In this document: positions 1 to 24,289 of the stretch, piece by piece
Layout: every line of letters starts with the position of its first letter
Numbering within the stretch: position 1 is the stretch's first letter
DNA from: a virus
Lineage: Duplodnaviria; Caudoviricetes
Virus record (IMG/VR): IMGVR_UViG_3300030048_000321
Coordinates: 1-24,289 of that record
Strand: one strand, 5' to 3'
Length of the DNA stretch: 24,289 bases
Translations under genes and position numbers: made by a program
The notes under the pieces: generated by a model
The model's input: only the letters and a program-made list of their open reading frames with translations
What the model was told of the DNA's origin: nothing
Databases searched by the model: none

Positions 1-297
1 TCAGCCGGCTGCATCAGTATCGCTGCCGGTGTTTTGTTGGAACAGATGGTACTTGCTTGCAAAGAACTTCTCCGAAACCGAATTGCCGGAATAGAGCGCC
101 TGCACAAACGCCAGCGCTTCCAATGCGCCCTGCAGCGCCTTCAGCTGGCATTCGGCATCATTGCCGATGGCGCCTCTGGCCAGAAGGTACAGCCCGACGA
201 TCAGCATGTCGCTTACTGCGTTGGCGATCTTGGACCATTGCACATGATGGCGTCTAGTACGCTGCTGTTTCGGCTTCTGCCTTACGGATACTGGCAT
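1..297 (-). CDS. Putative holin-like small membrane protein (98 aa)
   Basis: SD AGAAAGGA upstream of ATG, stop at 1-3; basic N-terminus followed by two moderately hydrophobic stretches; located at the end of the lysis module. Confidence 0.5.
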   Translation of the reverse strand: MPVSVRQKPKQQRTRRHHVQWSKIANAVSDMLIVGLYLLARGAIGNDAECQLKALQGALEALAFVQALYSGNSVSEKFFASKYHLFQQNTGSDTDAAG

Positions 298-437
298 AAT
301 CCATCATCCTTTCTATGGGGAATATGGCGCGTTAGGCGCGCTTTGCGCCAAGCAGCTGGTCAGGCTGCCGTGCGAGCGCGCCGCCCTTGCGAGGATGGGC
401 GCAAGCGGCTGCCCTTCTAGGGCGCGCCGGAACAGGC

Positions 438-821
438 TTACTCTGGCCGCGCGTGAGGGTCGATTCGGTCGATCCGCTTATGGGCCTGTTTGGCGCTCTC
501 CTCCACCCGGGTCACCCGCTCCGCTAGGCTTTGGATGGTAGCCCCCTGGCTGCGGAAGTCCGCGCGGATGTCGATCACGCCGCTGCTCACATTGGCGATC
601 ACCACGCTCTGCTTTTGCATCTCGGTATTGAGCTGCGCCAGCTGCTTGGAAACCTCCTCGGCTTCCTTGGCTTCGACTCGGGCGTCCACCAACTCAGTGC
701 GACTCTCGTCCCGCTGATCCTTGGTATCATTGCGCCGGGCGTTGCGAATGTTGTAGAAAATGGATACCGCTAACGACAATAATGTCAGCCCCAGCACAAC
801 GTTTTCAACGGTTAGTTGCAT
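438..821 (-). CDS. Holin-associated/XhlA-like membrane-anchored coiled-coil protein (127 aa)
   Basis: Start reassigned to ATG 821 (AGAGAGGG SD); single N-terminal TM (VVLGLTLLSLAVSIFY) and a coiled coil ending ERVTRVEESAKQAHKRID, typical of Bacillota phage lysis cassettes. Confidence 0.7.
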   Translation of the reverse strand: MQLTVENVVLGLTLLSLAVSIFYNIRNARRNDTKDQRDESRTELVDARVEAKEAEEVSKQLAQLNTEMQKQSVVIANVSSGVIDIRADFRSQGATIQSLAERVTRVEESAKQAHKRIDRIDPHARPE

Positions 822-939
822 CGGATTGCCCTCTCTTTTGGTAAGCATTCGGCGCCACCACAAGGCGCTCTGATGGATTTTCCCATGGTCGATAGCCCTT
901 TCGGTCGTTGCTTGTCTGCAAAACGCCGCAGAAAGGCGC

Positions 940-1503
940 CTAGAATAGCCGCATCTGCGCCATTTCAGCGTCCAACCGTTCCTTGGCCAACGCATAGTAG
1001 GTTGCGTCCAGCTCGAAGCCTACGAAGGGCAATCCGGCACGGTGGCAGGCGATCAGGCTGCTGGCACTGCCCACGTGCGTATCCAGGATGCGATATCCTG
1101 GCTTTGAATAATGCTGCAGGATCCATGTATACAGCGCAATCGGTTTTTGCGTCGGGTGGAAGCGCGGATCTCCGGGTTTGCCTTGCGAGGGCATCTCAAT
1201 CCACTTGGCGTTGGCGTTGAAACTGGTCCAGGCGTATTCGCACATGGCCATGGTGAAGTTTTCGCTGATGGGCTTTCGCCATACCAGAAAACAGCGCGTC
1301 GGCGGCAGATCGAAGTAATTGCCACCCCAGATGATCTGGTTCTGGCTCACGCGCGCCAGCTCGTCAAAGTATTCCGGAGGCGGCGCCACATCCCAGTTGC
1401 GCATATCGGGTCTAGGGCAGTCCCTCGTCTGGCAGTACTTGCTCGCCCACGTCCCGCCGGTCCGTGTCGCCCGGATCCCCTGCGCACAGATGGTATCGGT
1501 CAA
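940..1503 (-). CDS. DNA N6-adenine/N4-cytosine methyltransferase (beta class), C-terminal part
   Basis: WDVAP, QIIWGGNYF, HPTQKP and SAM-binding motif I variant ILDTHVGSASS, GFELD; lacks the DPPY motif, which is in the upstream frame; this frame stays open up to about 1620. Confidence 0.85.
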   Translation of the reverse strand: MTDTICAQGIRATRTGGTWASKYCQTRDCPRPDMRNWDVAPPPEYFDELARVSQNQIIWGGNYFDLPPTRCFLVWRKPISENFTMAMCEYAWTSFNANAKWIEMPSQGKPGDPRFHPTQKPIALYTWILQHYSKPGYRILDTHVGSASSLIACHRAGLPFVGFELDATYYALAKERLDAEMAQMRLF

Positions 1504-1563
1504 ACAGCCCGCCGAATCGTCCCCGTTTTCGCTGCTCCCACTGGCTACCCGCCGCCCCGGATC
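1470..1563. repeat. 8-bp direct repeat CCCGGATC (1470-1477 and 1556-1563) flanking the MTase break
   Basis: Both copies read ATC CGG (Ile-Arg) in frame with their respective MTase fragments; spacing 86 nt. Confidence 0.8.
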
Positions 1564-1691
1564 TTGGTTGTATCGTGATCGACGGATCCGCCACCGTAAG
1601 GTGGATCCACGATCGCCAGGTCAAAATATTGATCAGGAAATTCCTTCATGCCCGTCATGCAGTTCATGTGGTAGAAACCGAAGTCCAGCAT
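1545..1691 (-). CDS. DNA methyltransferase N-terminal part (48 aa, catalytic DPPY motif)
   Basis: GAGGTG SD and ATG 1691; MNCMTGMKEFPDQYFDLAIVDPPYG is the typical beta-MTase N-terminus; ends at GGG-TAG (stop 1545-1547). Confidence 0.85.
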   Translation of the reverse strand: MLDFGFYHMNCMTGMKEFPDQYFDLAIVDPPYGGGSVDHDTTKIRGGG

Positions 1692-1848
1692 TGCTCTGAA
1701 ACACCTCGCATTTTCCGTTCCCCAGGAACTCACACCCCCGGCAACAGTCGGGTGCTGCAACGGGAGTTATGCAGGGCGCGCGGATCATACAGCTTCTACA
1801 GGCAGGGTGTTCGGCCTTACAAATACACTCCTCGCACCTCTTTAGCAT
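1633..1848 (-). CDS. Small Cys-rich hypothetical protein (71 aa, 10 Cys)
   Basis: AGAAAGG SD just after the endolysin stop, ATG 1848; several CxxC motifs; 3' end overlaps the MTase start. Confidence 0.55.
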   Translation of the reverse strand: MLKRCEECICKAEHPACRSCMIRAPCITPVAAPDCCRGCEFLGNGKCEVFQSNAGLRFLPHELHDGHEGIS

Positions 1849-1861
1849 AGTAGCGCCTTTC

Positions 1862-2680
1862 TTATTCCTGATTTGTCTCCATGGCCGCCCTGCGTGCTTC
1901 AGCAAGCGCCGCCCAAGTCTTTTGGCCAACAACGCCGTCAATGGTCAACCCATGATCGCGCTGGAACACCTTCACCATCGCCTCGGTGGTCGGGCCGAAA
2001 TCATGGTCGACCGATAGCATGAAGCCCAGATCCACCAGCCACGTCTGCAGGCGTTCCACAGCACCACCCTTGCAACCCCGCTTGATCAGGTAGAATCTGG
2101 ACGTATCCACCGCTGTATCTGCCGTCGAACCTTGTACCGTTGCTGAAGCAGCCTCGCTGGCCACCGTCGCCGCGGTGGACAGCAGTGCGTTTTTGGTGTC
2201 CGTCAGCCCGTAGCCCACCCAGGGCAGCAGCCCGATCATGTTCCAGCCGCCATTGATCGCTTTCCCGGCAAAGTTGCTTTCAACAACCTTCTCACGGCTG
2301 GCACTGGCTGCGATGCTGGTATATTTGCCCCATACCAGCCCCATATGGCTCGCGTCGCCGTTTTCGTCATTGTATTTGTCGTTGTGCCCTGCCGTCCAAA
2401 TGAACAGCGCCGCGCCCCCGGGAATGCAGCCAAACGCTTTGATACACTCAGCAGGCATTCCGCGCCACACACATGCGCGCCAGTGCGCATTGCTCCCAGC
2501 AAGCCCGCATTCTTTTTTGGGGACGCCTGCCTGAATCAGGCAATATTCTATCATCCCCTGGCAGTCCATCCCCTGAAGGGTCATCCCGTTTTTCACGTAA
2601 GGGATCTCGGCCGTCTTGATGTACTCCAGCAGCTTTTCCCCTTGCGCGATCAGCGCGGCATTGGTAATCTTGGATGACAT
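1862..2680 (-). CDS. Endolysin: NlpC/P60-like cysteine peptidase plus C-terminal PG_binding_1 domain (272 aa)
   Basis: IPYV..G....GMDCQG (catalytic Cys), SHMGLV (His); Ala/Thr linker; VERLQTWL..LGF..DHDFGPTT..VKVFQRDHGL.IDGVVG..TW peptidoglycan-binding signature; GGAGG SD. Confidence 0.88.
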   Translation of the reverse strand: MSSKITNAALIAQGEKLLEYIKTAEIPYVKNGMTLQGMDCQGMIEYCLIQAGVPKKECGLAGSNAHWRACVWRGMPAECIKAFGCIPGGAALFIWTAGHNDKYNDENGDASHMGLVWGKYTSIAASASREKVVESNFAGKAINGGWNMIGLLPWVGYGLTDTKNALLSTAATVASEAASATVQGSTADTAVDTSRFYLIKRGCKGGAVERLQTWLVDLGFMLSVDHDFGPTTEAMVKVFQRDHGLTIDGVVGQKTWAALAEARRAAMETNQE

Positions 2681-2697
2681 ATCGTTTCCTCCAATCT

Positions 2698-2721
2698 AAA
2701 AGGCGAGCCATGCAGCTCGCC
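2698..2721 (-). terminator. Probable intrinsic terminator upstream of the endolysin
   Basis: GGCGAGC-6 nt-GCTCGCC stem followed by TTTT on the minus strand; a second hairpin lies at 2737-2759. Confidence 0.5.
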
Positions 2722-2763
2722 CGGTAACGTTGAATAAGGGCGGGTGAATACCCCGCCCTATGT

Positions 2764-2892
2764 TTACACCGCCAGTTCCGGCAGGCCGCTGTCGATCAGG
2801 ATTTCCCGTACCTGTTCTTTAAGCGCTGCGGGTACCGCCGAAAACGCCGTTTTGCCTAGGATCACGCGCTGGGCAAAGAACATCGCCATCAT
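2764..2892 (-). CDS. Small conserved phage tail-region protein (CD1375/XkdX-like, 42 aa)
   Basis: AAAGGGG SD before ATG ATG; MAMFFAQRVILGKTAFSAVPAALKEQVREILIDSGLPELA resembles small proteins that follow tail fiber genes; alternative GTG start at 2970. Confidence 0.7.
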   Translation of the reverse strand: MMAMFFAQRVILGKTAFSAVPAALKEQVREILIDSGLPELAV

Positions 2893-2923
2893 AATCACAT
2901 CCCCTTTCAAAAGGAATTGCAAT

Positions 2924-2954
2924 AAAAAGAGCCGCACCCAGTCGAGCGCTGCTC
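2924..2954 (-). terminator. Terminator-like hairpin after the fiber-associated gene
   Basis: GAGCAGCGCTC-GACT-GGGTGCGGCTC then TTTTT on the minus strand (imperfect stem). Confidence 0.45.
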
Positions 2955-2966
2955 CGATTGCCCGGA

Positions 2967-3347
2967 TCACTGGTACACCTGCGTTGCCATTTCCGCGATG
3001 CAGTCCTCCATAAACTCTCCACGATCCGACAATGCCTGCACCTGAGCTTTCAGAAGGACGTTTTCAGCATTGATCTGCTCGATGTCACTGGGTGTAGGGT
3101 GCGGCGGCACATCACTTTCCAGCTCTTCCGTTGTGCGTTCGGCAACCACCCCTTCCACCAGCTTATAGCGATAGCGGCCTTGCTCGTCCATCAATGGTTT
3201 AGGAAGATAGTTGCCTTGCGCGTGCATGTAGCGGTCGCCATCTCCCTCGTCAACCTGCACCCAACCGTCTGGTGGTGCGAAGAACGCATCGCTCATGATC
3301 CCATCAACGCGCCCTATGCTGTTTGTATGTAAAAATACTTTTGACAT
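2967..3347 (-). CDS. Tail fiber-associated protein, possible fiber chaperone (126 aa)
   Basis: Directly follows the fiber gene; GW.QVDEG.GDRY.HAQGNYL.KPL.DE.G.YRYKL motif and C-terminal coiled coil (EDCIAEMATQVY). Confidence 0.7.
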   Translation of the reverse strand: MSKVFLHTNSIGRVDGIMSDAFFAPPDGWVQVDEGDGDRYMHAQGNYLPKPLMDEQGRYRYKLVEGVVAERTTEELESDVPPHPTPSDIEQINAENVLLKAQVQALSDRGEFMEDCIAEMATQVYQ

Positions 3348-3359
3348 AACCCTTCCCCC

Positions 3360-5852
3360 TTACAGTTCCGAGGATAACAGCACGCTTGTGTGCGGTTCAG
3401 CAGTGGATACCACGCTGTACCCACTCGGGAGCGCAGCAGTAAATCTCAAACGGCATAGATTTCCGATTAGCGATATCACACTTGTTACTGCTACACTCTG
3501 GTATACAGACCCATTGGAACACACAAATGCAGCATTTGCCCCCGCTTCGGCTATACTTGGGGTGATTCTCATAGCACATGGTAGGGGTAGATTAATAGCA
3601 AAATACCCTGCCGTGTCATGGTACCCACTCGACGCCCCTAATGATGTTCTAACCAAGTGTCGCTGACATACTGCCAGTGCAAGTGCTGAACTCATCGGAG
3701 CATCCATTGCAATTGTGCTGACAGTTCCAATTTCCAGCTTTACGGTTCTGACTATACATGCCGAACTCGCAAATACTGTCAGATAGGGCGCATAATATTG
3801 TGTGGTTTCGTTTATGACAATGCCGCCCGATACATAGGAAAGACCGAACGTAACATTTCCAAAGCCTGTGACGGGAACCACTGTTGATACAGCAACCCCT
3901 GAAACACTGGCAGGAAACGCTCCCGTCGCAGTGTAGATTGTGCCATCGCTCATAAGCGCGGAGAATGTCACGACCCTACCAAGTAAAGCGGTGTAAAGAT
4001 ACTCCATAAACTGGTATACAATACCACCAGCCGCCATGGATAGACCTGTTCCGGCCACCCACGTAACACTGCTACCACCGAGCACCCACCCATCCAAGTA
4101 GTAACTTCCGGCTGTTGAAAATGCAGTTCCACTCACGCGGTTACGCTGATTGATCGGCGTGCGGAAATCCCAGTTGCGCAACATATTTGGGTTGCTGACC
4201 TGCGTAACACTGGCAGCGCTGATATTGCTCAGCGCTTGCACCTTTTCCGCATCCGTCAAAGTTTGCGCGGTGTACTTGACAGGATATAGGCCGTCGATCA
4301 ATGCCTTTAGCGCCTTCCCTTGCCTGGCATCTAGCACAAAGCCTTCAACAGCCTTATCCAAACTGTTGTAGACGTTCGCCGATTTCAGGCAAGCATCGAT
4401 CGCCGCTTTAATGGTGGTGGTATCATCGCTGGCTATGGTCAGCGTGGTGGCAAATAGGATCGCCTTGACCGCTGCCACAATATCCACAGGGGAAGGGTTA
4501 GGCAGCGCTTTGTCATTCTCAAAGCTTACCACACCGGTTTCGCTTACCGCAGGCGTAAAGGTGGCGCCGCTTGCTCCGGGAGCGCCGGGCAGGCCGTCGG
4601 TTCCATCCAGAACATCAACCTCGGTTGTGCCTGTTTTGTCAGTAATGGTAATAGTTGCCGTGTTCCCAACCTTGCTAACATAGGCAACAGGGCTGTATCC
4701 CGTGGTTTGCCCTTCATCTTCCCATTGTGTACCCGTCCAACGATGTACATTGTAAGGTGCAGCGCTGCCAACGTTGTACCGATCGCCAATTGTCGGGTTT
4801 GGGATGCCCGCCTGCAGTTCCGCAAGCGTTGCGTAGGCATTTCCCTTGATAATGTAATCCGCGCCTTGCGGTCCCTGCTCTGTTTGGATGGTGATGTGTT
4901 TATGCCCGTTGACATCGGTAATTGTGGCCGTCGGTGCGGTGCCATTGGGGACGCTCGACGTGGCGATGGTCATGCCGTCGATCATGGTCGCCGCGGCGTC
5001 CGCTGCCTGTGCTGCCGTGCCGGCGCTACCTGCGGCGGATGTTGCCTGCCCTACCGCAGCAGTTGCCGCCGCTGCGGCCGTATTGGCCGCCGTAGCGGCC
5101 GTATTCGCTCCGGAGGCGGCAGTATTCGCCGCACCAGCTGCCGCATTGGCTGCATCTGCGGCATCGTCAGCATCCCCGGCGGCAAGCACGGCGTCGCTGG
5201 CTGCATCACTGGCCTCCTGTTTCGCCTCGTTTGCGGCAGTGGCGGCACTGTTGGCAGCGGCAGCGGCGGTAGTCGCCGCTCCGGATGCGGCTGTGGCAGA
5301 AGCGGCTGCGTCAGTCGCCGCATTAGTGGCAGTCTCGGCCGCAGATGTGGCGGCTGTTGCCTGGCCAGCCGCTGCCGTTGCCGTTGCAGCTGCTCCATTG
5401 GCAGCGGTTATTCCGGCTTCCATTACTGCAACCTGGGCTAGTAACTGACTGATATCTGGGATGATATGCTCCACATCCACAATGCCGCCGCTGGGTTCAC
5501 GCCCCACAGTTGTGATCAGCACACCCAGGGTAACGGTATTATTTCCGCTGGTATCGGTCAGACGCATCACGCATTGAAGCGAGCCAGGGATTGTGTAGCA
5601 GGTACTTTCCAGCTTCACGACCGCCGTATGCCCATCAATCGTGCCCGCGATGGGCACATAATTGCCATCGGCACGCTGAAAAAACCCGCGCACCGTGCCT
5701 GCCAAAGTAGCTGGCTGACCATCCTGTAAAACAGTAATGCGCCACTCATGCGCCAACTTGTCGCCCTGCATCATCAGCGCCGAAGGAAGGATGCGCGGCT
5801 CAACGGCTCCCTGCGCAAGGTCGATCCGCTGCCGGATTATCCAGTTGTTCAT
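3360..5852 (-). CDS. BppU-like upper baseplate / tail fiber (receptor-binding) protein (830 aa)
   Basis: N-terminal BppU-type domain (QGDKLAHEWRITV..G.FQRADG..CYTIPG), Ala-rich stalk, short Gly-X-Y segments, C-terminal NPNML.NWDF..PINQR ... KLEIG ... CQRH fiber module; TGATG-coupled to Tal. Confidence 0.8.
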   Translation of the reverse strand: MNNWIIRQRIDLAQGAVEPRILPSALMMQGDKLAHEWRITVLQDGQPATLAGTVRGFFQRADGNYVPIAGTIDGHTAVVKLESTCYTIPGSLQCVMRLTDTSGNNTVTLGVLITTVGREPSGGIVDVEHIIPDISQLLAQVAVMEAGITAANGAAATATAAAGQATAATSAAETATNAATDAAASATAASGAATTAAAAANSAATAANEAKQEASDAASDAVLAAGDADDAADAANAAAGAANTAASGANTAATAANTAAAAATAAVGQATSAAGSAGTAAQAADAAATMIDGMTIATSSVPNGTAPTATITDVNGHKHITIQTEQGPQGADYIIKGNAYATLAELQAGIPNPTIGDRYNVGSAAPYNVHRWTGTQWEDEGQTTGYSPVAYVSKVGNTATITITDKTGTTEVDVLDGTDGLPGAPGASGATFTPAVSETGVVSFENDKALPNPSPVDIVAAVKAILFATTLTIASDDTTTIKAAIDACLKSANVYNSLDKAVEGFVLDARQGKALKALIDGLYPVKYTAQTLTDAEKVQALSNISAASVTQVSNPNMLRNWDFRTPINQRNRVSGTAFSTAGSYYLDGWVLGGSSVTWVAGTGLSMAAGGIVYQFMEYLYTALLGRVVTFSALMSDGTIYTATGAFPASVSGVAVSTVVPVTGFGNVTFGLSYVSGGIVINETTQYYAPYLTVFASSACIVRTVKLEIGTVSTIAMDAPMSSALALAVCQRHLVRTSLGASSGYHDTAGYFAINLPLPCAMRITPSIAEAGANAAFVCSNGSVYQSVAVTSVISLIGNLCRLRFTAALPSGYSVVSTAEPHTSVLLSSEL
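4990..5410 (-). repeat. Ala/Thr-rich heptad-like repeat region (coiled-coil stalk) within the fiber gene
   Basis: About 140 aa of A-x-x-A-A-x-x periodic sequence (e.g. ANTAASGANTAATAANTAA); boundaries approximate. Confidence 0.7.
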
Positions 5853-7942
5853 CAGTAATCGCCGCCTCCTTTGCTTTGCACAAACACCTGTGCGTACACA
5901 TTTACAACAACCCGCGTTGCCTGGTCGGGTGTCAGCACTACCTCATGCCACTTTCCTCGCTCGATCTTGCCAGCGGCATCCTTGGAGAGTAGCGCGGTGA
6001 TGTCTACCTCTGCTTCGGCGTCCGTAATCGTGCCGCTTACCGCTACGCCGTCCACCATCATGGTGAAACTAGTAGCCGTTGGCCCCTCGTAGATGTCATA
6101 GATCAAATTGTGGGTATGGTCGTTCAGGGTCAGGCCGTGGCTGTGTGCGCCCACGCTCACGCTATGGGTGTGATCGGGTACATTGATGGTCAGCGGGGGA
6201 ATGGAGATCACCGTATTGACCATATGGTAATGGTTCATACCATGGTTATGCGTTGGGATCCCGTGAGTGTGGCTCATGCTATGTGTATGGGCACCGGTTG
6301 TGTGTGTATGTAAGTTCAACCCATGGCTGTGGTTGGTATCATCTGATTCGGAACACGAAGGGCGCGTAGCCCCTGTGTAGGTACCGGTTGTTTGCTGGTG
6401 CTGATGGCTGCCGATCGTGTGAGAGTGGCTCGCAATTGCGGCTTCAGTGCTACCGATTGCTGCGCCTGTATTGGTATACTCGCCCGCACTGCCTGTAGCA
6501 CTCAAACTCGACGCCCCTGTATTTCGCGCGGTTTCCACATCGGTGTTGGCCATCGTGTAGCCGCTTTCCATCGCCTTGGGGTTGCCGGTCGTGTTGTTGC
6601 TGGTAGTCACGCTCACAGGCTCCGTAATGCTCTGCGCCCCTCCGGCCGCACTGGTGGTCGTACCCCCGCCCCCGCTGGTGGTGGTCGAAACGCTCCCGCC
6701 ACCGCTGGCTGCGCCTTGAGCGTCCGCCCGGTAGGCTTCGCGCTTCAGCAGGAATTTCACCACGTTGATGCGCACGGCGCTTTCGGGAATGGGGATGGAG
6801 AACGTGGCCGGATGCCCGGGCGTGCAGTTCTCGGCGTACTGGAAAACGTACAATGACGTGGCACCCTGGCTATATAGCTCGCTGACGCCTACTCGGTCGG
6901 CCAGCTGGTTGATGCTGTCGGCGGTGTCCTTCTGGGCATTGGCGATCGTGATTTCAATGTCCTGCGGCTTCCCGTTCACGTCAGCTTTGCTGATTCCGAT
7001 GATCCGCGCCTGAAAGGTGATGTCGTGTTCGCCGTCCATCACCTGCACAAGCTTGCCGGGCATGTAGTTGTCCCAGCTGTGTCCGGTAAGGGCGTACAGG
7101 TCGGCGGCCGTGGCCGTATAGGTGATATAGGGGTTCTTGTAACCCTCCAGCACAGCTTGCGTTCGTTGTTTCAGTGTCGCGACGTCCTGAATGGTTGTGT
7201 CCACAAACACGCTGCACTTCACGCCCCAGGTGCCGATGGTATCCGAATCCAGATAGGGCAGGCCGCCGTTCACACTCTTGATACCCAACTGGTTCACGCC
7301 CTCGCCATAGCCAAGGCAGTACAGGCGCGTCACCAGCGCGGTGGCGTCCATGGTTTTTTCGATCTGCTTCAGGCTGCGCATGTAGTGGATCCCACAGCCA
7401 GGAGTCGCGTCCGCTCGGAGCAGGTTCACCGTCCAGGGCGTGGTGCTGGTGTTAAAATCCCATGTGTATTCATCCACTAACAGGTTGCTGATGGAAAACA
7501 GCGCGGAAAGCAGCGTGCAATTCTCGAAGTTGTAGGCGAACTGGTCATAAAACTCGCACACGCCCAGCTGCCAGCGGATCACCGTCTGCCGCGCCAGGAT
7601 GTAGGCGATCACGTCTGCAGTATATACGCTCGTTCCGCCTACCTCATGCTGCCCGAACAACACATCGTCCACCAGCGTGGCCATCACATGCTCCAACTCA
7701 TAGCCCGTCCAGTCGTCGGTATCGCTCTGCGGCATGCCGATGATGCGAAAAAGACCGAGGTCACGCTTGCCGTCCTCGATCTTCACGTAGTTATGCGCAG
7801 CGCAGTACTCGTTTTTGGGGTCGCAGGTTGGCAGCTGAAAGCTTACTGTGGAAAGATCGTTTCGCTTCAGCTGATACCCTACGTCGTTGGCCGCGTCCAG
7901 TACCGCCCGCAGCTTCTGGTTTTGGTCGTATACCCGCACCAT
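5852..7942 (-). CDS. Tal / prophage tail spike protein with His-x-His-rich C-terminal insert (696 aa)
   Basis: Start ATG 7942 (AAAGGAGGTG SD); LVTRLYCLGYGEGVNQL.IKSVNGG.PYL tail-hub motif; follows Dit; 11 HxH motifs. Confidence 0.85.
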   Translation of the reverse strand: MVRVYDQNQKLRAVLDAANDVGYQLKRNDLSTVSFQLPTCDPKNEYCAAHNYVKIEDGKRDLGLFRIIGMPQSDTDDWTGYELEHVMATLVDDVLFGQHEVGGTSVYTADVIAYILARQTVIRWQLGVCEFYDQFAYNFENCTLLSALFSISNLLVDEYTWDFNTSTTPWTVNLLRADATPGCGIHYMRSLKQIEKTMDATALVTRLYCLGYGEGVNQLGIKSVNGGLPYLDSDTIGTWGVKCSVFVDTTIQDVATLKQRTQAVLEGYKNPYITYTATAADLYALTGHSWDNYMPGKLVQVMDGEHDITFQARIIGISKADVNGKPQDIEITIANAQKDTADSINQLADRVGVSELYSQGATSLYVFQYAENCTPGHPATFSIPIPESAVRINVVKFLLKREAYRADAQGAASGGGSVSTTTSGGGGTTTSAAGGAQSITEPVSVTTSNNTTGNPKAMESGYTMANTDVETARNTGASSLSATGSAGEYTNTGAAIGSTEAAIASHSHTIGSHQHQQTTGTYTGATRPSCSESDDTNHSHGLNLHTHTTGAHTHSMSHTHGIPTHNHGMNHYHMVNTVISIPPLTINVPDHTHSVSVGAHSHGLTLNDHTHNLIYDIYEGPTATSFTMMVDGVAVSGTITDAEAEVDITALLSKDAAGKIERGKWHEVVLTPDQATRVVVNVYAQVFVQSKGGGDY

Positions 7943-8005
7943 ACGTCGGTTGCACCTCCTTTGGGAATGGGTTTGTGAACCCCCTCCCAACCTCCCCCGT
8001 TGGGA

Positions 8006-8359
8006 TTATTCACGTGCGGGCGAGGCGGGGGCTTGTGGCAGCACCACGGCTCCGGAAGGCAAGCTTTCGTCCGCGACCGCAGGTGCGGCTGGTGAGCGGT
8101 TGGGGGAGGGATCGCCCGCCCCCAAAGGGAGCGTCTGCGACCGTGCCAAAACCTCCACTAGTGTGAAAACTTCGCGCGCCAGGTACGTGGCGGCGCATTC
8201 ACCCTCCACCATCCAGGCACAGTTGTCGCGGCAGGCGATCTGCGTCAGCGGACAACGGTGCGGCGGAAACGGTTCTGTCTGTACCTCCGGCGCTGCGGGT
8301 CGGCTCTTGGGCAGTGGTGCGTGGGGGCGAATAAACTCCTGCTTTTTCCGGCCAAACAT
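8006..8359 (-). CDS. Hypothetical Pro-rich protein with a Cys4 cluster (about 117 aa)
   Basis: ATG overlaps the Dit stop (TAATG); RCPLTQIACRDNCAWMVEGECA; fills the Dit-Tal gap; alternative start 8368. Confidence 0.6.
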   Translation of the reverse strand: MFGRKKQEFIRPHAPLPKSRPAAPEVQTEPFPPHRCPLTQIACRDNCAWMVEGECAATYLAREVFTLVEVLARSQTLPLGAGDPSPNRSPAAPAVADESLPSGAVVLPQAPASPARE

Positions 8360-9156
8360 TAAATCCATCTCCCTCTTGCATGTGCCTTGGCGGTTGCCTG
8401 TCCGGATCCGCTGCCGAAGGTCAGTGCCACGGTTACGGTCGCAGGCCCGCTTGCGGTCAGGTAGTCAAAGCGCGTTGTCTTGTCCAGCGCGCTGGCGTCG
8501 CCGATGGTGGCGTCAATGGGGGCTTCCATGTTGATCCGCAGCGTTTCGCCAGCAGCCAGCATAAACTCTTTGTTGAAAATAGCCTGCCTGTCGCCCACAG
8601 CCACGGTGGCTTCGGTGATGGCTGCTGTTCCGGTGTTGGTAATGTCGCAACATACCGGCGCAGGCTCTCCCGTATACAGGGGTAGGGCAAGCGCGTGGGC
8701 GGCGGCATCCGTGATGGTTGCGCTTACGACTGCCTCCTGCAGGTCGTAGGCTTTTGGCTGGCAACGGATTTCAATGTCCAGCCCGCCGTCCGGCCATCCG
8801 CTTTCCGTGTAATCCGTGCCCGCGGAGATCTCCGCAAGCAGATACTTGTCCGGTTCAAAGTCCCACGTCAGCCGCCTGCGTCCCGCCTTCAGCCACGCGC
8901 CGATCTGCCGGTAGATGCGCATGGCCGCCGCATCACTTCCCGGCGTGTGCATGAGGTAGAGCGTCCCCTTGTGCTTCACCACTTCATGCGTGCGGTCGTC
9001 GCCATAGATCAGGTCGCCGTCCGCCCCGCTGATTTCAAAGGTGCGGAAGATGCTGTCTGGGCTTACCGGGCGGCTTTTGTTGAAAATGTAGAAGCAGTCA
9101 AAGTCCCGCAGGCAGTGCCGCCCGTCAAAGGTGAAGTTGCATTCAACAACGGACAA
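8359..9156 (-). CDS. Distal tail protein Dit (265 aa)
   Basis: TTG start with GGAAGGAGG SD; NFTFDG.HC..DF, EISGADG, RL.WD.EPDKY..A, RCQP.AY features; position between TMP and Tal. Confidence 0.82.
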   Translation of the reverse strand: MSVVECNFTFDGRHCLRDFDCFYIFNKSRPVSPDSIFRTFEISGADGDLIYGDDRTHEVVKHKGTLYLMHTPGSDAAAMRIYRQIGAWLKAGRRRLTWDFEPDKYLLAEISAGTDYTESGWPDGGLDIEIRCQPKAYDLQEAVVSATITDAAAHALALPLYTGEPAPVCCDITNTGTAAITEATVAVGDRQAIFNKEFMLAAGETLRINMEAPIDATIGDASALDKTTRFDYLTASGPATVTVALTFGSGSGQATAKAHARGRWI

Positions 9157-9193
9157 ATTCTATTCCCTCCCTTCCATACGTTTTTGCGTATAT

Positions 9194-9220
9194 AAAAACC
9201 GCCCCCGGTAAAGGGCGGTT
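9194..9220 (-). terminator. Intrinsic terminator closing the RHH/orphan operon
   Basis: AACCGCCC-8 nt-GGGCGGTT then TTTATAT on the minus strand. Confidence 0.75.
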
Positions 9221-9240
9221 ATGGGCTTACCATACGTTGG

Positions 9241-9498
9241 TCAACTGGCTTCAATAACGCTGCAGGTAACGCACTGTGCAACATCGTCCAGTTTGGCGCG
9301 AATGTCGTTCAGGTAATCATCCAGCAGCCACAGAAAATCGGTAACCTGTTGGGTATCGATACCGATTTGGGTTCCATCGTAGGCGCTTCGCATCATGCCA
9401 ATGGTGCTTTGCATCTTGCGAACCATCGTATCTGCGGTTTCCATCTCATCCAGAAAACCCCGGTTCTTTGGGTTGGTGAACTGGCTCAGCTTTCCCAT
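9241..9498 (-). CDS. Orphan small helical protein (85 aa), second gene of the RHH operon
   Basis: Strong SD GAAAGGAG 5 nt before ATG 9498; followed by a terminator; no recognisable family. Confidence 0.75.
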   Translation of the reverse strand: MGKLSQFTNPKNRGFLDEMETADTMVRKMQSTIGMMRSAYDGTQIGIDTQQVTDFLWLLDDYLNDIRAKLDDVAQCVTCSVIEAS

Positions 9499-9513
9499 GG
9501 TTTCTCCTTTCAG

Positions 9514-9543
9514 TTGACCCGAAAGAAGCGCATGTGGTATAAT
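9514..9543 (+). promoter_or_regulatory. Sigma-A/70 promoter for an antisense RNA
   Basis: TTGACC (9514-9519), 18-nt spacer containing TG, TATAAT (9538-9543): extended -10. Confidence 0.75.
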
Positions 9544-9549
9544 ATTCAT

Positions 9550-9620
9550 GCTTCCCTTCGGGGTTGTACGAGATAGGATGTTGCGAACTGTGGTAGGGGA
9601 GCAGCATCCTATTTTTCTTT
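9550..9620 (+). ncRNA. Predicted ~70-nt cis-antisense small RNA
   Basis: Bounded by the promoter above and a terminator (ATAGGATGTTGC/GCAGCATCCTAT stem 9573-9612 plus TTTTCTTT); 5' CCC-TTCG-GGG hairpin; antisense to the RHH/orphan intergenic leader. Confidence 0.6.
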
Positions 9621-9782
9621 GGCCAAAAGCAAATGAATCCCTTGACGTATCGCTTCGGTCTTGGTTATGCCATACATCAGACAGTATGCCGTTAACTTGG
9701 CATCCGTTTCCTTATCAATTCGAACCTTGATGTCTACATTTTTGGGATTCTCGATCTTTGGCCTTCCCATAGGTGGGGGCAT
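9609..9782 (-). CDS. Ribbon-helix-helix (CopG/Arc-like) transcriptional regulator (57 aa)
   Basis: MGRPKIENPKNVDIKVRID..T..KL..YC...GITKTEAIRQGI..LL, the typical Bacillota phage RHH pattern; AAAGGAGG SD. Confidence 0.85.
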   Translation of the reverse strand: MPPPMGRPKIENPKNVDIKVRIDKETDAKLTAYCLMYGITKTEAIRQGIHLLLAKEK

Positions 9783-9794
9783 TCCATTCGCCTC

Positions 9795-9836
9795 CTTTCT
9801 GTGTTCCATTATATATAACGGAACACAGAAAGTCAA
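9795..9836 (-). promoter_or_regulatory. Near-consensus promoter embedded in a 38-bp palindromic operator
   Basis: TTGACT-17 nt-TATAAT on the minus strand; palindrome CTTTCTGTGTTCC-ATTATATATAAC-GGAACACAGAAAG (9795-9832) with one mismatched pair. Confidence 0.85.
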
Positions 9837-9842
9837 GCATAA

Positions 9843-9871
9843 TTTCCAATTTCTATTCTTTGTGCTATAAT
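9843..9871 (+). promoter_or_regulatory. Promoter of the plus-strand moron
   Basis: TTTCCA-17 nt-TATAAT with TG extended -10 (TGCTATAAT 9863-9871), back-to-back with the RHH promoter. Confidence 0.7.
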
Positions 9872-9895
9872 GAGCAAAAACAAGGGGGCACTATC

Positions 9896-10645
9896 GTGAA
9901 AAAAATCATCGCTGCTCTGCTTTTGCTCTTCCTTTTGTTTGCCGATGTGTGTAATGCGGAAGAGTTGATTTTTAAAGAGAATAGTCGCGTTGTCGCAGGC
10001 ACCGATATTGACGCTGGAACATATACTATAAGCGATGTTAAAGATGATGATTATAGCACTTTCGCAATTTTAGATACAGACAAATCAGTGTTGGACTCCT
10101 TTACCCTAGGGTTGTTTGAGGATTCGACAATTGTTACTCTTGAAGAGGGACAAATGATTATGTTGATGATAGGCAGCATATCACTTGCTCCACTCTCGGA
10201 GGAACAATCCAAGGCTGTTATGGCATCTGATCCCTATCTCAATGCGATTGATGGGGTTGACCTCCATCAAGCATTCGCAAAAGCGGAAGATATAGCTGAA
10301 GCATCCGGAGACTATCCCTTGCTCAAAAGCGTGGGCTTCAATTATGACGAGAAACTTAACACCATATCAATCACTATTTGGCTCCTAGATGATGCCACGG
10401 TCGATATTGCAAATACGTATGCTTACGATATGGTTCGCATGGTGAACACTTGTTGCATCTACCAGAACACCAGCATCGCTCCTTCGGCGCCGAAATACCT
10501 CGGGGGCATTTACGATGTGGTGAACTGCACCCTTCTCGCCTGTCGCTGGAACGACATGCCTGACATCACCAAGGCGTTGGTAAACCATATTATACCCGTT
10601 GGCACCCAAGGCTTCGGAACCGTGGATGCCAACGAGCTCAAGTAA
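9896..10645 (+). CDS. Secreted/surface acidic protein of unknown function (moron, 249 aa)
   Basis: GTG 9896 with AAGGGGG SD; Sec-type signal MKKIIAALLLLFLLFADVCNA|EE; lower GC; own promoter; opposite strand to the structural operon. Confidence 0.85.
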   Translation: MKKIIAALLLLFLLFADVCNAEELIFKENSRVVAGTDIDAGTYTISDVKDDDYSTFAILDTDKSVLDSFTLGLFEDSTIVTLEEGQMIMLMIGSISLAPLSEEQSKAVMASDPYLNAIDGVDLHQAFAKAEDIAEASGDYPLLKSVGFNYDEKLNTISITIWLLDDATVDIANTYAYDMVRMVNTCCIYQNTSIAPSAPKYLGGIYDVVNCTLLACRWNDMPDITKALVNHIIPVGTQGFGTVDANELK

Positions 10646-10648
10646 TAG

Positions 10649-13600
10649 TTATACCAGCGTCATTCGGCTGTTTCGGCCGCTCACGCTCTTGGTGCTCCGC
10701 CTGCGGGTGGCACGACTCACGTCCGGCTCCAGTGTGGTGGCCATTAGCTTACCATCGATGGTCATGATGGCCGTCCCGATTCCGGCGCTCTTGTTGGCAG
10801 CCGCAACCTCTGCGCCCAACCGTGCATAGTCCAGCGTGAAGGGCGTGCTGGCTGCGCTGCGTGTGCCCACGGCAGTGCTTCCGGCCGCCGTGCGGCTAAG
10901 CCCGGCGGCGGCCTCCACCACGCCCTGCATGTTGCGCTCAATGCCGCGGCCGAAGCCTGCGTCGTACTGTTCGCCAATTCCCTCCATCACGTGGCTGGGG
11001 CTTCGGATATCCAGCTCGTTTTTGGCGGCCTGGTAGGCAGCCCGCGCCGCCGCCCTGGCCGCGCTGGTAATCACAGAAGTGTTGTTGCGAATGCCGCGCG
11101 CCATGCCCTGGTCGATGGCTTCGCCGATGCTTTCAAAGTTGATGCCGCTGCGGCCTACAACGCTCCACAGGGCGCTGCTGGCCGCCGTGGCCAGTGCGCC
11201 GGCAGAAGTCGCCACGTCCGTACGCTGCCCGTCCAACCCGCGTTTTACGCCCTTTCCGATGGCCCCTCCCAGTAGCATCCCCTGCGCTTCGGTCAGGATA
11301 GCCGCTATGGCCTTGGTTACGGTGGTGGCCATGGTGCTTCCGGCTGCGGCGTTGGTTACGGTGCTATCCTCAATGGCGGTTTCAATGGCGGCCATCATGC
11401 CCTGGGCGGTCAGCGTAATGCTGGCCGCGATCGTTTCCATGGTGGTCAGCGCCGTAGCCGCGTCAGTGGTAATGGTGGTCAACAGCTCGGCGATCTTGGT
11501 TTGCGCCGCTTCGGCGGCAGCCTGCGCGCCCTTGATATCTTCGGCAGTGGCGAGGATTTTTTCAGCTTCCGTGGCAATTTCATCGCCCGCTACCTTTGCC
11601 CCGTCGGCAGCCTCTCCGGCGGCATCCTTGCCGTCGGCCAGCTTGCCGGTAGCAATCTCCATCTTTCCCGCGCCTTCCAGCGCGGAATCGCCCCCGGCGT
11701 TGATGGCGTCACCTGCCGCCTGCCCGGCGGTTCCGGCGGCAGTGGCGGCGGGAGTCATGGCGTTATAGGCAGCAGTTTCTTTAGTAATCGTTTCAACAAT
11801 GCCATCCAACTTCTGCTTCGTTGCTTCGGCACCGTCCTGATACTCTTTCATCTTGCCCTGCGCGGTATCCACAACGCCTTTTTGATCGGATAACGCGCTA
11901 TTTGTTCCACTTACCGCATCGCCAAGCTGTGACATGGCGGAATCATAGGCGGCAATTACATCGGTTCCGTCCTTCAACTTTACGGTGCCGTCGGCAAGCA
12001 CATCCACGAACCCGGCCATGGGGTTTTCTATGCCGCTGAACTGCTTTATGGTATTGTAGATCTGCGTAAGGTTTTCCTCGAAGGCTGTCAGGCCGCCCCC
12101 TCCGGTGCCGAAGATGTTATCAAACATTCCCTGCGCGTTGTCTGCCGCTGTTTGCAGCTCCGTCAACTTGGTTTGCGCTTCCTGGTACTTGGCGGTCTGA
12201 TCATCCAGCTTAATGTTGAACTCGGCAAGCGCCTGCCCTACGGTCTTCAGGTAGTCCTGATATCCTTCTACTAAGGCCAACTGTGCAAGCGCGTTAATAT
12301 TGTTCTGGATGGCCTGCGTGTTGGTGTTGAACAGCCCTGTGGCAGGGTCGATGTACTGGGCTAGTTGCGGATACAGCTCCGCAATCTGTTCAGCGTATCC
12401 GGCCATCAGGGTCAGGTCGGCATCAGTTTTAATATCCTTCTTTTCCAGCTGGTCATACAGGGCCAGTAGCTCGGTCGCCAGCGTTTTCTTCGCTTCGGCG
12501 TCCGTCTGCGAGCTTTCAAGGTTTGAGTCGGCTTTGTCCAGCACCGTCTTAAAGGCGGCCCATGCCTTTTCGGTGGCCCCAAACTGTTGCTCATAGGCGG
12601 CGGCTATCTCATCGGCATTCGTGAAGGCGGCGGTAATCGCGTCCCCAAGGCTGCCCACCAGTTCCATGGCCATCCCGCCCCAGTCGGCGTCCAGCAGCCC
12701 TTTCACCAGTTCCCCGATGATCATCGGCCCCTTGGCGATCAACATGCTGGCGTTCTTCACCAGCGCGACCGCGAACTTGCCCAGCAGCTCCACAGCACCG
12801 CTCACGATGTCCCTGAGCCCGTTACCGCTCACCAGCCCGTCGATGAAGCTTTCGACGATCTCTCCGGAGGCGTCCACCAATTCCGGCGCGGCATCAATCA
12901 GAAAATCCACCAGGCTTTTAATCAGGTCAGCGGCCATGGTGCCGATTTCATCGCTGTTGTCCGACATGGAGTCCAGGAAGCCGCGCAGCAGCTCCAGCGC
13001 CGCAGGGGCCAGGTCGCCCACCAGTTTGGGCAGTTCCTTGGCCAGCACCGCGATAATGGCTTTCGCGGCCTTCGTGGCCACGGGGATCGCCTTGCGGATG
13101 AGCGGGGTGATGTCGGCAAGCGCATCTTCCAAACTGCCCATCAGGTCGTCCATGATGGTTTCCAGCTCGCCCGGCTGCAGCCCGTCCTTCAGCGCGGCGC
13201 TGAGCTTGCCCATGCCGTCCGAGGCGGCGTCCACCAGCGGCTGGAAGGCGGGCACCAACAGCAGCCCAATGGTGTTGGCCAGCCCGTCGGCAGTGGCGTT
13301 CATGCGCTGCATGGAATCATCAAAACCGCCCAGCGTGGCCAGCTGGCTGTCGCTGAACACCGTGCCCATCTTTTCGGCTTCATTGCCAAGTTTCGTAATG
13401 GCGTCTCCGCCTGCCTCAATCAATGGGTTTAATTCCTGAGCGGATTTCCCGAACAGATCCATCGCGGCCGCGTCGCGCTCGGTTTCATTGGTCATTTTAC
13501 CCAACGCATCGATGGAGTCGGCAAAGATATCCTCGCTGTCGCGCAATTCGCCCGTGACCTTGTCGCGAATATCAACGCCCAGCGCCTTGAATTTCTCCTG

Positions 13601-14347
13601 CGCAGTCTTGCTGCCGTCGGCCGCATCGCCCACCGTCTTGGTCATCTTGGCCATGCTCTTGGTGATGGTGTCCACCGGCGTGTCCATAAAGTTGGCGGCA
13701 TACGTCCACTTTTGCAGCTGGTCGGCGGCAATGCCGGTCTGCTGGCTGGTGGTCAGCACATCGTCGGCCATGCTGCCGGCGCTCTTGCTAAGTTCAAACC
13801 CCTTCTTTGCGGCCTGCAGAGCAAATTCGCCCATGTCTTTAAGCGCAGTACCGGCCGCCTTTACTGCGGTGATAAAAGCGCCGTTGATAGCGCCAGCCAC
13901 GTTTCGGATCCCGGCAAGGAAGGCCACGCCGATGGCTGCAACCACCAGCGCGGTTTCGGCCTCAAAGTCGGCCATCGCTTGGGTGTTTTTCTTTAACTCT
14001 GCATCCGCGTTGGCCATTTCGGCGTTTGCTTCGTTCAGCACCAGTTGAAGATTGCGGGTTTCATCGGCATTTTCGCCGTACTTTGCCCGGCATTTTTCCA
14101 GCATGTCCCGCAGGGTAACCACCTTTTGCAGCTGCAGGTCGTATTTCTCGTTCAGCTCACCCTGCCGCCGCTTCAGGTTCTCCATGGTCGCGCCTTGCGC
14201 CTTGAACTCGGCGGTGGTCACGCTCATTTCGCTCTTGAGCATCTTCATCCGCTGGCCGATGCCTTCGAGCGCTTCCCGGTACTCCTTTTCCCCGCCAATC
14301 CCTATGCTTGCGCGGAGCTTCGGATCACTTCCGCCTTTCTTGCCCAT
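10649..14347 (-). CDS. Tail tape measure protein (about 1232 aa)
   Basis: Long Ala-rich helical protein after the chaperones; N-terminal IGIGGEKEY, core MDLFGKSAQELNPLIEAG, C-terminal LDIRSPSHVM; start set at ATG 14347 by the AAAGGGGG SD. Confidence 0.93.
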   Translation of the reverse strand: MGKKGGSDPKLRASIGIGGEKEYREALEGIGQRMKMLKSEMSVTTAEFKAQGATMENLKRRQGELNEKYDLQLQKVVTLRDMLEKCRAKYGENADETRNLQLVLNEANAEMANADAELKKNTQAMADFEAETALVVAAIGVAFLAGIRNVAGAINGAFITAVKAAGTALKDMGEFALQAAKKGFELSKSAGSMADDVLTTSQQTGIAADQLQKWTYAANFMDTPVDTITKSMAKMTKTVGDAADGSKTAQEKFKALGVDIRDKVTGELRDSEDIFADSIDALGKMTNETERDAAAMDLFGKSAQELNPLIEAGGDAITKLGNEAEKMGTVFSDSQLATLGGFDDSMQRMNATADGLANTIGLLLVPAFQPLVDAASDGMGKLSAALKDGLQPGELETIMDDLMGSLEDALADITPLIRKAIPVATKAAKAIIAVLAKELPKLVGDLAPAALELLRGFLDSMSDNSDEIGTMAADLIKSLVDFLIDAAPELVDASGEIVESFIDGLVSGNGLRDIVSGAVELLGKFAVALVKNASMLIAKGPMIIGELVKGLLDADWGGMAMELVGSLGDAITAAFTNADEIAAAYEQQFGATEKAWAAFKTVLDKADSNLESSQTDAEAKKTLATELLALYDQLEKKDIKTDADLTLMAGYAEQIAELYPQLAQYIDPATGLFNTNTQAIQNNINALAQLALVEGYQDYLKTVGQALAEFNIKLDDQTAKYQEAQTKLTELQTAADNAQGMFDNIFGTGGGGLTAFEENLTQIYNTIKQFSGIENPMAGFVDVLADGTVKLKDGTDVIAAYDSAMSQLGDAVSGTNSALSDQKGVVDTAQGKMKEYQDGAEATKQKLDGIVETITKETAAYNAMTPAATAAGTAGQAAGDAINAGGDSALEGAGKMEIATGKLADGKDAAGEAADGAKVAGDEIATEAEKILATAEDIKGAQAAAEAAQTKIAELLTTITTDAATALTTMETIAASITLTAQGMMAAIETAIEDSTVTNAAAGSTMATTVTKAIAAILTEAQGMLLGGAIGKGVKRGLDGQRTDVATSAGALATAASSALWSVVGRSGINFESIGEAIDQGMARGIRNNTSVITSAARAAARAAYQAAKNELDIRSPSHVMEGIGEQYDAGFGRGIERNMQGVVEAAAGLSRTAAGSTAVGTRSAASTPFTLDYARLGAEVAAANKSAGIGTAIMTIDGKLMATTLEPDVSRATRRRSTKSVSGRNSRMTLV

Positions 14348-14438
14348 GTAGCCGCCCCCTTTGCCGATTGTTCGGGTATCCGTCCATTCCGAGGCCGCCA
14401 TGGTCGCCGATCATGCGGCAGCTGCCTTCAGGCGTCGT

Positions 14439-14469
14439 AAGAAGGCCGAACGTAATCCACGCTCGGCCT
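14439..14469 (-). terminator. Hairpin/weak terminator between the chaperone and TMP genes
   Basis: AGGCCGAGCGT-GGATT-ACGTTCGGCCT then TCTT on the minus strand. Confidence 0.45.
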
Positions 14470-14485
14470 GTTATCGTTCAATCTG

Positions 14486-14710
14486 TTACGGCTTTGGGAT
14501 GTCGGCCAGCCGCATGCGCGTAGGTGCGATGGGCCGCTCAATTGCTTTGCCGCTATCCCCCTTGGTGGCTACCAGCTCAGCCTGTATCAGCAGCACCGCC
14601 CGCGGGCTCATCGCCCAGAAGTCATGGGCGCTGATGCCAAGATCCAGCGCGTGAAACATCATCCACGCCCACGGAAAATGCCCTTCTTCGTCCGCGGCGT
14701 GGGTGGCACG
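14486..14710 (-). CDS. Tail assembly chaperone gpT-like C-terminal extension (-1 frame; gpGT about 212 aa)
   Basis: -1 frame reads RATHAADEEGHFPWAWMMFHALDLGISAHDFWAMSPRAVLLIQ...; absent from the ORF track; LG.S..DFW.MSP is typical of gpT-like domains. Confidence 0.8.
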   Translation of the reverse strand, partial: RATHAADEEGHFPWAWMMFHALDLGISAHDFWAMSPRAVLLIQAELVATKGDSGKAIERPIAPTRMRLADIPKP

Positions 14711-15123
14711 TTTTTTGCGTCATGCTCCGGAAGCGACCGCGCAATGGCCTTTTGCAGCACCTCGGCCATGCCGTCGATCGCGCTAACGCTAAAAAGTTCA
14801 TCAAACTTCTCCCAACTCATTTCTGCGCCACCGCCGATCAACGCGCCATAATAAAGCGCCATCAGCGCACGGTGCATAAACCGGGACGCTTCTTTCAGGA
14901 TTGCATAATAACCAACGTCGCGACCGTATTGCTCGGCGTAAATATCCTCACAAACGCGCGCAGCCTTATTGTTGAAAATAAGCACATACCGTGTCTCGCC
15001 AAGGGTTATGGCCATTTCAGGTGCTGCGATATCCCGGCCGCGCACATCCCCCACCACAGGGGCGGTCGCGGGGGCTTCCACTTTTGCCCCGGAAGGGTTA
15101 AACGGAAAAACGTTACTCGTCAT
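14659..15123 (-). CDS. Tail assembly chaperone gpG-like (154 aa)
   Basis: ATG 15123 with AAAAGGAG SD; lies between the major tail and TMP genes; slippery site near the 3' end. Confidence 0.82.
   Translation of the reverse strand: MTSNVFPFNPSGAKVEAPATAPVVGDVRGRDIAAPEMAITLGETRYVLIFNNKAARVCEDIYAEQYGRDVGYYAILKEASRFMHRALMALYYGALIGGGAEMSWEKFDELFSVSAIDGMAEVLQKAIARSLPEHDAKNVPPTPRTKKGIFRGRG
14663..14716 (-). other. Programmed -1 ribosomal frameshift signal
   Basis: A AAA AAC heptamer (14716-14710) in the correct register, 7-nt spacer, then a CCACGCC-GCGGA...TCCGT-G-GGCGTGG stem (14702-14663). Confidence 0.82.
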
Positions 15124-15145
15124 AGCAATTCTCCTTTTCAAATAG

Positions 15146-15175
15146 TCATCGGCCGGGAGTTTTCCCGGCCGATGA
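15146..15175. terminator. Perfect 13-bp inverted repeat after the major tail gene (terminator/mRNA stabiliser)
   Basis: TCATCGGCCGGGA-GTTT-TCCCGGCCGATGA; poor U-tract. Confidence 0.55.
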
Positions 15176-15188
15176 TGGGTAGGCCGCT

Positions 15189-15785
15189 TTACACTACGGC
15201 GGTTTCGTATACCGTGCCAAACCAACCGGCGGCGGTGGGCGCGTCGGCGGTGTCACTGTCCTCATCCAGGATGGCGCACAGCTTGTGGTCGTTCATGCGG
15301 CGGTCAAACGCACCCTCCACCTTGGGCGTCTGGTACTCGATCTTGTCCGAGTCGGTCTTGCCGCTCTTTTCCGGCTCATAGAACTCGCCTTTGTAAAGCC
15401 ACCAGAGCTCCTTGTGGCCGTTATCGCGCGTAAAGCACAGGCCCAGCGCGCACTTGGCGGGGTCGGTGTCGCCGCTGAGCGTCTGCACGCCCTTGGCGTC
15501 GGTTACGCGCGCGAACATGGTGCCCTGAAGCGCCGCGGGGATGTCATCCAGGTTCAGGGTTGCGTCATAGCCGTCGATCTTCTTCTTTCGCCGCACCACG
15601 ATGTTGCTGGCGTCCAGCCTGCCTTCACGGTAGCGGGGCTTCAGGCCAATCTCGATGGATTTGCCAAGCACCTGCGGGGTACCGTATACGGGCGCGGTAC
15701 CCACCGCATCAGGTGTGGTCATGAACGCGACGTACACGTCCGCCACACCGTAAAAGTAACCCGGGGTCGGGGTAGTCGTAGGCAT
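15189..15785 (-). CDS. Major tail (tube) protein, phi13-like family (198 aa)
   Basis: ATG 15785 with GAAAGGAG SD; GVADVYVA, YGTP..LGKSIEI, WLYKG.F.EP....KT...KIEYQTP..EG.F.RR motifs. Confidence 0.9.
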   Translation of the reverse strand: MPTTTPTPGYFYGVADVYVAFMTTPDAVGTAPVYGTPQVLGKSIEIGLKPRYREGRLDASNIVVRRKKKIDGYDATLNLDDIPAALQGTMFARVTDAKGVQTLSGDTDPAKCALGLCFTRDNGHKELWWLYKGEFYEPEKSGKTDSDKIEYQTPKVEGAFDRRMNDHKLCAILDEDSDTADAPTAAGWFGTVYETAVV

Positions 15786-15830
15786 AAGGGGTCTCCTTTC
15801 CGCGCGCGCCACCAGGCGTGCGCCGTGGGG

Positions 15831-16163
15831 TTATTCCTGCCATCGGCAGGTAATGGGGATGTGGTATAGCTTGGTATCGTCCTCGTAGTTGCGCGGACCG
15901 GCGTATTGCACGGTCACGCCTGCGGCGGTCAGCGCGTCCAGCACGCTGCGCAGTTGGGCGTCCTTTACGGGCGTGCGGCTGAACACGTTCACCTGCACCA
16001 TATAGCCGGTGCGCCGTGCCATATTGCTGGCGTAGTCGGTGGGGGATAGCGTAAGCTCCTGCCATGTCAGGTAGATCGGGTCGGTTGCGTTTGCCGCCGG
16101 GTGCTGCGACGCTGGCCACGGAAGCGGAGCGAGGGCATTTTTGATCGTAGCGTTAACGCTCAT
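15831..16163 (-). CDS. Tail terminator/completion protein (110 aa)
   Basis: YLTW, DYASN, VQVNVFS, YEDDTKLYH motifs; position before the major tail gene; ATGA coupling. Confidence 0.8.
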   Translation of the reverse strand: MSVNATIKNALAPLPWPASQHPAANATDPIYLTWQELTLSPTDYASNMARRTGYMVQVNVFSRTPVKDAQLRSVLDALTAAGVTVQYAGPRNYEDDTKLYHIPITCRWQE

Positions 16164-16564
16164 TCATATCCCTCTTTCTTCAACGCTTCAGCCATAGCGG
16201 CCACAATTTCCGGTTCACCTTCCTCAACGGCAGTCCGCATCCACGGCATGGCAGGTGTGTTGCTTTTCCCGTACTCCAGCACAAAGCCGACTTCCTCGAT
16301 ACGCTGCTTCTTTCGGCCGTTCTTTTTAAAGCCGGATGGGAACACATCGAAGTAATGGCCTTTCTCGAATGTGAAATTCGGCCCCTTGTATTGCAGGCTC
16401 CCCTTCAGGATGCCGGTACGCACAGGCACCGTCCGCTCCATGCACTTGACGGCCGCCTTAGCCCCCGCCTCTGCGGCGATGATGGCAACGCGCTTGTAGT
16501 CCTCGCTGGCCGCTTCAAGCCCTTTGATTACATCGTCAAAGCCGACAACGTTAAAGGTAGCCAT
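16160..16564 (-). CDS. HK97 gp10-like neck/tail component (134 aa)
   Basis: VPVRTG.LK.S and GFVLEYGKSN.PA.PWMR.A signatures. Confidence 0.88.
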   Translation of the reverse strand: MATFNVVGFDDVIKGLEAASEDYKRVAIIAAEAGAKAAVKCMERTVPVRTGILKGSLQYKGPNFTFEKGHYFDVFPSGFKKNGRKKQRIEEVGFVLEYGKSNTPAMPWMRTAVEEGEPEIVAAMAEALKKEGYE

Positions 16565-16907
16565 GCGCGCTCACCTCACTTCCCTGCGGCTGCCGGATCC
16601 GCACCTTGATCTGTGTCCAGTCGCGCCGGTAGCCCAGATGGTTGATCTGCACAATGTCGTACACCGTTCCGCCATAAACAATTTGCATGTCGTTTCGCAG
16701 CCCGTTCCGCCATCGGATGGTGAAGGTTACTATGTTTTCCATCTGGTGGGCGGCGGCCTCGTAAAAGTCGCGTCCGCTCACGTCCTTGATGGCCGCCATG
16801 GTGTCGCACACCTTTTTGTACACGAGCACCGCGTTACCCTCGTCGTCCGTGGCAGTTCCGTCCGGCTCCTGAAAGGTAATCAGGTGCCGAAGATCTCCGG
16901 CGTTCAT
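16551..16907 (-). CDS. Head closure / head-tail adaptor (SPP1 gp16-like, 118 aa)
   Basis: MNAGDLRHLITFQ, SGRDFYEA, FTIRWR...DMQIVY.G.VYDI. Confidence 0.88.
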   Translation of the reverse strand: MNAGDLRHLITFQEPDGTATDDEGNAVLVYKKVCDTMAAIKDVSGRDFYEAAAHQMENIVTFTIRWRNGLRNDMQIVYGGTVYDIVQINHLGYRRDWTQIKVRIRQPQGSEVSAHGYL

Positions 16908-17185
16908 TCACTCACCGCCTCCGGCTCACTGCGTAGTTGGTGCATCAGGCTCATCACCGTGGGGGGCACGTCGTCTTTGCCCGCCTCCTGATTGCCGCGG
17001 GTATCGTAGTAGTGGGTGGCCAGCCGGTATACCGCCAGGTCATAGGAAGCATCGCTATCCCGGGGCTTTACGCCTGCAGCATTTAACCAGCAGATGGCCG
17101 CATCCATGCACAGTTGTAGGGTTGTGTCCGCCACATTGGGGTCGGTGGCTGCAAAGCCTTTCAGGCCATCAATAGTTACCGCCAT
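16904..17185 (-). CDS. Head-tail connector (HK97 gp6/SPP1 gp15-like, 93 aa)
   Basis: YDLAVYRLATHYYDTR and VP.TV.SLMHQLR motifs. Confidence 0.85.
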   Translation of the reverse strand: MAVTIDGLKGFAATDPNVADTTLQLCMDAAICWLNAAGVKPRDSDASYDLAVYRLATHYYDTRGNQEAGKDDVPPTVMSLMHQLRSEPEAVSE

Positions 17186-17354
17186 CCGGCTTCACCTCCT
17201 GTTGCTCCGCGTTGGGTGGATGCGTGCGCTCGATCAGGTGTAAGTGCAACAGCTGCAAGGCGTCGTCCTCGCTTTCAGGCGCGTATACCACGCCTTTTTC
17301 ATACCTGTGCCCCCGCACGGTGATCGCCCTTGTCGTTCGGTAGGTTTGCGCCAT
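17169..17354 (-). CDS. Small hypothetical head-region protein (61 aa)
   Basis: GGAGGG SD; YR....I...G.RY.KG pattern seen in small proteins between capsid and connector genes. Confidence 0.65.
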   Translation of the reverse strand: MAQTYRTTRAITVRGHRYEKGVVYAPESEDDALQLLHLHLIERTHPPNAEQQEVKPDGGNY

Positions 17355-17367
17355 GGGGCACCCTCCT

Positions 17368-17634
17368 TTATGCGTTCGTCGATCCGGCCACAGGCACGCC
17401 CATCTCGGCTGCCTGCGTGAACACGTTTTCTACAAAGCCCATCACTGCTCTGGTGACCGCGTCAAGGTTGGCAGCACACAGCTCTGGGTCGGACACATCC
17501 ACGTTGATGCTCACGCCCTTGGCGCCGCGTAGGCTAGCGTTCACGTTGGCGACGTTGCGCCGCTCGCCGGTATCTAGGGCGATGTATAGCGGCATGCTTG
17601 GGTTTTGATAGTTTTCCGTCACAAGGTTAGCCAT
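17368..17634 (-). CDS. Hypothetical protein (88 aa)
   Basis: GGGAGGA SD; fits the operon with short gaps; no recognisable family. Confidence 0.7.
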   Translation of the reverse strand: MANLVTENYQNPSMPLYIALDTGERRNVANVNASLRGAKGVSINVDVSDPELCAANLDAVTRAVMGFVENVFTQAAEMGVPVAGSTNA

Positions 17635-17658
17635 GGGAAATTCCTCCCGTCGTGTAGG

Positions 17659-17687
17659 CGGGCGCGTACCACTAAGGCACGCGCCCG
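17659..17687. other. GC-rich 12-bp hairpin after the capsid/head-fiber genes
   Basis: CGGGCGCGTGCC-TTAGT-GGTACGCGCCCG on the minus strand; no U-tract. Confidence 0.55.
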
Positions 17688-17700
17688 TTCCTGTTGTTTA

Positions 17701-18252
17701 CTAGGCGGTGACTACCACAGCGGCCGCTTCGCTGGCGGTGCTCACGCCCTCATAAGTCGCCACGCAGTAGTAGTAGGTCGTTCCGGCGGTTGCCCCCGTG
17801 GGGATGGCGTAACTCACGTCGGTCGCACCGTTCACGGCAGCGCCGCCCGTATTGCTGTCGGCAGCGTTGCTGTACCATTGATAGGTCGGCGTGCTCCCGT
17901 CGCTCACCTGGAAGGCGGCGGTCAGCACCGCGCCGGCGCCGATACTCCCTGCCACAAGGGCAAGGTCGGCGGGCTGGGTCAGCACCGCGATGGTAGGCGC
18001 AGCAGCCATTAGCCCGGCAGAGCGAAGCTTCGCCAGCAGCTCGTTGTGTTCGGCGCGAATCGCGGCCACGGTGCTGGCGTCGCTTCCCGCGTCCTGCATG
18101 TACTTAATCGGGGGCAACCCGGTCAAGGCGGGCAGCCCGGAAATGGTCGCGCCCGCTTCCAGCGTCAGCTTCGCGCCCGCTTTCACGCGCAGCTCACCGC
18201 CGATCACCGTCTGGCTGCCGTTGCGGCCGGTATAGTTTTTCGTTGCGTTCAT
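17701..18252 (-). CDS. Head fiber/decoration protein with C-terminal Ig-like domain (183 aa)
   Basis: TKNYT..NG..TVIGGEL N-terminus; VAAIRAEHNELLAKLRSAGLM helix; TQPAD...TYQWY...G..V.GAT..SY......AGTTYYYCVAT Ig fold. Confidence 0.8.
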   Translation of the reverse strand: MNATKNYTGRNGSQTVIGGELRVKAGAKLTLEAGATISGLPALTGLPPIKYMQDAGSDASTVAAIRAEHNELLAKLRSAGLMAAAPTIAVLTQPADLALVAGSIGAGAVLTAAFQVSDGSTPTYQWYSNAADSNTGGAAVNGATDVSYAIPTGATAGTTYYYCVATYEGVSTASEAAAVVVTA

Positions 18253-18292
18253 GGGTTCAGGTTCTCCTTTCCGCTGGTTTCATTCCAGCCGC

Positions 18293-19549
18293 TTACACCG
18301 CCGGGATGAAGATCTCGCGGCGCACCACCGCTTCGGCGTCAAAGCGGGTCACGCCCAGGCGGCTGATGCCGCGCACGTCGATGCGGTTCTTCTTGAAGGC
18401 GTCGCCGCCCACGTCGGTGGAAACAAACTCCAGCGGCATCCGCTCAAAGAGCGTGGCGTACTGCTTGAAGTCGCCCACGTAGATGGGGTAGTAGTCGCCC
18501 TTGGTCGCGCCCGCGGTGGTCACCACGCGGTTGGGGAAGGTACGGTTGCTCATCACCTTCACCGAGTGGGTTTTAATAAACATCGGCGTGCCGGTCGCGG
18601 GGTCGGGCTGCAGCAACGGGCGGCCGGTGCTGTCGGTGATGCTGTCCAAAAAGTCAAAGCCGCTCTGGTTGGTCAGGATCGTGGCCGTCTGGCTGATCGC
18701 CGGATCCAGCGCCATGTTCAGGATGCTGCGCAGCTGCATGATGGCGTTCTGGTCGTCATCGTCGGTGATGATCTGGGCGGTCAGCAGATCCAGCGCCGCT
18801 TTGAGCAGCTTGTTTTCGGTGATCACCTGCTTCTTGGTGTACCACCGGGCGAGGTAGCCAAACAGGTTGGCCGTTTCATCGGCGGCTAGCTCGCGGCTCA
18901 CCGGAACGATCAAGCCGTAGGTGTTCAGCGAATAGCTCACCGGCACAAAGGCGGGCTGGTCATCCTCCGGCACCCCACCGGCAGGCGCTTCGCCATCCAG
19001 CTGGGTAAGGCCGGTGGTAGGATCGGTATCCACGATGCGGGTGCCCTTGCTTGCGCTGGTCGGCTCCACCGTAAACAGGTCGCGCAGGGGGTTCAGCTGG
19101 CGCAGGCGCTCGTTGATCTGCGTCTGCACATCCTCCGGCACCAGGAAGCCGCCGTCGCTGCCCGCAGGCGTGCCGCCGCTCTCGGTCAGCACATCGTAAA
19201 GCACGTTCAGGCTCGTGTCCGGGCAAGGGTTGGCAGGGTTCAGCCGGTTACGGATAGCGTAAGCGAAGGCCTGCGCGTATTCGTTGCTCTTGCGGATCAC
19301 CACTACGCGGCCGCCCTTGGTAGCAGCCTGGGCGGGCAGCGCGGTCTGCTGACCGGCTTCCTCCTGGGCGATGGTCGCGCGGGTCAGGTCAATGCGCGCC
19401 TGCAGGGCGTTGATCTTGCCGGTATGCTCGGTCAGCTGCGTAGGGGTCGCAGCCTGGTTAGCCAGCAGCGTCTGCCCACTGGCCACCAGCGTGCGCATGT
19501 CATTTTGCAGGTTTTTCAGGGTATCCTTCAGCTGAGTCAGGTTTTCCAT
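18293..19549 (-). CDS. Major capsid protein, HK97 fold with N-terminal delta domain (418 aa)
   Basis: ATG 19549 with AAGGAGG SD; SDGGFLVPEDVQTQI, PVSRELAAD, ILTNQSGF..LD...D..GRPLLQPD, IYVGDFK. Confidence 0.95.
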   Translation of the reverse strand: MENLTQLKDTLKNLQNDMRTLVASGQTLLANQAATPTQLTEHTGKINALQARIDLTRATIAQEEAGQQTALPAQAATKGGRVVVIRKSNEYAQAFAYAIRNRLNPANPCPDTSLNVLYDVLTESGGTPAGSDGGFLVPEDVQTQINERLRQLNPLRDLFTVEPTSASKGTRIVDTDPTTGLTQLDGEAPAGGVPEDDQPAFVPVSYSLNTYGLIVPVSRELAADETANLFGYLARWYTKKQVITENKLLKAALDLLTAQIITDDDDQNAIMQLRSILNMALDPAISQTATILTNQSGFDFLDSITDSTGRPLLQPDPATGTPMFIKTHSVKVMSNRTFPNRVVTTAGATKGDYYPIYVGDFKQYATLFERMPLEFVSTDVGGDAFKKNRIDVRGISRLGVTRFDAEAVVRREIFIPAV

Positions 19550-19578
19550 AGGGGTTACCTCCTTCTTGTGCTTGTGGG

Positions 19579-20502
19579 TCACAGGCTGGCGTCGGCCTGC
19601 GCCAGTGCCAGCGCAAAGCTGGCCTTGTCGCGGTCGGTCGCCGCATCAGGGGATGTGGGCGCGGTGCCAAGCGGATGCCCGTTAAGGTAGCTTCTGTGGG
19701 AGTGTTCCAGAGTGTGGTGATGTGAAAGGAAACTGGGGTTGAAGTCCTTGGTGGTTGCAGCCGTGGTCGCCTGCCCGCCGCCCTCCGGAGCCGCGCCCTG
19801 TACCTTCGCCAGCGCCTTCATCACGGCGGCGTTGTCCACGCCGTGCATGGCATAAGCAAACCGCGGCGCCTGGTTTGCGCCAGCTTTTCCGATCAGGGCG
19901 TTGTCCTTGTCGGGGTCGTCCTCCTCGTCAGGCGCGGCGGCGCTTTTCTTCTTTGCGGGCTTGCTCACGTCGTCCGCAAAGCCCAGCTCCAGCGCGCGGC
20001 CGCTGCTCATCCACGTTTCGGCGTCCATAAGCGCGGAGAGCTTCGCCCGGGGCAGCGCGGTTTTGGTTTCGTAGGCGTTGATGATCGACTCTTTTACTTC
20101 GTCGAGCATCTGCATCCCCTGGCGCATATACTCGCTGTTACCAATCGCCACCGCCCACGGATTGTGGATCATCATCAGGCTAACAGGGCTCATGCTAACA
20201 TGGTCGCCCGCCATGGCCACCACGCTGGCGGCGCTGGCAGCGATACCGTCGATTCGAACGGTCACCTTGCCGGGGTACTCGCAAAGCATGTTGTAGATCT
20301 GTGCGGCCGCCACGCAGTCGCCGCCCGGGCTATTGATGCGTACTACAATGTCCCCGGTGCCCTGCATTAGCTCCGCACGGAAGGCCGCCGGGGTTACCTC
20401 ATCGTCAAACCAGCTTTCTTCCGCAATCACGCCGTCCAGCGCCAGTTCACGCTCACCGTCCGGATCGCCTTTCAGCTGGTTAAACACCCAGAAATGGTTC
20501 AA
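19579..20502 (-). CDS. Head maturation protease, ClpP/S14-type (about 307 aa)
   Basis: TTG 20502 after GAGGTG; RINSPGGD, IDGIAASAAS (Ser), MMIHNP (His), MDAETW; low-complexity C-terminal tail. Confidence 0.92.
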   Translation of the reverse strand: MNHFWVFNQLKGDPDGERELALDGVIAEESWFDDEVTPAAFRAELMQGTGDIVVRINSPGGDCVAAAQIYNMLCEYPGKVTVRIDGIAASAASVVAMAGDHVSMSPVSLMMIHNPWAVAIGNSEYMRQGMQMLDEVKESIINAYETKTALPRAKLSALMDAETWMSSGRALELGFADDVSKPAKKKSAAAPDEEDDPDKDNALIGKAGANQAPRFAYAMHGVDNAAVMKALAKVQGAAPEGGGQATTAATTKDFNPSFLSHHHTLEHSHRSYLNGHPLGTAPTSPDAATDRDKASFALALAQADASL

Positions 20503-20534
20503 AATATTCACCTCACTGTTCTTGTCGCCCGAGT

Positions 20535-21719
20535 CTATCGCCCGCTGTCCTTTACCGTTGCGCCTGTCAGTACCATCTTGAGCGGCAGCAGGTCGCGGGC
20601 ACACAACAGCACGTCACCGTCAGGGTCGGGCGGAAGATTGTCCTTTTCGCGCACTTCATTCGGTCTCATCCACCCGCCGCGAATGGCCTTCTGGTGCTTG
20701 TCGGCCATGGTTTTCACGTCGCCGCGCAGCACCGCGTCCATGTCAAAGCTGAAGTGGTATCCTTCCATGATCCGCTCCCAGGTGAGCAGCTTGCGGTCAA
20801 GCTCAGCTTCCCATTGAGCCACAATCGGCAATATGGTCAGCTGCATCAGCTCGCGCATCTGCTGTTCATTGTCAGCAAAGCCTTTGTCGCTGGTGTCGCC
20901 CAGCAGGCTGGGGGGAATGTTGTACACCGTAGCCACACGGTTGCGGGTCATGTTTTCCACGCCCAGCACGTCGCTGTCCACCGGCGTGCGACTCAGGTTA
21001 GCCACCGTCATGCCGCCGTCCAGCACAATGGCACTGCGGCCGCTGTCGTTGTATGCCTCCAAAAACTGCTTGATAATCTCTTGACGGCGTTCTTTGTTCA
21101 GCCCTGTATTGGGTACCGTCAGCACAATGGAATTATTGATCGCCTTGATCTGCTCCATGGTGTAGGTTTTCACGTCGGCATCGTACTGGATGCTGCCGCG
21201 CAGAACGTCCATGGGTTTGATGCCACGCTCGCCGTTTGCGCTCATGTGCCGAATCACGATCATATCGCTGTTGTGAACCCAGAATTGTTTCGGGCTGTCC
21301 GGAGGGGTTACCCGGTACCAGATTTCCCCGGTATCCATCATGCGGATGGGGGTCACGCGCGTGGGGTCCAACACATCCAGCCGATCGATCGTACCGGCGA
21401 GGGTGGGCACGATCAGCGCGTAGGCGTTGCCTTCATTGCCCACGCACGCCTGCATCGTCAGCCGGAACATGAAGGCCGTCATGCGGGGGTTGGGCGCGTA
21501 AGCGATCAGCTTTTCCAGCGAGTCTTTCTTTTGCAGCTCCATCCCCTTATACAGGTGTAAGGGCATACAGGCCACGGTGTTGGCCACGCGGCTTACCGCC
21601 GCGTAGATGGCCTCGCTGGCGGTCATGTATCGATCGGCGCGCGTCTGGTACACGCCGGTCATGGGGCCTTTTGGCTCGTCGCGTGCCTTCGCAGCCCTTT
21701 TCCACGGGAAGATCGCCAT
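20535..21719 (-). CDS. Portal protein, HK97 family (394 aa)
   Basis: ATG 21719 with GAAAGGAG SD; IYAAVSRVANTVA.MP, PNP.MT, GNAYA, VATVYNIPP, ELDRKL, PNEVR...NLPP. Confidence 0.95.
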   Translation of the reverse strand: MAIFPWKRAAKARDEPKGPMTGVYQTRADRYMTASEAIYAAVSRVANTVACMPLHLYKGMELQKKDSLEKLIAYAPNPRMTAFMFRLTMQACVGNEGNAYALIVPTLAGTIDRLDVLDPTRVTPIRMMDTGEIWYRVTPPDSPKQFWVHNSDMIVIRHMSANGERGIKPMDVLRGSIQYDADVKTYTMEQIKAINNSIVLTVPNTGLNKERRQEIIKQFLEAYNDSGRSAIVLDGGMTVANLSRTPVDSDVLGVENMTRNRVATVYNIPPSLLGDTSDKGFADNEQQMRELMQLTILPIVAQWEAELDRKLLTWERIMEGYHFSFDMDAVLRGDVKTMADKHQKAIRGGWMRPNEVREKDNLPPDPDGDVLLCARDLLPLKMVLTGATVKDSGR

Positions 21720-21765
21720 GTGTTTCACTCCTTTCGGTCAGCCGACCGGCCGCCATGGCAAAATG

Positions 21766-21789
21766 AAAAGCGTCAACGTTGGCGCTTTT
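21766..21789. terminator. Near-palindromic hairpin with T-tracts on both strands between terL and portal
   Basis: AAAAGCGTCAAC/GTTGGCGCTTTT. Confidence 0.5.
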
Positions 21790-21796
21790 GGGAAGG

Positions 21797-23515
21797 CTAA
21801 AATCGGAATACCGTTACGCTTGCCGGCACTGTATCCCCCAGGATGGGAGCTTTCTGCATGGCCACCGCATGCGCGTCCAAAAAGGCCATGAATCCATCGA
21901 TCTTGCGGTAGCGGTTGCGTTTCACAGGCATCCAGTTTTCACGGTCGCGGTCACGGTAATCATTGCGTAGCCGAACATTGTGCATGTACCAGCGCAGCAT
22001 CGGGTCGTTGTTGCTAATCAGTCGCCCGTCCAGCAGCATTTCCCGTACATCCTTCATCGGGTCGTTCATGGTCATGGGGCCTTGGCGCTTCACCTCGCAG
22101 CAGAAGCCCGCGCCTTCCAGCATCCGGGTCAACCACACCGCGTTAGCCGGGTCATACCCGATGCTGATAATCTCGTACTTTTTCGCCTGGTCAACAAACC
22201 ACTGGTACACCACATCCTGTGGAATATAGTCGCCGTCGCAAATCGTCAGCAGCCCCTGCAGCGCCCATTCGTAATAAGGAATTTTCTCGTTGTCCATCTC
22301 CACCTTACGCTTGGGCACCCAGCTGTGCTGCAGCACGAACGAATCCCCATTGTCCAGCGGAAACTCCAGCGCGGCAGCGGTGAAGTCCTCACGGCTGCTC
22401 AGGTCAAACCCACCGTAGCAGCTTCGCCCGGTCAGGCTTTCCATGTCCAGCGTTTTGCGGTTGCGGTTCAGCACGCTGATGTCCACAAACCCGGCGTCGC
22501 TCGCATCCGCCATCACGTTCAGCTGCTTGGTAATGAAGTCGCTGCGCTCTTGGGGAATGCTCTTGCACCGCTCCCAGTCATTGCTCAGCGTATCAAGGTC
22601 CAGCAGCAGGCCCATGCCTGGGTTGGCCTTCACCCAGCAGCTGCGGTCCTCAATGTTGTCCGCGCTGTCCAGTTCGCAGATGAAGCAGAAAAGCCGGTCG
22701 GCCACGCTGGCGGGCAGCATTCCCTCCTGCATCGCGTCCGTGAACAGCGCGTAGTAATCCATTAAGGGGCCTTCCAGCACCGTGCCCATAGTGGTGATGT
22801 AGATGGCAAGCGGCTGGCGGCGTTTGTTCATGCCGCGCTTGATCACGTTGATCAGCTTGTAGTCGCGGTATTCGTGGATTTCGTCGAACACCCCCATGTG
22901 CGGGTTCAGGCCATCCAGCTTGTGGCTGTCGCTGGCCCGGTGCTGGATGCGGCTGTTGGTCTTGTCGTAGTAAATGCCATCCCGCAGGGTTCGGAATCGG
23001 CTGGCTAGGAAGGGGCTGGCCTCAATTTGCCCTGTACACTCGGTATATACGATGCTGGCCTGCTCCTTACTGTTGGCCAGCAGGTACACATCCGCGCCGC
23101 GCTCCCCATCCTTGCTTGCCCCGAAGGTAGCGTTCCCCGCCATCAGCGTACTTTTCCCGTTGCCGCGGCCCACCACGATCAGCGCCTCGCGGAAGCGGCG
23201 CAGTCCGGTTTCCTTGCTCACCCAGCCGTAGATGTTCCCCTCGACGAAGCACTCCCAGGGCATCAGCTCCATGCGTTCGTAATTGCCTTTGGTGGGTGCT
23301 AAAAAGCGCTCCATGAACTCAATCGGCCGAAGGGCCAACCGTTCATCGAAGCGCCATGGGTATTCCGGGTCTTTTGATTTTTCCAGATCCAGCAGGAAAC
23401 GCGCGCAGGCCATTTTAACCTTCTCACAGGCAACCTGTTTTCCGGTCGTAACGTCCTGTGCATATCCATAAAGCTTCCCCAGTGGGTCAAGTGTCGGGGA
23501 AATCGTCAAACTCAT
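21797..23515 (-). CDS. terL: Terminase large subunit (572 aa)
   Basis: Walker A VGRGNGKS, Walker B GVFDEIH, ITT coupling motif, nuclease GGFDLS..D, GYDP, KIDG..A. Confidence 0.97.
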   Translation of the reverse strand: MSLTISPTLDPLGKLYGYAQDVTTGKQVACEKVKMACARFLLDLEKSKDPEYPWRFDERLALRPIEFMERFLAPTKGNYERMELMPWECFVEGNIYGWVSKETGLRRFREALIVVGRGNGKSTLMAGNATFGASKDGERGADVYLLANSKEQASIVYTECTGQIEASPFLASRFRTLRDGIYYDKTNSRIQHRASDSHKLDGLNPHMGVFDEIHEYRDYKLINVIKRGMNKRRQPLAIYITTMGTVLEGPLMDYYALFTDAMQEGMLPASVADRLFCFICELDSADNIEDRSCWVKANPGMGLLLDLDTLSNDWERCKSIPQERSDFITKQLNVMADASDAGFVDISVLNRNRKTLDMESLTGRSCYGGFDLSSREDFTAAALEFPLDNGDSFVLQHSWVPKRKVEMDNEKIPYYEWALQGLLTICDGDYIPQDVVYQWFVDQAKKYEIISIGYDPANAVWLTRMLEGAGFCCEVKRQGPMTMNDPMKDVREMLLDGRLISNNDPMLRWYMHNVRLRNDYRDRDRENWMPVKRNRYRKIDGFMAFLDAHAVAMQKAPILGDTVPASVTVFRF

Positions 23516-23891
23516 CTTCCGGCTTGCGAGGCACTTCCGTTTCGCCCGGGCTTTCCGCCTGCCCTTTCAGATGGGCGGGGGTCAGGCGAAGTTCGTGCAA
23601 GTGCTTTCGCTGCTGCTCCCGCAGCATGCGCGCCTGCTGGATGCTTTTATTTTCGCGCATACCGGTTTGCCGCCCATTTTTCCAGGGTACCATCACACCC
23701 CGCTTGGCCACATCCTCATCGAAGCTCCGTTTTTGCTCTTCCATCATGGCAATATCACCAGCGATACTTTGGGCAATGTCGTCCATGCCGCCCGGCCGTT
23801 TTTCGCAAACGGCACAGATGTTTTCGTACAGTGCCCGCGCCTCTGGGTTTTTGATACGCGCCAACTGCTGTTGCTTCATGTCCTCGTTCAT
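23487..23891 (-). CDS. terS: Terminase small subunit (P27-like, 134 aa)
   Basis: Directly upstream of terL; V..RGV......G.Q...RENKS and L.EL.LTP motifs; acidic end DEFDDF. Confidence 0.85.
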   Translation of the reverse strand: MNEDMKQQQLARIKNPEARALYENICAVCEKRPGGMDDIAQSIAGDIAMMEEQKRSFDEDVAKRGVMVPWKNGRQTGMRENKSIQQARMLREQQRKHLHELRLTPAHLKGQAESPGETEVPRKPEDEFDDFPDT

Positions 23892-23902
23892 GTCGGTGCC
23901 TC

Positions 23903-24220
23903 CTATATCTTGATGACCCGGGCGCGGTTCGGCTTCGTGGGCTTGGCCGCCTCCTTGGCCCGCCCCTTTTCGGGGTGCCGCTGATTATGGCACTGTTTAC
24001 ATAGGCTGCGCAAATTTTGGATATCCAGTTCAAGGTCTGGGCGCTCGCTGCGCGGTATCACGTGGTGCACCACCTCGGCGTCCCTCACCTTGCCGCGCCC
24101 CCCGCTGTGAAACCGCTCCATGCAGTCGCAGCATAGGTAATTGTCCATGCGCATCCGCTCGGCAGCGGTGCGCTTCCATACGCCCGTGTGGTAGAAGGGT
24201 TCGCTCTCTTTGTGATACAC
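23903..24220 (-). CDS. Packaging-associated HNH endonuclease (105 aa)
   Basis: GTG 24220 after GGGGTG; FY....W.....R...DNYLC..C, VHHVIP, NLRSLC..CHN..H. Confidence 0.9.
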   Translation of the reverse strand: MYHKESEPFYHTGVWKRTAAERMRMDNYLCCDCMERFHSGGRGKVRDAEVVHHVIPRSERPDLELDIQNLRSLCKQCHNQRHPEKGRAKEAAKPTKPNRARVIKI

Positions 24221-24236
24221 AGCTTTCACCCCACGC

Positions 24237-24261
24237 AAAAAGGCGGCCCCTTCGGGTCGCC
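24237..24261 (-). terminator. Intrinsic terminator-like hairpin immediately upstream of the HNH gene
   Basis: GGCGACCC-GAAG-GGGCCGCC then TTTTT on the minus strand. Confidence 0.6.
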
Positions 24262-24289
24262 CTGCTCGCTTCTTTTGCAGTTTGATCAT

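Follow-up and report, generated by a model that had tools for sequence, protein, structure and literature searches.

The 110-nt spacer between a ribbon-helix-helix (RHH) repressor gene and a gene for an 85-aa orphan protein probably functions as an antisense attenuator of the pT181/pSK41 type that turns off translation of the 85-aa gene. The spacer encodes two mutually exclusive hairpins on the mRNA, one of which hides the Shine-Dalgarno sequence (SD), and a promoter on the opposite strand. The window (the whole stretch of DNA analysed, 24,289 nucleotides) covers a siphophage late region whose genes lie mostly on the minus strand; judged from relatives, the host group is mostly Clostridia. We read the stretch as prophage DNA, and the element as part of a cassette that is widespread in phages of Bacillota and consists of a CopG/Arc-like RHH repressor gene, a spacer of about 110 nt, and a variable gene that often encodes an antirepressor. 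The small cassette of the window is located between a tape-measure-like gene (10649-14401) and a distal tail gene (8359-9156), and has the following parts:

9808-9836, minus strand: predicted sigma-A promoter of the cassette mRNA, 11/12 match to the consensus
9795-9832: palindrome with 13-bp arms around the -10 of the RHH promoter, likely the RHH auto-operator
9609-9782, minus strand: gene for a 57-aa CopG/Arc-like RHH repressor (phrog_876 repressor, E 1e-16)
110 nt between the RHH gene and the 85-aa gene: spacer with both hairpins and the opposite-strand promoter
9550-9620, plus strand: predicted antisense RNA of about 70 nt, its start site predicted too
9547-9564, minus strand: upstream arm (anti-anti-SD, the equivalent of a pre-emptor), covered by the 5' end of the antisense RNA
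9516-9534, minus strand: switching (anti-SD) arm, common to the ON and OFF hairpins
9514-9543, plus strand: antisense promoter, with the -35 at 9514-9519 and an extended -10 at 9533-9543
9504-9513, minus strand: SD-containing 3' arm of the OFF hairpin, without a U-tract after it
9241-9498, minus strand: 85-aa orphan gene, the regulated cargo, predicted to fold as a two-helix hairpin (pLDDT 78)
9197-9220, minus strand: predicted intrinsic terminator that ends the cassette, found by the terminator scan and like the hairpin after the same gene in relative L288

RHH searches led to 165 loci; in a viral scan 536 matches were confirmed, 80 of which were kept. The loci and the window provided 119 unique spacers, from which we took 95 representatives with less than 75% identity. 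Of these 95 relatives, 92 have a TTGAC hexamer ahead of the RHH gene, and 66 of the 92 also show a perfect inverted repeat, 6 bp or longer, at the RHH promoter, a count made without a shuffled control. By analogy to CopG and Arc, the palindrome in the window likely serves the RHH protein as its own operator. The RHH_1 match of the 57-aa protein (E 0.0014) lies just under the cut-off, and the start codon of its gene was placed from an SD at 9797-9791. A gene on the plus strand of the window (9896-10645) is oriented away from the RHH gene, has a predicted promoter to itself (9843-9871), and encodes a signal-like stretch at the N-terminus. Like sieA of the P22 ant moron, it may be a moron for superinfection exclusion, and in locus L062 a PHROG superinfection-exclusion gene occupies the equivalent position. 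Elsewhere in the window, both on the minus strand, an N6/N4 DNA methylase match (940-1503) is preceded by a short open reading frame in another frame (1545-1760), the two together (940-1760) possibly being one split gene, and an Ig-like-domain protein (17701-18252) is encoded immediately after the major capsid gene. Near the cassette in two other loci, Rfam identifies a skipping-rope RNA (L032, 1691-1770) and a GP20-b RNA (L161, 3927-3989).

The plus-strand promoter matches the consensus at 11 of 12 positions and includes the TG of an extended -10; the region between its two hexamers encodes the switching arm. The initial annotation had placed the -10 box of the small RNA in the loop of the ON hairpin, and the hexamer (9538-9543) indeed falls within that loop (9546-9535). 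The predicted RNA folds at -29.1 kcal/mol (z -4.1, with none of 200 shuffles equally stable) into a weak hairpin at its 5' end and then a terminator hairpin (9573-9612), which has a loop of the recognition type (9585-9600) and leads into a U-tract. This terminator, a 12-bp stem with a T-tract, is not listed by the terminator scan because its 16-nt loop exceeds the 8-nt limit of the scan. The stop codon of the RHH gene is located inside the terminator stem, and the A-rich final RHH codons template the U-tract in the window (9609-9620) and in relatives. As the initial annotation stated, the RNA is complementary to the upstream arm and not to the SD: the predicted transcript is clear of the SD at 9510-9504.

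Of the 95 relatives, 85 have an antisense promoter with a score of 10 or more, compared with 6.4 in shuffles; 11 of the 85 were dropped for want of a callable SD and open reading frame, leaving 74 that could be tested. At least six A in the nine nucleotides ahead of the RHH stop were counted in 60 of the 74. The predicted antisense RNAs have a median length of about 70 nt, and their predicted starts lie 34-58 nt upstream of the SD in 74/74. By prediction from sequence, the cassette thus has what characterizes pT181 and pSK41 on the opposite strand, namely a promoter and a terminator for an RNA of 70-90 nt that is complementary to the leader without the SD. Among the rows listed in the transcription start site tables for C. 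difficile 630 (PMC8237595), a strain that may or may not carry the cassette, we recognized no homologous site.

Both pairings on the mRNA that the initial annotation described were reproduced. The arm at 9528-9519 pairs with 9513-9504 over 10 bp, including two G-U pairs, to form the OFF hairpin (-14.9 kcal/mol, z -3.5), and its alternative pairing with 9562-9547 corresponds to a 15-bp ON hairpin (-20.0 kcal/mol, z -4.6); for either hairpin none of 200 shuffles was as stable. A correction concerns the free full-length mRNA of the window copy, which is predicted to be mostly OFF at equilibrium: the energies of the full leader are -34.1 kcal/mol for ON versus -35.8 kcal/mol for OFF, and without the RNA 84% of the ensemble is OFF and 13% ON. 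For the window copy the model gives ON a probability of 0.77-0.92 as long as the start codon is untranscribed, and of 0.13 afterwards; the barrier from ON to OFF is about 12 kcal/mol along the path found. This suggests that ON in the window copy is probably a co-transcriptional, metastable (kinetic) state and not the equilibrium default. If positions 9550-9564 alone are blocked, opening the SD costs 10.6 instead of 3.0 kcal/mol; a block confined to the loop leaves this cost unchanged, and a modelled ribosome, placed either on the SD or at the RHH stop, shifts the leader to ON. According to these models, ON would form first and lie near OFF in energy, and the antisense RNA would lock the leader in OFF. 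The window copy has no U-run after its SD and appears to act on translation only.

The predicted response to the RNA is conserved in the family. In the 74 relatives the median cost of opening the SD is 3.1 kcal/mol in the free leader and 8.7 kcal/mol with the RNA-covered region blocked; the block raises the cost by more than 1 kcal/mol in 68/74 and lowers it by more than 0.5 in none. The free SD opens for at most 3 kcal/mol in 35 relatives, and the RNA-bound SD costs at least 6 kcal/mol in 57. Trimmed leaders gave 4.1 kcal/mol free and 8.7 bound; in these, the ON effect was lost when the upstream arm was shuffled (8.5) and the OFF effect when the spacer was shuffled (4.0), each in the expected direction in 70/74. 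The bases that pair with the SD double as bases of the ON stem in 69 relatives (shuffle mean 16.3, maximum 21), so that the mutually exclusive pre-emptor and SD-containing hairpins known from pT181 and pSK41 are found in 69/74. The pairing of the upstream arm with its own spacer is best or near-best, in the top 10%, in 64/74; for the spacer and its own SD region this holds in 32/74. At least five T in the eight nucleotides after the SD occur in 41 relatives, many of which likely also terminate transcription, as does pT181.

An independent pattern that fixed only promoter, flank and SD and left the outer arms free retrieved 120 loci, 80 of which had their flanks fetched; an ON hairpin is present at 59 of 69 unique loci, 48 of these 59 having a GRP-type RHH gene upstream. 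At four loci (L171, L181, L186 and L204) the switch is found behind genes that do not encode RHH proteins, including Cro-like HTH genes. In a Clostridium plasmid (L290, 2474-3215), copG is separated by a shorter spacer from a small gene, after which comes a DUF6809 gene.

A MAFFT alignment of 63 sequences gave no pairs in RNAalifold because the stems were misaligned; we relied instead on tests for each sequence and on two subtype alignments. The latter (28 and 20 sequences) were picked by eye and also served to derive the structures, and for this reason the counts lean towards structure. The ON helix shows two-sided changes in 12/12 pairs, which none of 500 shuffles matched, and in the subtype of the window in 9/13 pairs, with 33 two-sided cells versus 15.4 in shuffles. 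The OFF helix is 84.7% paired (5/500 shuffles), its two-sided covariation is not significant (189 and 52 of 500 shuffles), and no consensus OFF helix was found in the window's subtype. Covariation is strong for the ON stem and weak for the OFF stem; the latter is expected in part since the SD is fixed. Taken with the conservation among relatives and the two shuffle controls, the compensatory changes in the ON stem support the central proposal of the initial annotation, an antisense-triggered switch in which binding of the RNA drives SD sequestration indirectly.

An excess of G-U over A-C pairs bears on whether these helices function as RNA: it is 43 versus 11 in the OFF helix, and smaller in the ON helix (46 versus 24 and 27 versus 17). 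The modest excess in ON would suit an operator palindrome in the DNA around the antisense promoter that only resembles an RNA hairpin, as would a geometry that is the same as that of the RHH operator and the lack of a strand preference, the ON segment being more stable on the mRNA strand in 33/74 relatives (the terminator segment favours the antisense strand in 72/74). However, the arms contain bulges, and both their sequence and their spacing vary freely; an operator would also leave the pairing with the SD unexplained. Relative L288 (810-1560) has the same cargo gene and switch core as the window, whereas the RHH gene, the operator and the antisense terminator hairpin are replaced. The core is identical at 50/52 nt versus 218/258 nt in the cargo gene; the OFF loop is one base shorter, with the hairpin and a promoter both kept, and the free mRNA is predicted to be OFF at equilibrium, like the window copy. 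The cassette of L288 is situated just before the tape-measure gene, the one in the window after it. That the core travels with the cargo argues against the core being the RHH operator, and we regard a DNA operator as very improbable.

Less improbable, though still unlikely, is that a real antisense RNA represses the cargo through duplex formation and RNase III cleavage or through interference between the convergent promoters, with refolding being secondary. The two promoters do converge, full complementarity over 70 nt would give a very stable duplex, convergent transcription matters in pIP501 (PMC5703833), and the covariation of the OFF stem is weak. However, under this explanation neither the dual complementarity of the spacer arm, to the upstream arm and to the SD, nor the G-U excess of the OFF helix would be accounted for. 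A further explanation, improbable in our assessment, is that translation of the cargo is off by default, through an intrinsic timer or coupling to translation of the RHH gene, and that the small RNA only fine-tunes it or targets something else. The equilibrium P(OFF) of 0.84 in the leader without RNA is consistent with this, as is the finding that the model switches to a P(ON) of 0.76 once the bases beneath a ribosome positioned at the RHH stop are blocked; in addition, 10/95 relatives are without an antisense promoter. The barrier between ON and OFF, and the SD that is cheap to open in free leaders and costly in RNA-bound ones, speak against it.

The first genes after the spacer suggest what the attenuator would regulate. 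Rha, BRO-N, ORF6N, AntA, ANT or P22_AR_N domains are present in 25/71 first genes; 37 second genes were scanned as well, and an antirepressor-type second gene was found in 12 further loci, so that a first or second gene of this kind is present in 37/71. The other first genes are mostly orphans of 50-170 aa, and Rep families are absent among the 71. In annotated phages, genes of the KilAC, BRO-N or Rha kind come after copG; phage CDKM15 has a CRISPR array immediately ahead of copG, switch and BRO-N (L163, 1891-2780). Head, tail or lysis neighbours were recognized in 23/46 loci (68 of 109 flanking open reading frames scanned). The window itself is without an ant domain. Its 85-aa protein has four relatives of similar length. 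Pfam, PHROGs and the atlas yielded nothing significant for it, nor did fold searches; it does not resemble two further small cargo proteins and has no relative among the genome contigs searched. An atlas row at 0.87, with 20% "Derepression" members, we treat only as a lead. Judged only by the cargo of its relatives, the protein may be an antirepressor or an early effector. A type I toxin-antitoxin system was considered and rejected, given that the RNA is located on the 5' side of the cargo, which looks like a helical hairpin of a soluble kind.

Sequence features, conservation, covariation and energies were computed here; both transcripts, the loop contact, RHH autorepression, the timing and the role of the cargo we infer. 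In the proposed mechanism, the RHH promoter would drive a single mRNA comprising the RHH gene, the spacer and the cargo gene, and the ON hairpin would fold first during transcription, leaving the SD free. The constitutive RNA of about 70 nt would, through its loop, first touch the target hairpin at the RHH stop, and would then extend across the upstream arm; the freed switching arm would close on the SD, and in members with a U-run transcription would terminate too. Naked phage DNA entering a cell would meet neither RHH protein nor antisense RNA, and therefore a brief burst of cargo expression followed by shut-off at two levels would be expected, as in P22 arc-sar-ant. A superinfecting phage with the same cassette would have it silenced by the antisense RNA of the lysogen. 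For plasmid p576, transient expression upon DNA entry that is based on an RHH protein has been described (PMC6294495).

If so, antisense attenuation in a very compact form extends to hundreds of gut-type Clostridia phage records, with examples in phages of Streptococcus and Fusobacterium. This suggests how Gram-positive phages time the widespread Rha, BRO, ORF6N and AntA genes, as a counterpart of P22 immI, and it flags many small orphan genes as likely tightly timed effectors. More speculatively, and with less confidence than we place in the attenuator itself, Gram-positive temperate phages might possess a mobile, modular pulse generator made from plasmid copy-control parts (a CopG-like autorepressor and a pT181/pSK41 attenuator), whose exchangeable operators and RNA loops would form a large set of immI-like specificity groups, and whose orphan helical cargo, such as the 85-aa protein, might be unrecognised early-infection effectors (antirepressors or anti-defence proteins). 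If this is true, the motif could serve as a marker for such effectors, and its natural variants would amount to a library of compact, orthogonal RNA switches. Switches of this class are already used in synthetic biology, and the family offers many natural, sequence-diverse ones. Our literature search, which reached few subscription papers, found no paper on this element. Rows of a table in Fremin and Bhatt (2021) include motifs, uninterpreted there, near Bro-N, KilAC or RHH domains (e.g., HMP2_1970 and HMP2_12747); judged by their table rows, these may overlap the cassette family.

One of the closest known systems is pSK41. Its RNAI consists of two stem-loops and, by binding upstream, causes a hairpin to form that conceals the ribosome binding site without termination (PMC5703833), the same indirect effect predicted for the window copy. 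In the pSK41 record there is an A-tract as well as a target hairpin whose loop reads UUGGCGG, and UUGGCG occurs on the mRNA side in 15/74 relatives. However, the target in pSK41, a member of the RepA_N staphylococcal plasmids, is the plasmid Rep protein, and the RNA is described in that text as binding about 100 nt upstream of the initiation region, compared with the 34-58 nt between RNA start and SD in the cassettes. For pT181, a pre-emptor is described that competes with a hairpin holding the SD and a U-run (PMC5703833, PMC5435934). The pT181 record shows the same A-tract followed by a target hairpin as the cassette, with a near-identical recognition loop (UUGGU(C/A)G in 20/74 relatives). 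The differences are that the anti-terminator of pT181 is described as part of the first target hairpin, whereas here the competing arm flanks the antisense -10, that the window copy is without the U-run of the transcriptional pT181 type, and that the cargo is a phage gene and not Rep. The initial annotation had suggested a comparison with Rfam: at the gathering threshold there is no match in the window and none at the switch in 13 relatives. Weak matches to ctRNA_pT181 (RF00242) are located exactly at the antisense position, with 23.9 bits in the window and 31.5 and 37.6 bits in 2/20 other loci, all below the gathering cut-off of 56 and outside the family by that measure. A plasmid DNA search with the spacer returned only short matches of at most 32 nt.

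The operon layout matches that of pMV158 copG-rnaII-repB, where the target gene shares a transcript with an RHH gene that represses itself, and the countertranscript lies between the two (PMC5703833); however, RNAII blocks the initiation region directly from a promoter inside repB, whereas here the effect is indirect and the promoter is upstream of the SD. The excerpted text on EGeRS1 of pLS20 (PMC8708921) describes no antisense mechanism. In the immI region of P22 (mnt-arc-sar-ant) a repressor and an antisense RNA control the antirepressor in a moron inside the late operon (PMC2629481). The cassette resembles the ant moron in position and cargo, and here too an RHH gene immediately precedes the antisense gene; a second repressor resembling mnt was not identified, and the window copy is without an ant-family gene. 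Sar pairs directly over the ant ribosome site, whereas in every testable relative the predicted RNA begins upstream of the SD and does not directly cover the ribosome site. Antisense-induced attenuation of this kind is known from the control of plasmid replication. The design of the phage cassette is one already known from pT181 and pSK41; its setting is new.
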